From positions 16,800 through 80,799 of the forward strand of contig CAWGSV010000023.1 of assembly GCA_963825365.1 (NCBI GenBank): a stretch of DNA of 64,000 bases. The letters are read 5' to 3'. The stretch comes from an uncultured Acidobacteriota bacterium (GTDB lineage: Bacteria; Acidobacteriota; Terriglobia; Acidiferrales; UBA7541). Shown here piece after piece: positions 1-64,000 of this stretch. The translations under genes and the position numbers were made by a program. The notes beneath the pieces are model-generated. The model saw only the letters and a list, made by a program, of their open reading frames with translations, was not told where the DNA came from and made no database searches. The stretch's first letter is position 1. Every line of letters begins with the position of its first letter.

Positions 1-614
1 GCAATTATCCAAGTGGCGGTTTTTTGCACGCCGGCTTCTTTCAGCAAGAGAGACAGTGGGACTCCTGTCCACTGGCTGCAACTGGTGAAGCCATGCGTTT
101 CCTGGGGCGTAGCGTCCACCGAAACGCGCGCGTCCCCGCCTGGGCCCCTCGGGGAGCTATTTCCATGGCACTCCACGAAATGAAATCGCGTGACGAAGGG
201 CAGCCGCTTTATTTCGTCCACGGAAAAAATTAGCGGGCGATCGACCATGCCGTGAATGAGCAGGCGATGTTCCTTTGGGTCGATGTCGCGCGGCTCGAAC
301 CCGTGTGAAATCGTGAAGTGCAGGGAAGCCGGCGTGATCATTCCCTCGGAATCCTGTAGGGGTGTTCTCAAGCCGAATGCCACCTGCTCGTCTTTCACGC
401 GGCGCTCGGGATTATTGATGCTGCCATTGCGCACACTGCTCACGAAATGCGAGCGCTCGCCGTATAGATGCAGTTCATCAATTTTTTCTGGCGCCGGTTC
501 GGGCGCCGCCGCGGCTGCGATTGGCAGCGCGCTTGCCGATGCCCCGACGGCTAATCCTGCCAGCGCCGCGCCATTCTTGAGGAATCGTCGCCGATCCGTA
601 AGCTTGGGATTCAT
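1..614 (-). CDS. sulfite-oxidase-family molybdopterin oxidoreductase (SorA/SoxC-like paralog), N-terminal part; gene continues past window start
   Basis: Absent from ORF track because it runs off the edge. Manual reverse translation from ATG (614-612), preceded by GGAGGA, gives MNPKLTDRRRFLKNGAALAGLAVG... (twin-arginine signal) ...ITPASLHFTISHGFEPRDIDPKEHRLLIHGMVDRPLIF. Clearly paralogous to the ORF at 1332-2624. Confidence 0.75.
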   Translation of the reverse strand, partial: MNPKLTDRRRFLKNGAALAGLAVGASASALPIAAAAAPEPAPEKIDELHLYGERSHFVSSVRNGSINNPERRVKDEQVAFGLRTPLQDSEGMITPASLHFTISHGFEPRDIDPKEHRLLIHGMVDRPLIFSVDEIKRLPFVTRFHFVECHGNSSPRGPGGDARVSVDATPQETHGFTSCSQWTGVPLSLLLKEAGVQKTATWII

Positions 615-675
615 GCAGTCCTCCTGTCAATTTCAGTGGAATGGTAACACAATGCATGCTCCGCGATTCGCCCTG

Positions 676-753
676 GTAGCACAGGCTTCAGCCTGCGGAT
701 TTTATGGTTGCAGCGCGAAAAATCAAAAACCAACAGGCTGAAGCCTGTTCTAC
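676..753. repeat. REPIN-like nested palindrome, subfamily A (GTAGCACAGGCTTCAGCCTG...)
   Basis: GTAGCACAGGCTTCAGCCTGCGG ... CAACAGGCTGAAGCCTGTTCTAC inverted arms, each with its own GGCTTCAGCC hairpin. Confidence 0.85.
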
Positions 754-766
754 TAAATGCCAAATT

Positions 767-1348
767 TCAGGGGCAGTGCCCAAGCTTGCAGCCGCGCTTT
801 TTCCAATCGTGTATTTCATCCAGATTTTGCGGGATAAACCCGTCGCGGTTGGGCATCTTGATCTTTGGCAGAGTCTTGGCGTCGATCACGTCGCCTTCCT
901 TGATGATGTCATTGCGATACAGGATGAACGCAGTGATCGAATAGACCTCGTCAGGCTTCAACGTGCCTTCTTGAAAGCGCGGCATGGCCCTGCGGATGTA
1001 ATCGAAAATGGTGGTTGCGAATGGCCAGTAGCTCCCGGCGGTCATCATGGGGCGCAGGGAAGTGAGCGTGCCCTTGCCGCCGACGAGCGCTGGAGCCTGC
1101 GCGCTGCCTTGCTGATTCTCGCCGTGGCACACCATGCATTTGTCGGCATAAAGCTGCGCGCCCGCCTTGGCATTCCCGCTGCCCGGCGGCAATTCCTTTC
1201 CATCCGTTCCGATCGCGATATCCATGGCCTGCACTTCCTGTGCAGTGGGAGTGCGGCCCACATTTTTGTAGCTAGGAGTTTGCGCCGCCGCCGTGACGCA
1301 TGCGGCGGCGCACAAAACCGACGCAAGAAGGCTAAAATGAAATCGCAT
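767..1348 (-). CDS. monohaem cytochrome c subunit (SorB/SoxD-like) of sulfite dehydrogenase
   Basis: Signal peptide MRFHFSLLASVLCAAACVTAAAQ and haem motif CMVCHG. Lies directly downstream of and overlapping the SorA-like gene. The ORF track start 1369 is possible; ATG 1348 is preferred. Confidence 0.75.
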   Translation of the reverse strand: MRFHFSLLASVLCAAACVTAAAQTPSYKNVGRTPTAQEVQAMDIAIGTDGKELPPGSGNAKAGAQLYADKCMVCHGENQQGSAQAPALVGGKGTLTSLRPMMTAGSYWPFATTIFDYIRRAMPRFQEGTLKPDEVYSITAFILYRNDIIKEGDVIDAKTLPKIKMPNRDGFIPQNLDEIHDWKKRGCKLGHCP

Positions 1349-2624
1349 TTTGCACGCTCCCGTCCGCATTCACTTTCCACGGCTGAATGGCATTGAAGTG
1401 CCCGGGAATGGTCCCCGTTTTCACGAAAAAGTCCGGCTCCACTTTCCAGAATTTCGCCAGCTCTGTCACTGTCGGTTGCCGCTCGCCCGCATCATCCGTG
1501 CAGCGCGATTGCAGGATGGTTTCCTCGCCGTTCCATTCCCAGCCGAATCCGAATCGCACGTGGGCCTTCGGAGTAACGGGGCTTTGAATTTCGGCTTCGC
1601 GCCAGGTTTTTCCGTTGTCGGTCGACACTTCAATGGATTTGACCGCTCCGCCGCCGGACCATGCCAGCCCGCTAATCTCATAAAAGCCCGGCCCGTTCAT
1701 TTTTTGCCCGCCTGAGGGGCGCGTAATGACGGTGTGCGGTCCCATCTGAAATTGAAACCACCTGGAAAGCCCATCAGGCCGCAAGCTCGGATACTTGGTG
1801 CTCTCCCACATTCCCATGTAGGGTTCTTCCACCAGCTTGATTCGCCGCAGCCATTTCACATTGTTGATTCCTTCCCAGCCCGGCACCAGTAGCCGGATGG
1901 GATAGCCCTGCTGCGGCCGCAGCGCCTCGCCATTCTGTCCGTAGGCGATCAGCACGTCGTCCATGGCTTTTTCAATCGGGATGCTCTTGGTGTGTTTCCC
2001 TTTTTCCGAACCTTCGCCGATGATCCACTTGGCTTCCGTTTTCACGCCCACCTGCTTCAAGAGCGTCGAGAGCGGCACGCCCGTCCACAGGCTGCAGCTG
2101 GTGAAGCCATGCGTATCCTGCGCCGTGGCATTCGGCGAGACGCGGTATTGTCCAGTGGGGCCGGATGGCGCGCCGTTGGCGTTGCATTCCAGAAAATGCG
2201 CGCGGGTGACGGACGGAAAGCGCTTCAAATCGGCGAGCGAAAAAATCAGAGGTTTGTCCACCAGCCCATGAATCAGCAAGTTATGCTCGGCAGGATCAAT
2301 ATCGGGCGGTTCGTAACCATGAGCGATCACAAAGTGGAGCGAAGCGGGCGTGATGTATCCGACCGAATCCTGAATCGGCGTGCGAAATCCAAAGTCACGG
2401 TGGTAGCCCGCAGGCGCAGGATCATACAGCCCGGGCGCGCCCAGCCGCGTGGCAGTCTCAAATCGCGAGCGCTCTCCATAGCCATGCAAATCCTTCAGCC
2501 GCGAAGCGGAAGTTTCCGGTGCGGCGCTCTGTCCGCTTGCAGTCCGCGCAACTCCCACAGCCAAGCCAGCGAGCGCGGCGCTATTTTTCAGAAAATTCCG
2601 GCGCCCGGAATCTTTCGGTTGCAT
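1332..2624 (-). CDS. sulfite dehydrogenase molybdopterin subunit (SorA/SoxC family)
   Basis: 430 aa with Tat signal SGRRNFLKNSAALAG and a sulfite-oxidase-like core (ITPASLHFVIAHGYEPPDID, LLVPGWEGINNVKWLRRIKL). Confidence 0.85.
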   Translation of the reverse strand: MQPKDSGRRNFLKNSAALAGLAVGVARTASGQSAAPETSASRLKDLHGYGERSRFETATRLGAPGLYDPAPAGYHRDFGFRTPIQDSVGYITPASLHFVIAHGYEPPDIDPAEHNLLIHGLVDKPLIFSLADLKRFPSVTRAHFLECNANGAPSGPTGQYRVSPNATAQDTHGFTSCSLWTGVPLSTLLKQVGVKTEAKWIIGEGSEKGKHTKSIPIEKAMDDVLIAYGQNGEALRPQQGYPIRLLVPGWEGINNVKWLRRIKLVEEPYMGMWESTKYPSLRPDGLSRWFQFQMGPHTVITRPSGGQKMNGPGFYEISGLAWSGGGAVKSIEVSTDNGKTWREAEIQSPVTPKAHVRFGFGWEWNGEETILQSRCTDDAGERQPTVTELAKFWKVEPDFFVKTGTIPGHFNAIQPWKVNADGSVQNAISF

Positions 2625-2745
2625 GGGTTTCTCCTATGGAATGCGTAGATGAGTCTTAACCAAGGCGGGATAAGATGTCAACGAAATGGTATTAGTGTGC
2701 GCCCTTTTAATTTAACCAGACACTCAAAAACGACGGGGCGCCCAT

Positions 2746-2817
2746 GTAGCGCGGGCTTCAGCCTGCGGGGGTTAGTCCTTGGAAGACCCGAACCCCGCAG
2801 GCTGAAGCCCGCGCCAC
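2746..2817. repeat. REPIN-like palindrome, subfamily B (GTAGCGCGGGCTTCAGCCTGCGG)
   Basis: Arms GTAGCGCGGGCTTCAGCCTGCGGGG / CCCCGCAGGCTGAAGCCCGCGCCAC around centre TAGTCCTTGGAAGACC. Confidence 0.85.
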
Positions 2818-2863
2818 CTGAGCGCCCCGTTTTTTGCAACCTTTGCGGAGGCGAACTATTTTA

Positions 2864-5326
2864 TTAATTCGATTGCCGGATGCGCATTCCGTAGAACGAT
2901 CGGTAAACGAAAATGAATGACACCACAAAGAATGCGGCCGAAAGCGAACGCGTCAGCACACCGCCGGAGGTGGCCGTCAATTTCACGGCCAGCGATACGG
3001 CCAGCAAGCCGAAAAGCGTGGTGAACTTGATGACCGGATTGAGCGCCACGGAAGAAGTGTCCTTGAACGGATCGCCAACCGTATCGCCGATGACGGTTGC
3101 GTCATGCAGCGGCGTTCCTTTTTGCTTCATCTCCACTTCCACGATTTTCTTGGCGTTGTCCCATGCGCCGCCGGCATTGGCCATGAAGATGGCTTGATAC
3201 AGACCGAAGATGGCGATGGAGATCAGGTAGCCGATGAAGAAGAACGGATCGAGGAAGGAAAAAGCCAGCGTGGCGAAGAACACCGCGATGAAGATGTTCA
3301 GCATGCCCTTCTGCGCATATTTCGTGCAGATCTCCACGACTTTCTTGCTGTCCTCGACGGATGCTTTTTCCACGCCCTCGAGCTTGATGTTTGCCTTGAT
3401 GAACTCGACGGCTCGGTACGCGCCGGTGGTCACGGCCTGTGTGGAAGCGCCGGTGAACCAGTAGATCATGGCGCCGCCGGTAATCAGGCCGAGCACGAAG
3501 GGAGCGTGCAGCAGGGAAAGTTTCTCGACGTTGGCGGTGAGCCCGTTGGTCAGCGCCATGATGATCGAGAAAATCATGGTCGTGGCGCCCACAACAGCGG
3601 TGCCGATCAGCACCGGTTTCGCGGTGGCCTTGAACGTGTTGCCGGCTCCGTCGTTTTCTTCGAGCAAATCCTTGGCGCGCTCAAAGTTGGCGTCGATGTT
3701 GAAATCCTTCTTCAACTCTTCCTTGATGCTCGGAACCTGCTCGATCAGCGAGAGTTCGTAGACCGACTGCGCGTTGTCCGTGACCGGGCCGTAGGAATCG
3801 ACCGCGATCGTTACGGGCCCCATGCCCAGGAAGCCGAAGGCCACAAGCCCGAAGGCGAACACGGGCGCGGCGATCATCAATCCGCTCAGCCCCATGCGCG
3901 CAAACAGATAGCCGACGGACATCAGGAAAACCATGGCCATTCCCAGGTAATAGGCCGAGAAATTTCCGGCCACGAAGCCGGACAGAATTCCGAGCGACGC
4001 GCCGCCCTCTTCCGCCGAGGTCACCACTTCTTTTACGTGCCGCGATTCGGTGGAGGTGAATACTTTCACGAGTTCCGGAATCACCGCGCCGGCCAGCGTG
4101 CCGCAGGAAATGATCGAAGCCAGCTTCCACCATTGCGTGGTGTCGTCCGCTAAGCTGCGGAATGATGACGGCCGAAATCGCATAGGTCATGGCGATGGAG
4201 ATAAACGAAGTGAGCCAGACCAGAGGTGGTCAGCGGCGTTTCGAAATTCATTTTGTCGACATTGCCAAAGCGAGCCTTGGCGATCGCGGCGTTGATGAAA
4301 TAAGCCGCGGCGCTGGAGACCAGCATGGCAATGCGCATCACGAAAATCCACACGAGCAATTGAACCTGTACAATCGGATCCTTCACGCCCAGCAGGATGA
4401 AGGTGATCAGCGCGACGCCCGTGACGCCGTAGGTCTCGAAGCCGTCGGCGCTCGGCCCAACCGAGTCGCCAGCGTTGTCGCCGGTGCAATCGGCGATCAC
4501 GCCGGGGTTGCGCGCGTCGTCTTCCTTGATCTTGAACACGATCTTCATCAAGTCGGAGCCGATGTCGGCAATCTTGGTGAAGATGCCGCCGGCGATGCGC
4601 AGCGCAGCCGCGCCCAGCGATTCACCGATGGCAAATCCGATAAAGCACGGCCCGGCATAGTCGCCGGGAATGAAAAGCAGAATGAAGAGCATCATCAGCA
4701 ATTCCACGCTGATCAGCATCATGCCGATGCTCATGCCGGCCTGCAGCGGAATCTGATAAATCGGGAAACGGCTTGCCGCGCAGTCCGGCGAACGCCGTTC
4801 GCGAATTCGCAAACGTATTGACGCGAATGCCGAACCATGCCACGCCGTAGCTGCCCGCAATTCCGATCAAGCTGAACAGCAGAATAATCGGCAGCGTGGT
4901 GCTGATCGGCTTGCGCACGGGCGACAGCACGCCGAAATACAGCACGATCACGACGGCGATGAACACCCACAGGAAAAGCAAGAACTTGCCCTGCGTGATG
5001 AGGTAGGTCTTGCAGGTTTCGTAGATCAGCTCGGACACTTCGCGCATCGAGCGGTGCACCGGCAGGTTCTTCAGGCGGTTGTAGATGGCCAGGCCGAAGA
5101 TCAGGCCGAATACGCAAAACAGAATCCCGATCAGCAATAGCTTGTGCCCGTCGATCCCCAGAAACGAGACTTGCGAGAGATCGGGAAGCTTGAGGGCTGC
5201 TTCGCCGCCGGCGGTTTCCTGAGCCAAAGCGGCCGCAGCGTTCAAAAATGTCAGCAGGGCAACAGCCGCGCCTGCCATCGCGAATCGGCTTCGAAGCGGG
5301 CTAAAGCCCGCGAGCCACGTACGCAT
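2864..5326 (-). pseudogene. hppA: membrane H+/Na+-translocating pyrophosphatase, reading frame broken three times (possible assembly indels)
   Basis: Three consecutive ORFs (4622-5353, 4150-4860, 2864-4183) plus a short bridging frame (3681-4190 ORF N-terminus MTYAISAVIIPQL) together give one PPase. Motifs include GIRVNTFANSRTA, DNAGDSVGP, GGAWDNAKK and DTVGDPFKDT. Frame breaks near 4762, 4226 and 4154. GGAGGA lies before ATG 5326. Confidence 0.85.
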
Positions 5327-5665
5327 CAGAGTTCCTCCGTCGAATTCTTTCAATCAGTCTATTTTGTTCCACTTCGTTAAGCGCTCCCGGCACACCACAT
5401 GACCCTGCCTTCTTTGCTCAGGGCGTCTAGGGAATGGCTTGCCGGATTTGAATCAGGTTGCCACTTCAAGAAGGGTCGGAATTACACCACTTTGTCCCGC
5501 CTTTGACCGCATTGCCGTCTTTCCATGAACAGACAACACCCTTACCCTATAAATAGGGCGGCACAAAGCTGATTTTTTATAACATGCTGGGGTATGGGGG
5601 TCAAACCGTTTCGCATCCGGTTGACCAGTCCGCAAACAGCCTCCCGGAAGCGAACTCGCCTTTTT

Positions 5666-5729
5666 GTGGCAAAGCTTTCAGCCTGTTGGTTTTAGCTCAA
5701 TTGCACAAAAGCCGCATGCTGAAGCCAAC
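5666..5729. repeat. degenerate REPIN-like element
   Basis: GTGGCAAAGCTTTCAGCCTGTTGG ... GCATGCTGAAGCCAAC; arms decayed. Confidence 0.45.
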
Positions 5730-5849
5730 TCAGAATGCGTTCAGTCCGAGCCGCCACGAAAGCGCATGGGGGGAAGTAGAAAAAAGGGCAGTCGACGTTA
5801 TAGCGCCGACTGCCCCCTATTGCCAATTCTTCGAACCTTGGGAAGACCT

Positions 5850-6380
5850 TTACTTCTTTTGTGCGGTGGGCGGGAGCAGACCATTCATGCGCAAGTGTAT
5901 GGAGAGCCCTGCGTAGTGATCCGCAAAATCGATAACCACGGCATTGGCCGCACCGAGGCGCGTGATCTTTTGGCCGCCGAAAAACGGCACCATTTCAGAA
6001 AGGTTGGCATCCGTCAGCTTTGAGAATTGTTCCCCGCAATAGTCCATCGATGCCTGGAGCCCGGCAACCAGCTTGGCTTTGGAATCGCTGTCTGAGCTTT
6101 TAGCGAAGGGCGTCGCGGGTGGAGTGAAAAGCCTGGCGCACACATTGTTGTTCACGTCGGCGATGTGGCCAATGGTCTTTCCAAAAGTCATGTTTTCAGG
6201 CGTCGGTTTAAAGCCGTATTTTTCCTCGGGCATGATCTGGGCGGTGGCCACTAGGTTCTTCGCATAATCGTCGAAAGACTTGCGGATGGTGGCAGCAAGT
6301 GGATTCTTGGCCGCATCCTGCGCGTGCGCCATCATGGGCGCCAGCAAACAAAAAATTACCAGGTACATTAATCGCTTCAT
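5850..6380 (-). CDS. DinB-family protein with signal peptide
   Basis: MKRLMYLVIFCLLAPMMAHAQ signal. DinB-like features include GKTIGHIADVNN and a C-terminal DHYAGLSIHLRMNG. SD GGAGAA lies before ATG 6380. Confidence 0.65.
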   Translation of the reverse strand: MKRLMYLVIFCLLAPMMAHAQDAAKNPLAATIRKSFDDYAKNLVATAQIMPEEKYGFKPTPENMTFGKTIGHIADVNNNVCARLFTPPATPFAKSSDSDSKAKLVAGLQASMDYCGEQFSKLTDANLSEMVPFFGGQKITRLGAANAVVIDFADHYAGLSIHLRMNGLLPPTAQKK

Positions 6381-6493
6381 TCCTATTTTCTCCTTTGAGA
6401 TCACTCGGTCTTGGCAGGATACGACGGATGCAGGAGCGGTTCAAGCAGAAGCGGTTGGCTGGCGCTTTTCTAATTTGAAATTCCTTCGAGCAG

Positions 6494-6621
6494 TCGGAGG
6501 TCCGAGCTTCAGCTCGGACATTTACGCTTGGTTTGATCTGGGCTTTAGCCCCTGAAGCTTCAGGGGTTAAAACCCCATGCCGGGTGATAGCTTACGTCGG
6601 GGCTGAAGCCCCGACCTCCGA
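6494..6621. repeat. composite palindromic repeat (TCGGAGGTCCGAGCTTCAGCTCGGAC ... GTCGGGGCTGAAGCCCCGACCTCCGA)
   Basis: Outer inverted arms plus inner hairpins GGGCTTTAGCCC and CCCCTGAAGCTTCAGGGG. Right half is homologous to 31853-31917. Confidence 0.8.
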
Positions 6622-6635
6622 AATCCGTGCATTTT

Positions 6636-7211
6636 TCAAATTGGGACAGCACCCGCATGGCTATGTCCATTCTGACTGGGCTTCTTACCTTGCCGTGGCA
6701 TTTTTCTTTTCGCAGCCCTCGCTGTTTTCTTCGCTGGCTTGGAACCTTTTTCCTTCTTTTTGATTTTCGATCGCGCCGAGCGCTTCGCTCCCGGAATCTT
6801 GCCGATTCGAGGATCCCCGGCCACAATCAACTCGCAGGCGCGAAGCGCCGCCTGCTCGAAATCTTCATGCTCTGCGGGAAGCACTTGCCAGCCGGTTGTG
6901 CCGCTTCCAAAAACCTGGATGGACCGCATGGAAGGGAATTCGCGGCGCAAACTTTCATGATGCTCGTCCGTCGTGGCCAGCCACACTCCGTTGTCCTCGG
7001 TGTTGTCCACTTTATCGCGCAAGATGAGCACAATTTTGTTCTTCACATATACGGCCAGGCAGCCAAACATGGAATGGGTTCTGGGAGCCAGCGAGGCGAT
7101 TGCGTCCAGCACGAATTCATGCGGAATGGGTTTGCGCTTCTTTGGGGAAAGACCCTCGCTGCCCGGCAAGGGGAAGAAATTACTGGAACGAGAATTAATG
7201 ACTCGGCTCAT
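6636..7211 (-). CDS. hypothetical protein, TfoX-N-like domain with Lys/Arg-rich C-terminal tail
   Basis: MFGCLAVYVKNKIVLILRD resembles the TfoX N-terminal motif. The tail KRSARSKIKKKEKGSKPAKKTARAAKRK is highly basic. Confidence 0.4.
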   Translation of the reverse strand: MSRVINSRSSNFFPLPGSEGLSPKKRKPIPHEFVLDAIASLAPRTHSMFGCLAVYVKNKIVLILRDKVDNTEDNGVWLATTDEHHESLRREFPSMRSIQVFGSGTTGWQVLPAEHEDFEQAALRACELIVAGDPRIGKIPGAKRSARSKIKKKEKGSKPAKKTARAAKRKMPRQGKKPSQNGHSHAGAVPI

Positions 7212-7340
7212 ACTACTTTTCTCCGATCCGTTTTGTCGGAGAAGCTGATTTTATGCCCTTGCCCCATAGAATGAAAAATCGTTCTCTACGCTTTGGATGA
7301 TTCTGCCAGGGACGCCATACCTTAGCAATTCGCGGGAATC

Positions 7341-7471
7341 TAGAAGCCATCTCTCAAATAATCTTTGTAGGTCGCGGCTTTAGCCACGACGTTCAGATCT
7401 CTGAAATCAAGGGCTTTAGCTCCTGGCGGCCGATCGACTTTGCCGGCTGGCCATTTATGAGATGGCTTCTA
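7341..7471. repeat. MITE-like 131-bp element with 13-bp terminal inverted repeats
   Basis: TAGAAGCCATCTC ... GAGATGGCTTCTA termini. Internal GTAGGTCGCGGCTTTAGCCACGAC and GGGCTTTAGC hairpins. Near-identical copy at 14217-14345. Confidence 0.85.
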
Positions 7472-7673
7472 ATCATTTCGCCGGATAGCCACCCATCCCG
7501 GATTGTCGCAATATACTTTTCAGGCATGGCGCCCGCTTTTCGCCTTTGACGCGACCGGATGCCGGCACGATAGTAGAGTTGACAGTTTGGGTGGAGTTTG
7601 GTTTTCGAAAGGCCTGCCCCGCACTGACTGAGAATAAAAGCGATTTACCCCCCAGCCGGAAATTGAGACCTCT

Positions 7674-8828
7674 GTGGAAACCAGTGAAACCTCTAAGAAG
7701 GCTGTTGAGCGCCGCCAATCTCCACGAACGAAACTTGAGGATATCGCCTATATCGGCATGGGCCCCGAAAATGGAGGTCTGGTTTTAGATGTTTCTGACG
7801 GCGGCTTGTCATTTCAAGCTGTCGCTCCTGTTCAGCGAACTGAAAAAGTAAAATTTCTGCTATCGCTGCGGGGCCACAGCCGAATCGAAGGGACCGGAGA
7901 AGTGGTGTGGACCGACCCGTTGGGGACGATTTGCGGATTGAAATTTACGTCTCTCTCCGTCGGCGCCCTCGAACACTTGAACAATTGGACTAATCAATCT
8001 CACATGGCGAACACACCGCCCACCACGGACACGGATGCCAGAGAAACGCGCGCCGCGGCCCCATCAAAGATATTTTCCGATGCATACAATGCCGCGCGAT
8101 CGCTGCCTAACGACTCGCCTATATTTGCGATTGCCCCTGTGGTCGAGGCGCCATCCGCGGAACCGGGGCCAGGATTTCGAGGGCAGCACCCGTTATTATT
8201 TTGGGCTGCGTTCGTATTTTTGATAGCCGCAATCGGGCTTGCAGGGTTTATATACGGCGTACAAGTCGAGAAAACGCAAATCAGGACGGTGTTGCAGTCC
8301 CCGGCAACTTCCGCGCCCAAGGTGAATCCGCCCATCGTCGCGGGTACTTCCGTTCCGTCCGCGCCGGGTGCAATCGAATCGCAGCCAGTTCCCAATGAAA
8401 CGCACTCCCCGTCGAGCAATGCGGCTCCCGTTGCTAATCGCCCACTTACGAGTACATCCAAATCGGAAGCCGCTTCAGGAAGTGCGCAGCGGGTCGCGGG
8501 CAAGGAAGGAATCGGCAAGGCGGCACCCGGACAGAGTTCGGCGCCGACCGAGGATGGCGGGAAATCGGAGCTGGCCGCCGCGCTGGCGCAATTGGACGGC
8601 CAAAATGGAAAGCGTGAAAATCCCTTGGCGGTTGTGCTGTTGTGGGCTGCCATTCGGAAGGGCAATATCACGGCTGAAGTTACCTTGGCGGATCTATACA
8701 TTTATGGCGACGGCGTGAAGCAAAATTGCGATCAGGGTCGCGCGTTGCTGATGGCGGCCTCGAAGAGCGGTGATGTCCAGGCCAAATTAAGATTAGCTGA
8801 TTTGATCGCTAAGGGTTGCCCCAGGTAG
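7674..8828 (+). CDS. PilZ domain / single TM / Sel1-repeat protein
   Basis: N-terminal RRQSPRTKL...DVSDGGLSF (PilZ RxxxR and DxSxxG motifs), TM LLFWAAFVFLIAAIGLAGFIYGV, a Pro/Ser/Ala-rich linker, and a C-terminal Sel1-like LADLYIYGDGVKQNCDQGRALLMAASKSGD. GTG start is uncertain. Confidence 0.7.
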   Translation: METSETSKKAVERRQSPRTKLEDIAYIGMGPENGGLVLDVSDGGLSFQAVAPVQRTEKVKFLLSLRGHSRIEGTGEVVWTDPLGTICGLKFTSLSVGALEHLNNWTNQSHMANTPPTTDTDARETRAAAPSKIFSDAYNAARSLPNDSPIFAIAPVVEAPSAEPGPGFRGQHPLLFWAAFVFLIAAIGLAGFIYGVQVEKTQIRTVLQSPATSAPKVNPPIVAGTSVPSAPGAIESQPVPNETHSPSSNAAPVANRPLTSTSKSEAASGSAQRVAGKEGIGKAAPGQSSAPTEDGGKSELAAALAQLDGQNGKRENPLAVVLLWAAIRKGNITAEVTLADLYIYGDGVKQNCDQGRALLMAASKSGDVQAKLRLADLIAKGCPR

Positions 8829-8910
8829 GACAGGCTTCAGCCTGTCTTCTTTTTTTGAATTCTTCGGCGATCGCAGCACTGCAAACCAGACAGGCTGAAG
8901 CCTGTCCTAC
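8825..8910. repeat. REPIN-like palindrome, subfamily C (GTAGGACAGGCTTCAGCCTGTCT)
   Basis: Arms GTAGGACAGGCTTCAGCCTGTC / GACAGGCTGAAGCCTGTCCTAC. Both termini contain the TAG stops of the convergent flanking genes. Confidence 0.9.
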
Positions 8911-10334
8911 TTCTCTCGCAACCTCGCGCCGCGAGAATACAAAATTAATCCCAGCATCACGGAAAGAGCGGTCCCAGCCACCAGCTTGGTTTCGAACAAT
9001 ACTTTGCTGGAGGCGTCGCCGGGCGGAATGAAGGACAGTACAATCGCTACTCCGACGACTAGAAGCCCAAGCCCTCCAGCCATGCACACTCCCACTCTTC
9101 CACCCGGGATCAGCACTGCCGAACGATTTTCTCGGCGGTCCGCTCGCGAGTACAACTTGATGGCAGCGGCATACATGTAAATAAACGGAATGAAGTAGAG
9201 GATGGTCGCCGCGTCCACCAGGATCTGGTAGGCGCCGCGCGTGTTTTCATTGATCTGAGCAATCAGCAAAATCACGCCGGATGCCGCAGCCTGCACCAGG
9301 ATTGAAATGTACGGCGTTTTCCAGCGCGGATGAATTTTTCCGAACGCCGCCGGCAGATAGCGATCGATGCCCACGATGAACGGAATGCGTGCGACCCCCG
9401 CCACCGTGGAGCCAACGCCGCCCGCATTTCCCACGGTCACGAGCAGAGCGGCAATCACACCGACCGCCGCCATCCGCAAAACGGTTGAGCCTTCGGTAAT
9501 GGCTTGAAATACTCCGCTCTTCGGATCGACCGTCTCGCTGGGCAGCATCATCAGCACGGCCACGGTTCCCGCGATGTACATCAGCGCGATCAACGCGCCA
9601 GACGCAAAAATCGCGCGCGGAAATGTGCGCTGGGGATTTTTCACTTCCTCGCTCATGGCCGAAACCAGTTCCAGCCCGGCAAAAGCGAAGGCCAGCTGCG
9701 GCCAGAAATTCACTGTGTCCCAATCCCAATGCGGCATCGTGGCCGCCAGGGTGAAGTGCGTCAGCGAGCCGTGCCGCGACCACAGCAGCAGCGCCACGCC
9801 CACGATCATCATCAGCGGAAGATAGGTGCCCACACCGCCCGCGTTCTGCAGCCACTTTCCGATGTGCAGCCCGATAATGTTCAACCACACGGCCACTACC
9901 AGCATCACCAGCGATCCGCCCAGCAAGAATGCGCGATTCTGCGCCAGCCACGCGCTGCCCGCGCCCCCCACATAGGCGGACATGGCGGCGCTGGCCAGCA
10001 GCAATCCCGGGAAATAAAAAACCGTGTAGATCCAGTATGTCCATCCCGCGACGAATCCGTGAAAATCGCCGAACGCCATTTTCGTCCAGACGTACAGCCC
10101 GCCCTCTTCCGGAAATCGCGTGGAGAGCTCAACGACAATATATGTAGTGGGAACAAAGAACAGCAGGGCCGCCAAAATCCAAAGGCTGATGGAGGATTGC
10201 CCGTTGCGCGCGGCCGCGGCAATCCAGCGCGGCCCAAGCACAGTAGCAATGCAAAACAACAGCACGTCCCAGAATCCCATCACGCGCCGCAACTGCTGTT
10301 TGGCGCTAGGGGAGTCCGGCACCGCGTCGCTCAC
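8907..10334 (-). CDS. APC-family amino acid permease
   Basis: 475 aa polytopic membrane protein with an N-terminus and TM pattern typical of APC transporters. GTG start overlaps the upstream stop (GTGA). Confidence 0.8.
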   Translation of the reverse strand: MSDAVPDSPSAKQQLRRVMGFWDVLLFCIATVLGPRWIAAAARNGQSSISLWILAALLFFVPTTYIVVELSTRFPEEGGLYVWTKMAFGDFHGFVAGWTYWIYTVFYFPGLLLASAAMSAYVGGAGSAWLAQNRAFLLGGSLVMLVVAVWLNIIGLHIGKWLQNAGGVGTYLPLMMIVGVALLLWSRHGSLTHFTLAATMPHWDWDTVNFWPQLAFAFAGLELVSAMSEEVKNPQRTFPRAIFASGALIALMYIAGTVAVLMMLPSETVDPKSGVFQAITEGSTVLRMAAVGVIAALLVTVGNAGGVGSTVAGVARIPFIVGIDRYLPAAFGKIHPRWKTPYISILVQAAASGVILLIAQINENTRGAYQILVDAATILYFIPFIYMYAAAIKLYSRADRRENRSAVLIPGGRVGVCMAGGLGLLVVGVAIVLSFIPPGDASSKVLFETKLVAGTALSVMLGLILYSRGARLREK

Positions 10335-11131
10335 AAAGTCACATCCAATTCGGGGGTGAGTTCATCTTGGCGCAGGAAATTGCGGAGGAAAGGCTCGGGC
10401 GCAGCTACGAAACCTGCCCACGGGCCGAAATAAGCCGCGCGGCCTTCGTGCAAAAAAACGACGCGGTCGGCGAGTTTCTTTGCCAGGTGCGTATCGTGCG
10501 TGACCACCACCGATGTCTTGTGGAATTTTTCCTTCAACCGCAGTATCAGGTCGCCGGTATGCGCGGCCATCAGCGGATCGACCATGGTGGTTGGTTCGTC
10601 GTACAGAATCGCTTCAGGGTCTTGCGCTAGCGCCCGGGCGATGGCCACGGCGCGTTTCGTCCCTGTGCTGAGTTCCGATGGAAGCGTGTCCGCGACTTGG
10701 CTGACCTCCAGCATTGCGGCCAGCTCCGCGACGCGCGCCACTTTTTGTTCCTCGCTGAGGTCCTCTCGATTTTCAAGAGGGAAGGCGATATTTTCCGACA
10801 CGGTCAGGGAATCAAACAGCGCGCCGGATTGAAAAACCATGGTGACGCGCCGGCGAATTTCTGTCAGATGGTCTTCCGTCCAATCCGTGATGTCCTGGCC
10901 GCCCACCAGTATGCGGCCGGAATCCGCGTGCAAAAATCCCAGGATGAGTTTGAGAGTTACGGACTTCCCCACGCCACTGCGCCCCATGATCACGCAGGTT
11001 TCCCCGTGGTCGACGAAAAAACTGACGTCATCGAGCACCAGGTGGTCGTCAAAGGCCTTGCTGACGTTGCGGAATTCGATGAAGTGGCTGGTCGATGCCG
11101 CCTGCGCCTGCTGTGGGATTCGCTCGCCCAT
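10331..11131 (-). CDS. ABC transporter ATP-binding protein (MlaF-like) with deviant signature motif
   Basis: Walker A GRSGVGKSV, Walker B ILYDEPTT, H-loop VTHD. The signature is LSTGT instead of LSGGQ/M. Confidence 0.8.
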   Translation of the reverse strand: MGERIPQQAQAASTSHFIEFRNVSKAFDDHLVLDDVSFFVDHGETCVIMGRSGVGKSVTLKLILGFLHADSGRILVGGQDITDWTEDHLTEIRRRVTMVFQSGALFDSLTVSENIAFPLENREDLSEEQKVARVAELAAMLEVSQVADTLPSELSTGTKRAVAIARALAQDPEAILYDEPTTMVDPLMAAHTGDLILRLKEKFHKTSVVVTHDTHLAKKLADRVVFLHEGRAAYFGPWAGFVAAPEPFLRNFLRQDELTPELDVTL

Positions 11132-11231
11132 GTTCGCTGGCTATTGTTGATGAGGCCGCGCGCGGAAGCAAACCAAATGTTTTGGCAACGCGGGTTTGAA
11201 GCATGAGCCACTTACCGGGGAAACAAATCCA

Positions 11232-12998
11232 TCAAACTTCAACGAGGACAGTGCTGAGTCGGATTTTCCCGGCGCGAACGGCGCGATCGAGGGCGTCCAC
11301 AACTGCAGCGTCGAACTTGGTATTGGCCAGGCTGATGATGCGGTTCATGGCGAATTCCAGGTCCATGGCGGTCTGGTAAGGGCGGTTAGTGGTCATTGCG
11401 TCCAGCGTATCGGCGACGGCGATGATGCGCGCCATCAGGGGGATTTCGTCACCCTGAATGCCGTGCGGATAGCCGCCGCCGTCGACGTGCTCGTGGTGCA
11501 ATTCGATGCCCGGCAGCATATCCTTGAGCTGCGCGACAGGCCGCATGATGTTCGCGCCCTTCAGGGGATGTTGCTTCATCAAAGCGAATTCTTCCGTAGT
11601 CAACGCGCCGGGCTTTTTCAGCACGCGGTCATCGACTCCAATTTTTCCGACGTCGTGCAATAGCGCTGAAATGCGAATTTTTTCGAGTTCAGCCGCTTGC
11701 AACCCCAGCTGTTGCGCGATGATGATGGAATATTTGGCCACGCGCCCGGAATGGCCGCGCGTATAGGGATCTTTTTCGTCGATGGCCGCGGCGAGCATGC
11801 GGATCGAGCCGAGGAAGAGCTCATGGTTCTGGTCGGCGGCCTTCCTGAGCTGCTCGATGAACTCCTCAATATCGCCGGCCATATGATTGAAGGTTTCGGC
11901 CAACTCGCTGATTTCGGCCGCGCCCTGGACCGGAGTTCTCTGATGGAACTCTCCGCGGCTGATGGCCAGCGTGGATGCGGCCAGCGCCCGGATCGGCGTG
12001 CTGATGCCAACGGCAAAGAAATATCCCAGGATCAGCGCCGCAAACGTGACCACGATTACAAACTTGAGTGCCTGTGCGTTGAGCTCCTTGACGCCGGCAT
12101 CCTCGCGCGCCTTGTCCACCCCGCGCTGCGCCACTACCGCCCAATTCAGATCTGGAATGGTGCTGTAAGTACCGACCATTTCCGCCTTGCTTCCATCCTC
12201 CGTGGTTTCGAAACGGCGAAGCGTTTCGGTGGTGCGCAGCCCTTTGGGCAACTCGGTTACTTGCATGACCACGGGCGAAGTGGGTTTGGCATCCGAGCCG
12301 GGCACAAACTGCCGCATGTCCGGATGGGCCACGATGTGTCCGGTATGGTCCACCACAAACACCACACGGCCCCGCACACTGGTTTCCTGCAGCCGTCGCA
12401 GAATTCCATCCAGCGACACCACGGCCGCAAGCATTCCGGAAAATTGCTCGTTCACTTGCAGTGGCACGGCCATTACGAATGCGGGGCGATTCTCGGGGCC
12501 GATTGCAAGAGGGTCGCTGCGAAACACGAGGGATTGTATGGTAGTCGAGAAGGCCCGCTGCAGAGCCTTGGCTACAAAGGGGTCCTGATTGGGCTGAAAA
12601 TTGCCTGCCCCGCTGCCCTTGGCCTCCTTGCCCACCGCGGTCAGGTACAAAATGTTTGGATTGCTGGCCACGAAATTTTCGAGCACTCGGGTCACTTGCG
12701 GGGCGTTCTGCACGCTGTCGACTTTATCGATCAAGCCCGTAAGCGCAAGAATCTGGCGTTCGCTGATGAGTTGCTGGTATAGATTTCCGTCAAATTGCTG
12801 AATCTCTTCGCCCAGGGACCGGGTTACCTCAGTCTGCTGGATACTCTCCGTATCCGTAAGCTTTGTCTGGCTCAGTTGCAGAACCTGGCGGTGATAAAGC
12901 GCCAAGGGCAACACGCTGACCAGCAGCATGGCGCCGAGCACCAGCCACAGAATTCGCGGCCGGTGGGAGAACACCGATTTGAAGCCACTGAGGTTCAA
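11232..12998 (-). CDS. HD-GYP domain c-di-GMP phosphodiesterase with periplasmic Cache-like sensor and HAMP
   Basis: N-terminal TM, extracytoplasmic region, second TM, HAMP (PIRALAASTLAISRGEF), then HDVGK...HHEHVDGGGYPHG (HD-GYP). Confidence 0.85.
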   Translation of the reverse strand: MNLSGFKSVFSHRPRILWLVLGAMLLVSVLPLALYHRQVLQLSQTKLTDTESIQQTEVTRSLGEEIQQFDGNLYQQLISERQILALTGLIDKVDSVQNAPQVTRVLENFVASNPNILYLTAVGKEAKGSGAGNFQPNQDPFVAKALQRAFSTTIQSLVFRSDPLAIGPENRPAFVMAVPLQVNEQFSGMLAAVVSLDGILRRLQETSVRGRVVFVVDHTGHIVAHPDMRQFVPGSDAKPTSPVVMQVTELPKGLRTTETLRRFETTEDGSKAEMVGTYSTIPDLNWAVVAQRGVDKAREDAGVKELNAQALKFVIVVTFAALILGYFFAVGISTPIRALAASTLAISRGEFHQRTPVQGAAEISELAETFNHMAGDIEEFIEQLRKAADQNHELFLGSIRMLAAAIDEKDPYTRGHSGRVAKYSIIIAQQLGLQAAELEKIRISALLHDVGKIGVDDRVLKKPGALTTEEFALMKQHPLKGANIMRPVAQLKDMLPGIELHHEHVDGGGYPHGIQGDEIPLMARIIAVADTLDAMTTNRPYQTAMDLEFAMNRIISLANTKFDAAVVDALDRAVRAGKIRLSTVLVEV

Positions 12999-13114
12999 AG
13001 TAGGCGGGTCCTATCACTTGTATTTTACGGCTTTGGCAAGGCAAGCAGAAGCGCGGAAACCCGCGCTGCTACGCATGAATTACGAGGGTGGGTAGGACGT
13101 GTTGAGTGGGCAAG

Positions 13115-14119
13115 TTACTCTTGTCTTAGGCGGCGCTCCATCAGGTCGCGGATAGCATCGTGCGTAACTCGGCCCGCAGTGAGCACGGAGTGGACCTGTT
13201 CCGTTATGGGCATTTCGATGTTTGCGCGCTGCGCCAGCTCCAATGTGGCAGCGGCGCTCCCCACGCCCTCGGCAATCCTGCGCGTTGAACCCAATATTTC
13301 CGTAAGCTCGCGGCCTTTGCCGAGCTGAATGCCCACGGCGCGGTTGCGGCTGAGTTCGCCCGTGGCTGTGAGGATGAGGTCGCCCACGCCCGCCAGGCCG
13401 GAAAGCGTTTCGCGGCGGCCGCCCAGGGCTACGGCAAGGCGCGTCATTTCTGCGAGCCCCCGAGTAACCAGCGCCGCCACGGCATTGGTGCCCAACTCCA
13501 GGCCCGTGCAAATGCCTGCTGCGATGGCGACCACGTTTTTCACTGCTCCGGCAATTTCCGTGCCGATCACGTCATCGTTGGTGTACAGGCGAAATCGCGG
13601 GCCGGAGAATTCTTCCTGGACTTCGGCCGCGAGCTTGGCATCGGCCGTGGCCAGAACAATTGCCGTGGGATCTCCGGCGGCGACTTCCTGAGCGAAGCTC
13701 GGGCCGGAGAGAACGGCCACCCGCGAAGAAGGGGCTAAGCCCATTTCTTCCGCGACGATCTGGCTGATGCGCGCGTGCGTGCCAGGTTCGAGGCCCTTGG
13801 TGGCGCTGACAAAAACGGCGAGCGGCCCGACGTGCGGACACATTGCACGATAAATTTCGCGCGCATGCGCCGAGGGCATCACGCCCAGCACGATGTCCGC
13901 CCCGGCAAGCGCATTTTTGAGATCGCCCGTGATTTCGATGTCGGCGGAAAGTTCAAAGCCGGAAAGATAAATCTCGTTAATTCGGCGCGCGTTGAGCGTT
14001 TCGACCACGTCGGCGCTATGCGCCCAAAGAGACAAGCGATGCTCGCGCGAGGATCGCGTCAGCGCAATGGCCAGCGCCGTCCCCCAGGCTCCTCCCCCGA
14101 TGATGGCAATTTTTTTCAA
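13115..14119 (-). CDS. gpsA: NAD(P)H-dependent glycerol-3-phosphate dehydrogenase
   Basis: MKKIAIIGGGAWGTALA Rossmann N-terminus and GpsA-typical core. TTG start. Confidence 0.9.
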   Translation of the reverse strand: MKKIAIIGGGAWGTALAIALTRSSREHRLSLWAHSADVVETLNARRINEIYLSGFELSADIEITGDLKNALAGADIVLGVMPSAHAREIYRAMCPHVGPLAVFVSATKGLEPGTHARISQIVAEEMGLAPSSRVAVLSGPSFAQEVAAGDPTAIVLATADAKLAAEVQEEFSGPRFRLYTNDDVIGTEIAGAVKNVVAIAAGICTGLELGTNAVAALVTRGLAEMTRLAVALGGRRETLSGLAGVGDLILTATGELSRNRAVGIQLGKGRELTEILGSTRRIAEGVGSAAATLELAQRANIEMPITEQVHSVLTAGRVTHDAIRDLMERRLRQE

Positions 14120-14156
14120 GATTCAATCTGCCTTCGTCACCACTTCACGTCTCTCC

Positions 14157-14216
14157 CGCAAATCGCAAATCGCAAATCGCAAATCGCAAATCGCAAATCG
14201 CAAATCGCAAATCGCA
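14157..14216. repeat. tandem heptanucleotide repeat (AATCGCA) x8 plus partial unit
   Basis: Direct reading: cgca followed by eight perfect aatcgca units, 38 nt upstream of the gpsA TTG start and abutting the MITE-like element at 14217. Confidence 0.95.
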
Positions 14217-14345
14217 AGAAGCCATCTCATTAATAATCTTTGTAGGTCGCGGCTTTAGCCGCGCCGTTCAGATCTCTGAAATCAAGGGCTTTAGCCCTGA
14301 CGGCTGATCGACTTCGCTGACTGGCCATTTATGAAATGGCTTCTA
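14217..14345. repeat. MITE-like element, second copy
   Basis: AGAAGCCATCTC ... GAAATGGCTTCT termini and the same internal sequence as 7341-7471. Confidence 0.85.
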
Positions 14346-14353
14346 ATCACAAT

Positions 14354-15004
14354 TTACGAATCACTATCCTTGCGGCCCATCTCGAACTTCGGCTCAGTGC
14401 CCGCAAGGAGCCGTTCGATATTGTCGCGATGTTTTGCGATCACCAAAACAGAAGCCAGCAGCGTGCACACCGAAACGGCTGTTGGCGGCGCATGGCCCGG
14501 CGCGTAGAGCAGGTACACCAGCAGAGGCAAGGCCGCAGCTGCCGAAATGGATGCCAGGGATACGTACCTGTAAAAAAGCGCGACGAGCAGAAATAGGAAG
14601 ACTGCGGCTGCAGCGGCTGTCCAGCAGATGGCTATAAAAACGCCCAGCGCCGGTGCTACTCCTTTGCCTCCCTTAAACTGAAGCCATACGGGAAAAACGT
14701 GTCCCAAAATTGCCGCCAGTCCGGCGAACATCATGATGCGAATACTTCCGCCGGAAAAATGGCCCGAGAGCCAGACGGCCAGGAACCCCTTCGCGGCGTC
14801 CATGAATAAAGTGGCCACGCCCACGGACCAGCCCGACGTTCGCGCTACGTTGGTGGCGCCAATGTTTCCACTGCCCACGTAGCGAATGTCGCCGCCGCCC
14901 GTGGCGCGCACAAGGATATAGCCGAACGGGATGGAGCCCAGGAAATATCCCAGCACCACCAATCCCCAGAGGGTTGCTGCCGTGGTTGAAACTTCCAGAT
15001 TCAC
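14354..15004 (-). CDS. plsY: glycerol-3-phosphate acyltransferase PlsY
   Basis: GSIPFGYILVRATGGGDIRYVGSGNIGATNVART and a multi-TM profile. GTG start overlaps the thpR stop (GTGA). Confidence 0.9.
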   Translation of the reverse strand: MNLEVSTTAATLWGLVVLGYFLGSIPFGYILVRATGGGDIRYVGSGNIGATNVARTSGWSVGVATLFMDAAKGFLAVWLSGHFSGGSIRIMMFAGLAAILGHVFPVWLQFKGGKGVAPALGVFIAICWTAAAAAVFLFLLVALFYRYVSLASISAAAALPLLVYLLYAPGHAPPTAVSVCTLLASVLVIAKHRDNIERLLAGTEPKFEMGRKDSDS

Positions 15005-15568
15005 TCGGGTTTGCTCCCCGCCAGCGAAAAAGTTGCCAGCCGAGTATATTCCGCTCCGCCCGGTTTCAAAACGCTTTGATAGAGATGGAATTCCTGAGCG
15101 GTGGTGCGGCCAAAGGAAAGGCGGCCGGCGCTTTTGACGGCGTCATGAAACGCTTGGAGGATGCGCGGCGATTCCAGTCGCGCCAGCGTGAGATGCGCTG
15201 TGAATTCGCGCTCCTCGCGCGCGAGGCCCAGCGCCGCGAGCGCCGCATTGACTTCATCGGCTAGTGTCGGCGAGTTCCGTGCCGCCTTTTACCCCGGCCC
15301 AGAGAACCTGTGGGCGGCGCTCATCCGGGAAAAATCCCAAGCCGCGAAAAGTTATGGAGATAGGAGGGCGGGGAGGAATCGACGCGAGCTCAGCCTGAAT
15401 CGCTTCGCATATTTCCGGCGAAGTCTCGCCGATAAATTTCAGCGTGACGTGCAGGTTTTCGATTCGCACCCAGCGCGCGTTTCGGCACGCCGGGCGCAGC
15501 TTGGCAACAAGCCCCGCGATGGCGGATCGCACGTCTTCAGGAATGTCAATGGCGACGAAGAGGCGCAT
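15001..15568 (-). pseudogene. thpR: RNA 2',3'-cyclic phosphodiesterase ThpR/LigT, one frame break (possible assembly indel)
   Basis: N-terminal half MRLFVAIDIP...NLHVTLKFIG (first HxTx motif). After a +1 shift near 15265-15290, manual translation continues LADEVNAALAALGLAREEREFTAHLTLARL...FHLYQSVLKPGGAEYTRL (second HxTx motif), ending TGA 15003-15001. Confidence 0.8.
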
Positions 15569-15586
15569 TAGTTGAGTTCTGTAAAG

Positions 15587-15799
15587 GTGGCACGGGCTTC
15601 GAGCCTGCGGAAAAACACCAAAGCTTTTTGTCATTCCGAGCGGAGCGAGGAATCTCTCTTTCTTTCTGCGAGTTAAACCACGGAGAGATTCCTCGCTCCG
15701 CTCGGAATGACAAAATTAATTACTTTTTTCGCAGCCTGTTCAGCCTGCGGATTTTTGTCCTTGCAAAAATTAAAACCCACAGGCTGAAGCCTATGCCAC
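15587..15799. repeat. composite repeat cluster: REP arms flanking a GTCATTCCGAGCGGAGCGAGGAATCTCTC hairpin element (15626-15715)
   Basis: GTGGCACGGGCTTCGAGCCTGCGG (15587-15610). 90-bp inverted repeat TTTTGTCATTCCGAGCGGAGCGAGGAATCTCTC...GAGAGATTCCTCGCTCCGCTCGGAATGACAAAA. Then CGCAGCCTGTTCAGCCTGCGG...CCCACAGGCTGAAGCCTATGCCAC. Confidence 0.85.
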
Positions 15800-15805
15800 G
15801 AAACC

Positions 15806-17065
15806 TCATGCTCCAGATTTTGGCTGCGCGGCGTACAGAAAATATCGGCGCACCAGGTCCAGCGCCGTTTGCGAGGCTTGCCAGCGGATGCGGTCGCGTT
15901 CGCCGGGATAGTGAACGCCACGTTCCTTGCTGCCCGATGCGTCGGCGATGGCCACGTGCACCGTGCCAACAGGTTTTTCCGGTGTGCCGCCGGTGGGGCC
16001 CGCCACGCCTGTTATGCCAACGCCCAGTGTTGCTCCGGTGCGGCGGCGGATTCCGTCGGCCAGCGCAATGGCAACTTCGCTGCTGACGGCGCCGCGCGAC
16101 TCGATAATTTCCGCGGGCACATCCACCCACGCGGATTTCAGCGTGTTGCTGTAGGACACCACGCCGCCCAGAAAATAGGCCGAGCTTCCCGAAATGCGCG
16201 TGAGCCGCTCGGCCAGCAGGCCGCCCGTGCAGCTTTCCGCCGTGGCAATTGTGGCCTGATGCATGGTGAGTTCGCGGGCCACCACTTCTTCCATGGATTC
16301 GCCCGCGGTGGTGAACACCGTTTCTCCCAGCGCGAGCACGATGCTTTCCTGAATGCCCTGCAGCTGGCGCTCGGCGGCGGCCGTGTCCGTGGACCATGCG
16401 CGCAGGTGAATTTGAATTTCGCCCGGCGCGGTGAGGATGGTGGTTTGCACGTCGCTGTGACGCGTATAAATCGGCGCGATGCGCTGATCGACGTCGGACT
16501 CGCCCATTCCCGCGACGCGAAGCTCGCGCGCCACCAGGCGCACTCCTGTCGACAGGCGCGTGAGTCGCGGCGCAACTTGCACGGTGTACATAGCTTTTAA
16601 TTCGTGCGGCGGGCCGGGCAGCAGAATGATGATGCGGCCGCCCGCTTCGAGCCATAGTCCCGGCGCCGTGCCGCGGTCGTTGTCCAGAACGATGGCGCCT
16701 TCGGGAACCATGGCCTGGCGCGCGTTCACTTCGGACATGGTGCGGCCGAGTTGGCGAAAGCGCGCTTCGATCTTGCCCATCACGGCGGGATCGCGCGAAA
16801 GTTTTCGCCCCAGCAGATCGGCCACGGCGTCGCGCGTGCGATCGTCTTCCGTGGGACCCAGGCCTCCGCTGGCAATAATAAGCTCGACGCGCTTGGCTGC
16901 TTCTTCAAAGGCGTTGCGCAGCGGAGCGAGATCGTCGCCCACCACCGTCTTGCGCGTGACCTCGATGCCCAGCCGATTGAGCTGCGCCGTGAGGAACAGG
17001 GAATTGGTGTCCACCCGATCCGGGGTCAACAGTTCCGATCCAACTGCGATGATTTCAGCTTTCAT
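15806..17065 (-). CDS. cinA: competence/damage-inducible protein CinA (MoCF-binding domain plus nicotinamide-nucleotide amidase)
   Basis: MKAEIIAVGSELLTPDRVDTNS... N-terminal CinA domain and C-terminal PncC-like ATAESCTGGLLA. Confidence 0.9.
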   Translation of the reverse strand: MKAEIIAVGSELLTPDRVDTNSLFLTAQLNRLGIEVTRKTVVGDDLAPLRNAFEEAAKRVELIIASGGLGPTEDDRTRDAVADLLGRKLSRDPAVMGKIEARFRQLGRTMSEVNARQAMVPEGAIVLDNDRGTAPGLWLEAGGRIIILLPGPPHELKAMYTVQVAPRLTRLSTGVRLVARELRVAGMGESDVDQRIAPIYTRHSDVQTTILTAPGEIQIHLRAWSTDTAAAERQLQGIQESIVLALGETVFTTAGESMEEVVARELTMHQATIATAESCTGGLLAERLTRISGSSAYFLGGVVSYSNTLKSAWVDVPAEIIESRGAVSSEVAIALADGIRRRTGATLGVGITGVAGPTGGTPEKPVGTVHVAIADASGSKERGVHYPGERDRIRWQASQTALDLVRRYFLYAAQPKSGA

Positions 17066-17073
17066 TTTTTAGG

Positions 17074-18099
17074 TTAGCGCGGAAGCGGGAGGCCTTCCAC
17101 ATCCCAATCAACGCTGAAGAGCGCGCCTGTCGTGGCCAGAATGGCGCGATGGCCGGGCATCAGCGCCAAGCCCACCAGCCCACTGCCGCCGAGAACCAGT
17201 TCGGCGCGGGCATCCTGCGAAATTCGCACGATGCCGCGGCGGCCCTGATAGGACGCCGCCACGTAGAGATTGCCCTTGCGGTCAAAGGCAAGGCCCTGCG
17301 GTCGGCCAAGCCCGCGGAAGAAGGTGCTGACTTCGCCCTTCTGATTGATGTGCAGCACGCGGTCGTAGCTCGAAGTGGTCGGTCCGGTTACATACAGGTC
17401 GCCGGTGGGGCTGAACGCCAGGTGATACGCGGCCACGGACGGTTCGATGGTGGCGAAGACAAAAATCTGGCGCTCGGGATTGATCTTGAAAATTGTGCCG
17501 CTGCGGTCTCCCACGAACAAATTGCCGATTGTGTCGAAGGCGATTCCCGTGGCCACGCCCATGCCTTCCACCCAAAGCTGCGAGCGGCCATCCGGCGCGA
17601 CCCGGTGGATGGTGCCATCGTCGCGGCAAGAAACGTAAAGATAGCGATCGCGGTCAAGCGCAAGGCCCGTGGGATTCACGAGCTCGGTGACGAAGGGCTT
17701 CACTTCATAGTTGGGCGTGATCTTGTAAAGCGAAACGGCCACTTTCTGTCCGCGATGGCCGCTATAGGTGACGTAAATGTTTCCCTCGACGTCCACTGCC
17801 GGGTTTGCCACGGGGTGAAGATTGTCGGCGATCTGCACGCCCAGGTGAAATGCGTAAGGCTGGCTGGCGGCGCGCGAAGTTTCCACGCTCACGATGCCGT
17901 TCGCCGCGCCTTCGGGCACGCGCGCAATCATGTAGTTTTGCGTGGAAATCAGAAGGCTTGCTTCGGTTTCGCCAAAGCGCACGTGCGGCCTCGAGTTTGG
18001 GCGCGGAACGAAACCCTCGCCGTAAATCGTGACGTCGCCGCCGGGTATGCCTGCACTCGGCTGAATGCGATCGATGCGCGGTGTGCCGTTGGTTTCCAA
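17074..18099 (-). CDS. IPT/TIG domain plus NHL/SMP-30-like beta-propeller protein
   Basis: IDRIQPSAGIPGGDVTIYGEGF (IPT/TIG), followed by repeated GLAxD..G.LYV propeller blades. Confidence 0.65.
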   Translation of the reverse strand: METNGTPRIDRIQPSAGIPGGDVTIYGEGFVPRPNSRPHVRFGETEASLLISTQNYMIARVPEGAANGIVSVETSRAASQPYAFHLGVQIADNLHPVANPAVDVEGNIYVTYSGHRGQKVAVSLYKITPNYEVKPFVTELVNPTGLALDRDRYLYVSCRDDGTIHRVAPDGRSQLWVEGMGVATGIAFDTIGNLFVGDRSGTIFKINPERQIFVFATIEPSVAAYHLAFSPTGDLYVTGPTTSSYDRVLHINQKGEVSTFFRGLGRPQGLAFDRKGNLYVAASYQGRRGIVRISQDARAELVLGGSGLVGLALMPGHRAILATTGALFSVDWDVEGLPLPR

Positions 18100-18161
18100 A
18101 GTTAGTTCTCAGTCTGACGTAAAACGTTTCTTGAAAAAGGCGGTGTCGAAGCCATCTTATT

Positions 18162-18226
18162 GTAGCGCCCGCCTTCAGGCGGGCATTTCAGTCTCAAGCA
18201 AATGCTCGCCTGAAGGCGAGCGCTAC
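18162..18226. repeat. REPIN-like palindrome, subfamily D (GTAGCGCCCGCCTTCAGGCGGGC)
   Basis: GTAGCGCCCGCCTTCAGGCGGGCA ... GCTCGCCTGAAGGCGAGCGCTAC. Confidence 0.85.
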
Positions 18227-18233
18227 AAAATTC

Positions 18234-18824
18234 CTATAGCCCCATCGCCCTCGCGGCCCACAATCCCAGCGCCGCATAAATTCCCGCAATCCAGTCGTCC
18301 GCCATGATTCCCCAGCCGCCGGGAAGCGATTCAGCCTGACGCGCGGGAAACGGCTTCCAAATATCGAAGACACGAAAAAGTATAAAGCCCAGCAATAAAT
18401 ATTTCCAGTTGGGCATCGCCGCGCCTATTGCCAGGTAAGAGATGAGTTGGCCTGAGACCTCGTCGATTACCACAATCTGTGGGTCCTTCTTTCCAAGATA
18501 GTTCGCAGTCCGGGATGCCACAACAACTCCGAGTCCGGAAATTAAAATGGCAAAAAGAAATGTGAGCCACTCTTCCGGAGGCACAAGGAAAACTGCGTTT
18601 GAGAAAAGGTCGAATGGTTTGTAGGGCAAGAATCCTGACCAAAAAAGCATGGTCAGCCCAACACCAGCGAGCGAGCCCCACGTGCCGGGCGCCTTCGGAA
18701 GATAGCCGAGGCCGAATGCAGTTGCGATTGCCAGAGAGACGCGCGGCTTCTTCCCGGTGGGTGCGGGCCAGGGCGCTGCGCTATTCATCTTCGTTTTCGG
18801 CGGGCTTGGACTTGGTTGGTTCAT
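18234..18824 (-). CDS. pgpA: phosphatidylglycerophosphatase A
   Basis: FGLGYLPKAPGTWGSLAG, DEVSGQL and FRVFDIWKPFPARQAE motifs. Alternative ATG at 18788 overlaps the yacG stop. Confidence 0.85.
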   Translation of the reverse strand: MNQPSPSPPKTKMNSAAPWPAPTGKKPRVSLAIATAFGLGYLPKAPGTWGSLAGVGLTMLFWSGFLPYKPFDLFSNAVFLVPPEEWLTFLFAILISGLGVVVASRTANYLGKKDPQIVVIDEVSGQLISYLAIGAAMPNWKYLLLGFILFRVFDIWKPFPARQAESLPGGWGIMADDWIAGIYAALGLWAARAMGL

Positions 18825-18996
18825 CCGCCATGAGTTCCTCGAGTTCGGATTCGTCCATCATGGGCGCGGCTACTTTGTATTTTCCCGTGGCCCAATTGCC
18901 CAGGTCGTGCTCGCGGCAGCGCTTGCTGCAGAAAGGGAACTCCTCGGTCGTTTCCGAGTCCGTGGGTTCCTTGCAAATGGGGCATTTCAGTTTCAT
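18781..18996 (-). CDS. yacG: DNA gyrase inhibitor YacG (zinc-ribbon)
   Basis: MKLKCPICKEPT...PFCSKRCREHDLGNW, a four-Cys zinc ribbon. Confidence 0.85.
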   Translation of the reverse strand: MKLKCPICKEPTDSETTEEFPFCSKRCREHDLGNWATGKYKVAAPMMDESELEELMADEPTKSKPAENEDE

Positions 18997-19026
18997 GACC
19001 GAATCTCGAATGTGAAATGGGTTTTG

Positions 19027-19098
19027 GTAGCACAGGCTTCAGCCTGTGGATTTTCGTTCTTGCAAGGCCGAAACCCCACAGGCTGAAGCCTGTGCTAC
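19027..19098. repeat. REPIN-like palindrome, subfamily A
   Basis: GTAGCACAGGCTTCAGCCTGTGG attttcgttCTTGCAAGgccgaaacc CCACAGGCTGAAGCCTGTGCTAC; arms perfectly complementary. Confidence 0.95.
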
Positions 19099-19103
19099 TA
19101 AAA

Positions 19104-20546
19104 TCAAGCCAAAATCCTCAACGCGGCGCCGGTCAATAGGCGCTGCACGGGCGCGACGGCCTGCGCTTGCGCTGCTGCCGGGCACGGAACATCCAGAATT
19201 TCCAGCACGCGGCCAACCATGTCGTACTCGTGCGTCTCGCTGATTTCCGCTGTGACCACGTCACCGGGTTGCGCGGAGATCGTCGAGCCCGCGACTTCGA
19301 TATCGTTCAGGTACAGCTTGCCGTCGATTTCGGGCGCCATGCCTTCGATGCGCGCTTCCCACACCAACGGCGTGTCCTTGGACGGCCCCTCGACGAGAGC
19401 TGTCACGCGGCGACCGCGAAACGCGCGCAGCTTGCGCGCGGAAATCTTTTGTTGAATGGCCATCAGGCGGCCCTGGCGGTCCTTGATGATGTCCTCGTCC
19501 ACTTTTTCGTCGAGAGCGAAGCTGGACGCATTATCCACGTCCGAATAGGGGAACACTCCCATCCAGTCAAATTCCGCGGCCCGCACGAAATCGCACAACT
19601 CGCGGAAATCCGCATCGGTTTCGCCCGGAAATCCGACGATGAAAGAAGTGCGCAGCGCAACGCCCGGAATCGTGGAGCGAATGCGTCCAAGCAATTGCAG
19701 GAAGGCGTCGCCATTCGATCCGCGCTTCATGCGCGCCAACACGTTGCGGCTGGCGTGCTGCAGCGGCATGTCCATGTATTTTGCAATGCGCGGGTGCGTG
19801 GCGATCGTGTCCAGCAATTTCTGCGTCACTCGATTCGGATAACAGTACAGTGAGCGTACCCATTGCAGGCCTTCGACGCCAGCCAGGCGCTCCAGCAGCA
19901 GCGCCAAGCCGTCGCGCAGGCCAAGGTCCTCGCCGTAGGAAGTGGTGTCCTGCCCAATGAGAGTCACTTCGCGAACGCCGGCCGCGGCGAAATTCTCCGC
20001 TTCGCGCACCACGGATTCAAAGCGCCGGCTGCGGAATTTTCCGCGCAGCTGCGGAATGATACAGAACGTGCAGGGATGGTCGCAGCCTTCGGCGATCTTG
20101 ATGTATGCGGCGTGCTTCGGCGTGGAAAGAATTCGCGGTGTAAGGTCATGATACAGGTAAGAGGGAAGCGCCGCCGCGCTCGCGGCATCGGAGCGCAGTT
20201 CCCCTTCGACGGCCGCCAGAATATTTTCGATCTCGCCCGTGCCCACCACCGCGTCGACCTCTGGAATCTGCTCAAAAATTTGATCGCGAAAGCGTTCCAC
20301 CAGGCATCCGGCCACGATCAGTTTTTTGGCCACGCCGAATTTCTTGTATTCGGCCATCTCCAGAATGGTGTCGATGGATTCCTTTTGCGCCGGCGCGATG
20401 AAGCTGCAGGTGTTGACCACCAGGACGTCCGCTTCCTCTGCGTTCGGCGTAAATTCATAGCCGCTTCGCGCAAGCACACCCATCATCACCTCGCTATCCA
20501 CGAGGTTTTTTGGGCATCCCAGGCTGATAAATCCGGCTTTAGGCAT
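19104..20546 (-). CDS. rimO: ribosomal protein S12 methylthiotransferase RimO
   Basis: MPKAGFISLGCPKNLVDSE, radical-SAM CDHPCTFC and a C-terminal TRAM domain. ATG 20546 is preferred over the ORF-track start 20591. Confidence 0.85.
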   Translation of the reverse strand: MPKAGFISLGCPKNLVDSEVMMGVLARSGYEFTPNAEEADVLVVNTCSFIAPAQKESIDTILEMAEYKKFGVAKKLIVAGCLVERFRDQIFEQIPEVDAVVGTGEIENILAAVEGELRSDAASAAALPSYLYHDLTPRILSTPKHAAYIKIAEGCDHPCTFCIIPQLRGKFRSRRFESVVREAENFAAAGVREVTLIGQDTTSYGEDLGLRDGLALLLERLAGVEGLQWVRSLYCYPNRVTQKLLDTIATHPRIAKYMDMPLQHASRNVLARMKRGSNGDAFLQLLGRIRSTIPGVALRTSFIVGFPGETDADFRELCDFVRAAEFDWMGVFPYSDVDNASSFALDEKVDEDIIKDRQGRLMAIQQKISARKLRAFRGRRVTALVEGPSKDTPLVWEARIEGMAPEIDGKLYLNDIEVAGSTISAQPGDVVTAEISETHEYDMVGRVLEILDVPCPAAAQAQAVAPVQRLLTGAALRILA

Positions 20547-20613
20547 AAGAATGCGTCTCGCAATGGCGGGACGGTCCGAACATTCTAACATGATGGGCAG
20601 CCTCGTGCCGTGG

Positions 20614-20688
20614 GTAGCACAGGCTTCAGCCTGTGGCTCTTAGGCTTTGCAAGGTCTAAAGGCCACAGGCTGAAGCCTGTGCTGCTAC
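20614..20688. repeat. REPIN-like palindrome, subfamily A
   Basis: GTAGCACAGGCTTCAGCCTGTGG ... CCACAGGCTGAAGCCTGTGCTGCTAC. The right terminus holds the TAG stop of the transglutaminase gene. Confidence 0.9.
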
Positions 20689-22976
20689 TTCTTGCGCGAG
20701 CGAAGGAATGTCTGGATGCGATCGATCAGCGTGGAGGCCTGCAGCGTGTCCGCGGGCTTTGCACCGTAACGGGCGGCTTGATAGAGGGAGGTCATTTCCA
20801 GCACGGGCGCAGCCAGATTTCCATCGGGAAGCGAAGAGGCAAATTCCATGGGGGTCTGCGTTTCCGTTTTGCGGATTCCGCCCCGCGCAAGCACGCGCAA
20901 CATTTCCAGGTATTGCAGCGTTGCAAGATGCGGGGTCATCTTGCGAACGGGCATGACACGTGTGCGCCACAGGAGCGCAAGTCGCAGGCGGATTTCTGGC
21001 CGCAAAATCAGCACGGCGATGACCAATGCGGCGAAGATGGAGAAGACTTGCGTTTGGCCGGAATAACTGCGGGCCACGCGTTCCTGCAAGAGTTTCAATT
21101 TCTCGGTGGCGCGGCGGCGCGCGTTTGCAAAATCGCTGCGAAGGCGCTCGGCCCAATCGCGCGAGAAGCGGCCCAGATTTTGCGCCACGGTGATCTGATG
21201 CACGAAATCGTAGTTGATGACCCACTCGCTCCACTGCAGCTGGAACCAGTCCCAGTAATGCGACATCTGCGAAAATAAGCCATGCGGCAATTCATCATTG
21301 GAAGGCGGTGTAGGGTCAAACGTAAGCCAGCCGAACCCCGGGAAATAGGCTTCCACCCAGCTATGCGCATCGCTGGCGCGCACCACAAGATCGCCCGCCA
21401 CATCGTTGTACTCGCCGGTTTGGAATCCGTTTACATATCGCGCCGGAATGCCCTGGGTGCGCAGCATGACGGTCATGGCGGCTGCAAAATATTCGCAATG
21501 CCCGGCGCGTTTTTGAAAAAGGAAATAAGCCAGCGGATCTCCCTGCGGCGGGCCGCTGAGGTCCAGCGTATAGCCGAAGTTGGAGCGCAGGTAGCCTTCG
21601 ATGGACCGCGCTTTATCATATGGGTTCTTGCCGTTCGATGTGACTTTCGCGGCGAGTGCGGGAATGCGCGAATCGAGCGTGGGCAATTGCAAATACATTT
21701 CGCGAATGGAGTCCGGATAATCCGACCCAGCCAGGCGCACGGCGGCGGGCAACGGATTCGGCAACATGGAGTTCGCTTCGTACTCTATGCGCGAATAGCT
21801 GTGAAAGGGACTGGAAACAGAGCCGGTAACATCCTGCAATAGAAAAGTGCGCCGCTGTCCAAACGGAGGCCTTCCACCGTCGTCCGTGAATTGCCCGCGC
21901 ACACTTTTGGCTTCATTTGCGAAGAACAGAGCGGTGCTGCCGATTGGCTCGAGAAGCACTTTGTAATGGATCGGTGTGCCCGTACTTTGTGCGTTGGGGG
22001 CTCCGTAATTCAGACGGAACCAGCCGGCATCCCCTGGAGACGTGAGCGTGGTGGGTTCATGAGCGTCGTTGTACCAGCGCTTGCCGTCGAACTTGGCCAG
22101 CGCCACGCCGCGCCAGTGCACACCCTGCGCCGCCCTCATGCCTCCGTCGACCGTAACTCGCATGACCACCGTGCTGTTCTTTTTGATCTCGCCGATTTCG
22201 CCTAGTTCCACATCGTCGCTGAAGCCCGAAATCATGGCAGGCTGCATGTTCAGCCCGGACATGTAGCCGCTGCTGAAGCGCGGCAGGATCAGAAAAATAA
22301 TGGCTCCCACCGTCAGCGAACCCAAGGCGATGCCCGTAGACGTTATGCCCAGGGCATTGTGCAGCCGCTCCGCGGCGGCTGAGCCTGTCTCCACGGGGCG
22401 CGTAACCGTGCCCTGCGCGCTGCGCCACATTTCCAGAGCCACGAACGTGGATACGGCGAGACCCAGAAAGACGAAGAAGAAGGCCAAAAAGACGGTGTCC
22501 ACGGTGAGGATTGCAGCGGCCAGCATGGACGAGAATCCCATCATGGTGAGGAACAGGTAATCCCGCGTGGTCGATGCGCTATACAGCCGCACGATGGTGG
22601 CAAACAGCATGAGATGAACGGTCGCAAGCAAGGCCGCGTAAAGGCTCGGATTTTGCGCGCCTACCGCCAGCATGCGCGAAATGACCCAAAGGTCGAACGG
22701 GAAAAATATAAAGTAGGAAACGGTCAGCCAGGTGGCCACGCGGTTGGAAAGTTCGGGCCCCTTCTCATGCCACCAGCGGTAGCCCTTGAACAGCATCGCG
22801 GCTGGAAGCGCCAGCGTGGTAACCATGTCCAGCTTTCCGGTGGAAACCAGGGTCAGCACGCCCGTTAGCAGCAGAAAATAAAGGGAAATTTCAAAATGTC
22901 GCCGGATGGCGGAGAGGCGCACCGGGAGTGGTTCAGCGGGAATGTGGCCTGCGGGGTCCATGGCGCCAAGCATCAT
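20685..22976 (-). CDS. transglutaminase-domain membrane protein (DUF3488/TgpA-like)
   Basis: N-terminal multi-TM region, core AGHCEYFAAAMTVMLRTQGIPARYVNGF...DAHSWVEAYF (Cys-His-Asp transglutaminase fold), and C-terminal TM plus DUF4129-like tail. ORF-track start 23135 reads through a repeat fragment; ATG 22976 is preferred. Confidence 0.8.
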   Translation of the reverse strand: MMLGAMDPAGHIPAEPLPVRLSAIRRHFEISLYFLLLTGVLTLVSTGKLDMVTTLALPAAMLFKGYRWWHEKGPELSNRVATWLTVSYFIFFPFDLWVISRMLAVGAQNPSLYAALLATVHLMLFATIVRLYSASTTRDYLFLTMMGFSSMLAAAILTVDTVFLAFFFVFLGLAVSTFVALEMWRSAQGTVTRPVETGSAAAERLHNALGITSTGIALGSLTVGAIIFLILPRFSSGYMSGLNMQPAMISGFSDDVELGEIGEIKKNSTVVMRVTVDGGMRAAQGVHWRGVALAKFDGKRWYNDAHEPTTLTSPGDAGWFRLNYGAPNAQSTGTPIHYKVLLEPIGSTALFFANEAKSVRGQFTDDGGRPPFGQRRTFLLQDVTGSVSSPFHSYSRIEYEANSMLPNPLPAAVRLAGSDYPDSIREMYLQLPTLDSRIPALAAKVTSNGKNPYDKARSIEGYLRSNFGYTLDLSGPPQGDPLAYFLFQKRAGHCEYFAAAMTVMLRTQGIPARYVNGFQTGEYNDVAGDLVVRASDAHSWVEAYFPGFGWLTFDPTPPSNDELPHGLFSQMSHYWDWFQLQWSEWVINYDFVHQITVAQNLGRFSRDWAERLRSDFANARRRATEKLKLLQERVARSYSGQTQVFSIFAALVIAVLILRPEIRLRLALLWRTRVMPVRKMTPHLATLQYLEMLRVLARGGIRKTETQTPMEFASSLPDGNLAAPVLEMTSLYQAARYGAKPADTLQASTLIDRIQTFLRSRKK

Positions 22977-23103
22977 TTTAGCATTCCAGGGGTCGCAGGG
23001 GTTGGCGTGAGGCGTATCGGGTAATGGCTGAAAGACGCAGCGGCGATGATTAGCTGAATTGTACGAGGTGCCTTCGTGCTCTGGAATGCCATTCAATAAG
23101 TTC

Positions 23104-23133
23104 AATCTTTGTAGGTCGCGGCTTAGCCGCGAC
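23104..23133. repeat. fragment of the MITE-like element core
   Basis: AATCTTTGTAGGTCGCGGCTTAGCCGCGAC matches the left internal part of 7341-7471 and 14217-14345. No TIRs. Confidence 0.7.
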
Positions 23134-23247
23134 ATTGCCGTGCTCTACGAAAGTTCGAGGACCAGTAGCCCATTAATGGGTCCATGTCAAAACAAATTCG
23201 CTGCGCTGTTCGTTTATGGGATGACTTTTAGGGACCCGCGCCGATGG

Positions 23248-24348
23248 CTAGACTGGTGGGCGAACATTCTCGATTGCCACGTCGAGTATCTTGCGCGTGG
23301 CGTTGGAAATGGACATCTGACAAACCTGGGCGAGGGGCACTATGCGCTCTCCCTTGGCGCGCGGCAATTGCTTCACGCGAATCAGGTAGGGTTGCAGGCG
23401 GATATTGCGGAAGGTTACCGTGTGGCGAGCGGTTGTCAGCGGCACTAGATTTTCTTTTGCCGCCACGCCGAATTTTTCGTGCAAGTGTTCGGCGAGAGCT
23501 GCACTGCTATCCATTCCGGTTGTTTCCAGCGCGGGAAATTGCCACATGTGCGAGAACAGATCGCCATCGCCGTCCGGTTGGCGCACCAGCAGGGTGCGTC
23601 CTCGCGGGTCGAGCAGCACGGCCGCTGCAATGGTGATCTTGACCGTTGCGCGTTTCTTGCGTGCTGTCGGAAGCGTTTCCTGAATGCCCAGCTTGCGGGC
23701 GCGGCACCATTTTTCGACGGGGCATTCCACGCAGCGTGGCGATTTGGGCGTACACACGGTTGCGCCCAGCTCCATCATGGCCTGGTTCCAGTCGCCCGGA
23801 GCGTTTCGGTCCAGCAAATCCTGCGCACTGCCTTCCAGCTTTCGCCATGTGGCGGGTGCACGCAAATCTCCGCGCACCGCGCCAATGCGGGCCAGCACGC
23901 GCGCCACGTTTCCATCGAGCACCGCGTGAGGCGCTTCATAGGCGATGCTCAACACCGCCGACGCTGTGTAGCGTCCAATTCCGGGAAGGGCCAGCGCCGC
24001 CTGGTATTCGCGGGGAAAATCGCCCGCGTGTTGCGTGACAATTTCCTTGGCCGCGCTCTGCAAATTTTTGGCGCGGCTGTAGTATCCGAGTCCCGCCCAA
24101 TTCGCCAGCACAAGATCGGATTCGGCGCCTGCCAGTGCCCGAACATCCGGGAATGTTTTCAGAAATCGCTCGTAATAGGGAATCACGGCCGCCACGCGAG
24201 TCTGCTGCAGCATGATTTCCGAGAGCCAGATGCGGTAAGGATCGCGCGTGCGCCGCCAGGGAAGATCGCGTTTGCGTTCGGCAAACCAGGAAAGCATGCG
24301 CGCCCTGAATTTTGGAATTTCTTTGGCGGAAATTTTAAGCATGCTCAC
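23248..24348 (-). CDS. mutY: A/G-specific adenine DNA glycosylase
   Basis: LPWRRTRDPYRIWLSEIMLQQTRV, a HhH-GPD region, FeS cluster CTPKSPRCVECPVEKWC and a NUDIX-like C-terminus. Confidence 0.9.
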   Translation of the reverse strand: MSMLKISAKEIPKFRARMLSWFAERKRDLPWRRTRDPYRIWLSEIMLQQTRVAAVIPYYERFLKTFPDVRALAGAESDLVLANWAGLGYYSRAKNLQSAAKEIVTQHAGDFPREYQAALALPGIGRYTASAVLSIAYEAPHAVLDGNVARVLARIGAVRGDLRAPATWRKLEGSAQDLLDRNAPGDWNQAMMELGATVCTPKSPRCVECPVEKWCRARKLGIQETLPTARKKRATVKITIAAAVLLDPRGRTLLVRQPDGDGDLFSHMWQFPALETTGMDSSAALAEHLHEKFGVAAKENLVPLTTARHTVTFRNIRLQPYLIRVKQLPRAKGERIVPLAQVCQMSISNATRKILDVAIENVRPPV

Positions 24349-24390
24349 CGCCGCGATTTTCGCACATCGGCGCGCCCAACGGAAAGTTCA

Positions 24391-24561
24391 GTAGCGCGGG
24401 CTTCAGCCTGCGAGGTTTGGTCCGCACAAGGACGTGCACTGTGGGATAAGTATCCTGCGGAAAAAATATTTAATTTTGTCATTCTGAGCGAAGCGAAGAA
24501 TCTCTCTTCGGTTTGCGCTCAAGAAAAGAAAGAGAGATTCTTCGCTTCGCTCAGAATGACA
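24391..24561. repeat. composite: single REP arm (subfamily B) plus GTCATTCTGAGCGAAGCGAAGAATCTCTC hairpin element (24474-24561)
   Basis: GTAGCGCGGGCTTCAGCCTGCGAGG, then ...CCTGCGGAAAAAATATTTAATTTTGTCATTCTGAGCGAAGCGAAGAATCTCTCTTC...AGAGAGATTCTTCGCTTCGCTCAGAATGACA. Confidence 0.85.
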
Positions 24562-24646
24562 GCAGGTTGTGGCTCTGATTCAGTTGAAAGGGAAGCGTGT
24601 GCTACTGCTATGCCAACATGCGTCGAAGAATTCTCAGAACTTAATT

Positions 24647-26053
24647 TTAGAGGGAAGAAGCAAAAAGAAAATAGGCGGATTCCCACAGCGGCATCGGAAT
24701 CGACCCGCGCGGATGGCTGGTCAGAACGATCTTGAAAATGTCCGGGGAATCGCTCAGCGTATCCAGAAAACTCTTGCCAGGCTCAGGTTTCAGCGGCGTA
24801 ACTCTGGCCAGATAACGCAGAATGTCGTAAATGACGTCCTCCGCGCTCATGCGAGGCGTGGCGAAACCGGCGGAGCGGAATTCAATCACGGAATTGATTT
24901 CGTAGAAGTGCCATGCCAGGCCGGCGCAAAGCGTAACGGCGCGCTCGAATTGTTCGATCGCCTTGGCATCCTTCGGATGTGTGTGGATGTAAGGGTCGAA
25001 CACGAGCATCACTCGGCGCTCGTCTTCGCGCGCAAATTCCTTTACCTGCAGGGAGCCCAACCTGGCGGAAGCTTTCCAGTCGACGTGCCGCGCGCTGTCA
25101 TTGGATTGGTAATCTCGTATGGCATACAGATCGTTGCCGCGCCCGCGCTGGTAACTCTCCAGTTCGCCGCTCACCAGCGGCAGGACTTCGTAAAATTGTT
25201 CCGTGGGTTCGATTTGTGGATACACAACCACTTCGATTTTGGAGTTCACGCGGCGCGTCTTTTGCAAGAAGCCGAAGGGAAATTTAGTGCGCAATCCCAG
25301 CGCATCCTGGCGATAGATTCCTCGCCGCGGAAAAGTCAGCTCGACGCTTTGCCGAATCGTCTGCCGGTGGGGAATATATGGAAAATAAACAGGGCAGTCC
25401 AGAATTTGCGGTGCGGGGCTGGCAGGCGCATTTTTTTTGGTTTGTTGTGCTTTTTCGCTGACCAGCGAAATGGAAAAAGAAGGCATCATCTGTTTCTTGT
25501 TATGAACTTCAGCCACGGCCATGATGGTGCGTTGGGCGAAAACATGCTCGGGCAGTTCCAAATGCACATCAATGCCGCCGAGCACGGCGAGCGAAAGAAA
25601 TCCGGATACCGCAAGCCCACCTATGAGGCACGCGAGAACCATGAACAACAAATTGTTTCCCGTGTTAAGCGCCGCGAGTGCCACCACCAAAATGCCTCCG
25701 AGAAACACCTTGCCTTCCCGCGTCAACTTCCATTCCAACTTGTAGCTGAGCCAGCCGAGCGAGGTGCGCCGCGCCATGGCAGGCACAACGGTCAACCCTA
25801 CCCAGGCAGCCAGCACCAGTGCCGAAAGGGCGGAGGTTGCGGCGATAAAAAGGTGGCCTTCCTCGGCCGCCGCACCCGAATAGAGCGCCAGAAACAGCGC
25901 CCCGGCAAGCGCGCCCATGGCGATGCCAAAGCTGCGCCAACTCGGACGGTCCAGAGTTTCCCGCAGGCGGCCCCACTGGGCCGCACGCGACACTCCCACC
26001 ACTTTGCGTAAAAGCGGCGGGCCAACGCGGCGCTCGACAAATTCGGGGCTCAT
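24647..26053 (-). CDS. DUF58 domain protein with N-terminal TM segments
   Basis: DYQSNDSARHVDWKASARLGSLQVKEFARE is the DUF58 hallmark. ATG overlaps the moxR stop. Confidence 0.8.
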   Translation of the reverse strand: MSPEFVERRVGPPLLRKVVGVSRAAQWGRLRETLDRPSWRSFGIAMGALAGALFLALYSGAAAEEGHLFIAATSALSALVLAAWVGLTVVPAMARRTSLGWLSYKLEWKLTREGKVFLGGILVVALAALNTGNNLLFMVLACLIGGLAVSGFLSLAVLGGIDVHLELPEHVFAQRTIMAVAEVHNKKQMMPSFSISLVSEKAQQTKKNAPASPAPQILDCPVYFPYIPHRQTIRQSVELTFPRRGIYRQDALGLRTKFPFGFLQKTRRVNSKIEVVVYPQIEPTEQFYEVLPLVSGELESYQRGRGNDLYAIRDYQSNDSARHVDWKASARLGSLQVKEFAREDERRVMLVFDPYIHTHPKDAKAIEQFERAVTLCAGLAWHFYEINSVIEFRSAGFATPRMSAEDVIYDILRYLARVTPLKPEPGKSFLDTLSDSPDIFKIVLTSHPRGSIPMPLWESAYFLFASSL

Positions 26054-27003
26054 CAGAGAGGGACGGGCGTAGTTTCCATGATTTCGCGCAGAACCATTTC
26101 GGCTTGCGTCGATTTCTTTTGCGTCGCGGCGTAGCGCGAATTGACCACCACGCGGTGCGCGAAGACCGGCAGCACCAATTGCTTGAAATCGTCCGGCGTG
26201 CAGAAGTCACGGGCTTCCAGAAAGGCTCGCGCCTGCGCCGCGCGCTGCAGCATCAGCAAGCCGCGAGGGCTTACGCCCAGCGTGAGCTGTTCGGAATTTC
26301 TGGTGCGTTCGGCGATGTCCATTGCGTAGTCGCGCAGGCTATCGTCCACGCGCACTTTTTCCACGGCGCGCTGCATCACTTCGACTTCCCCGGCTTCCAT
26401 GACCGGCCTGACTTCGGCGGCCGCGTTACGCCCGCTGGAATGCTGCTGCATGATTTCGCGCTCGCTGTCGCGAGAGGGATATCCCATGCCGATGCGAAGG
26501 ATGAAGCGGTCCAACTGCGATTCCGGCAATGGATACGTTCCGTGGTGTTCCACAGGATTTTGCGTGGCCAGCACCATGAAGGGCTGCGGAAGTTTGTGTG
26601 TGTGATTGTCCACGGTGATCTGCGCTTCGTTCATGGCTTCCAGCAGCGCCGATTGCGTCTTCGGCGTGGTGCGATTGATTTCATCCGCAAGGATAATGTT
26701 GGCGAAGATCGGGCCAGGCTTGAAATCGAATCGCTGCTCGATCTGATTGAACACGCTGGTGCCCACCACGTCCGACGGCAAGAGGTCCGAAGTGAATTGG
26801 ATGCGCTGGAACGAGCAGTGAAAGGAATTGGCGATGGCCTGCGCCAGGGTGGTCTTGCCGACTCCAGGCACATCCTCGATCAGCAAATGGCCCTTGGCCA
26901 GCAGGGCAACCAGCGAAAGGCGGATTACTTCGTCCTTGCCGCGAATCACGCGAGCGATGGACGCCTGTAGCTGTGTAAGCAGATTCGAGGTTGCCGTGGT
27001 CAT
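26053..27003 (-). CDS. MoxR-family AAA+ ATPase
   Basis: GHLLIEDVPGVGKTTLA Walker A, ILADEINR Walker B, and MoxR-typical length of 316 aa. Confidence 0.9.
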   Translation of the reverse strand: MTTATSNLLTQLQASIARVIRGKDEVIRLSLVALLAKGHLLIEDVPGVGKTTLAQAIANSFHCSFQRIQFTSDLLPSDVVGTSVFNQIEQRFDFKPGPIFANIILADEINRTTPKTQSALLEAMNEAQITVDNHTHKLPQPFMVLATQNPVEHHGTYPLPESQLDRFILRIGMGYPSRDSEREIMQQHSSGRNAAAEVRPVMEAGEVEVMQRAVEKVRVDDSLRDYAMDIAERTRNSEQLTLGVSPRGLLMLQRAAQARAFLEARDFCTPDDFKQLVLPVFAHRVVVNSRYAATQKKSTQAEMVLREIMETTPVPL

Positions 27004-27051
27004 GTGGTTGAAAATCCCTATGGCTTCTGCTACAAACGAAGCTTGTTTTAC

Positions 27052-27127
27052 GGGCGATTAGCTCAGTGGTTAGAGCGCTCGCTTCACACGCGAGAGGTCC
27101 AAGGTTCAAGTCCTTGATCGCCCACCA
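27052..27127 (+). tRNA. tRNA-Val (anticodon CAC)
   Basis: Manual cloverleaf: acceptor GGGCGAT/ATCGCCC, D-arm GCTC..GAGC, anticodon stem CTCGC/GCGAG with loop TTCACAC, T-arm CAAGG TTCAAGT CCTTG, encoded CCA. Confidence 0.9.
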
Positions 27128-27668
27128 CTTCCCAAGCACTACTATGTTGCCACCTTTTTAAGAAAACCCTTAGCATTTGCCGCGAGGTCTGTGCTCAAAA
27201 AGTTTTGAAGTGGAATAGGTTTCAGCCTGTGCTCTTTTGGTCTTGCAAAAACCAAACCACACAGCCGAAAACGGTAGTTTCTCAGTTTGAAATCGCTAGC
27301 ATTGGCAGGCTATCGCGAGATATGGCAGGATGTGGACATGAAGCCGCGCAGACCCGCAGTGAAGGATTCGACGCAAAATCTCCGTAGCGAAGGCGCAAAA
27401 CGCAGATCAGCACAGGTGGCTGCAAGAGCAGCGGCAAGGCTGGGGCGAAGAAGCGCAAACTAGAAGCCGAATCATCTTCTGAGAGTGTAAACCCATACGT
27501 TGCGCCGAAACTGTGAATATGCCAAAGCGGGACCAAGTTTGGAGCTTAGATGAAATCGTTCTTCTTGCAAACTGAAACACTGCCCGAAAGCCGCGCAGTC
27601 TGAATGCTTTTGCCACATTGTGATACTCTCACCGGTACCCGTTCCAGACGCGTGAAGAGGAGCCTAAA

Positions 27669-28136
27669 TTGGCGGCAACACTGCGATTTCTTCAGTTTCT
27701 TTCATTGGGCTGCTGGCTGGGCAGCATCATCTTCTTCATTGTGTTCACGCAGGGAATATTTTCGGTGATGCCTACAAAGGATTTAGCCGGAGTGGTGGTG
27801 GGCTATTCGCTGGCCCGCCTGCACATTATGGGCCTCATTGCCGGGTGCGTGTATTTGATCTCCACGGCGGCCGTGGAAAAATCCGTCGCGGCTCTGGCGC
27901 GTCCCGCCGCGCTCTTGGTGTTCGTCATGATCATTTGCACCATGGCCTCGCAGTATGGTGTCATCGCTCGCATGGATGTATTGCGCGCGCAGATGGGTTC
28001 GGTCGATGCCACTGCTGCCGGCGATCCTCTGCGAGCGGCCTTCGATCGCCTGCACCAGTATTCCGTGCGCTTGGAAAGCATGGTGCTCTTGTCGGGCTTG
28101 GCAGCATTATTCCTGACCGCGCGGCAGAGGTCTTAG
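27669..28136 (+). CDS. DUF4149-like membrane protein
   Basis: Four predicted TM helices. N-terminus FLSLGCWLGSIIFFIVF...LAGVVVGYSL resembles DUF4149. TTG start follows GAGGAG. Confidence 0.55.
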   Translation: MAATLRFLQFLSLGCWLGSIIFFIVFTQGIFSVMPTKDLAGVVVGYSLARLHIMGLIAGCVYLISTAAVEKSVAALARPAALLVFVMIICTMASQYGVIARMDVLRAQMGSVDATAAGDPLRAAFDRLHQYSVRLESMVLLSGLAALFLTARQRS

Positions 28137-28236
28137 TAGCACAGGCACTCTTGCCTGTGCGGGGTTCGCGATCGCAGCTGAACCAATAGATTATCCGCAG
28201 CCTGGAAAACCGCACAGGCAAGAGTGCCTGTGCTAC
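28136..28236. repeat. REPIN-like palindrome, subfamily E (GTAGCACAGGCACTCTTGCCTGTGC)
   Basis: GTAGCACAGGCACTCTTGCCTGTGCGG ... CCGCACAGGCAAGAGTGCCTGTGCTAC with a 47-nt centre. Termini overlap the stops of both flanking genes by 1 nt. Confidence 0.9.
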
Positions 28237-28913
28237 TAAGTCTTCTTCCGTTTCTTAACTTCCGCCGATTTCGCCGCGTTCTTCTGATCGACGGCGCGCC
28301 ACAAATACCAGCTGGCAATCGACCTGTAAGGCCGCCAGCGCTCGCCATGCTCCAGAATGGCCTGAGGCTTGGGCGTGTTTTCAAGTCCATACACGTGCTG
28401 AAACCCCTTCTGAATTCCATAGTCGCGAATCGGCAGCACGTCCGGCCGACCCAGCTGAAACATCAGAAACATTTGCACGGACCACTCGCCAATGCCGCGT
28501 ACCTGCGTCAGCCGCTCCAGAATTTCTTCCTCGCTCATGCGCCGGATGGTGGCCAGCGCGGGTACTGTTCCGTCCAAAGTTTTTTTGGCCAGGTCCTTCA
28601 CTGCCGCAATCTTTTGCCGCGAAAGTCCTGCGCGCCGCAACTTTGGTTTCGTGGCGCGAAGAATTTCCTCGGGAGTGGGGCACTTGCCGTCCGAGCCCAG
28701 CGCCATCACCCGCCCGAAAATCGTCTTGGCCGCCGCGCCCGCAAGTTGCTGATACACGATGGCACGCAGCAGGCTCTGAAACGGCGGCTGCGGTTTCTGC
28801 TTTTTGGTAGGGAAGCAGCCGACCTTGCGAATCATTCGCGCGAGATGCCGGTCGACGCGGCAAAGCTCAAGCATCACCTGCTCAGCGTCAACGGGATAGT
28901 GCGTCTTTGCCAT
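28236..28913 (-). CDS. DNA-3-methyladenine glycosylase II family (AlkA-like, HhH-GPD)
   Basis: QQLAGAAAKTIFGRV, LRRAGLSRQKIAAVKDLA, VRGIGEWSVQMFLMF, PIRDYGIQKG. Confidence 0.8.
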   Translation of the reverse strand: MAKTHYPVDAEQVMLELCRVDRHLARMIRKVGCFPTKKQKPQPPFQSLLRAIVYQQLAGAAAKTIFGRVMALGSDGKCPTPEEILRATKPKLRRAGLSRQKIAAVKDLAKKTLDGTVPALATIRRMSEEEILERLTQVRGIGEWSVQMFLMFQLGRPDVLPIRDYGIQKGFQHVYGLENTPKPQAILEHGERWRPYRSIASWYLWRAVDQKNAAKSAEVKKRKKT

Positions 28914-29024
28914 GATGGAACACGAAGCATAGAAGCGCAGCAGTGCAGCGTCAAGAGTTGGGTGGAGGGCCGCCTTCCCAGGAGACCATTGTCAGGCGGA
29001 ATGGGCTGCGGAAAAGGTAATTTA

Positions 29025-29113
29025 TTTTGTCATTCTGAGCGAAGCGAAGAATCTCTCTTCGCCCTAACTCCTAAAAAAAAGAGAGATTCTTCGCTTCGCT
29101 CAGAATGACAAAA
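29025..29113. repeat. GTCATTCTGAGCGAAGCGAAGAATCTCTC hairpin element
   Basis: TTTTGTCATTCTGAGCGAAGCGAAGAATCTCTCTTC ... AGAGAGATTCTTCGCTTCGCTCAGAATGACAAAA. Confidence 0.9.
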
Positions 29114-29373
29114 GGTCTTGGGACTTTTTCCGCGGGCTGGCAATCACGCTGAACAAAAATCTGGCACAACAAATCGGCCGGACTTGTGATAGGTTCGCAG
29201 CGTTCGTTACTTTGAAAGTGATGCCCAAATGTCTGCTCATCACTCGGCCAATTTCAGTGTCATGTATGAGATCAAACCGCGCCGATCACCGATGCCGCGC
29301 CGCCGCATTGCGTACGAAATTTGGAATCCCATCTTCATCGAGAAAGCAAAACCTGCGGAAGTTCCGGAGGACC

Positions 29374-31783
29374 ATGTTCAATTCTAAGAAAGCATTTTTC
29401 CTGCTTGCCACAATGTTGGCGTCGGTTGCATCGGCGAACGCGCAGCAGTCTCGCTTTCGCCTGCAGGAGGCGACCATCGACGACATCCATCGCGCCATCC
29501 GAAGCGGACAGATCACCTGCCGTGGACTCGTGCAGCTCTACATCAATCGAGCCAAGGCTTATAACGGCGTCAGCGACATGCTGGTTACCAAGGATGGAGC
29601 GGCAATCCCACAAGCGCCGGGAGTAGTTCGCGCAGGCTCGGCACTGAAATTTCCCAGCGAGACAATCGCCATATCCACGCTGCTGCCCAATTTCGATCAG
29701 TACGCCGGGCCGCCAATCGAATTTGGCAGGATGGAAGCGACGGCTTCCGATCCTACCGTGCAGCAACAGTTCGGCATGACCATCGGCATTCCCAACGCAG
29801 GCCAGCTCAACGCGCTTGGCACGCTCAACATTCGCGGCGAGCGCTCCGTGACGTGTAAGGGCGATCGCGACCGGCGTCCCTCCGACGGCCCGCTGCCGCC
29901 CGGCTCGCCGGCCGTGTGCGAAGAATTCCGCAAGCAGCCGGACGCCCTGGAGCGCGCGGCGGAACTCGATGCGCAATACGGCAAAAATCCCGACCTGGCG
30001 AAAATGCCCATGTATTGCGTGGCCTTCACATTCAAAGATTCCTACGACACTAAAGACATGCGCAGCACGGGCGGCGGCGATGCCAACTACGATATCGATT
30101 TCCCTGCGCGGGACCACACGCTGGTGGCGCAGTTGCGGCAAAAAGGCGCAATTATTTACGCCAAGACCGCCAACACGGAATACAACGGTCGTCCGGTGCC
30201 CGCCGTACGCGGAGGCGCCGGTGTGGAGCGGGGCGTGAACAGAGCTACAAAAATATTTGTCTCCACGCAGGGCTACCAGCGCAGCACCTGGGCGGGAAAT
30301 CCCAGCGACGCGTATGACACCACGCGCGCCGCTTCGCTCGGCTCCAGCTCAGGTTCCGGCGTTTCCGTCAGCGCGAACCTGACCACCTGCAGCATTTGTG
30401 AAGAGACCAGCATGTCCTGCCGCGGCCCCTCGAATCACAATTCGGTGGCGCTGATCCTGCCTCAGAAGTCGATGATTTCATTTCTTGGAGGAGCCATCGG
30501 CGCGGACATTTACCTGGACCGCGCGGGCATCATGTGCCGCACGGTGAAAGATGCCTCAAAAGTGCTCGATGCGCTGAAGGATCCAACGAACGGATACTAC
30601 GATTCGCGCGACATCTTCACCGCTATTCCCAGAGCCAGTGTTTTGGATAAGCCGTACCTCAACAGCGCGTCCTCCACGGGCGCACGAGGCTCATTGCGCG
30701 GAATGCGCATCGGGATCGTACGCGAATCGATGCTGACTTTCCCGGGCATAAAGGCCGACGAACCGATCTCGCAAGCGGCGTCCAAGGAAATCAAGGCCAT
30801 CCTGGGCGATTACCTGGGAGCAACTCTTGGTCGAATCGGTCGATCCACTTTGGCCCGATGATCCCAGCATCGAAAACATGTCGCCTTCCTACACGCAGGC
30901 CCTGGCACAACTTGCTCCCATATTTTTCCCCGATATTTTTTATCGCCTGGACCGCAACGGCCAGCCGCAATTTCCCGAATTTGCCGCGAAAATTAAGCCC
31001 ACGGAGTTTGCTCCAGGAAAAACGTTCGGGACAGGCAAGATGAAGCCGATCGACTACTTCCTCGAGCTGACGGAAGGGCGCGTGCCCATTCCCAAGAACC
31101 TGAATATCCGCGCCATCGAAGAGGTGGTGGAATCGAACGCTTTCACGCTTCAATTCAATCAATACGCCTCGCGGCGGGCGGCGGATTGGAAAGCCCGCGG
31201 GTTCATGGAAACTTTGATTGATTTTCCATCGCTCAATGCGCGCTCCAAATTTTGGGGCGACGATCAGCGCGCGGCCTTCAAGAATTGGGAAGAGATGGAC
31301 GACATGCGAAATGCCATCGGGGATCGACAGGGAATCGACGAGCACATCATGATGCGGGAACTGCTGCGCCGCTTGGAAATGAAAGTTATTTCGGAGAATC
31401 GTTTGGATGCCGTGGTGCGCCTGCACTATTCACTGCCGCCCGGAAAGATCGGCCTGGCGGGCCAGCCGGAGCCTCCCGGCGACATTCGCGGCGAATTGCG
31501 CTTTGGACCTTTCGCGGGCATCACCGAAGTTCTTATCCCCGCGGGTTACGTGCGAACGGTTTACGATCCCGTCTTCGTCTTGAGCGCCGACAAGAGGCGG
31601 TATGCTTCCACGAGCAACAATGTGCCTGCAACCATACCGGCGCCCGGCCTGCCCTTCTCCCTGGTCTTCCGAGCAGAGCCGGGAAAAGAAGATGTGATCT
31701 TGAAAATAGCCTCGGCCTACGAAGCGGCTTCCAAGCGCCGCGTTCCTCCGCCTCAGTTTGGACCCCTGCCGGGGGAACCGTAG
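29374..31783 (+). pseudogene. secreted amidase-signature-family protein of about 800 aa, one frame break (possible assembly indel)
   Basis: Signal MFNSKKAFFLLATMLASVASANA. Amidase N-terminus ATIDDIHRAIRSGQITCRGLVQLYINR and Ser/Gly-rich signature LGSSSGSGVSVSA. ORFs 29212-30861 and 30827-31783 join as ...GDYLGATL|VESVDPLWPDD with a +1 shift near 30828. SD GGAGG lies before ATG 29374. Confidence 0.7.
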
Positions 31784-31852
31784 GAATTATCTGCGGCGCT
31801 AGCAAACAAGATGGACTTTGGGTGCCGTGCCATTTTGAGGATTGGTCGGGTT

Positions 31853-31917
31853 TCGGATGTCGGGGCTTCATCCCCGACGTAAAGTATCGCCCGTGATTGG
31901 GTTTTAATCTCTGAAGC
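31853..31917. repeat. partial copy (inverted) of the 6494-6621 composite repeat
   Basis: TCGGATGTCGGGGCTTCATCCCCGACGTAAAGTATCGCCCGTGATTGGGTTTTAATCTCTGAAGC aligns with the reverse complement of 6545-6621. Confidence 0.7.
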
Positions 31918-31964
31918 GCAAATTCTAGCGTTTCTCGGTGGCGGATTGCGTACCAGCAGGAATA

Positions 31965-33056
31965 TCAGTATCCGCGCGGATAAACACGGATTTCGACCGT
32001 TCCCCATGCGGCCCCGTCTTCTCCCTGTTTCTTGCCAACTCCTAACGTTTTGACTTCCGTGTCATCGAATCCGAAATTTTGAACCAGGTAGTCACGCACC
32101 ACCATGGCCCGAGCCTGCGTCAGCGTCATGTCCTTCTCCGTATCTCCAGCCATGCCCGCGGAAACAACCACGACGGCGACTCCGAACTCATTGTCGGCAA
32201 GAAACTGGCCCGCGGGGCGCAACGATTTCTGGTTCTTTGGTTTTGCATTGTCCATTTTGTCGAAGAGTTGCCTGGAGTCGAATGTAAATGTTTTCAACGG
32301 CGCTCCCGGCGGAAGTTTTGCAATTGCGTTTTTCAGCAGGTCGGAAGAGTTTTCATAGCCGCGATTCTTGAAATAGCCGCGCAACAGGAAGTTGCTCTTG
32401 AGCGCTTCCATGTTTTCCTGAAAGTCGCCAACGCCCGCATCGGCCTTGATCACGGTGTCTCGCAATCCGGCCGTGGTCTGGTCCAACTGATTATAAATTT
32501 TCTTATCGTTGATTAGCGCTCCAATGGAGCCCTGGCCCTGGTCAATTTTGGAGCTGATCGAACTCAGATTGGCCGTCATTGTGGTGACATTGGTAAGCGC
32601 GGCTTGGCTGCTATCCAGGATGAGGTTTGCCTTCTTGAAGAGGGTCGCCATTTCCAGCGGCGGCTCGCTGCCAATGCTGCCCCCATCAACCACGTTGCTT
32701 CCGCCGGCAGATCCAAAGGAGATGGCAATATATTCATTGCCAAGCAACCCTTCGGTTTCGATGGTGGCAACCGAATCTTGCTTGATGATGTTGCGAGTGG
32801 AGTTGTCGAGATCCATCCACACCGTGATCTTGTCCGTCGGCTTGCCGGGCAACTCCACGCTGCGAACGGAACCGCTATGCACGCCGCCTACGCGAACATC
32901 CGCCCCGGAATCCAGGCCCACCACGTTGCCGAAATGCGTGCTCAGCCGGTATGTGGACGAAAACAGATATTGTTTTCCGCCGATGATGAAAATTCCCGAC
33001 ACCAGAATTGTCAGTGCCGCGATAGAAAAAGCTCCCAGCCGCGCCGCTCTTGACAT
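31965..33056 (-). CDS. MlaD/MCE-domain protein fused to OmpA-like C-terminal domain
   Basis: N-terminal TM plus MCE domain (VVGLDSGADVRVGGVHSGSVRSVEL). C-terminal part ...VVVVSAGMAGDTEKDMTLTQARAMVVRDYLVQNFG...VKTLGVG resembles an OmpA/MotB peptidoglycan-binding fold. Confidence 0.7.
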   Translation of the reverse strand: MSRAARLGAFSIAALTILVSGIFIIGGKQYLFSSTYRLSTHFGNVVGLDSGADVRVGGVHSGSVRSVELPGKPTDKITVWMDLDNSTRNIIKQDSVATIETEGLLGNEYIAISFGSAGGSNVVDGGSIGSEPPLEMATLFKKANLILDSSQAALTNVTTMTANLSSISSKIDQGQGSIGALINDKKIYNQLDQTTAGLRDTVIKADAGVGDFQENMEALKSNFLLRGYFKNRGYENSSDLLKNAIAKLPPGAPLKTFTFDSRQLFDKMDNAKPKNQKSLRPAGQFLADNEFGVAVVVVSAGMAGDTEKDMTLTQARAMVVRDYLVQNFGFDDTEVKTLGVGKKQGEDGAAWGTVEIRVYPRGY

Positions 33057-33065
33057 ATTTGCTCC

Positions 33066-33858
33066 TTACGAATCCCTCTTGAAAAACTCCCGCACAAGAT
33101 CGTTGTGGCTCTCGGCCAGTTCCTGGAAGCTTCCTTCCATCACGACTTTTCCCTTGTCCAGCAATGCCACTCTGTCCGCAATGGTCTTCGCGCTCTGAAG
33201 ATCATGCGTGACCACAACGGAGGTCAGCTCGTGTTCTTTTTGCAGCTTGAGAATCAGGCTGTCGATTTCGCCGGAGCTGATCGGATCGAGGCCGGCTGTG
33301 GGCTCATCGAGAAGCAGAATTTCCGGCTGCAGGGCCAGCGCGCGCGCCAGGCCAACCCGCTTTTGCATGCCGCCTGAAATTTCACTGGGCAGCTTTTTGA
33401 AATCCTTTTCCAGCCCAACGCTGCTCAGCAATTCCTTTCACCCGCGCGCTTCGCTCGGAGGCCGACATCCTGGTATGGCGCTCCAGGGGAAAGGCAACGT
33501 TCTGCTCCACGGTCAGCGAGTCATAGAGGGCCGCATTTTGAAATAGGAAACCCATCTTGATTCGCAATCGATTCATCTCATTGAGCGCGATACCGGCAAT
33601 CTCCTCACCTTGAATGCAAATCGATCCGCGGTCCATGTTGTCGAGTCCGATGATGATCTTCAATAAGACGCTCTTGCCCGTGCCGCTGCGCCCTAGCACG
33701 GCCAGTGTCTCACCGCGAACCACCGTCAGGTCGATTCCATCCAGGACACGTTGCGTGCCAAACGATTTTTCCACATCGCGAAGCACCAAGACCGGCTGGC
33801 CCGGTAGTCGGCTAGTTTCGCTGCTCTGCAATCCCGCTTCTGCAATTGTGTTTTTCAT
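33066..33858 (-). pseudogene. mlaF: MlaF-like ABC ATP-binding protein, one frame break (possible assembly indel)
   Basis: ORFs 33382-33858 (Walker A GRSGTGKSV) and 33066-33431 (LSGGMQKRVGLARAL, LLLDEPTAGLDP, VTHD) join as ...SARVKE|LLSSVGLEKD after removing one base near 33434. Confidence 0.85.
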
Positions 33859-34667
33859 GGGAAAAGAATGAGAATCAGCTTCACCAGAATGACGTCAGCC
33901 AGGATCACAAACAGGGAGGACAACACCACCGAACTGGTTGCCGACCGCCCCACACCCTCGGTGCCGCCCCTGGTGCGCATTCCTTGAAAGCAGGACACCA
34001 TGCCGATGATCAAGCCAAAGGCGCAGGTGCGAAAAGTTGGCGCAAGAAAATCGCTGAATTTCACGCCTGCAAAACCCTTGTCCAAAAAGTGATTAAAAGA
34101 AATAGGGTCGGACATTGTCACGGTGACCCAACCGGCGAATACGCCGCAGAAATCGGTCACAAGTGTCAGCAGCGGCAGGGCTACGATGCATGCGAGGACG
34201 CGCGTGAAGACCAGCAATTTATACGGATTTACGGCGGAAGCCTCGAGTGCATCGATCTGCTCGGTAACTTTCATGGAGCCCAGCTCAGCGCCGATGCCCG
34301 CTCCCACTCTTCCTGCAACCACCAATCCGGTAACGATCGGCCCCATCTCGTGGACGATCGAGAACACGATGGCGACCGGCATGATGGACTTGGCTCCGAA
34401 GCGCAGCAGGCTGGCGCGGCTCTCCAGGGCAAGAACGGTGCCAACCGCGGCACCCGCCAGGGCTACAAGTGGAAACGATTTCGACCCCACTTCATCCAAC
34501 TGCCGAAAAATCTCTCGCAATTCCAGCGGCTTCGCGAAAGCCGCACGTATCACTTTCCAGGAAAACTGTGCAAGATCGCCAAACCACTCCAGCGAGCGGT
34601 TGATCATTATTCCCGATGAGTTAGATAGTTGCTTCCATATTTGCCTTAAGTCACGTTCCGGCGTCAC
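33855..34667 (-). CDS. mlaE: MlaE-like ABC transporter permease
   Basis: 270 aa with an MlaE-type profile (GSKSFPLVALAGAAVGTVLALE, MKVTEQIDALE). Overlaps the mlaF start by 4 nt. Confidence 0.85.
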   Translation of the reverse strand: MTPERDLRQIWKQLSNSSGIMINRSLEWFGDLAQFSWKVIRAAFAKPLELREIFRQLDEVGSKSFPLVALAGAAVGTVLALESRASLLRFGAKSIMPVAIVFSIVHEMGPIVTGLVVAGRVGAGIGAELGSMKVTEQIDALEASAVNPYKLLVFTRVLACIVALPLLTLVTDFCGVFAGWVTVTMSDPISFNHFLDKGFAGVKFSDFLAPTFRTCAFGLIIGMVSCFQGMRTRGGTEGVGRSATSSVVLSSLFVILADVILVKLILILFP

Positions 34668-34703
34668 TAATCAACATTCGACCATCGAAGTTCCGATTCT
34701 CGC

Positions 34704-35432
34704 TTATGGCCGCTGATCAGGCGCTGTCCCCGCAGGGGTCTTAAAACTGGCGATATGTCTGAACATCGAATGCGGCCCTCCGTATACAAATTCCAAAGCC
34801 AGATTTTCAAGGGCCACAAACGCAAGATTGTAGTTGCCCATCCGGAATCCATCTTTCACGCCGTAACGGTCCGGATACCACGCCAGCGCCGTCATCGAGC
34901 CGACGTACGGGGAAGCCAGGCCGGAAAATGAGAATGCAATATGACCGTCCTCGCCGTGACGCGCTGTCACCGTGGAAACAACTGCGTGGCGAGCGCGGTG
35001 TAAGAAGCCTTTGCATCGGCAAGGATAGTAGACAGCGTCTTCGTGCAGCAGTTCCGCCATCCCATAGCGCGCCGTGGTGGTCACAAGCGCGATGCCGAAA
35101 TCGCTTCCTACTCGCTCTGCAAAGGGTTTCGCCCCGCCGCCCCACTCCCGTGGCGTGTTTTCTGCTTGCTGAATTCCGCCCGCCAGAATGGCTTTTGTGA
35201 TTGCATAAGGGCCAAAAGCATCGAACTCATAGAGACGCAGTTTTTGTTTTTGGGTGGGACGCTGATAAACAAGCAGGGAAGTCAGGTCATTGGGGCTGAA
35301 GCGCGGCATCACCGCAGTTGCGTCTGCCAACGGGGTAGGCGGAGGAGTATTCACTTGCGCCATCAACCTTGGCGACCCACCCGCGATCCCCGTTATTAAG
35401 ATCGCTAGACACACTATTGGATTAATATTCAC
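34704..35432 (-). CDS. hypothetical secreted protein, first gene of the Mla-like operon
   Basis: GTG 35432 lies 7 nt after AAGGAG. Signal-like NINPIVCLAILITGIAGG. No motif recognised. Confidence 0.5.
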   Translation of the reverse strand: MNINPIVCLAILITGIAGGSPRLMAQVNTPPPTPLADATAVMPRFSPNDLTSLLVYQRPTQKQKLRLYEFDAFGPYAITKAILAGGIQQAENTPREWGGGAKPFAERVGSDFGIALVTTTARYGMAELLHEDAVYYPCRCKGFLHRARHAVVSTVTARHGEDGHIAFSFSGLASPYVGSMTALAWYPDRYGVKDGFRMGNYNLAFVALENLALEFVYGGPHSMFRHIASFKTPAGTAPDQRP

Positions 35433-35754
35433 GATTCGCGCTCCTTGAAATGAGAACGCAGGCTCGGAGATTGAACAAGCCCGCCCCTCTAAACTGGAGT
35501 TTGGCAACCACGCGCCAATCCAGGTTAGGTTGTGGACTCCGCCTTCGACCGCAAATCAAACTGAGCGGCATTGTAGTTGTGAGGGTTTGTAGTGTCTGTA
35601 TGCTTTAGAACACTTGGCAGGATTCGCAATTCTGGACTGGTTTGAAGTGGAAGTTGTTCTTTCCTGCGTCGCCTGCTATCGAAAATCGATTATTGCCGTG
35701 ATATACTCCGGCCATCGATCCTCGAAATTCGAATGCAACAATTGGAGGTCTGGC

Positions 35755-36303
35755 ATGAAGCGCATTGTCATGATGATTCTCGGAGTAATGGTGATTTCGA
35801 TCGGCGCGTTGGCGCAACCGCAGGACGATCCCATCGCCACGGCGGTCCTCGCGCTTCCAGCGGGTCTACGCGACGCGGCGACCGTCATTAAGTGGAAAGC
35901 TGACTTCACCTACGACACGCTGAAGAAGGGCACCAACGGTCTGGTCTGCTACGACCGCTCGGGAATGCCGGAGCAGCAGCCGATCTCGATCGAGTGCACC
36001 AGCATGGGCAACCTGCCCCGAGAGGCGCAGAATCTGAAGGCCGAATCGCTGGGTGACAAGGCGAAGACACAAGCGACGCTCGCCGACATGGAAAAGGACG
36101 GAACGCGCGTGAAGCCCGAGTACGGTTCCGTGTGGTATCACATGGCCGGCGCCGACCGTGACCACGCTAGAATGCACATGACCATCGCGATGCCCGGCGC
36201 CACCACGCAATCCACGGGAATCCCCGACAAGCGCGTGGATAATGGTGTGTGGCTTATGAATGCCGGCACCACCACTGCCCACCTCATGACTCCGGGCGAA
36301 TAA
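35755..36303 (+). CDS. hypothetical secreted protein
   Basis: ATG 35755 follows GGAGG. Signal MKRIVMMILGVMVISIGALAQ. No recognised domain. Confidence 0.55.
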   Translation: MKRIVMMILGVMVISIGALAQPQDDPIATAVLALPAGLRDAATVIKWKADFTYDTLKKGTNGLVCYDRSGMPEQQPISIECTSMGNLPREAQNLKAESLGDKAKTQATLADMEKDGTRVKPEYGSVWYHMAGADRDHARMHMTIAMPGATTQSTGIPDKRVDNGVWLMNAGTTTAHLMTPGE

Positions 36304-36351
36304 GACGCGCCCGCTGAAATCCAGACGACGCCGAAATTTAAACGAGAGACG

Positions 36352-36678
36352 ATGAAATATCTGATCCTGAATCTGATTGCGGCTGTAACGCTAACTGCTG
36401 CTCCGGCACAGCAAACGTTTTCCGGGATCGTTACGGACGACAATTGCCCCAGGGCCGATCACTCCCAAATGCAAATGGGTCCCACGGACGCCGAGTGCGC
36501 CCGCGCCTGCATGAGTTCCCACGGGGCAGTGCTAGGTCTTTACGACGGCAAGAATTTCTACGATCTGAGCGATCAGAAGACGCCCGACAAATTCATCGGA
36601 AAGAAAGTGAAAGTCATCGGCACGCTGGACCCCAAGACCAAAACGATCCAAGTAGATTCGATCGCCGCGGCAAACTGA
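36352..36678 (+). CDS. small secreted Cys-containing hypothetical protein
   Basis: Signal MKYLILNLIAAVTLTAAPAQQ. Mature part carries C-x18-C-x3-C (DDNCPRADHSQMQMGPTDAECARAC). Confidence 0.55.
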   Translation: MKYLILNLIAAVTLTAAPAQQTFSGIVTDDNCPRADHSQMQMGPTDAECARACMSSHGAVLGLYDGKNFYDLSDQKTPDKFIGKKVKVIGTLDPKTKTIQVDSIAAAN

Positions 36679-36690
36679 GCAACGTTTTTT

Positions 36691-36762
36691 GTAGCGCGCG
36701 CTTCAGCCTGCGGGTTTTTGTCTTTGCAAAGTCTAAAATCCGCAGGCTGAAGCCCGCGCTAC
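36691..36762. repeat. REPIN-like palindrome, subfamily B
   Basis: GTAGCGCGCGCTTCAGCCTGCGGG tttttgtCTTTGCAAAGtctaaaat CCGCAGGCTGAAGCCCGCGCTAC. Confidence 0.9.
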
Positions 36763-36924
36763 CTGTTCCCGATTCGCTTTCACACCGGAAAATATGCTGC
36801 ACGGCATATACCCCCCCAAGTGTATTCGTGAGAAACTAGGGTTAATCCGCATGGATTTGGTCCACTGACAAATTGCCTGCGCCGTGAGGCGCGGCGCGCA
36901 AGGGTATGTTACGATTTCGACCCT

Positions 36925-38002
36925 ATGCAAACTGGAATCATTGGGCTACCGCAAGTCGGCAAGACAACTCTGTTCAAAATTCTTGACGCGTGCGCAGCTG
37001 GACGAAAAGGCCGCGCGCGCGGCCACGCACGTGGGCGTGGCGCGCGTGCCCGAGCCGCGCCTGGAACAGCTCGCCAAGCTTTACGATCCCAAAAAAATTA
37101 CTTATGCGACCGTCGAGTACGTGGACGTAGGCGGCATGGTGAAGGACCGCGCCAAGGATTCCGCGGTGCTTGCGCCGCTGCGCGAAGTGGATGCGCTGGC
37201 GCATGTGCTGCGCGTGTTTGACGATCCCGCCGTGGCGCACTCAGCCGGCTCCATCGATCCATTGCGCGACGCCGAGGTCATGGACCTCGAATTAATGTTC
37301 TCCGACCTCGACCAGATCACCCGGCGCATCGAGCGCGTGGAAAAAGATTTGAAGAAAAAGAAGGAGCCGGTCCTGGAGCAGGAGCTGGTGCTGCTGAACC
37401 GCTGCAAGACGGCCATCGAATCGGAAAAGCCGCTGCGTGAAATGGAATTCAATCCCGAGGAGCGCAAGATAATCCAGGGTTACAAATTTCTGTCGCAGCG
37501 GCCCATGCTGTACGTGCTGAATCTTGGCGATAGCGAAGTGGCCGATTTGGATACGGCTGTCGAGCGCCACAAATTATCGAAACTTGTGGGCCGCCCCAAT
37601 ACCGTTGTGCTCTCGATTTGCGGGCGCATTGAGGCCGAACTTGCGGAATTGGAACCCGCCGAAGCCGCCGAAATGCTCGCCGCGTACGGGCTGAAATCTT
37701 CGGGGCTTGACCGCATTATTCAGGCCACCTACCAGCTTCTCGGCCTGACCTCGTTTTTTACCGCCGGAGAACCCGAAGTGCGCGCCTGGACCATCAAGCG
37801 CGGCATGAACGCGCAAAAAGCCGCCGGCGCAATTCATTCGGACATCGAGCGCGGATTCATTCGCGCCGAGGTCGTGCGCTGCGAAGACCTGCTTGCCGCC
37901 GGAAGTTTGCCCATCGCGCGGGAACGCGCGCAGGTGCGCCTGGAAGGAAAGGAGTACATCGTGCAGGAAGGCGATGTGATTCTCTTCCGCCACAGCGGCT
38001 AA
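36925..38002 (+). pseudogene. ychF: redox-regulated ribosome-binding ATPase YchF, one frame break (possible assembly indel)
   Basis: MQTGIIGLPQVGKTTLFKIL (P-loop) in frame of ORF 36925-37221, then TRAQLDEK...VEYVDVGG...FFTAGEPEVRAWTI...EGKEYIVQEGDVILFRHS in ORF 36884-38002. +1 shift at about 36985. Confidence 0.85.
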
Positions 38003-38031
38003 GGCATGTCCGGCTGTTCGATTTTATCCGT

Positions 38032-38102
38032 GTAGCGCCCGTCCGCCGGGGCGGACGGGCAAGTACTTGACGCCAAAATGCCCGCCTGAAGGCGGACGCT
38101 AC
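38032..38102. repeat. REPIN-like palindrome, subfamily D variant
   Basis: GTAGCGCCCGTCCGCCGGGGCGGACGGGC ... GCCCGCCTGAAGGCGGACGCTAC. Confidence 0.8.
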
Positions 38103-38123
38103 ACAAGGCCCACCAAAAAAATA

Positions 38124-38882
38124 ATGCTCGCTGCTCCCACAATTCACGTCCCCGCATCACGCATGGTTCTGGCGCTGCTGCTCGGCCTGACGGCCGCGGC
38201 GGCCAATATTCTGGGCGGGCTTTTCATTCTGCACCGCGAATGGTCGCGCCAATATCTAAAATATTTTTTGGCGCTGGGCGCGGGATTCATGTTGGCCGCG
38301 GCCATTCTGGAAATTCTGCCCGAATCCGTGGCCATGACCGGGAATGTGGCCTACTTCTTCGTCCTGGTTGGCTATTTCATCGTTCACTTTTTTGAGCACA
38401 CCCTCGCGCCCCATTTTCATTTCGGAGAAGAAACGCACCTCGAGCATTTTGTGCCCGATCATGCTGGAATTTCCGCGTTGCTTGGCCTGTCGATCCACAC
38501 ATTTTTCGACGGCGTGGCCATCGCTTCCGGATTTCTGGTGTCCGGCTGGCTGGGCGGGGTGATTTTTCTGGCCATCGTGCTGCACAAAATTCCCGAAGGT
38601 TTCACCGTTGCTTCGCTGATGATTGCAAGCGGGCAGAGCCGCCGCACCGCGTTCCTGGCCGCAATTTGGCTGGGCGTGGCGACGGTTGCAGGCATTCTTC
38701 TGATGGGTTTGCTGCATTCGCAAGTGGGCTACGCACTGCCGATTTCAGCGGGCGTCACGCTCTACGTAGCCGCGACCGACCTGATCCCCGAAGTGAATCG
38801 CGAGCCGGACACGCGCGTGGCCCTGCTGGTTTTCCTTGGCGTATCCCTGATGCTTCTGCTCGCGCACTTGTTTCGCGCCTAG
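38124..38882 (+). CDS. ZIP-family metal (zinc) transporter
   Basis: Eight TM profile. HNIPEG-like HKIPEGF motif and His-rich loop HFFEHTLAPHFHFGEETHLEH. ORF-track start 38067 lies inside a REP element, so ATG 38124 is preferred. Confidence 0.75.
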   Translation: MLAAPTIHVPASRMVLALLLGLTAAAANILGGLFILHREWSRQYLKYFLALGAGFMLAAAILEILPESVAMTGNVAYFFVLVGYFIVHFFEHTLAPHFHFGEETHLEHFVPDHAGISALLGLSIHTFFDGVAIASGFLVSGWLGGVIFLAIVLHKIPEGFTVASLMIASGQSRRTAFLAAIWLGVATVAGILLMGLLHSQVGYALPISAGVTLYVAATDLIPEVNREPDTRVALLVFLGVSLMLLLAHLFRA

Positions 38883-38953
38883 TAGCGCGGGCTTCAGCCT
38901 GCGGGGGTTAGTCCTTGCAAGGCCCAAAATCCGCAGTCTGAAGCCCGCGCTAC
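38882..38953. repeat. REPIN-like palindrome, subfamily B
   Basis: GTAGCGCGGGCTTCAGCCTGCGGGGG ttagtCCTTGCAAGGcccaaaat CCGCAGTCTGAAGCCCGCGCTAC. The left G is shared with the ZIP gene TAG stop. Confidence 0.9.
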
Positions 38954-38995
38954 TAAAACCAAAGCCCGCAAAAATAACCTGGCGTTCATGGTGTT

Positions 38996-39070
38996 GTAGC
39001 GCCGGCGTCCCGCCGGCATTTTTTCAATGTCTCCAGAGCGGAGCAACAGCCGGCGAGACGGCGGCGCTAC
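38996..39070. repeat. REPIN-like palindrome, further variant (GTAGCGCCGGCGTCCCGCCGGC)
   Basis: GTAGCGCCGGCGTCCCGCCGGCA ... GCCGGCGAGACGGCGGCGCTAC. Confidence 0.75.
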
Positions 39071-39167
39071 GAAAACCTTGGCATTGAATTAGCAGCGCGC
39101 CGGATGTATGTTTCCTGTCAGTTCTGAATCATCGATCTAAATTTTCAATCGCTTTGAAAAGGAATCC

Positions 39168-40388
39168 ATGAGCAATTTGACAAGCCGCCGAACTCTGCTT
39201 AAGTACGGAGCCGCCGCAGCCGCGTCCGCCGCGCTCGGAAAAGTGGCCATGGGTCAGAGCACGGCGGGTTCGCACCAGCGCGTCGTGGTAATCATGTTTG
39301 ACGGTTTCGATCCTCTTTACCTCGCTGCCAGTAACATGCCCGTGCTTGGCCAATGGGAGCGCGATGGGATCTACAAGCGGGTGAAGGGCGTGATGCCTTC
39401 GGTGACCAACGCCAACAATGCGTCGATTTGCTGCGGGGCCTGGCCGGAGACTCATGGAATCAACGCCAATTCTTACTTCGACGAAAAGACCGGGGAAGAA
39501 TTGTACGTGGAATCCGCGGACCTTGTGCTGGCGCCCACACTTTTTGAGCGCGCGGCAAAGCAGGGAGTGAAATCGGCGCTGCTCTCCAGCAAGGCCAAGA
39601 CAGCGACGCTGCTGATGCGCGGCGCGGAAATTGTGTTGACGGCGGAGCATCCCTCGCCCGAGTGGGAAAAAAAGCTGGGCCCCGCGCCGGACATCTACAG
39701 TCGGGAAATCAACTACTGGCTGATGCAGTCCGCGATGAACATTCTCAAGAATCGCCCGGACATCGGCGTCCTTTACGTTCACACCACGGACTATCCCATG
39801 CACACATGGGCTCCCGAGGCGCCCGAATCGAAAGAGCACCTGGCGCGTATGGACGATCTTTTCGGGCAAGCCATGAAAATCGCTCCGGACGCAGCATTCC
39901 TGGCCACGGCCGATCACGGAATGAATGCCAAGAGCGTGTGCTGGGACCTCGATCAAATCTGCGCCGGCAAGGGAACGCCAATCCGCAAAGCTGTCTCCAC
40001 CGGGCGCGACCGCTACATGAAGCATCACCGCGGATGCAGCGGAGCCGCCTACATTCATCTCAAGGATCCTAAGGACGCCGCGCGCGTGCGAGAAATAATT
40101 TCCGGCGTGCAGGGAGTCGAGCGGATTCTTACGCGCGACGAGGCGGCGCACGAATTCCACCTGATGCCGTCGCGTATCGGCAACCTCATGGTGTTCGGCG
40201 ACAAGGACACCGTGTTCGGCGAACTCGACGACGAAAAGGAAAATTTCCCTGGGCTGCGCTCGCACGGCTCCTTGCACGAAACGGATGTTCCGCTGTTCGT
40301 GTACAACGCCAAGAACGCGCCAAAGGCCGATTACTTCAACCACAATCTCGATCTGGCGCGCTGGCTCTACCCAAGCAAAGGGGTGTAA
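39168..40388 (+). CDS. Tat-secreted alkaline-phosphatase-superfamily enzyme (nucleotide pyrophosphatase/phosphodiesterase or phosphonoacetate-hydrolase-like)
   Basis: Tat signal SRRTLLKYGAAAAASAALG. VVVIMFDGFDP...MPSVTNANNASI (metal/nucleophile region), ATADHGM, GSLHETDVP. Confidence 0.7.
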   Translation: MSNLTSRRTLLKYGAAAAASAALGKVAMGQSTAGSHQRVVVIMFDGFDPLYLAASNMPVLGQWERDGIYKRVKGVMPSVTNANNASICCGAWPETHGINANSYFDEKTGEELYVESADLVLAPTLFERAAKQGVKSALLSSKAKTATLLMRGAEIVLTAEHPSPEWEKKLGPAPDIYSREINYWLMQSAMNILKNRPDIGVLYVHTTDYPMHTWAPEAPESKEHLARMDDLFGQAMKIAPDAAFLATADHGMNAKSVCWDLDQICAGKGTPIRKAVSTGRDRYMKHHRGCSGAAYIHLKDPKDAARVREIISGVQGVERILTRDEAAHEFHLMPSRIGNLMVFGDKDTVFGELDDEKENFPGLRSHGSLHETDVPLFVYNAKNAPKADYFNHNLDLARWLYPSKGV

Positions 40389-40401
40389 CGATCTGGCAGT
40401 T

Positions 40402-40430
40402 GTAGCGGCACGGCATTGCCGTGCCCCTAC
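40402..40430. repeat. single REP hairpin, subfamily F (GTAGCGGCACGGCATTGCCGTGCCCCTAC)
   Basis: GTAG-bounded perfect hairpin GGCACGGCA TT GCCGTGCC, related to 63194-63222. Confidence 0.8.
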
Positions 40431-40615
40431 GGCTAGCCATTTTCTACTAGATATGTCCTTTAGATTCAGTTCCTCGCAAAGCACGCAGCAGCGGAAATCC
40501 CGTTCCGTACCGCTCAAATTCCTGTACAATCCGGCTTGAAATCGTCCCCGGAAGCCGTGGCTGGCTTGCCCTGAATTTCCCGCAACTTTTAGACACGGCA
40601 CGGGTTGTATATAGC

Positions 40616-41221
40616 GTGGAGGCCATGGCCAGGACCGACGTCCAATTGATGCTGGACGTAAAAGCCGGGGACGAGCAGTCCTTCGAGCTCTTACTCCGCA
40701 AGTACAGGACCCCCCTCGTCAATTTCCTTTACAGGATGGTCCGCAACACTGCCGTTGCGGAAGACCTGGCCCAGGAAGTTTTCCTTCGGGTTTACCGCGC
40801 TCGCCAGGAGTACGCCCCCAGCGCGAAGTTCACCACCTGGATGTTCCGCATCGCCACCAATCTGGCGCTGAATTCCATGCGAGACAACCGGCATCGCCAG
40901 ATGGAAATTTCAATGGATCAGACCATTGATACGGGCGAGGACGAGATTCAGGCGCTGGAAGTTCCCGACCGCGCGCCAAGCGTTGAGCAGGAATTACTAG
41001 CGCGCAGCCGCGCGGCATTGATCATGAAAGCGATTCACTCGCTGCCCGAAAAGCAGCGCGCGGCCGTGCTGCTGCACAAGTATCAGGAACTGGATTATGA
41101 CGAGATAGCACGCGTTCTGGAATGCTCGGAAAGTGCGCTAAAATCGCTGTTGTTCAGGGCATATGAAACGCTGCGCGTCCAGCTGGCGCCGCTGGTGGGC
41201 AATTCAGTGAAGGTTTCGTAA
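40616..41221 (+). CDS. ECF (sigma-24) RNA polymerase sigma factor
   Basis: Region 2 LVNFLYRMVRNTAVAEDLAQEVFLRVY and region 4 LPEKQRAAVLLHKYQELDYDEIARVLECSESALKSLLFRA. Confidence 0.9.
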   Translation: MEAMARTDVQLMLDVKAGDEQSFELLLRKYRTPLVNFLYRMVRNTAVAEDLAQEVFLRVYRARQEYAPSAKFTTWMFRIATNLALNSMRDNRHRQMEISMDQTIDTGEDEIQALEVPDRAPSVEQELLARSRAALIMKAIHSLPEKQRAAVLLHKYQELDYDEIARVLECSESALKSLLFRAYETLRVQLAPLVGNSVKVS

Positions 41222-41784
41222 TGAGTTCGCAAGGAAGTGAGGCCAATATGTTCGGCTCAAAACGTAACGAAAAACAATGTGCTGCAATGGAAGGCAAGCT
41301 GGTTGAGTATCTGGATGGGCGCGCGCGGCCTGCCGAGCGCCGCGCCGTCGAGGCGCACCTGTCCGTCTGCGCAACCTGCCGCACGCGCGCCGAGGAATTT
41401 CGCGCGCTGTGGACCGCGCTTGAAGATCTTCCGGAGATTTTTCCGTCGCCCTCGTTCGACGCATCCCTGCGCGCGCGCATTGCCGCTGAGCCCGCGCGCC
41501 GCGGATTCTGGCAATGGATGCCCTCGCCGAGGCTGGCTTTTGCAGTTTCCGCGCTGGTCATTCTCTCGGCATGGATTTCTTCCGTGCCTCGCGTGATCAA
41601 GAGTCCAACGGTAATCAGCCGCGCCGTTCAGGACAGCAAAGTTACCGCGGAAAAAGATTTCGGAATGATTCGCGATTTGCCGGAGCTGGAGAATTTTGAC
41701 GTGATTTCAAAATTTGACGCGCTATCGGAACTACCCGTTTCGCCGACGGCGTCCGACGAGGAAATGAAAAAAGAAACCAGGTAA
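41221..41784 (+). CDS. anti-sigma factor (zf-HC2) with one TM
   Basis: CAAMEGKLVEYLDG...HLSVCATCRTRAEEF zinc-finger anti-sigma motif. TM LAFAVSALVILSAWI. Start overlaps the sigma stop (TAATG). Confidence 0.8.
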   Translation: MSSQGSEANMFGSKRNEKQCAAMEGKLVEYLDGRARPAERRAVEAHLSVCATCRTRAEEFRALWTALEDLPEIFPSPSFDASLRARIAAEPARRGFWQWMPSPRLAFAVSALVILSAWISSVPRVIKSPTVISRAVQDSKVTAEKDFGMIRDLPELENFDVISKFDALSELPVSPTASDEEMKKETR

Positions 41785-42419
41785 TGAAGCTGCGATTCCA
41801 ACTCGGAATTGTTTTGGCCGCCGGACTGGCGGGTGGTCTGTTGTGCGGACCCGTGTATGGACAAAGGCCAAGCGCGGCAGCGCAGCAAGAAGGCAAGCCG
41901 GCGCGGCCCGTGCCGCCGCGCCAGCAGGTGCGACCCAGGATACCCAACGCCCTGCCTCCCGCGGGCAATCCGAATAAATTGCCGCCCAAGGCCATCGACA
42001 GGCTTCAGGACATGCCTCCCGCGCGCCAGGAGCAGTTCCTGCGCAACAACCAGCGCTTCCTGAATCTGCCGCCGGAACAGCAGGCGCAAATTCGCCAGCG
42101 CCTGGAGGCCTGGAATCGGCTGACACCCGATCAGCAGCAAGCCTTGCGCGACCGGCAAAACGTGTGGGAGCAGATGACTCCCGAGCAGCAGAGATATGTG
42201 CGGCAGTCTTTGCTTCCTCGCTGGCAACAATTGCCGCCTCCCCGGCGCCAGGCCATGTTGCAACGATTGCATACTCTTCGCGACATGACCGAACCCGCGC
42301 GCCAGGCCAAGTTGAACGATCCCTCATTCGTCGAGGGATTGAATCCCGAAGACCGCGAAATGCTCGGACAACTCGCCCACCTTCACGTCGGCATGGCTCC
42401 CGATCCGCCGGGGCTGTAG
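41784..42419 (+). CDS. DUF3106-like secreted repeat protein
   Basis: Signal peptide, then repeated Q-rich helices (PPARQEQFLRNNQRF, PPEQQAQIRQRLEAWNRLTPDQQQALRDRQ). ATGA overlap with the anti-sigma gene. Confidence 0.7.
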   Translation: MKLRFQLGIVLAAGLAGGLLCGPVYGQRPSAAAQQEGKPARPVPPRQQVRPRIPNALPPAGNPNKLPPKAIDRLQDMPPARQEQFLRNNQRFLNLPPEQQAQIRQRLEAWNRLTPDQQQALRDRQNVWEQMTPEQQRYVRQSLLPRWQQLPPPRRQAMLQRLHTLRDMTEPARQAKLNDPSFVEGLNPEDREMLGQLAHLHVGMAPDPPGL

Positions 42420-42728
42420 GCAGGCGCGGCCCTTGCGTGGGCCAACGGCAAGCACACCGATTGAGCGAGGTGCCGTCCCTCCGGGTTCTAATTAATCCAA
42501 CCCCGTGCCCCCACAGCGCTCACTCCAGTAACAATCAGAAATTCTCTGCGATTCAGCATGGCTACTCCCTAATTTTCAGGAATCATTTAAGATGATTTGA
42601 TTCAGAACGGCCACTGTCAATTCGACGATGGTTTGTGTCAAGCAGGACACCCTCAAAATTCTCGCTGCACTCAATGCGCGTGACGTTGGATTCACTCTGA
42701 TACAATCTTTCTCATTCGATTTTATTTT

Positions 42729-43337
42729 ATGGATTTTCAGACACCAAATTTTCACCTGCCCCACTGGCTCCAGGCCATCGTCGCCTCCACGGGAGGGTTG
42801 GGTCTTTTCCTGATCGCGTTTCTCGATTCGTCCGTGCTGTCGTTTCCCATTATCAATGACCTGCTGCTGATCAATCTTTCCGTGCAAAATCCTGCGCGCA
42901 TGCCGTTTTACGCAGCGATGGCCACGCTGGGGTCGGTCGCGGGCTGCGTGTTGCTTTACTACATCGCGCGCAAGGGCGGGGAAGCCATGTTCCGCAAACA
43001 TGCCGGCGCGCGCGCGCAGCAAATCCGCGCCTGGATCGACCGCAACGGTTTTCTGAGCATTTTGGTGACGGCTCTTCTGCCGCCTCCAACTCCATTCAAA
43101 GTATTTGTGATCGCGGCGGGTGCATTGGAAATGCCGGTGCAAAAATTTGTTCTGGGTTTGCTTGCCGCGCGGGCCATTCGATACTTTGGCGAAGGGTTTC
43201 TGGCCATTCGTTACGGCAATCAGGCGGGCCAGTTCTTGCTCACTCACAAGCTGGAAGTTGCGGGGATTACGCTGGGCATGGTGGCTTGCCTCTACCTCTT
43301 GTCGTTGCTGGCGTTTCGTCCGCGCCCTGCGAGCTGA
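42729..43337 (+). CDS. YqaA/DedA-family membrane protein
   Basis: GGLGLFLIAFLDSSVLSFPI...LLPPPTPFKVFVIAAGAL is typical of YqaA (SNARE-associated/DedA superfamily). Confidence 0.7.
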   Translation: MDFQTPNFHLPHWLQAIVASTGGLGLFLIAFLDSSVLSFPIINDLLLINLSVQNPARMPFYAAMATLGSVAGCVLLYYIARKGGEAMFRKHAGARAQQIRAWIDRNGFLSILVTALLPPPTPFKVFVIAAGALEMPVQKFVLGLLAARAIRYFGEGFLAIRYGNQAGQFLLTHKLEVAGITLGMVACLYLLSLLAFRPRPAS

Positions 43338-43347
43338 TCGTGATCCA

Positions 43348-43430
43348 GTAGGACAGGCTTCAGCCTGTCTGTTTTTGACTTCCGCCAGTGCAGTAGAAAT
43401 CAAAACCAGACCGGCTGAAGCCTGTCCTAC
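43348..43430. repeat. REPIN-like palindrome, subfamily C
   Basis: GTAGGACAGGCTTCAGCCTGTCTG ... CAGACCGGCTGAAGCCTGTCCTAC. The right terminus contains the TAG stop of the YdjM-like gene. Confidence 0.9.
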
Positions 43431-44428
43431 TGTGAAGCATCAAATTCAAAATGCTCACCGATTACCAAACTCTGCGCGTTCAATTCAATAACGGCTACCA
43501 CTCCGCGCCGCCCGGTAAGTTCGGACTCAAAACGTATATCGCGTAGTCGCACCTCGAAACCGTCGCCCATTGGTTCCACGTTAGCCAGCGGAAATCGCGC
43601 GAAGTTTAGAAAATCAATCGCCGCGGAGCTTGCCACGGCATTCTGCAGCGTCAAGGATGGCTGCGGCTTATAGTGCACATCCGCAAGCTCAGGATCGAAC
43701 ACCAGCCCCGGCCCAAGCGGAACCTCCATATTGAAAAGCGCGTTGTCCGTTTCCACCACTCCGGACCATAGCAGCGGATTCGACGGCCTTGGAAACGCCG
43801 CCACCGCCAAAGGAGTCTGCTGGACATACACGCGCGCATCGAGCAGCGCAATGGCCCGCTGGTGGGAGAATCCCCGGCCCGCAATGAGCAGCGCCACGCA
43901 GGAAAGGCCGAAGATCGCACCGCGCTGGCGCCCATTGCGTTTCGGCCTCGCTCCAATTTCTTCGTGCACCAGTCGAAATAATTCTGGAACGAATAATCCC
44001 ACGATCAGGAAGAAAAGAATCCAGGAGTCCACCGAGTCCGCCAGATCCCACGCATACCACTTGGCGCGGAAGGGCCAGAGCAGCATCACGCCGTAGCCAT
44101 TGAGCAGGTCCAGCAACAGATGCGCTGCCGCTCCAATCGAGCAAATCGCGAGGGCCGGCAGGAAGCCCACCGCGTATTTGGCATACTTGCGCCCCATGAG
44201 CCATGCCGCGCCCGCAACTCCCGCGGCGATTGCCGCCGTGCCAAGAAGCGAATGCGTCGCCGTTCGGTGCCCGTGCAGAAACGCCGAAGCTCCGCCGAGC
44301 CGAGCGGCCCAATCCAAATCCGCAATCAGTCCTGAGGCGAGAAGCATTGGCGTTGCCGCGCGCGTAATTTTATTTAAGCCTGCGCGGCTTACAGCGAGGG
44401 AAGTCAGCGCATGTGTGATGGGTTCCAT
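43427..44428 (-). CDS. membrane-bound metal-dependent hydrolase (YdjM/DUF457-like) with C-terminal soluble domain
   Basis: MEPITHALTSLAVSRAG...HRTATHSLLG...HLLLDLLNGYGVMLLWPF. ORF-track start 44659 reads through a REPIN, so ATG 44428 is preferred. Confidence 0.65.
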   Translation of the reverse strand: MEPITHALTSLAVSRAGLNKITRAATPMLLASGLIADLDWAARLGGASAFLHGHRTATHSLLGTAAIAAGVAGAAWLMGRKYAKYAVGFLPALAICSIGAAAHLLLDLLNGYGVMLLWPFRAKWYAWDLADSVDSWILFFLIVGLFVPELFRLVHEEIGARPKRNGRQRGAIFGLSCVALLIAGRGFSHQRAIALLDARVYVQQTPLAVAAFPRPSNPLLWSGVVETDNALFNMEVPLGPGLVFDPELADVHYKPQPSLTLQNAVASSAAIDFLNFARFPLANVEPMGDGFEVRLRDIRFESELTGRRGVVAVIELNAQSLVIGEHFEFDASQ

Positions 44429-44451
44429 TGTGGGTGAATTTAATCGGTGCA

Positions 44452-44573
44452 GTAGCACAGGCACTCTTGCCTGTGCGCTTTTCGAAAACTTTAGCGCGTC
44501 CGTAAAATAATCAATCGCGAAACCCAGACAGGCAGCCCTCGCAGGGACTCGGGATAAAGAGTGCCTGTGCCAC
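44452..44573. repeat. REPIN-like element, subfamily E, long degenerate centre
   Basis: GTAGCACAGGCACTCTTGCCTGTGCGC ... AAAGAGTGCCTGTGCCAC. Confidence 0.75.
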
Positions 44574-44592
44574 TCAAACCGTCGCGGAAATA

Positions 44593-45510
44593 CTACACCG
44601 GATCGGGCATGGCGAGGGTTAGGGCGTCGGGCACAATTCGAAATTCGACAGGTAGGCACCCGGCAGGTTCTCCATCCACCTGGATCTGAACTTGTGACGC
44701 GCTGTTGGAGATGCAGTGCAGGGAACTGGTCTTAATGAAGCGAACGTACCGCGCGCCACGCAGTTTCCCGGCCCAGATCAGCGGCAAATAAGCGATGTAT
44801 CGCCAGGCGCTGCGCGTGGTAACAAAGGCCAGTTCGAATTCCGGCTGCATCAGTCCGGCTTCGGTTGTAATTTTGAATGGCCCGCCGTAATGCTTGGTGC
44901 GGCCTACGATCACGAGAGAGGCGTCAATGTCAGGCGCACCGCCCGCCATGGATGTTCGAAACATGGGGAAATCGTATTTCGACAATTGGCGAAAGCCTTC
45001 CTGCCAGTAAGCCAGGATGCCGGCCTTGAGCTTTATTTCCGGTCGCACGGCGGACACCAGCGCGCCGTCCGCACCTGCTCCCGCCAGGCTCAGGAAGTAG
45101 CGCGGCTCGCCGCTGGATTTTTCCGGGATGGCCAGGCCAAGCGCGATGCGCCGGTAGGGAGCGCGCACGATCAGTTCCGCGGCGCGCGGTAAGTTCCAGG
45201 GCAGCGACAACTCTTTTGCCAGGACGTTTGCCGTACCCGCAGGCAAAACTGCCAGCGGCACCTGGCTGCAGGCCAGGCCGTTTACAACTTCATTCACCGT
45301 GCCGTCGCCTCCGCACACGATCACCAATTGTCGCGATTCTTCCACGGCGCGGCGCGCCATGACGGTGGCTTCTCCTGCGGCCGTGGTGTTCTGAAGCTCC
45401 GTCTCGATCCCGGCGTCGCGGAATATGCGGCGCGCCTCATCCAGTTGCGGCACGCGGCGTCCGCCGCCTGCCGTGGGATTGACGATCAACACTGCGTCTC
45501 GAACCTGCAT
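44593..45510 (-). CDS. diacylglycerol/lipid kinase (YegS/BmrU family)
   Basis: LIVNPTAGGGRR...VIVCGGDGTVNEVVNGL. ATG 45510 is preferred; the ORF-track extension to 45840 crosses a hairpin repeat. Confidence 0.85.
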   Translation of the reverse strand: MQVRDAVLIVNPTAGGGRRVPQLDEARRIFRDAGIETELQNTTAAGEATVMARRAVEESRQLVIVCGGDGTVNEVVNGLACSQVPLAVLPAGTANVLAKELSLPWNLPRAAELIVRAPYRRIALGLAIPEKSSGEPRYFLSLAGAGADGALVSAVRPEIKLKAGILAYWQEGFRQLSKYDFPMFRTSMAGGAPDIDASLVIVGRTKHYGGPFKITTEAGLMQPEFELAFVTTRSAWRYIAYLPLIWAGKLRGARYVRFIKTSSLHCISNSASQVQIQVDGEPAGCLPVEFRIVPDALTLAMPDPV

Positions 45511-45635
45511 AGCCAGCCGATCGGCTCCATTCAAAGAGCGCGCATTCAAAGAGATCGTAAGATAACTTACCCAGAAGCAAAACGCACAGCCTGTTTCGCG
45601 CGGACGAACTAAGTTTACAACGGCGGAAAGAAAAA

Positions 45636-45756
45636 GCTTTAACACAGAGGACACAGAGAAAAGAGGAGAAAAGCGAAGAAAAGCAACCCTGAGCAAAATC
45701 TGCGCTTTCACTTTCTCCGTTTTTCTCCTCTTTTCTCTGTGCCCTCTGTGGTGAAA
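45636..45756. repeat. CACAGAGG-type long hairpin repeat
   Basis: GCTTTAACACAGAGGACACAGAGAAAAGAGGAGAAAA ... TTTTCTCCTCTTTTCTCTGTGCCCTCTGTGGTGAAA inverted arms. Related to 50577-50671. Confidence 0.85.
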
Positions 45757-45796
45757 TCCGAGCATTTGTGGTTCATTGGCCGCGCCCGCTAAATCC

Positions 45797-45825
45797 TTGA
45801 CATTAGGCACGTATCTGCGTATCCT
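45797..45825 (+). promoter_or_regulatory. sigma-70-like promoter TTGACA-17 nt-TATCCT for the aroF leader
   Basis: TTGACA at 45797-45802, 17-nt spacer, TATCCT at 45820-45825. The leader ATG follows 10 nt after the -10 box, so the transcript is near-leaderless. Confidence 0.5.
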
Positions 45826-45834
45826 CACACCCGC

Positions 45835-45927
45835 ATGCATTCACGCTATTATTCTTGGTTCGCCTTTACGTACCGCTTCCCATGGTTGGGAAGCGGCCAG
45901 GGGCGGATCGCGCGCAGGACGAGGTAA
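45835..45927 (+). CDS. putative aromatic-amino-acid leader peptide (30 codons)
   Basis: Manual translation: MHSRYYSWFAFTYRFPWLGSGQGRIARRTR*. Codons 5-17 contain 3 Tyr, 3 Phe and 2 Trp. Embedded in alternative hairpins upstream of DAHP synthase. Too short for the ORF track. Confidence 0.55.
   Translation: MHSRYYSWFAFTYRFPWLGSGQGRIARRTR
45873..45896 (+). promoter_or_regulatory. attenuator segments 1:2 hairpin (CCGCTTCCCA tggt TGGGAAGCGG)
   Basis: Perfect 10-bp stem overlapping the leader codons Y-R-F-P/W-L-G-S-G. Segment 2 can alternatively pair with 45967-45980. Confidence 0.55.
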
Positions 45928-45966
45928 AGCGACAAGTTAGATAGCGCGAAAAGAATCCCAGAACTG

Positions 45967-46002
45967 GCCGCGAGAACCCACAGGGTTCGCGGCTTTTTTA
46001 TT
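45967..46002 (+). terminator. intrinsic terminator (attenuator segments 3:4) upstream of aroF
   Basis: GCCGCGA(ga)ACCC aca GGGTTCGCGGC followed by TTTTTTATT. Sits in a divergent intergenic region 80 nt before the aroF ATG, so it terminates nothing but the leader transcript. Confidence 0.7.
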
Positions 46003-46082
46003 GCCCTGAATTGTCCCTGAGGGTCGCGCGCCGGCTACCGCAAGAGCCGGCCGCAAAGCAGACAGCCAAAGGAGCTTTTCCG

Positions 46083-47103
46083 ATGATCGTCAACATGTCA
46101 GCAACGGCAACGAAGGAGCAGGTACAACACGTCATGGACAGAATAAAAGAATGCGGATTTCTTCCTCATCTGATTCAAGGCGCCGAGCGCACCGTCGTCG
46201 GCGTGGTTGGAAAAAATCGCGGACGGCGCGCCGAAGTCGAAGCGCTTCGTGTCGCTCCGGGTGTGGACGACGTTATCTCCATCTCGCAACCCTTCACCCT
46301 CGTCAGCCGCGAGCTGCAGCCCAAGCGGCACGGTGGTGGACGTGGGCGGCGTAAAGATCGGCGGGCCGGACCTCGTGGTGATCGCCGGGCCGTGTTCGGT
46401 CGAGTCGCGCGAACAACTGATGGAAACGGCGCGCGGAGTCAAGGCCGCCGGCGCGCACCTGCTTCGCGGCGGCGCCTACAAGCCGCGCACTTCGCCCTAC
46501 GATTTCCAGGGCCTTGGCCTCGAGGGGCTCAAGATTCTGACGGAAGCGCGCGAAGAGACCGGCCTGCCCATCGTCACCGAAGTGATGGGCGTTGAAGACC
46601 TGGACGCAGTCGTCGAGTACGCGGACATGATGCAGGTGGGCGCGCGCAACATGCAGAATTATCCGCTGCTGCGCCGCCTGGCCACGGTGCCGCGGCCCGT
46701 GCTGCTGAAGCGCGGCCCTTCGGCCACCATCAAGGAATGGCTGCTGGCGGCTGAGTATTTGCTGTCCGGCGGAAATCCCAATGTTGTTTTGTGCGAGCGC
46801 GGAATCAAGACCTTTGACGCCGAATTAAGAAACACGCTGGACCTCGCGGGCGTGGCGCTGGCCAAGGAACTTTGCCACTTGCCGGTCATGGTCGATCCGT
46901 CGCACGCCACGGGACGCCGAAGCCTGGTGCCTGCGGCCGCGCGCGCGGCTGTGGCCATTGGCGCGGACGGCATCATCGTTGAAGTGCATCCGTGCCCGGA
47001 GCGCGCGCTGTCCGACGGCCCGCAATCGCTGGATTTGGCGGGATTCGCCGCCATGATGAAGGGCCTTCAGCCCGCCATGGCGATGGCCGCAGCAGGGCGA
47101 TAA
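46083..47103 (+). pseudogene. aroF: 3-deoxy-7-phosphoheptulonate (DAHP) synthase, class I-beta with N-terminal ferredoxin/ACT-like regulatory domain; one frame break (possible assembly indel)
   Basis: MIVNMSATATKEQVQHVMDRIKECGF... regulatory domain in ORF 46011-46595 joins [30 protein letters not shown]...[20 protein letters not shown]...DPSH in ORF 46207-47103. Extra base at about 46326. SD AAAGGAG lies before ATG 46083. Confidence 0.85.
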
Positions 47104-47122
47104 AGCTGGCGATTGGTTTTAC

Positions 47123-47194
47123 GTAGCACAGGCTTCAGCCTGTGGGGTTTAGTCCTTGCGAGATTTAAACCCCACAGGCTGAAGCCTGTGCTAC
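47123..47194. repeat. REPIN-like palindrome, subfamily A
   Basis: GTAGCACAGGCTTCAGCCTGTGGGG tttagtCCTTGCGAGatttaaa CCCCACAGGCTGAAGCCTGTGCTAC. Confidence 0.95.
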
Positions 47195-47217
47195 TAAAGG
47201 CCAAATCCTGCCCCACA

Positions 47218-48228
47218 TTACCGCGCAGACCACGCAACGCCGTCCGGGTCAGTGCCGATCGGCATGGTGTTCAGAATTTTCCTGGAAGCCACATCCACGA
47301 AGCTCAGCTCATTGGCGTTGGCATTGGTGATGTACGCACGGCGTCCATCACCGGAAAAATAAACGCCACTGGGAGCTTTTGACATTGCCAGGGCAGCCAG
47401 CAATTTACGCGCGCGAGCGTCAATGACAGTAGTCTCGTTGCTTGCCGAATTGGTGACCCACACCTGCGCGCCGTCCGGCGTGAAATCCATTCGCTTTGGC
47501 CCTTTGCCGCCGCTGGGAAACGCCGTCACAATCGCGTCACTGGCCGTCGAGATAATCGAAATTTTTGCGTCGATGCGGCTGGCCGCCCACACTTCTTTTC
47601 CGTCCGGAGAAATGGCAATGCCCTCCGTGCCCGGGCCGGTCGCGATCACTTTCACTTCGCCCGTAGTTTTATCGATCACGCTTACGCTACCCGACACAGT
47701 GTTTGTCACGTAAAACTTTTTCTCATCGGGCGTGGTCACGATCATGTGGCTGCGCTCTTGAGTTGTGTTCCAAACGTGAAGAATTTTTCCGCCGGCGGTT
47801 TCCAGTTCCAGCACCGCTTGCGGCGTTTCCGTGGTGACCCACATCAGTTTTCCGTCGTGGCTCACGATCATCCCGTGCGGACCGGTGTGCGTGCCAAGGT
47901 CGAAGGTGGCCTTCACCTTTCGATCCAGCAAATCTACGACGGTGATGGTGTTGCCCGCCTTGTCGTGCTCCGTGTCTCCCGCGGGGTAAACGCTGTACCG
48001 CCCAAAATTGGAAACGTAAGCAGTGCGTCCGTCGGGCGAAACCGCCACTTCGTGTGGGCCCAGGCCCGTGGGTAGCTTCGCCAGCACGTTGCCATTTGCC
48101 GGATCGAGAAGCACCAATCGGAAATCCGATTTGCAGACCACAACCAGAGTGTCAGCCCAAGCGCGCGGCACGAACGCGCAGAAAACCAGCACTGTTGCCA
48201 GCGCAAATAAACTCAATCTATTTTTCAT
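47218..48228 (-). CDS. YVTN-family beta-propeller repeat protein (secreted)
   Basis: Signal MKNRLSLFALATVLVFCAFVPRAWA. Repeated G..P.G.A.SPDG...YV.N blades. Confidence 0.75.
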   Translation of the reverse strand: MKNRLSLFALATVLVFCAFVPRAWADTLVVVCKSDFRLVLLDPANGNVLAKLPTGLGPHEVAVSPDGRTAYVSNFGRYSVYPAGDTEHDKAGNTITVVDLLDRKVKATFDLGTHTGPHGMIVSHDGKLMWVTTETPQAVLELETAGGKILHVWNTTQERSHMIVTTPDEKKFYVTNTVSGSVSVIDKTTGEVKVIATGPGTEGIAISPDGKEVWAASRIDAKISIISTASDAIVTAFPSGGKGPKRMDFTPDGAQVWVTNSASNETTVIDARARKLLAALAMSKAPSGVYFSGDGRRAYITNANANELSFVDVASRKILNTMPIGTDPDGVAWSAR

Positions 48229-48318
48229 GGTGTTGTCCCTCGACTCGCCCGAAATGACAAAGTAATTTACTTTTTTCGGATCCTGTTGAGCCCGCGCCAC
48301 GAAATTGCAGTACAAAAT

Positions 48319-48801
48319 TTAAAACGCGGATTCGTGATAAATCGTAATCATCCACTTTCCATTCTGCTTGCTTACGACCCAGGTCAGCAGCCCTTTGCGA
48401 TTGGGGGCGTCCTTACCGTCGCGTGTTCTTGCGCTCGTCATTTGCCAGTCGATGTCGACGGATGCAATTTCCGGAGTTAGAAAACGAATACTCCTGACGG
48501 TGTCAGTCCGATGCGCGTCTTTCAGAAAGGTCGTGAAGATTTCGTTGTAGTGCGCTTCCAGTTCCTTCCAGCCATGGCTGGGAACGCCCGTGGTGCTCGA
48601 GAAATCTCCATCTTCCACGTAGGCTGTGGCCGTGGCATGGGCGTCATGACGATTCCAGGCATCTTCCCAGGTGGCCACACATTGCTTGATGGAGGCGGAA
48701 TCCGCGTCCATCTTTGAAGTCATCTGAGCCCAGGCCAGAACGGAAGAAAAACCAAGAAGCAGGGACACCGCCAACGCAATTCTCACGCGAAATGAAATCA
48801 T
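48319..48801 (-). CDS. SgcJ/EcaC-family NTF2-like (DUF4440) protein, secreted
   Basis: Signal MISFRVRIALAVSLLLGFSSVLAWA. ...WEDAWNRHDAHATATAYVEDGDF...GKWMITIYHES. SD GGAGGA. Confidence 0.65.
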   Translation of the reverse strand: MISFRVRIALAVSLLLGFSSVLAWAQMTSKMDADSASIKQCVATWEDAWNRHDAHATATAYVEDGDFSSTTGVPSHGWKELEAHYNEIFTTFLKDAHRTDTVRSIRFLTPEIASVDIDWQMTSARTRDGKDAPNRKGLLTWVVSKQNGKWMITIYHESAF

Positions 48802-48874
48802 GGATTCCTCCCGAAATTCAAAGTGTTTCGCAAAGTGCCGTCGCATCCTGGTACATGCTATGCCGCGTCAGAAA

Positions 48875-49348
48875 TTAGAACGATTGCTCGTGATAGATCA
48901 CGATCATCCACTGGCCGTTGCGCTTGGACAAAATCCATGTGAGCAGTCCCTTTCGCAGAACGCCGCCCGGCGCACTGGGTTCCTTCACCAGCCAATCGAT
49001 ATCCACGGAAGCCAGATCCGGCGCGAGAAAGCGAATGCTTCTGACCGTGTCGGTGGTCTGCGCGTTCTTGAGGAACGTCGTGAAGATGGTTTGGTAGTGC
49101 TCCTCCAGCGCTTTGCGGCCATGGCTGGGCTCGCCATTGACGCTCGCAAAGTCGCCGTCCTCTACGTAGCGCATGGCCACGGCGTGCGCGTCATGACTGT
49201 TCCACGTATCGGCAAATGCGGCCACGGTTTGTTTTATGGCGGCGCTATCCGCGTCCCGGTTGGATGCCGTTTGCGCTCGCGAACCGGCAGCTGAAAAAGT
49301 TAGGAACAACAAAACCGTCATCGCCGTTTTGGTTTGTACTGAAATCAT
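48875..49348 (-). CDS. SgcJ/EcaC-family NTF2-like protein, tandem paralog
   Basis: Alignable by eye with 48319-48801 (FADTWNSHDAHAVAMRYVEDGDF...GQWMIVIYHEQ). Confidence 0.65.
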   Translation of the reverse strand: MISVQTKTAMTVLLFLTFSAAGSRAQTASNRDADSAAIKQTVAAFADTWNSHDAHAVAMRYVEDGDFASVNGEPSHGRKALEEHYQTIFTTFLKNAQTTDTVRSIRFLAPDLASVDIDWLVKEPSAPGGVLRKGLLTWILSKRNGQWMIVIYHEQSF

Positions 49349-49544
49349 CGCGCACCCTCATGAATTGAATTTGGTCACTGGGCCGGCTCAACCAAAATCA
49401 CAGCTGATTGGCGCCATGATACAACAAGCCTGCGAGTTTTCTTCCGGCAAAAACTTTTGCGGACTGGCGCGGCGTATCCCGAGGATATCTTCTGCTAGAA
49501 TAAGAAATTGAGCGATTAGCGTTTCTCGTGGCTGCAAAACATTC

Positions 49545-50549
49545 ATGTTCTCAATCTTCGGCAAGAAGAAAGATGACGGCGAAAAGAAGCCCAAAGAGGC
49601 CGAGTCGCTACTCGACCGCCTGAAGCAATCCATCAGCAAGACGCGCACGCAGATCGCCTCGAAGGTTGAGGACCTGATCTCGGGCGAAAAGAAAATCGAT
49701 CCCGACCTACTCACCAAACTGGAGAACGCTCTGCTCGCCGCAGACCTCGGGCCGCGCACAACGAATCAGATCCTCGAGGCCGTGCGGCAAAAGCTGGAAC
49801 GCCATGCGCTCGACAATGCCGCCGATCTCAAAGCGGAGTTGAAGAACCAACTCCTGTATGCCCTGCGTATCGTGCCGTCGCCGAATGGAAGATCGGCGGG
49901 AGCTGCATCTGGATCTTCCGCGGAGGGGCAGGAGCCGCGTCCCCGCGTTATTTTCGTGGTTGGCGTGAACGGCACGGGAAAAACAACCACCATCGGCAAG
50001 CTTGCGCACCGGCTGCACCAGGATGGAAAAATTGTTGTGCTCGCCGCGGGCGACACCTTTCGCGCCGCCGCCATCGAGCAGTTGGCCGTGTGGGCCGCGC
50101 GCACCGGCTCGGAAATTGTAAAGACAAAATCCGGAGGCGATCCCGCTGCGGTCGTCTATGACGCGCTATCTTCGGCGCGCTCGCGAAACGCCGACGTGGT
50201 CATCGTGGACACCGCCGGGCGCCTGCACAACAAGCAAAATCTGATGGCTGAGCTGGACAAAATGAAACGCACGGCCACTAAAATAATTCCTGGCGCGCCG
50301 CATGAGGTCTTGCTGGTGATGGACGCAACCACCGGCCAGAATGGACTTTCACAGGCGCGCGAATTTACGGCCACCGCCGGCGTCACTGGCATTGTGCTCA
50401 CCAAGCTGGACGGCACAGCCAAGGGCGGCATCGTGGTGGCCATCACACGTGAACTCGGCTTGCCCGTGCAATACGTGGGCACGGGCGAATCGATGGAAGA
50501 CCTTGTGCCGTTCGATGCGGAAACTTTTGTTTCTTCGCTTTTCGATTAA
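49545..50549 (+). CDS. ftsY: signal recognition particle receptor FtsY
   Basis: VIFVVGVNGTGKTTTIGKLA, DTAGRL, TKLDGTAKGG. Confidence 0.92.
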   Translation: MFSIFGKKKDDGEKKPKEAESLLDRLKQSISKTRTQIASKVEDLISGEKKIDPDLLTKLENALLAADLGPRTTNQILEAVRQKLERHALDNAADLKAELKNQLLYALRIVPSPNGRSAGAASGSSAEGQEPRPRVIFVVGVNGTGKTTTIGKLAHRLHQDGKIVVLAAGDTFRAAAIEQLAVWAARTGSEIVKTKSGGDPAAVVYDALSSARSRNADVVIVDTAGRLHNKQNLMAELDKMKRTATKIIPGAPHEVLLVMDATTGQNGLSQAREFTATAGVTGIVLTKLDGTAKGGIVVAITRELGLPVQYVGTGESMEDLVPFDAETFVSSLFD

Positions 50550-50576
50550 GCATTGCGGCATCGTTGTCTCCGAGAG

Positions 50577-50671
50577 TTTCTCTGTGTTCTCTGTGACCTC
50601 TGTGGTAAAGGTTTTGCATTCTCTGCGAAAAGCAAAGCTTTAACACAGAGGTCACAGAGAACACAGAGAAA
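50577..50671. repeat. CACAGAGG-type long hairpin repeat
   Basis: TTTCTCTGTGTTCTCTGTGACCTCTGTGGTAAAG ... CTTTAACACAGAGGTCACAGAGAACACAGAGAAA (34-bp arms, one mismatch). Confidence 0.9.
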
Positions 50672-50738
50672 GCAAAAGCGGAATGCAGGATTTCACTACA
50701 CGATTCTGCAGCGAAACTTTGCGCCCCATCATTAAGAC

Positions 50739-51920
50739 ATGAATGCATCTCCATCCTCGCGTCCCTCCACCGCGCCTGCTGCAGACGCAGCCTTCATGGA
50801 CCGCGCCCTCGAATTAGCTGCCTGCGGAGTTGCCCAGGCCAGCCCTAACCCGATGGTTGGCGCGCTGCTTGTTCGCGATGGGCGCATCGTAGGCGAGGGT
50901 TTTCATACGTATGACGGTAAGCGCCACGCGGAAATCATCGCACTCGAAGCAGCAGGCGAATCCGCGCGGGGCGCGACACTGTACATCAATCTGGAGCCAT
51001 GCTTCCATACGGGCCGTACCGGACCGTGTACGCAGGCTGTGATAGCCGCAGGAGTCGCGCGAGTGGTGGCGGCCATGGCGGATCCGAACCCGGCCGTGGC
51101 TGGGCGCGGATTCAAACAATTGCGCGCGGCGGGAATCGAAGTCAGCGTCGGTTTGCGCGAAGCCGAAGCGCGACGTCTGAATGAAGCGTTTGCATGTTGG
51201 ATCGTTTCGCGCAAACCGCTGGTCACGCTCAAGTCCGCGCTCACACTGGATGGCCAGCTTGTTCTGCATTCCGCGAAAAAAGGCGCGCTTAAGGGAGCGC
51301 GCATCCCGTTAAAAGATCGCTGGATTTCCTCGCCCGAATCCCGCGCCGAAGTGCAGCGCATGCGCCATGCATCGGACGCGCTGCTCACCGGCATTGGCAC
51401 AGTTCTGATCGATGATCCGCTGCTCAACGACCGCACAGGCTTGCCGCGCCGCCGCAAACTGCTGCGCGTGGTGATGGATTCGCGCCTGCGCCTGCCGCTG
51501 CGCTCAAAGATAGTACGATCGGCGGACGGCGATGTGCTGGTCTTCACGCGCGCCAAAGAAGATTCGCCCAAAGCGCGCGCCTTGCGCCGCGCGGGAATCG
51601 AAGTGGTGCGCCTCGCGGGACGCGGCTCAAAGCCCGCCGTTGCCGAAGCTGTTGCCGAGCTTGGCCGACGCAATGTCCTGAGTGTGTTGCTCGAAGCGGG
51701 CGCAATCCTAAATTCGGCCGCGCTGGCCGCCGAAATTGTGGATAAAATGCGTGTGTTCCTGGCGCCCAAAATTGCCGGCCCTGTGGCGGAAAAATCGGGT
51801 GCGAGTACCGCGCACACGCGCCTGCGCGCCGTTCATGACCTGCAAAACGTTGCAATCGAGCGATTTGGACCGGATTTCGCCATCGAGGGGTATCTACGCG
51901 ATGTTTACCGGACTCGTTGA
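50739..51920 (+). CDS. ribD: bifunctional riboflavin biosynthesis protein RibD (deaminase/reductase)
   Basis: HAEIIAL...LYINLEPCFHTGRTGPC deaminase zinc motif, then a reductase domain. Confidence 0.9.
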   Translation: MNASPSSRPSTAPAADAAFMDRALELAACGVAQASPNPMVGALLVRDGRIVGEGFHTYDGKRHAEIIALEAAGESARGATLYINLEPCFHTGRTGPCTQAVIAAGVARVVAAMADPNPAVAGRGFKQLRAAGIEVSVGLREAEARRLNEAFACWIVSRKPLVTLKSALTLDGQLVLHSAKKGALKGARIPLKDRWISSPESRAEVQRMRHASDALLTGIGTVLIDDPLLNDRTGLPRRRKLLRVVMDSRLRLPLRSKIVRSADGDVLVFTRAKEDSPKARALRRAGIEVVRLAGRGSKPAVAEAVAELGRRNVLSVLLEAGAILNSAALAAEIVDKMRVFLAPKIAGPVAEKSGASTAHTRLRAVHDLQNVAIERFGPDFAIEGYLRDVYRTR

Positions 51921-52587
51921 GTACGTGGGCAGCATCGAACTCGTGGAATTGTGCGACGTAGGCGCTCGTCCTGGGGCCGGCGGCGCGCGCCTCGATCAAA
52001 TCGGCGCGAGCATTCGGGTGGATGCTGGGCCGCTCATCGTAGGCTTGGAAAAATCCGGCAGCATCGCCGTCAACGGCTGCTGCCTCACCGCCATCGATAT
52101 CGCAGGCACAACTTTCGCCGCCGATCTTTCCGGCGAAACGCTGCGCCGCACCAGCCTCGGCGAAATGAAGCCCGGCACACGCGTCAACCTGGAGCGACCG
52201 CTGACCGCCTCAAAAGAACTCGGCGGCCACTTTGTGCAAGGCCACGTGGATGGAATCGGCCGCGTCGCACGCCTCGAACCGGAAGGCGCGAACTGGTGGT
52301 TCGGCGTGCAAGTCCCCCACGAACTCGCACGTTACATCGCCATGAAAGGCTCCATCGCGCTGGACGGCATTAGCCTCACGGTAGCCGGCTGGCACGACGG
52401 CATCGTGGAAACCGCCATCATCCCCTACACCTACGAGCACACCAATCTGTCTTCCCTGAAAATCGGCGATCCCGTAAACATCGAATGCGACATCCTAGCC
52501 AAACAGGTCGACCGCATCCTCGAGGCGCGCAAGGAGTCCCCGGTGTCGAGACTCAGCATCGCAAAGTTGATCGAAGAAGGATTTTAG
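51901..52587 (+). CDS. ribE: riboflavin synthase alpha chain
   Basis: MFTGLVEYVGSI..., VNGCCLT, GHFVQGHVDG, GSIALDGISLTV. ATG 51901 overlaps ribD by 20 nt. Confidence 0.85.
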   Translation: MFTGLVEYVGSIELVELCDVGARPGAGGARLDQIGASIRVDAGPLIVGLEKSGSIAVNGCCLTAIDIAGTTFAADLSGETLRRTSLGEMKPGTRVNLERPLTASKELGGHFVQGHVDGIGRVARLEPEGANWWFGVQVPHELARYIAMKGSIALDGISLTVAGWHDGIVETAIIPYTYEHTNLSSLKIGDPVNIECDILAKQVDRILEARKESPVSRLSIAKLIEEGF

Positions 52588-52613
52588 GGCTGATTTCCGA
52601 ATTTCGGGGTTGA

Positions 52614-52685
52614 GTAGCGCGGGCTTCAGCCTGCGGGTTTTGGTCCTTGCAAGGCCTAAACCCCGCAGGCTGAAGCCCGCGCTAC
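52614..52685. repeat. REPIN-like palindrome, subfamily B
   Basis: GTAGCGCGGGCTTCAGCCTGCGGG ttttggtCCTTGCAAGGcctaaac CCCGCAGGCTGAAGCCCGCGCTAC. Confidence 0.95.
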
Positions 52686-52714
52686 TCAACACCAAATTCA
52701 CCAAAAAATGGTTA

Positions 52715-54560
52715 CTAGTGTTTCAGCGCATCGTTCAAGGTGATCTGATTCACTTCCAGGGTGCGGCCCATGGCCTGATTGAATTTCAATTCATCTTCGA
52801 GCAGGTTGATGCTGTCGCGCAATTCGGTGGCTTCGGCGGCAGTCTCGTCGCGGGATCGCAGCACTACGTTGTAGCTGGTGGATGCTCCCAGCCTGTATTT
52901 TTCCTGCTCGTCATGCAAGCGTTTGCACGGCCAGTTTTTTGGCTTCCTCGGCGGCGGCCAGCGAGGCGCGGTCTTCTCGCAGGGCGATCAGTGCGTTGCG
53001 CACGCTGACGAAAATGACGTTTTGCTCCTGACGGTACTGCGTTTTTTGCTGCCGCTCGTTCAGCAGCGCCTGCGCGTTGTCCGCTTGCGCCGCGCGATTG
53101 CGAATTGGCAGCGTTAAATTAATTCCTCCCTCGAATGTCGAATAGTTGCCGCCGAACACGCGGCCCAAGTCCTGTCCCGCTCCGCCCGGGAAAACACACA
53201 GTCCCCGATGAAGTTGTAACCGTCTGGATTCCGCCCAGGCCTGAGGCTACGTATTCGCCAAAAACATTGACGGACGGCAGTAGCTCATTCTTTGTGGCTT
53301 TCACGTCCGTGCCAGCATTTTCCAGATTCAGCGATGCCTGCTTCAGCTCAGGCCGTTTCTGCCAGGCTTCTTTCACGGCGTCTTCGATCTGCACGTTTTC
53401 GCCGGTGGACGGCGTTGAAATCGGCGTGGTGGGAATAATTTCCGCGCCCAGAAGTTTTGCGTCCAGCGGATCCGCGGTGATGTCATTGAGCAGCGTGGTT
53501 TCGTCCTGCAACTGAACGGACTGCGCCTGCACCAGAGCTTGCTTGTCGGAAGCCACTTGCGATTGCGCCGTCAGCACGTCCAGCGATGACAGCGTGCCGA
53601 TTTCAAGACGCATGGAATTTTCCTCATAGAGCTGCTGCGAAACGCCCAGCGCCGCCTCCTCCACTTTCACGTTTTCCCGCGCGTACACCAGCTCCCAGTA
53701 GTCGTTGGATACTTGCGCCGTGGTGGCCATCACCTGCTGCTCCAGTTGCGACAATCCAACTTTAATACTGCGCTTGGCCTCGATAATCAGGCGCGTGTTC
53801 GGCAGAATCCCAAAGCCGCGAAGCAGCGGCTGCGTGATTGTTACGGTCAGCGCCGACTGCACAAACGGATTGTACAAATCGAAGGCGCCGAAGTTGGAAG
53901 AGGTGCGGTTGTTGGTCATGCCCACTTGAAACTGGGTCCCTGTGGGGAAATACTGATTATATTGCATGTTTACGTTGCCGACGTGCTGCACATATGCGGG
54001 CGGGGCCAGGCTTACGGGAGTGGTAGTGCCTGACGGAATGACTCCCGCAAACAAAGGGTTGTTGAGAGGCGTGGCCGAGTTCTGAATATTGAGGCTGCCG
54101 GTAAAAGTGGGATCAAATGGGACCAGCCCATTGATCCCCGATTTGGCGCGCAGCAAGTCTCACTTCATCCAGCCACGGAGCGTAACGCTCCACGCTGATG
54201 GCCAGATTATTTTCGAGGGCCAGCGAGATGGCGTCCTGCAGGCTCAGCATCAGCTTGCCGGCCTGGATCAACTGCTCGATGCGAGGGGAATTGATGAGCG
54301 ACCTGCTCGGCCGGCTTCATTGGTTTGTAGGGAAGTGTGATATCCGGAAACCATTTCCGTTCGACGGAATAGTCCAGCTTCAAGTCCACCGTTCGAGGCT
54401 CGACGGGGCCGGAAGGCGCGGCCTGCACTGCACTCCGGGCAATGGGCTGAGATGGCATCGCCTGTCCGCCCGCATTCTGGTCCTGCGCAAAAAAAGGCGC
54501 AGGAAGCAGCGAAATCGCCGCCAAAATTGCGATTCCCGCGCGCATAAGATTCCTATCCAT
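52715..54560 (-). pseudogene. TolC-family outer membrane efflux protein, reading frame broken four times
   Basis: Fragments 54207-54560 (signal MDRNLMRAGIAILAAISLL), a short unlisted frame (SLINSPRIEQLIQAGKLMLSLQDAISLALENNLAI), then 53119-54156, 52911-53168 and 52715-52918 form one TolC-like protein. Shifts near 54302, 54157, 53165-53205 and 52919. SD GAGGAGGG lies before ATG 54560. Confidence 0.8.
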
Positions 54561-54801
54561 ATTATTTTCCCTCCTCGAAATGAAACCCAATGCAAATAGA
54601 AAAAGTACCCCAGATGCTCGAATCTCGGAAACAGGCTCCGCGGAATTCCGCCGCACTCCTAGATAATTACGCAAGAGCGCCTGCAATATTTCTTCATTAC
54701 CCTTATTTCGTAATTCCCGTATTTTGCGATTCCGTCATTCCGTAATTCCGCCATTTCGTGAAACCGAGAATTCGTCATTCTCCCATTCCGCCACCCACCC
54801 A

Positions 54802-54891
54802 TTTTGTCATTCCGAGCGAAGCGAGGAATCTCTCTTTCTTTTCATGATTCCAAAACGAAGAGAGATTCCTCGATTCACTCAGAATGACAAA
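54802..54891. repeat. GTCATTCCGAGCGAAGCGAGGAATCTCTC hairpin element
   Basis: TTTTGTCATTCCGAGCGAAGCGAGGAATCTCTCTTTC ... GAAGAGAGATTCCTCGATTCACTCAGAATGACAAA. Confidence 0.85.
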
Positions 54892-55087
54892 CCAAATCGG
54901 GTTGCAAAACGAAAGGCCCATCCCGCTTCGATTGCCGGTAAGAAAAAATAATTGGGTTCAAATGCAAGTCCGGCGGGTGTATAAGTGTGCCCACGAGACA
55001 GTCACAAAACATTTCACAAATGAAGCATTCAGTACGCGCGACTTGAACGCGGAAATTTACGTGTCAAATTGACGAGGAGGCTAGGCA

Positions 55088-56465
55088 ATGCGAAGCAAAT
55101 TTTTGCTGGCAGCGGCAAGTGGAATTTTACTGAGCGCCACCGTGCTCTGCGCTCAAAGCAAGCACCCCGATACTCCCTGGAGAGGCGCGGGGCCGGTGCC
55201 CTGCGTTGGATCCGACGGCGGCGTTGAACTTTGCGCCCCGGCTCCGCAACTCATCGCCGTTCGCGCCGGCCACATGTTTGACAGCAAGACGGGACAGATG
55301 CTAGCCAATCAAGTTGTGATTCTGACGGGTGAACGCATCACCGATGTGGGGCCCGCATCGCAGGTCAAGATTCCCGCGGGCGCGCAGGTGATCGACCTCA
55401 GCCGCGCCACCGTGCTGCCCGGATTGATTGACGGGCACACCCACATGTTCAACACGCGTAAGCCCGGCGGCGCCACCGAAGATTACATGCTGATTGCCGC
55501 TCAAAACGCAGCAGAACGATCTGCGCGCCGGGTTCACCACTGTGCGCGATATGACCACGCACGGCAACGGATACGGCGACGTGGCTATTCGCAACGCTAT
55601 CAACGAAGGCCGCATTGACGGCCCCCGCTACCAGGTTTCCACGCGAGGGATTGTTTGGGGAGACAAGCCCGCGAATCCCGCACAACCCGACAACCCACTG
55701 GATGCCGCCGTAATCCGCAATGCCGAGGAAGGTCGGGCCGCCGTGCGCGATCAGATCGCACACGGCGCCGATTGGATCAAGCTGTATCCCACAGGGGCAT
55801 ATTCGTTTAGTCCCACTGGGCAGGGATTATACGTACTGACCTACCCGTTGCCGGTTTTGCAGGCGATCATTGACGAAGCGCATCGTCTTGGCCATAAGAC
55901 TGGCTGCCATGTTTACGGAGGCGATGGTGAAAAATTCTCCATCATCGCGGGATGCGACACCATCGAACACGCGTTCGATTTGGACCAGGAGCAAGCCAAT
56001 ATGATCGTCGCCAAGGGCCTTTACTATGACCCCACGCTCCAGCGTTACATCGAGCCCTACATAGGCGATAACGACGCCAAAAGCACCGGTGGAAAATACT
56101 CAATCATTCCCATCTTCGAGCACGCCGTTCAATTGGCAAACGCCACCAAAGGCATGAAAATCATGTTTGGCAGCGGCTGCGACGGCTCAACCTACGTTCA
56201 TGGCACGCAGGCACTGGACTTTGTTGCGCTGGTCAATAAGGGGGGACTAACGCCCCAAAGAGCTATTCTGGCCGCCACCGCGGTTAACGCCGAAGCGCTG
56301 GGCTGGCAGGACCGCATCGGATCCATCGACAAAGGAAAATATGCGGACCTGGTCGCGGTTTCAGGCGATCCCATGGCCGACATCAGCGAGCTTCAGCGCG
56401 TCAAGTTTGTGATGAAGGGCGGAAAGATCATCAAGAACGAGATGCCGGAACGCGCCTCGAAGTAG
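55088..56465 (+). pseudogene. secreted amidohydrolase-family (metal-dependent hydrolase) protein, one frame break (possible assembly indel)
   Basis: Signal MRSKFLLAAASGILLSATVLCAQ. LPGLIDGHTHM in ORF 55088-55618 joins QNDLRAGFTTVRDM...HVYGGDG...IEHA...GSGCDG... in ORF 55494-56465. +1 shift near 55508-55512. Confidence 0.8.
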
Positions 56466-56529
56466 CGACATTTATTTTCGAGAGCGATTTTTAAGTTTGA
56501 GCCCGCTCGAATTAGGGCGGCCTCTTGCA

Positions 56530-57174
56530 TTACGTCAAGATGGTCGAAGCGAGGCTAGAGACCAATTCGCCGCGCCGCGTAATCACCACATCCTCGGGAT
56601 AATCCTGGCGGAATTCCACGCCCAGAGTTTCCAGCCCATCGAGAAATTCCGGCAGCCGCGGCAATGAGGCATTTTCCACATCGTGCAGCACCACAACTGT
56701 CCAATCGCGCCCGGCGACTTCCTGCAGGCAGCGCGCGACCCAGCCATCTTGATCCTTCCAATCCCCGGGCACGCTGGACCACAACACGCATGTATATTCA
56801 CCGGCCTGCAACAATTGCAACGCCGCGCGGCTCAATAGATGAGGCCCGATGGCCCCTCCACCGCCCATGGGGCGAAACAGCCTGTCGGAATGAGAAAGCT
56901 CACCAATCAAATTCTGCGTCTCCTCAATCTCGCGCCGGGCATACTCCGCGTCCGGCTTCTCTCCCAGCGGCACGCTGTGCGTCATGGAGTGGTTGCCGAT
57001 CAAGTGGCCTTCAGATCGCGCCCTGGCGGCCAGATCTCTGGCGCCGGGCTTGGCGAGCTTTTCGCCTACAACGAAAAAAATAGCTGGAATCCGTCTGGCC
57101 GCCAAAATTTCCAGCACGCGCTCGGTGACGCCCGGCGTAGGCCCGTTGTCGAAAGTGAGTGTCACGCGTTTCAA
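56530..57174 (-). CDS. polysaccharide deacetylase (NodB homology) family protein
   Basis: VTLTFDNGPTPG...IPAIFFVVG...GHLIGNHSMTH. Confidence 0.8.
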   Translation of the reverse strand: MKRVTLTFDNGPTPGVTERVLEILAARRIPAIFFVVGEKLAKPGARDLAARARSEGHLIGNHSMTHSVPLGEKPDAEYARREIEETQNLIGELSHSDRLFRPMGGGGAIGPHLLSRAALQLLQAGEYTCVLWSSVPGDWKDQDGWVARCLQEVAGRDWTVVVLHDVENASLPRLPEFLDGLETLGVEFRQDYPEDVVITRRGELVSSLASTILT

Positions 57175-57488
57175 GTGAATCGCATTCTCGCATTAATTCC
57201 CAGCGCAGGCGGCATTGTACTTCGTGTAATTTCTATCGCGCATGTTCGTGAATGGCCCTCCAAAAGTCCATAAGCACCTATAGAAAATGAAAAAAATCCA
57301 TCGGGACTTCGCCTGATTTTGCCTACCCGTTACTCTTACGAAACAATTTTGCGCCCCCGCGCCGGCATACGCGCTTCTAATCCTAGTTGAATTTTTGCTC
57401 TCCTACACAACCTGTAGTGTTTTTTAAAATCCGCACCACAAGTCGCGAAGATATTCACAATTATATTTTCAATCCATCGCATTTCCCC

Positions 57489-57516
57489 TTGACAAGTTTT
57501 CGATCCTGACTAGAAT
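57489..57516 (+). promoter_or_regulatory. Pmra-like promoter TTGACA-16 nt-TAGAAT upstream of mraZ
   Basis: TTGACA 57489-57494 and TAGAAT 57511-57516, about 130 nt upstream of the mraZ ATG. Confidence 0.6.
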
Positions 57517-57517
57517 C

Positions 57518-57561
57518 GTGGCACAAAGTGGGAAGAAGTGGTGGCAAGTGAAAAGCGGTGG
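57518..57561 (+). promoter_or_regulatory. putative MraZ operator: five GTGG/GTGA boxes at exact 10-bp spacing
   Basis: GTGG at 57518, 57528, 57538 and 57558, and GTGA at 57548, immediately downstream of the -10 box. Confidence 0.6.
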
Positions 57562-57644
57562 CGATGTCGATGGGGCTGTAAAGCATTAAAGGGGACCACC
57601 TATGAGGAGCGATCGCTCGACAGTGTCTTTGGGCAGACGACAAC

Positions 57645-58082
57645 ATGCTAAGGGGCAACATTCCGGCAAGAGTGGACGAGAAGGGTCGCCTCAAAATTCC
57701 CGCGGCCTTTCTGGAAGAGCTCAAGGGATTTGGCGAGCAGTTCTACGTCACGAGCGAAACCGGTGATTATGCGCGCATCTTCCCGATGAAGGTCTGGGAA
57801 GAACTGGAGAGCAAGCTGGCCAGGCTCTCGTCGCATAACAAGACCAAGCAAAAGTTTCTTACCTGGACCAATTATTACGGCCAGGCGGTGGAAGCGGATA
57901 GCCAGGGAAGGATCCTGATTCCGCCGGTGCTCCGGGAAGCGGCGCAGATGAAAGGCGACGTGGACGTGATGGGGCACCTGACCTACCTGGAAGTCTGGAA
58001 CCATGGCCGGTCGCTGGAGAACCTGAAGAAGAGCCCCATGACGGACGACGACATAAAGATTTTGGATGAACTGGGAATCTAG
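57645..58082 (+). CDS. mraZ: division/cell wall cluster transcriptional regulator MraZ
   Basis: Two SpoVT-AbrB halves with VDEKGRLKIP and ADSQGRILIP. Confidence 0.92.
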   Translation: MLRGNIPARVDEKGRLKIPAAFLEELKGFGEQFYVTSETGDYARIFPMKVWEELESKLARLSSHNKTKQKFLTWTNYYGQAVEADSQGRILIPPVLREAAQMKGDVDVMGHLTYLEVWNHGRSLENLKKSPMTDDDIKILDELGI

Positions 58083-59026
58083 TTGAACGTTCAACACAAG
58101 CCAGTGCTCGTCGAAGAGACGATGGGCTGGCTGGCAATTAAGCCCGGCGGGTTGTATGTGGATGCTACGCTTGGACTTGGCGGCCATTCAGTCGAAATCG
58201 CAAGGCGACTCGGGCCCGGGGGACGGCTGGTTGGGCTGGACCGGGACGCACAGGCTGCTGGAAATCGCGCGCGAAAGGCTTTCGGAGTTTAAGGACAAGG
58301 TGATTTTGGTGCACGCAAACTTTTCACAAATCGGCGAGGTTTTCGCGGAGCGAGGGTTTCCTCTCCGCCGATGGCGTGCTGGCCGATTTGGGAGTTTCGA
58401 GCATGCAGCTGGATTTGGGCGAACGAGGTTTTTCGTTCCGCTCGCAGGGCCCGCTGGACATGCGCATGGACCGCCAAAGCGAAGTGACGGCTTCCGACAT
58501 TGTGAACAGCGCGGGCGAAAAAGAGCTCGCGGACCTGCTCTATCAGCTGGCTGAAGAGCGGGATTCACGCAGAATCGCCAGGAACATTGTTCGCGCGCGT
58601 CCCATACGGGACACCGAACACCTGGCAACGGTTGTGGCAGGGGCCCGAAACGCTAGGGGAAGGCAGAAGCTGCATCCCGCGACAAAAACGTTTCTGGCGC
58701 TGCGGATTGCGGTGAATCGAGAGATGGAGGAACTCGGGCAGTTTCTTTCTAGGGTTCCTGCCACACTATCTCAGGGCGGCCGATGGGTGATGCTCAGCTA
58801 TCACTCGCTCGAAGACCGTCCGGTAAAGCAGTGTTTTCAAAAGCTCGCGCAGGAAGGCGTGCTGAAGATCCTCACAAAGAAAGTGATTCAAGCCTCGGAC
58901 GCGGAGATTGCAGAAAATCCGCGCGCACGCAGCGTGAAAATGCGCGTGGCCGAAAAGCTGGACCCCGATCAGCCGGCTGAGGCGGGCAGGCGCGGGAAGT
59001 ATCAGAAGGAAGAGTGGCTGCAATGA
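58083..59026 (+). pseudogene. rsmH: 16S rRNA (cytosine1402-N4)-methyltransferase RsmH, reading frame broken twice (probable assembly indels)
   Basis: [13 protein letters not shown]...[12 protein letters not shown] (ORF 58083-58292), [22 protein letters not shown] (ORF 58156-58554), then SADGVLADLGVSSMQLD...SYHSLEDRPVK (ORF 58376-59026). Extra bases at about 58257 and 58363. Confidence 0.88.
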
Positions 59027-59415
59027 GCGAATTTTACACCGTAAAGCAAATCGATAATTCTCGTCTGGTGCGCCACGTGGCGCCCGATCATATGCGCGAA
59101 TGCGCGCGCGTCGTTTCGCTGGGCGCTTTGATCGCCCTGTGCGCTTTCCTGTACGCATGGCAGCATTTCGAGACTATCCAGTTGCGCTACCAGCTTGAGT
59201 CGCTGCGCAGCGAGCGCGCCCAAGCCAGCGAACTGAATCAGGAACTCAAACTGGAAGTAGCCGGATTACGCGCTCCGGAACGCATCGACATGATCGCGCG
59301 GCGACAGCTTGGCCTTACAGCTCCCGTGCCTGGGCAAGTGGCTCCCATGGACCAGCCGCCGAACGCCGTCATGGCTGAGGCGCGCGCGGCATACGCTCCG
59401 GCAGCGCAGCAATAA
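59023..59415 (+). CDS. ftsL: cell division protein FtsL
   Basis: Position between rsmH and ftsI, single TM VVSLGALIALCAFLYAW followed by a coiled coil. ATGA overlap with the rsmH stop. Confidence 0.75.
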   Translation: MSEFYTVKQIDNSRLVRHVAPDHMRECARVVSLGALIALCAFLYAWQHFETIQLRYQLESLRSERAQASELNQELKLEVAGLRAPERIDMIARRQLGLTAPVPGQVAPMDQPPNAVMAEARAAYAPAAQQ

Positions 59416-59543
59416 ACTTCTTACGGCGGCGATGTTTCCCGCCGCCCCCGGCTATTATCGATCGGAAAGGTGAGCCGGAGCCGCCCGGCCAGACGGACGT
59501 GCTCGCGCCTCACGCCTGTTCGGCCTGGAGTTTCCGGTAAAAT

Positions 59544-61628
59544 ATGGATCTTCGCAGTTCCCGGACACGGATTATGATTGTTGCTGCCCTCGCGGCGCTG
59601 TGGACCGGGGCGGTGTTCGGGCGGCTGGCCTACCTGCAACTTTTCCGCTACAGCGAATATTATTCCCGCGCGCAGCACCAGCAGCGCCTGATTGTGGATG
59701 TGGGCGCAAGCCGCGCCGAAATCTTTGACCGCAACATGAATCCGCTGGCCATGAGCGTTCCGGTGGATTCAGCCTTCGCCGTGCCCTCGGAAATTGCTGA
59801 TCCGGATATGGTGGCCCGCCTCATCGGCAAGGTGCTGGACACTCCGGCCGACGAAATCGCCACGCGCATTGCCAGCTCCCGTTCCTTTGCGTGGATTGCG
59901 CGCAAACTTCCCCCAGAAAAAGCGAACCGCATTGCGGCCATGAATCTGCGTGGAATTTATTTTCAGCGGGAAGGCGGACGATTCTATCCCAAGCGCGACC
60001 TGGCCGCGCACGTGCTGGGCTATGTGGACATTGACGAAAAAGGGCTGGGAGGAATCGAGTACTCGCTGGACGACAGCATTCGCAGCAAGCCGGGCAAAAT
60101 GCTGATCCTGGCCGACGCGCACCGCCGCTGGTACGACTCCACCGAAAAGGTACCGGAAACGGGCACCAGCGTGGTGCTCACGCTGGACGAAAAGATCCAG
60201 TACATCGCGGAAAAAGAACTGGCGCAGGCCATTCAAGAAACGCACGCAAAAGCCGGAACGGTCATTGTTGAGAATCCCAATTCCGGCGAGCTGCTGGCCG
60301 TTGCTAATTGGCCGACGTTCAATCCCAATGCGGCCAAGGACAGCGTTCCCGAAGCGCGTGTGGATCGCGCCACGAGTTCGCTGTACGAACCAGGATCAGT
60401 CTTTAAGATCGTGACGCTTTCCGCTGCCATCGATCAGGGTGTCACCAATCCAAATGAGGTTGTCGATTGCCAGAATGGGGCGATCTATATCGCCGGGCAC
60501 CGTATTCGCGACCACAAAGCATACGGGCTGCTGACTGTTTCGCAGATCCTCGCCAACTCCAGCGATGTTGGGGCCATCAAGCTCGGCTTGCGCCTGGGAG
60601 CGCCCAAATTTTACGATTACATTCGAGCCTTCGGCTTCGGCCAATCCACCGGCGTGGACTTGCCGGGCGAAAGCCGCGGGAAGCTGCGCCGTCTGGAAAA
60701 CTGGACGCCGGTTTCGGTCGGGTCGATTTCCATGGGGCAGGAAGTGGGCGTAACGCCGCTGCAGATGATTTCAGCGGTGTCCGCCATTGCCAACGGAGGC
60801 TTGATCGTCCGGCCGCACGTGGTGCGCGGGTTGAGCCGCGGGAACCAAATTACGGAGCCGCCGGATTCGCAACAGGTTCCGCGCCGGGTGATCAAGGAGA
60901 CCACCGCGGCATCCATGCGCCAGATGCTCGAAGGTGTAGTTCTGAATGGTACCGGCAAGCTGGCCAAGCTGGAGGGCTACACATCGGCTGGAAAGACCGG
61001 CACCGCGCAAAAATACGATCCCGAAACGGGCCGCTACTCCACGCACGACTTGATCGCTTCCTTTGTGGGCTTCACGCCAATCAATACGCCGGCCCTGACC
61101 ATTCTGGTGCAGCTGGATTCGCCGGCGGGCGCGCACGAGGGCGGGCAGGTGGCCGCGCCCGTGTTCAAGCGAGTGGCCCAGCAGGTGCTCGCGTATCTGG
61201 ATGTGCCGCGCGACGTTCCCGTCGCCGCGGAAACTCTGCGCGCAAGCCGCATGCAGGCTGCCCACGATAAGGATAAGGACGATAATTTAACCGATGGCAG
61301 TGACTTCGATCCCGTGCAGACCTCCACGGCTGCCACGCTTGACGAATCTGTCCCGGCGACATCTCCCGCACCGGCTGTTTCGGCTCCAACCATGGAGCTG
61401 GCCGAGGGAGAGGGAATTCCCGTGCCGCAACTGGTGGGAAAAACCGTGCGAGACGTGACGCAAGAGTGTCTGAAATTGGGGCTGACTCCTGTCCTGGTTG
61501 GGACCGGCATTGCCACAGCGCAGACTCCTGAGCCCGGAGCGATGATTCGCCGGGGGAATCGGATCACTGTGCAATTCGCGCGCTCCGCTTCACTGGTATC
61601 GGCAGCGGTCCGAGGGAATGCGAAGTGA
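59544..61628 (+). CDS. ftsI: peptidoglycan D,D-transpeptidase FtsI (class B PBP) with C-terminal PASTA domain
   Basis: N-terminal TM and dimerisation domain. SxxK (SVFKIV), SSD and KTGTAQ motifs. C-terminal PASTA-like VPQLVGKTVRDVTQECLKLGL. Confidence 0.9.
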   Translation: MDLRSSRTRIMIVAALAALWTGAVFGRLAYLQLFRYSEYYSRAQHQQRLIVDVGASRAEIFDRNMNPLAMSVPVDSAFAVPSEIADPDMVARLIGKVLDTPADEIATRIASSRSFAWIARKLPPEKANRIAAMNLRGIYFQREGGRFYPKRDLAAHVLGYVDIDEKGLGGIEYSLDDSIRSKPGKMLILADAHRRWYDSTEKVPETGTSVVLTLDEKIQYIAEKELAQAIQETHAKAGTVIVENPNSGELLAVANWPTFNPNAAKDSVPEARVDRATSSLYEPGSVFKIVTLSAAIDQGVTNPNEVVDCQNGAIYIAGHRIRDHKAYGLLTVSQILANSSDVGAIKLGLRLGAPKFYDYIRAFGFGQSTGVDLPGESRGKLRRLENWTPVSVGSISMGQEVGVTPLQMISAVSAIANGGLIVRPHVVRGLSRGNQITEPPDSQQVPRRVIKETTAASMRQMLEGVVLNGTGKLAKLEGYTSAGKTGTAQKYDPETGRYSTHDLIASFVGFTPINTPALTILVQLDSPAGAHEGGQVAAPVFKRVAQQVLAYLDVPRDVPVAAETLRASRMQAAHDKDKDDNLTDGSDFDPVQTSTAATLDESVPATSPAPAVSAPTMELAEGEGIPVPQLVGKTVRDVTQECLKLGLTPVLVGTGIATAQTPEPGAMIRRGNRITVQFARSASLVSAAVRGNAK

Positions 61629-63184
61629 CATTGAAGGTGGGATGTGTGGCGGAAAAAGGGGATGGTGATTCACACGTGACGCAAGCGGGAACAGCGCGAG
61701 TGGGAGTGCGCCTGGCAAAGTTGCTGCGAGGCATCGAAACACGCACGGCTGTCGAGCACGGTGATCTGGAGCTCTTGGAAATTGCCTATGACAGCCGACA
61801 GGTGAATCCCGGAACTTTGTTCGTGGCAATTCGCGGAGAAAAAACCGACGGCAACAAATTCGTGGCCGACGCCGTGGCACACGGAGCCGTGGCCGTCATC
61901 AGCGAGCAGGAAAACCCTGGAACGCTTCCGCCGGGATTTCCATGGATACAAGTTGCGGATGCGCGGAAGGCGCTGGCCATCTCCGCGGCAAATTTTTACG
62001 CGCGTCCCGCCGAAATTCTTAAACTTATTGGCGTGACGGGAACCAATGGCAAGACCACCACTTCCTATTTGGTGGATTCCGTTCTGCGCGCGGCGGGCTG
62101 CCAGGTGGGTCTGCTGGGAACCATTGCTTACCGGCTGGTGCGTGAGGACAAGCCCGCGCCGAACACAACTCCTGAATCGCTGGACCTGCAGAAATATCTC
62201 GCCAAGATCGTTCAAGCCGGAGGCACGCACGCGGTGCTGGAGGCAAGCTCTCATGCGCTGGCCATGGACCGCTTGTGGGGCTGCCCATTCGCCGTGGCCA
62301 TCTTCACCAATCTCACGCGCGACCATCTCGATTATCACAAGACATTTGAAGATTATTTCGCGGCAAAGCGCCGCTTGTTCGAAGGCACGGGCTCGCCGGC
62401 TCCAGCTGCGGGCGTCATCAATCGTGACGATGAATATGGGCGAAGGCTTTCGGGTCTAGCCACGCGCACGCTTACCTACGGGTTGGAGCCTGGCGCGGAC
62501 GTCACCGCGCGCAAACTCGCGCTCACCCTTTCCGGCATCGAGTTCACGGCGGAAACTCCCGCTGGGAAAATTGAGATTCGTTCCAAATTGGTCGGCCGGC
62601 CCAACGTGTACAACATCCTCGCTGCGGTTGCCGCGGGAGCGGCCCTCAATCTATCGACAGAGGTCATCGCCAACGGCATTGCCAAGCTTTCGGCTGTTCC
62701 GGGCCGCTTCGAACGCGTTGAAGCCGGGCAGCCCTTCCTGGTGGTGGTGGATTACGCGCACACGGATGACGCGCTTCGCAACCTGCTGGCCACTGCACGA
62801 GAACTGAATCCCGATGGCCGCATCATTACTGTCTTCGGCTGTGGCGGGGACCGCGACCGCACCAAGCGGCCTTTAATGGGAGAGGCGGCGGGCCGCGCCA
62901 GCGACATCGTCGTGCTTACTTCGGACAATCCGCGCAGCGAAGACCCGCTGCTGATCATCAATGACGCAATCGTCGGCGCTCAGCGCACCAAGGCCAAGCT
63001 ATTCATCGAGCCGGACCGGCAGAAGGCTCTCGAAGTAGCGCTGGACGAGGCGCGCTCCGGCGACATCGTGCTGCTCGCGGGCAAAGGCCATGAAACCTAT
63101 CAGGTGCTGCGCGACCGCACCATTGAGTTTGACGATCGAGCGGTGGCGCATCGGATCCTCAGCCAGCGCGGGTATGGGGATTAG
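61625..63184 (+). CDS. murE: UDP-N-acetylmuramoyl-L-alanyl-D-glutamate--2,6-diaminopimelate ligase
   Basis: IGVTGTNGKTTT, and DNPR (TSDNPRSEDP), the meso-DAP-specific motif. GTG 61625 overlaps the ftsI stop; the true start may be a little downstream. Confidence 0.9.
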   Translation: MTLKVGCVAEKGDGDSHVTQAGTARVGVRLAKLLRGIETRTAVEHGDLELLEIAYDSRQVNPGTLFVAIRGEKTDGNKFVADAVAHGAVAVISEQENPGTLPPGFPWIQVADARKALAISAANFYARPAEILKLIGVTGTNGKTTTSYLVDSVLRAAGCQVGLLGTIAYRLVREDKPAPNTTPESLDLQKYLAKIVQAGGTHAVLEASSHALAMDRLWGCPFAVAIFTNLTRDHLDYHKTFEDYFAAKRRLFEGTGSPAPAAGVINRDDEYGRRLSGLATRTLTYGLEPGADVTARKLALTLSGIEFTAETPAGKIEIRSKLVGRPNVYNILAAVAAGAALNLSTEVIANGIAKLSAVPGRFERVEAGQPFLVVVDYAHTDDALRNLLATARELNPDGRIITVFGCGGDRDRTKRPLMGEAAGRASDIVVLTSDNPRSEDPLLIINDAIVGAQRTKAKLFIEPDRQKALEVALDEARSGDIVLLAGKGHETYQVLRDRTIEFDDRAVAHRILSQRGYGD

Positions 63185-63193
63185 CGGGCGCAT

Positions 63194-63222
63194 GTAGGGG
63201 CACGGCAATGCCGTGCCCCTAC
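63194..63222. repeat. single REP hairpin, subfamily F (GTAGGGGCACGGCAATGCCGTGCCCCTAC)
   Basis: Perfect palindrome bounded by GTAG/CTAC. Confidence 0.85.
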
Positions 63223-63258
63223 GAAGTGTTGGTGAGACGCTTGAATTGCCAGGTCTGT

Positions 63259-63323
63259 GTAGCGCCCGCCTTCAGGCGGGCACTTTGGAGCCAAGCAAAT
63301 GCCCGCCTGAAGGCGGGCGCTAC
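63259..63323. repeat. REPIN-like palindrome, subfamily D
   Basis: GTAGCGCCCGCCTTCAGGCGGGCAC ... ATGCCCGCCTGAAGGCGGGCGCTAC. Confidence 0.9.
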
Positions 63324-63423
63324 ATAAACCAAATACAGCGGCACGGGAATTGCTCTCTATTCGTAAGGGTTGCTGATTCGAGGGTGGAAAGAAACTATTG
63401 AAGCCCAGCCCCTTGAGGACGCT

Positions 63424-64000
63424 ATGCGGTGGACGGTTGAAGAAGTGGCTGGCGCTCTGGGGGTTACGCCGCCCGGAGGCGTCGACTCCCTGGCCCGGCT
63501 GGCCGGTGTGTCGATTGATTCTCGCACCGTGGTTCGCAGCGAGCTATTCGTTGCCATCCACGGACCGCGTCACGATGGACACGATCACGTCGTGGAGGCC
63601 CTGGAAGCAGGCGCGCTGGCGTGCGTCGTGGCGCAGGACCGCCTCGCCGGGTATGCCGAGTCAGTCCGCGCAAAGCTACTTGCCGTTTCAGACACGCTCG
63701 CCGCGCTACAGAACCTCGCACAGGCCGTTCGAACGAGATGGGGGCGGCGCTTGGCAGCCGTCACTGGCTCGGCCGGGAAAACCACAACAAAGGAAATTCT
63801 GGCGGCGCTGCTGGGCGCGCGGTTCCGCGTACTGAAGTCGGAAGGCAATCTGAACAACGAGTTTGGGCTGCCGCTGCAACTGTTGCGGCTCGATGAAGCG
63901 CACGAAGCCGCGGTCGTGGAACTGGGCATGTCCCACGCGGGCGAACTGAAACAGTTGGCGGAAATTGCCAGGCCGGAAGTAGGGGTGGTCACCTGCGTTG
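63424..64000 (+). CDS. murF: UDP-N-acetylmuramoyl-tripeptide--D-alanyl-D-alanine ligase, N-terminal part (runs off window end)
   Basis: Not in ORF track (no stop in window). Manual translation MRWTVEEVAGALG...SIDSRTVVRSELFVAIHGPRHDGHD...AAVTGSAGKTTTKEIL...NLNNEFGLPL. Confidence 0.88.
   Translation, partial: MRWTVEEVAGALGVTPPGGVDSLARLAGVSIDSRTVVRSELFVAIHGPRHDGHDHVVEALEAGALACVVAQDRLAGYAESVRAKLLAVSDTLAALQNLAQAVRTRWGRRLAAVTGSAGKTTTKEILAALLGARFRVLKSEGNLNNEFGLPLQLLRLDEAHEAAVVELGMSHAGELKQLAEIARPEVGVVTCV

Follow-up and report, generated by a model that had tools for sequence, protein, structure and literature searches.

The 64-kb stretch of DNA analysed here (the window) contains aroF, a gene for a type I-β DAHP synthase with an N-terminal ferredoxin-like domain (product matches PF00793, E = 3e-79, and PF18152, E = 1.5e-17). 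The ATG of aroF is at position 46083, one nucleotide upstream of the position given in the first-pass annotation (46084), and in the window one extra G at 46327/46328, seen as an indel in the alignment, breaks its reading frame. Upstream of this gene lie a promoter-like site, a short ORF rich in aromatic codons and a series of RNA segments that can pair in mutually exclusive ways. The features are as follows.

45797-45825, + strand: promoter-like site; -35 TTGACA (45797-802), 17-nt spacer, -10 TATCCT (45820-25).
45835-45927, + strand: leader ORF; 30 codons plus stop (45925-27), translated as MHSRYYSWFAFTYRFPWLGSGQGRIARRTR.
45847-45885, + strand: putative regulatory codon cluster Y5 Y6 W8 F9 F11 Y13 F15 W17.
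45859-45879, + strand: codons 9-15, the effective stall sites predicted by the footprint-and-fold model.
45873-45882, + strand: segment 1, CCGCUUCCCA; 5' arm of the anti-antiterminator hairpin, inside codons Y13-P16.
45887-45913, + strand: segment 2; UGGGAAGCGG (45887-96) pairs with segment 1, or, alternatively, UGGG (45887-90), GCGGCCAG (45893-900), G (45903) and GGA (45905-07) pair with segment 3; the inner part, UCGCGC (45908-13), pairs with GCGCGA (45944-49).
45944-45949, + strand: GCGCGA; 3' strand of the inner hairpin of the antiterminator, partner of 45908-13.
45956-45980, + strand: segment 3; UCCC (45956-59), CUGGCCGC (45963-70) and CCCA (45977-80), overlapping the 5' arm of the terminator.
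45967-45993, + strand: intrinsic terminator hairpin (3:4); GCCGCGA-GA-ACCC, loop ACA, GGGU-UCGCGGC.
45994-46002, + strand: terminator U-tract TTTTTTATT (T6ATT); expected 3' end of an attenuated transcript of ~165 nt.
46068-46074, + strand: Shine-Dalgarno sequence of aroF, AAAGGAG, 8 nt before the ATG; conserved in the loci L001-L003.
46083-47103, + strand: aroF, type I-β DAHP synthase.

The first-pass annotation had described a 30-codon ORF with eight aromatic codons among codons 5-17, and it is indeed present (three Tyr, three Phe and two Trp codons). Among the short aromatic-rich ORFs on both strands of the whole window it ranks first, and it is the only one scoring at least 6 with a run of at least five T within 120 nt downstream. 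The promoter-like site in front of it matches 10 of the 12 hexamer positions; its coordinates stood as first given, and only the distance from the -10 hexamer to the leader ATG had to be corrected, from 10 to 9 nt. Two such sites were found vs 0.3 expected, the second having its -10 hexamer (45847-52) within the leader ORF. The TTGACA/TATCCT promoter was looked for in the closest relatives (L001-L003) and was not found to be conserved there. The -10 hexamer of the window begins 15 nt before the leader ATG, and this is the position of a conserved TATACT in Bryobacterales-type loci, where ~9 nt separate the end of a conserved TTGCA-17-TATACT promoter from an ATG devoid of a Shine-Dalgarno sequence. 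Such a sequence is likewise missing before the leader ATG at 45835, and its lack is explained by the fixed -10/ATG spacing, which is typical of leaderless messages. The earlier proposal of a nearly leaderless ORF is thus supported by the fixed distance of ~9 nt and by the missing Shine-Dalgarno sequence in the relatives, and the transcript would start ~0-3 nt before the leader ATG, as judged from the promoter-like site.

Downstream of the start of the ORF, CCGCTTCCCA (45873-82) pairs perfectly with TGGGAAGCGG (45887-96), forming a hairpin 1:2 of 10 bp (ΔG -18.8 kcal/mol), as had been proposed. The 11-bp terminator stem (7+4 bp with a 2-nt bulge, ΔG -16.9 kcal/mol), followed by a U-tract, was also found where the first reading had placed it. 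The alternative pairing of segments 2 and 3 exists as well; however, it is larger and stronger than had been assumed, since it includes an 8-bp helix between GCGGCCAG (45893-900) and CUGGCCGC (45963-70) in addition to UGGG:CCCA, GGA:UCC and the inner UCGCGC:GCGCGA hairpin. The whole antiterminator fold from segment 2 to segment 3 amounts to -36.3 kcal/mol. Furthermore, the leader folds better than all of its 200 dinucleotide shuffles (z = -3.75). A long-range helix of the minimum-energy fold (45840-57 with 45935-49) was considered as a core element and rejected: only 53-65% of its cells are paired in seven group-A sequences, and the inner antiterminator hairpin accounts better for the conserved GCGCGA at 45944-49, which is invariant among the closest relatives.

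This locus therefore shows three of the features by which the class of ribosome-mediated attenuators is recognized: codons for the end products are clustered in a short ORF before a biosynthetic gene, a GC-rich hairpin with a U-tract separates this ORF from the structural gene, and mutually exclusive pairings are present, of which 2:3 overlaps the 5' arm of the terminator and 1:2 overlaps the regulatory codons. Very probably, the element attenuates transcription of the DAHP synthase gene in the classical, ribosome-mediated (leader-peptide) manner.

The comparison with related loci, which the first-pass annotation had proposed, shows that the aromatic ORF and the terminator are conserved, with covariation, across Terriglobia. 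In most DAHP synthase loci of this class (three orders), a short aromatic-rich ORF and then a terminator are found at the same position. A search of the 300 nt in front of acidobacterial DAHP synthase genes for short ORFs with at least five aromatic residues in 12 gave such an ORF in 45 of the 69 genome loci (65%); the corresponding values were 0% for the reverse complement, 2.6% for shuffled sequences and 1.8% for other 300-nt segments of the same loci. The arrangement recurs in about 35 of the 66 metagenome loci. In 52 genome loci and about 40 metagenome loci, the ORF is separated from the gene by a hairpin with a T-run. Codons for Phe, Tyr and Trp are combined in 42 of 50 leaders. In the leaders, UUU is used for Phe in 75% of cases vs 35% in adjacent genes. 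Conservation concerns the aromatic codons and the RNA segments, not the amino acid sequence of the peptide. The position of segment 2 differs between the clades, being either inside the ORF or after it, and the logic of the pairings is retained.

The pairings themselves change in concert. Per-sequence extraction of the hairpin 1:2 shows that groups A and B have kept it and that its inner pairs covary; 97% of the cells of this helix (helix 3) are paired, and two pairs are changed on both sides. For the inner antiterminator hairpin (helix 5), 95% of the cells are paired, again with two pairs in which both sides have changed. The antiterminator has 85% of its cells paired on alignment A4, and seven of its pairs carry changes on both sides; none of 500 shuffles reaches either value and slid controls are paired to at most 43%, although the relatives share descent and represent effectively three to four clades, so that shuffle statistics overstate independence. 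Three clades possess different terminator stems (GCCGCGAUC..., CCCACUCG... and CCAGCCUCC...), and in each of them segment 2 is complementary to the 5' arm of its own terminator. The clades differ too much in sequence to be described by a single covariance model. The mean energy of the 2:3 duplexes is -17.3 kcal/mol for the own partner vs -11.8 kcal/mol for cross-clade swaps, and the own partner is better in 49 of 50 loci, the same shared descent applying to these swap statistics. Some parts of the structure vary too little for this kind of analysis. The terminator core GCCGCG/CGCGGC is invariant in 26 loci, and this core together with GCGGC in segment 2 is present in the 59 tabulated type A/B loci; because of this invariance, a covariation test of GCGGC:GCCGC is uninformative. 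In the Terriglobales group, the 2:3 and 3:4 cores are invariant and column covariation rests on a single flanking pair, and no column covariation was obtained for the hairpin 1:2 in the MAFFT alignment of this group, whose 5' arms are out of register. Compared with shuffles, the per-sequence 1:2 duplexes gave weak z-scores (mean about -1). On the whole, the comparative conservation and the covariation support the original proposal of a ribosome-mediated attenuator with a mixed Phe/Tyr/Trp leader before DAHP synthase.

An RNA with such properties could also be a switch that senses a ligand, a tRNA or a protein (a riboswitch, a T-box-like or a TRAP/PTB-like element), with the ORF being incidental or untranslated. 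Indeed, it is the nucleotides from the ATG to the U-tract rather than the peptide that are conserved, being nearly invariant from the window to L001-L003, in contrast to the diverging flanks; alternative terminator and antiterminator folds would suit any switch of this type, and the leader ATG lacks a Shine-Dalgarno sequence. The last point is accounted for by the -10/ATG spacing, and the frame of the ORF speaks against an incidental ORF: a start codon followed by five to eight Phe/Tyr/Trp codons in one frame is kept across clades whose RNA sequences are unrelated, and the aromatic codons persist where the same RNA stem (CCGCU, which is read in three different frames) sits in another frame. 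Moreover, an Rfam scan of positions 45400-46300 of the window (E up to 10) revealed no leader family, T-box (RF00230) or known riboswitch, and no match was found in 10 related loci at E up to 0.1; the leader families tried in this way included Trp_leader (RF00513), Phe_leader (RF01859), leu-phe_leader, Bacteroid-trp and others. We thus consider a sensing RNA of this kind highly unlikely. (Note that the Rfam matches to miRNA precursors at 45641-45752 are due to an inverted repeat that is unrelated to the leader; no further copies of this repeat, 45638-45755, were found in the window or in 160 loci.)

Slightly less probable still is that the leader acts as a regulatory arrest peptide, e.g., through a recurrent [FY]-R-[FY]-x-W motif, and responds to a free aromatic amino acid in the manner of TnaC instead of to tRNA charging. 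An Arg flanked by aromatic residues does recur (YRFPW, FRFW, FRYWF), and the rare Arg codon CGA is enriched in the leaders (31% vs 9%). However, the Arg codons are explained by RNA pairing, as CGC belongs to the CCGCU stem and UCG of GAAUCGAG is the partner of CGA, and the length, spacing and sequence of the peptides vary widely. Regulation of the TnaC type switches genes on at high levels of the amino acid, and this is the wrong sign for a biosynthetic gene. Finally, a promoter-like site and a terminator of its own would suit an ORF that merely encodes a functional small aromatic-rich peptide and lies next to aroF by position only, but this is hardly credible, since L002, by loss of a single nucleotide, reads the C-terminal half of its peptide in another frame with the RNA unchanged, the peptides of different clades have nothing but their aromatic content in common, no leader-peptide family was found for seven of them in NCBIfam or for five in Pfam (E up to 10), in all loci examined the element immediately precedes DAHP synthase in the same orientation, and the conserved antiterminator overlaps the terminator.

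For the attenuator reading, we asked which ribosome positions would favour read-through, using a model that combines the ribosome footprint with folding of the full leader. If the A site is on codons ~9-15, the minimum-energy fold contains the antiterminator and the base of the terminator is broken; with no ribosome, or with the ribosome at codons up to 8, from 16 onwards or at the stop, the terminator is intact. This thermodynamic model is sensitive to the assumed footprint, and its outcome flips if the footprint is changed by 1-3 nt. The comparison of energies proposed at the outset gave -18.8 kcal/mol for 1:2, -16.9 kcal/mol for 3:4 and -36.3 kcal/mol for the antiterminator; the terminated and antiterminated folds are nearly isoenergetic at equilibrium, and in L081 and L084 the terminator wins at equilibrium. 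The near-equal energies, the footprint sensitivity and these two loci imply that the switch must be kinetic. In the folding analysis, as long as segment 4 has not been made, masking of segment 1 always leads to pairing of segment 3 with segment 2. The codons F11, Y13 and F15 are inside the modelled effective stall range and W8 and W17 are just outside of it. The first-pass annotation had suggested control by all three end products at once; the co-occurrence of Phe, Tyr and Trp codons in the leaders favours it, the modelled positions of the Trp codons do not, and the identity of the amino acids sensed is inferred.

The proposed mechanism would be as follows. Transcription is expected to start at the leader AUG (45835) or no more than ~3 nt from it, so that the ORF would be translated in a leaderless or nearly leaderless mode. 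With plentiful charged tRNA-Phe and tRNA-Tyr (and possibly tRNA-Trp), the ribosome would pass the aromatic codons and reach the stop at 45925; behind it, segment 1 (45873-82) could pair with segment 2 (45887-96), leaving segment 3 free to form the 3:4 terminator (45967-93 plus U-tract), and transcription would stop at ~46000. When an aromatic aminoacyl-tRNA is scarce, the ribosome would stall with its A site on codons ~9-15 and mask segment 1. Segment 2 would then pair with segment 3 as soon as the latter is synthesized, via UGGG:CCCA, the 8-bp helix GCGGCCAG:CUGGCCGC, GGA:UCC and the inner UCGCGC:GCGCGA hairpin; this antiterminator would block the base of the terminator and RNA polymerase would continue into aroF. 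The model predicts that a change of GCGGCCAG to GCCCCCAG would abolish read-through and that a compensatory change in CUGGCCGC would restore it.

This design is new for the Acidobacteriota lineage and is not new in kind. In the literature covered, where subscription journals are thinly represented and absence is no proof, no description of such an attenuator in Acidobacteriota was found. The 1:2/2:3/3:4 logic, the codons in or beside segment 1, the intrinsic terminator and the control by charged tRNA are shared with trpL and pheL of Enterobacteria (RF00513, RF01859). In contrast to the window element, these leaders respond to a single amino acid, their ORF is preceded by a 5' UTR with a Shine-Dalgarno sequence, and its stop lies between segments 1 and 2, whereas the ORF in the window runs through segment 2 and stops in the loop of the antiterminator. 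Furthermore, trpL and pheL control operons of terminal branches, whereas the window element would control the common first step. In E. coli, the leaders of thr, ilvGMEDA and ilvBN are multivalent attenuators with Thr/Ile or Ile/Val/Leu codons. They resemble the Terriglobia element in that several end products of a branched pathway are represented by codons and several tRNA pools act on one terminator; to our knowledge, none of the classical multivalent attenuators combines Phe, Tyr and Trp codons to control entry into the shikimate pathway.

The closest functional counterpart is found in Corynebacterium glutamicum, where the aroR leader peptide (Phe-Tyr-Phe) is reported to attenuate aroF, encoding DAHP synthase (Mentz et al. 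2013, PMC4046766; Neshat et al. 2014, cited in PMC11802643 and PMC7356990). In both cases, as far as the aroR system is described, a mixed aromatic leader directly precedes DAHP synthase, stalling at a limiting aminoacyl-tRNA raises (or, in Terriglobia, would raise) transcription, and the same pathway step is concerned. However, the described aroR contains three regulatory codons and no Trp, whereas the leaders of Terriglobia contain five to eight, normally with Trp, and the effect in C. glutamicum is reported for limitation of Phe only, not of Tyr (PMC11802643). The two organisms belong to different phyla (Actinomycetota and Acidobacteriota), and the two elements, aroR being compared by its functional description only, are likely of independent origin. 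Leaderless leader peptides are known from Actinobacteria as well, e.g., trpL1, leuL and ilvL in Streptomyces lividans (PMC8079986) and that of ilvBNC in C. glutamicum (Morbach et al. 2000, cited in PMC4046766). Here too, the transcript begins with the ORF, which has no ribosome-binding site and precedes hairpins and a U-run; the amino acids and the regulated genes are other than in the Terriglobia element, and the transcription start was mapped by RNA-seq, whereas in our case it is deduced from the -10/ATG spacing alone.

Acidobacteriota are among the most abundant soil phyla, and their regulation is almost unstudied. In a survey from 2010, almost none of the attenuators predicted in Acidobacteria had associated functions (PMC2965389). 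The element described here represents a concrete regulatory RNA family with about 100 examples in three orders and is a candidate for inclusion in Rfam and annotation pipelines. The understanding of the attenuation mechanism itself is not changed by it. The family is nevertheless a natural experiment in attenuator evolution, in which the sequence of the terminator and the placement of segment 2 vary and the logic is retained, and it indicates that control of the first common aromatic step by tRNA charging is not peculiar to Corynebacterium and appears to have arisen independently. For the soil acidobacterium studied here, the sequence makes it most likely that aroF is switched on only when aromatic amino acids run short. 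We tentatively extend this to the whole class: an ancient multivalent attenuator, whose leaderless ORF reads the charging of tRNA-Phe, tRNA-Tyr and tRNA-Trp together and is tuned by non-preferred codons, is possible, if not quite probable. If true, this multivalent element would be the first attenuator family in Acidobacteriota to which a function can be assigned, and it would be a natural sensor with three inputs.

The gene 3' of the leader encodes a DAHP synthase of type I-beta, in which an N-terminal ferredoxin-like domain precedes the catalytic one (aroF; PF00793, E = 3e-79; PF18152, E = 1.5e-17), and the divergent gene upstream encodes a DAGK/YegS-like kinase, whose start is probably near 45510. 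As the next downstream gene is convergent, aroF is monocistronic in the window. In public databases the nearest relatives, with catalytic-domain identities of 95-89%, are MAGs that bear the names Candidatus Acidiferrales or Acidiferrum, which places the window in class Terriglobia of the Acidobacteriota. The promoter, the short ORF with its aromatic codons and the hairpins, from which the first-pass annotation had proposed an attenuator, were all found in place. However, the aroF ATG lies at 46083, the gap between the -10 hexamer and the leader ATG is 9 nt rather than 10 nt, and the terminator stem, although present, consists of 7+4 bp with a 2-nt bulge.

Features of the leader in the window
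45797-802 (+): -35 hexamer TTGACA, read in the sequence
45820-25 (+): -10 hexamer TATCCT, after a 17-nt spacer
ATG 45835, stop 45925-27 (+): leader ORF of 30 codons, MHSRYYSWFAFTYRFPWLGSGQGRIARRTR, by translation of the sequence
45873-82 with 45887-96 (+): hairpin 1:2, perfect 10 bp, from pairing in the sequence
45967-93 (+): terminator hairpin (3:4), 7+4 bp with a 2-nt bulge, then TTTTTTATT, from pairing in the sequence

Eight aromatic codons (3 Tyr, 3 Phe, 2 Trp) fall within codons 5-17. This ORF is the best-scoring aromatic-rich short ORF on both strands of the entire 64-kb window, and the only one among those scoring at least 6 that has a T-run of at least 5 within 120 nt 3'. The leader RNA folds with -69.5 kcal/mol (z = -3.75), better than 200 of 200 dinucleotide shuffles. 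In a consensus promoter scan, the TTGACA/TATCCT site gave 10/12 matches (2 sites seen vs 0.3 expected); the same consensus scan picks up the upper terminator hairpin with its T-run, and a separate terminator search recovers the full stem.

For comparison, 80 genome loci and 80 metagenome loci encoding relatives of the DAHP synthase were used (handles beginning with L), with gene starts placed by the N-terminal domain. Of 69 genome loci, 65% had, within 300 nt upstream, a short ORF in which 5 or more residues of a 12-residue span are aromatic, compared with 0% for the reverse complement, 2.6% for dinucleotide shuffles and 1.8% for 300-nt segments taken from elsewhere in these loci; among the usable metagenome loci, ~35/66 had it. 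A hairpin with a T-run between the aromatic ORF and the gene was also present in 52 genome loci. The scan of orthologous upstream regions that had been suggested as a check thus shows the aromatic ORF recurring far above controls, and the terminator recurring with it. Phe, Tyr and Trp are all present in 42 of 50 leaders (totals 173 F, 103 Y, 58 W). Leader and terminator were found in loci titled Terriglobales, Bryobacterales/Bryobacteraceae and Acidiferrales/Acidoferrum, and are missing from the Blastocatellia/Pyrinomonadaceae loci (L005, L013-L015, L018, L019, L027, L041, L045, L079). In two of the latter, L041 and L045, an ORF with a pheA-like ACT domain at its end lies immediately before the DAHP synthase gene, an arrangement that points to operon control in place of a leader.

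When the window is compared with the three relatives nearest to it (L001-L003), the nucleotides between the ATG and the U-tract hardly vary, even past the stop codon, whereas the sequence around the promoter and in the last 80 nt ahead of aroF diverges. In L002, a 1-nt deletion right after the aromatic run puts the C-terminal half into another frame with a different stop, the RNA being otherwise unchanged. Terriglobales-type leaders keep a hairpin closed by CCGCU...AGCGG with varied inner pairs (CCCA/UGGG, ACUUCA/UGGAGU, CUUCUGG/CCAGAAG, ACCGG/CCGG and others); every one of the three frames is used to read this stem, and aromatic codons always lie in its 5' arm. Such conservation of RNA and codons, not of the peptide, fits a regulatory leader and does not fit a functional peptide. 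Leaders and adjacent DAHP synthase genes also differ in codon usage (50 loci of L001-L080 plus the window): the Phe codon UUU amounts to 75% vs 35%, and the rare Arg codon CGA to 31% vs 9%. This preference could mean slower decoding, or merely a constraint of RNA pairing (CGAUUU is a conserved motif).

The 2:3 pairing of the first-pass annotation (GCGGC/GCCGC plus UGGG/CCCA) is present, but its full extent had been underestimated, as revealed by constrained folding of the window.

Antiterminator pairs (constrained folding)
45887-90 with 45977-80 (+): outer pairs UGGG:CCCA
45893-900 with 45963-70 (+): 8-bp helix GCGGCCAG:CUGGCCGC
45903 (G) and 45905-07 (GGA) with 45956-59 (+): pairs with UCCC
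45908-13 with 45944-49 (+): inner hairpin UCGCGC:GCGCGA

The whole antiterminator fold reaches -36.3 kcal/mol, vs -18.8 for 1:2 and -16.9 for 3:4. Across group A (the window, L001-L003 and the relatives L081, L083 and L084), 85% of the cells are paired (shuffles reach 79%, slid controls no more than 43%), and 7 pairs are changed on both sides, a number reached by 0/500 shuffles; these are few sequences (7), and the window, from which the structure was taken, is itself in the alignment. A compensatory example is A:U to G:C within the 8-bp helix in L083.

Two metagenome relatives, L081 (1023-1187) and L084 (82-246), have the same leader type (..FAFTGRFSW..) with a completely different terminator stem. 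These stems (CCAACCUCCC... and CCAGCCUCCAC...) differ from that of the window, and in both loci, when segment 1 is masked and segment 4 is still unmade, the own segment 2 continues to fold onto the own segment 3. Segment 2 has been altered to match the own terminator, a natural 'swap' useful for testing the model. In the Bryobacterales-type loci, segment 1 (ACGCCAnCUCG(UUUCGAUUU)) lies inside the ORF, at or just 5' of the F-R-F-W codons, segment 2 (CGAGUGGCGUUGG) at or just past the stop codon, followed by segment 3 (CCAACCCACUCG) and segment 4 (CGAGUGGG) with a U-run, which reads as the textbook attenuator layout. The Terriglobales-type segment 2 (GUAGCGGCUGCGG...AGCUUG) is unlike it in sequence, with CAAGCU...GCCGCaaGCCGCGAUC as segment 3. 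Over 50 leaders, the mean 2:3 duplex energy was -17.3 kcal/mol with the own terminator arm vs -11.8 with arms of other clades swapped in, and the own arm was better in 49/50 loci, these sequences being phylogenetically dependent; the case for concerted change really rests on 3-4 clades altering both partners together.

The ribosome was modelled as a mask reaching from 15 nt 5' of the first A-site base to 8-16 nt 3' of it. Under this mask, the full leader has the antiterminator as its minimum-energy fold, with the base of the terminator broken, only for A-site codons ~9-15 (F11, Y13 and F15 included). If there is no ribosome, or if it sits before or after this range or at the stop, the fold contains hairpin 1:2 and the complete terminator. 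In energy the two states are near-isoenergetic, and slight adjustments to the assumed footprint reverse the predicted outcome. The decision must be kinetic as in trpL, 2:3 forming ahead of segment 4 transcription, and the terminated state would depend on 1:2 re-forming behind an undelayed ribosome. Unlike in trpL, the ORF extends across segment 2, and its stop codon falls in the antiterminator loop. As W8 and W17 are just outside the modelled stall range, Phe and Tyr control is better supported for the window leader; Trp control is plausible from the family-wide conservation of Trp codons.

The leader ORF had been called nearly leaderless. Bryobacterales-type loci carry a conserved TTGCA-17-(T/C/G)ATACT promoter whose -10 mostly begins 13-17 nt 5' of the ATG, a Shine-Dalgarno-like sequence is missing from almost all of them, and TATCCT of the window, at -15, matches this position. 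The relatives' spacing thus supports a transcript start probably at or within ~3 nt of the leader AUG. However, the TTGACA/TATCCT hexamers are not conserved in L001-L003, and there is a weaker promoter-like site, CTCACA-17-TATTAT (45824-45852), whose -10 is the Tyr5-Tyr6 codon pair and from which, if used, the transcript would begin inside the ORF. Between the kinase gene and the leader promoter there is also a 44-nt inverted repeat (45638-45755; arms 45638-81 and 45712-55, 89% complementary, 30-nt spacer, one arm purine-rich). It yields spurious Rfam miRNA-precursor matches, has no further copies in the window or the 160 related loci and may be a small insertion.

Within aroF, the frame is broken at 46323-46329 by one extra G (AAGCGGCACGG vs CAGC-GCACGG in L001-L003), which places the ferredoxin-like domain (from 46083) out of frame with the catalytic domain (frame of 46330). 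As the remaining gene is 95% identical to L001, the likely cause is an error in the assembly or a mutation that arose very recently. In L001, the closest relative, the DAHP synthase match (1779-2543) is followed ~300 nt further on by a tRNA gene (2854-2926, +); the window has a convergent beta-propeller gene there, so synteny 3' of aroF is not kept. L066 has a group II intron domain match (3855-3929, -; 38.8 bits, just below the gathering score of 40) ~90 nt beyond its DAHP synthase match (3001-3765).

No Rfam 15 family, Trp_leader, Phe_leader and T-box included, matched the leader in the window (E <=10) or in ten relatives (E <=0.1), no NCBIfam or Pfam family matched the leader peptides, and our literature search turned up no description of such an element from Acidobacteria. 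Naville and Gautheret remark that nearly all attenuators predicted in this phylum lack an associated function (PMC2965389). A clear precedent is Corynebacterium glutamicum, where aroF, coding for DAHP synthase, is attenuated through aroR, a gene for a leader peptide with Phe-Tyr-Phe (PMC4046766, PMC11802643, PMC7356990). Published examples of leaderless leader peptides include that of ilvBNC in C. glutamicum (PMC4046766) as well as trpL1, leuL and ilvL of Streptomyces lividans (PMC8079986). E. coli DAHP synthases are indeed repressor-controlled, as had been noted (PMC11802643), and are not the relevant comparison. The aroF leader is a real, conserved cis-regulatory element, and very probably a ribosome-mediated transcription attenuator. 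It is a new family, classical in mechanism, in a phylum with none assigned before. That entry into the pathway is under truly multivalent control by three inputs (Phe, Tyr, Trp) throughout a whole bacterial class is a tentative reading, to which we give not quite even weight.
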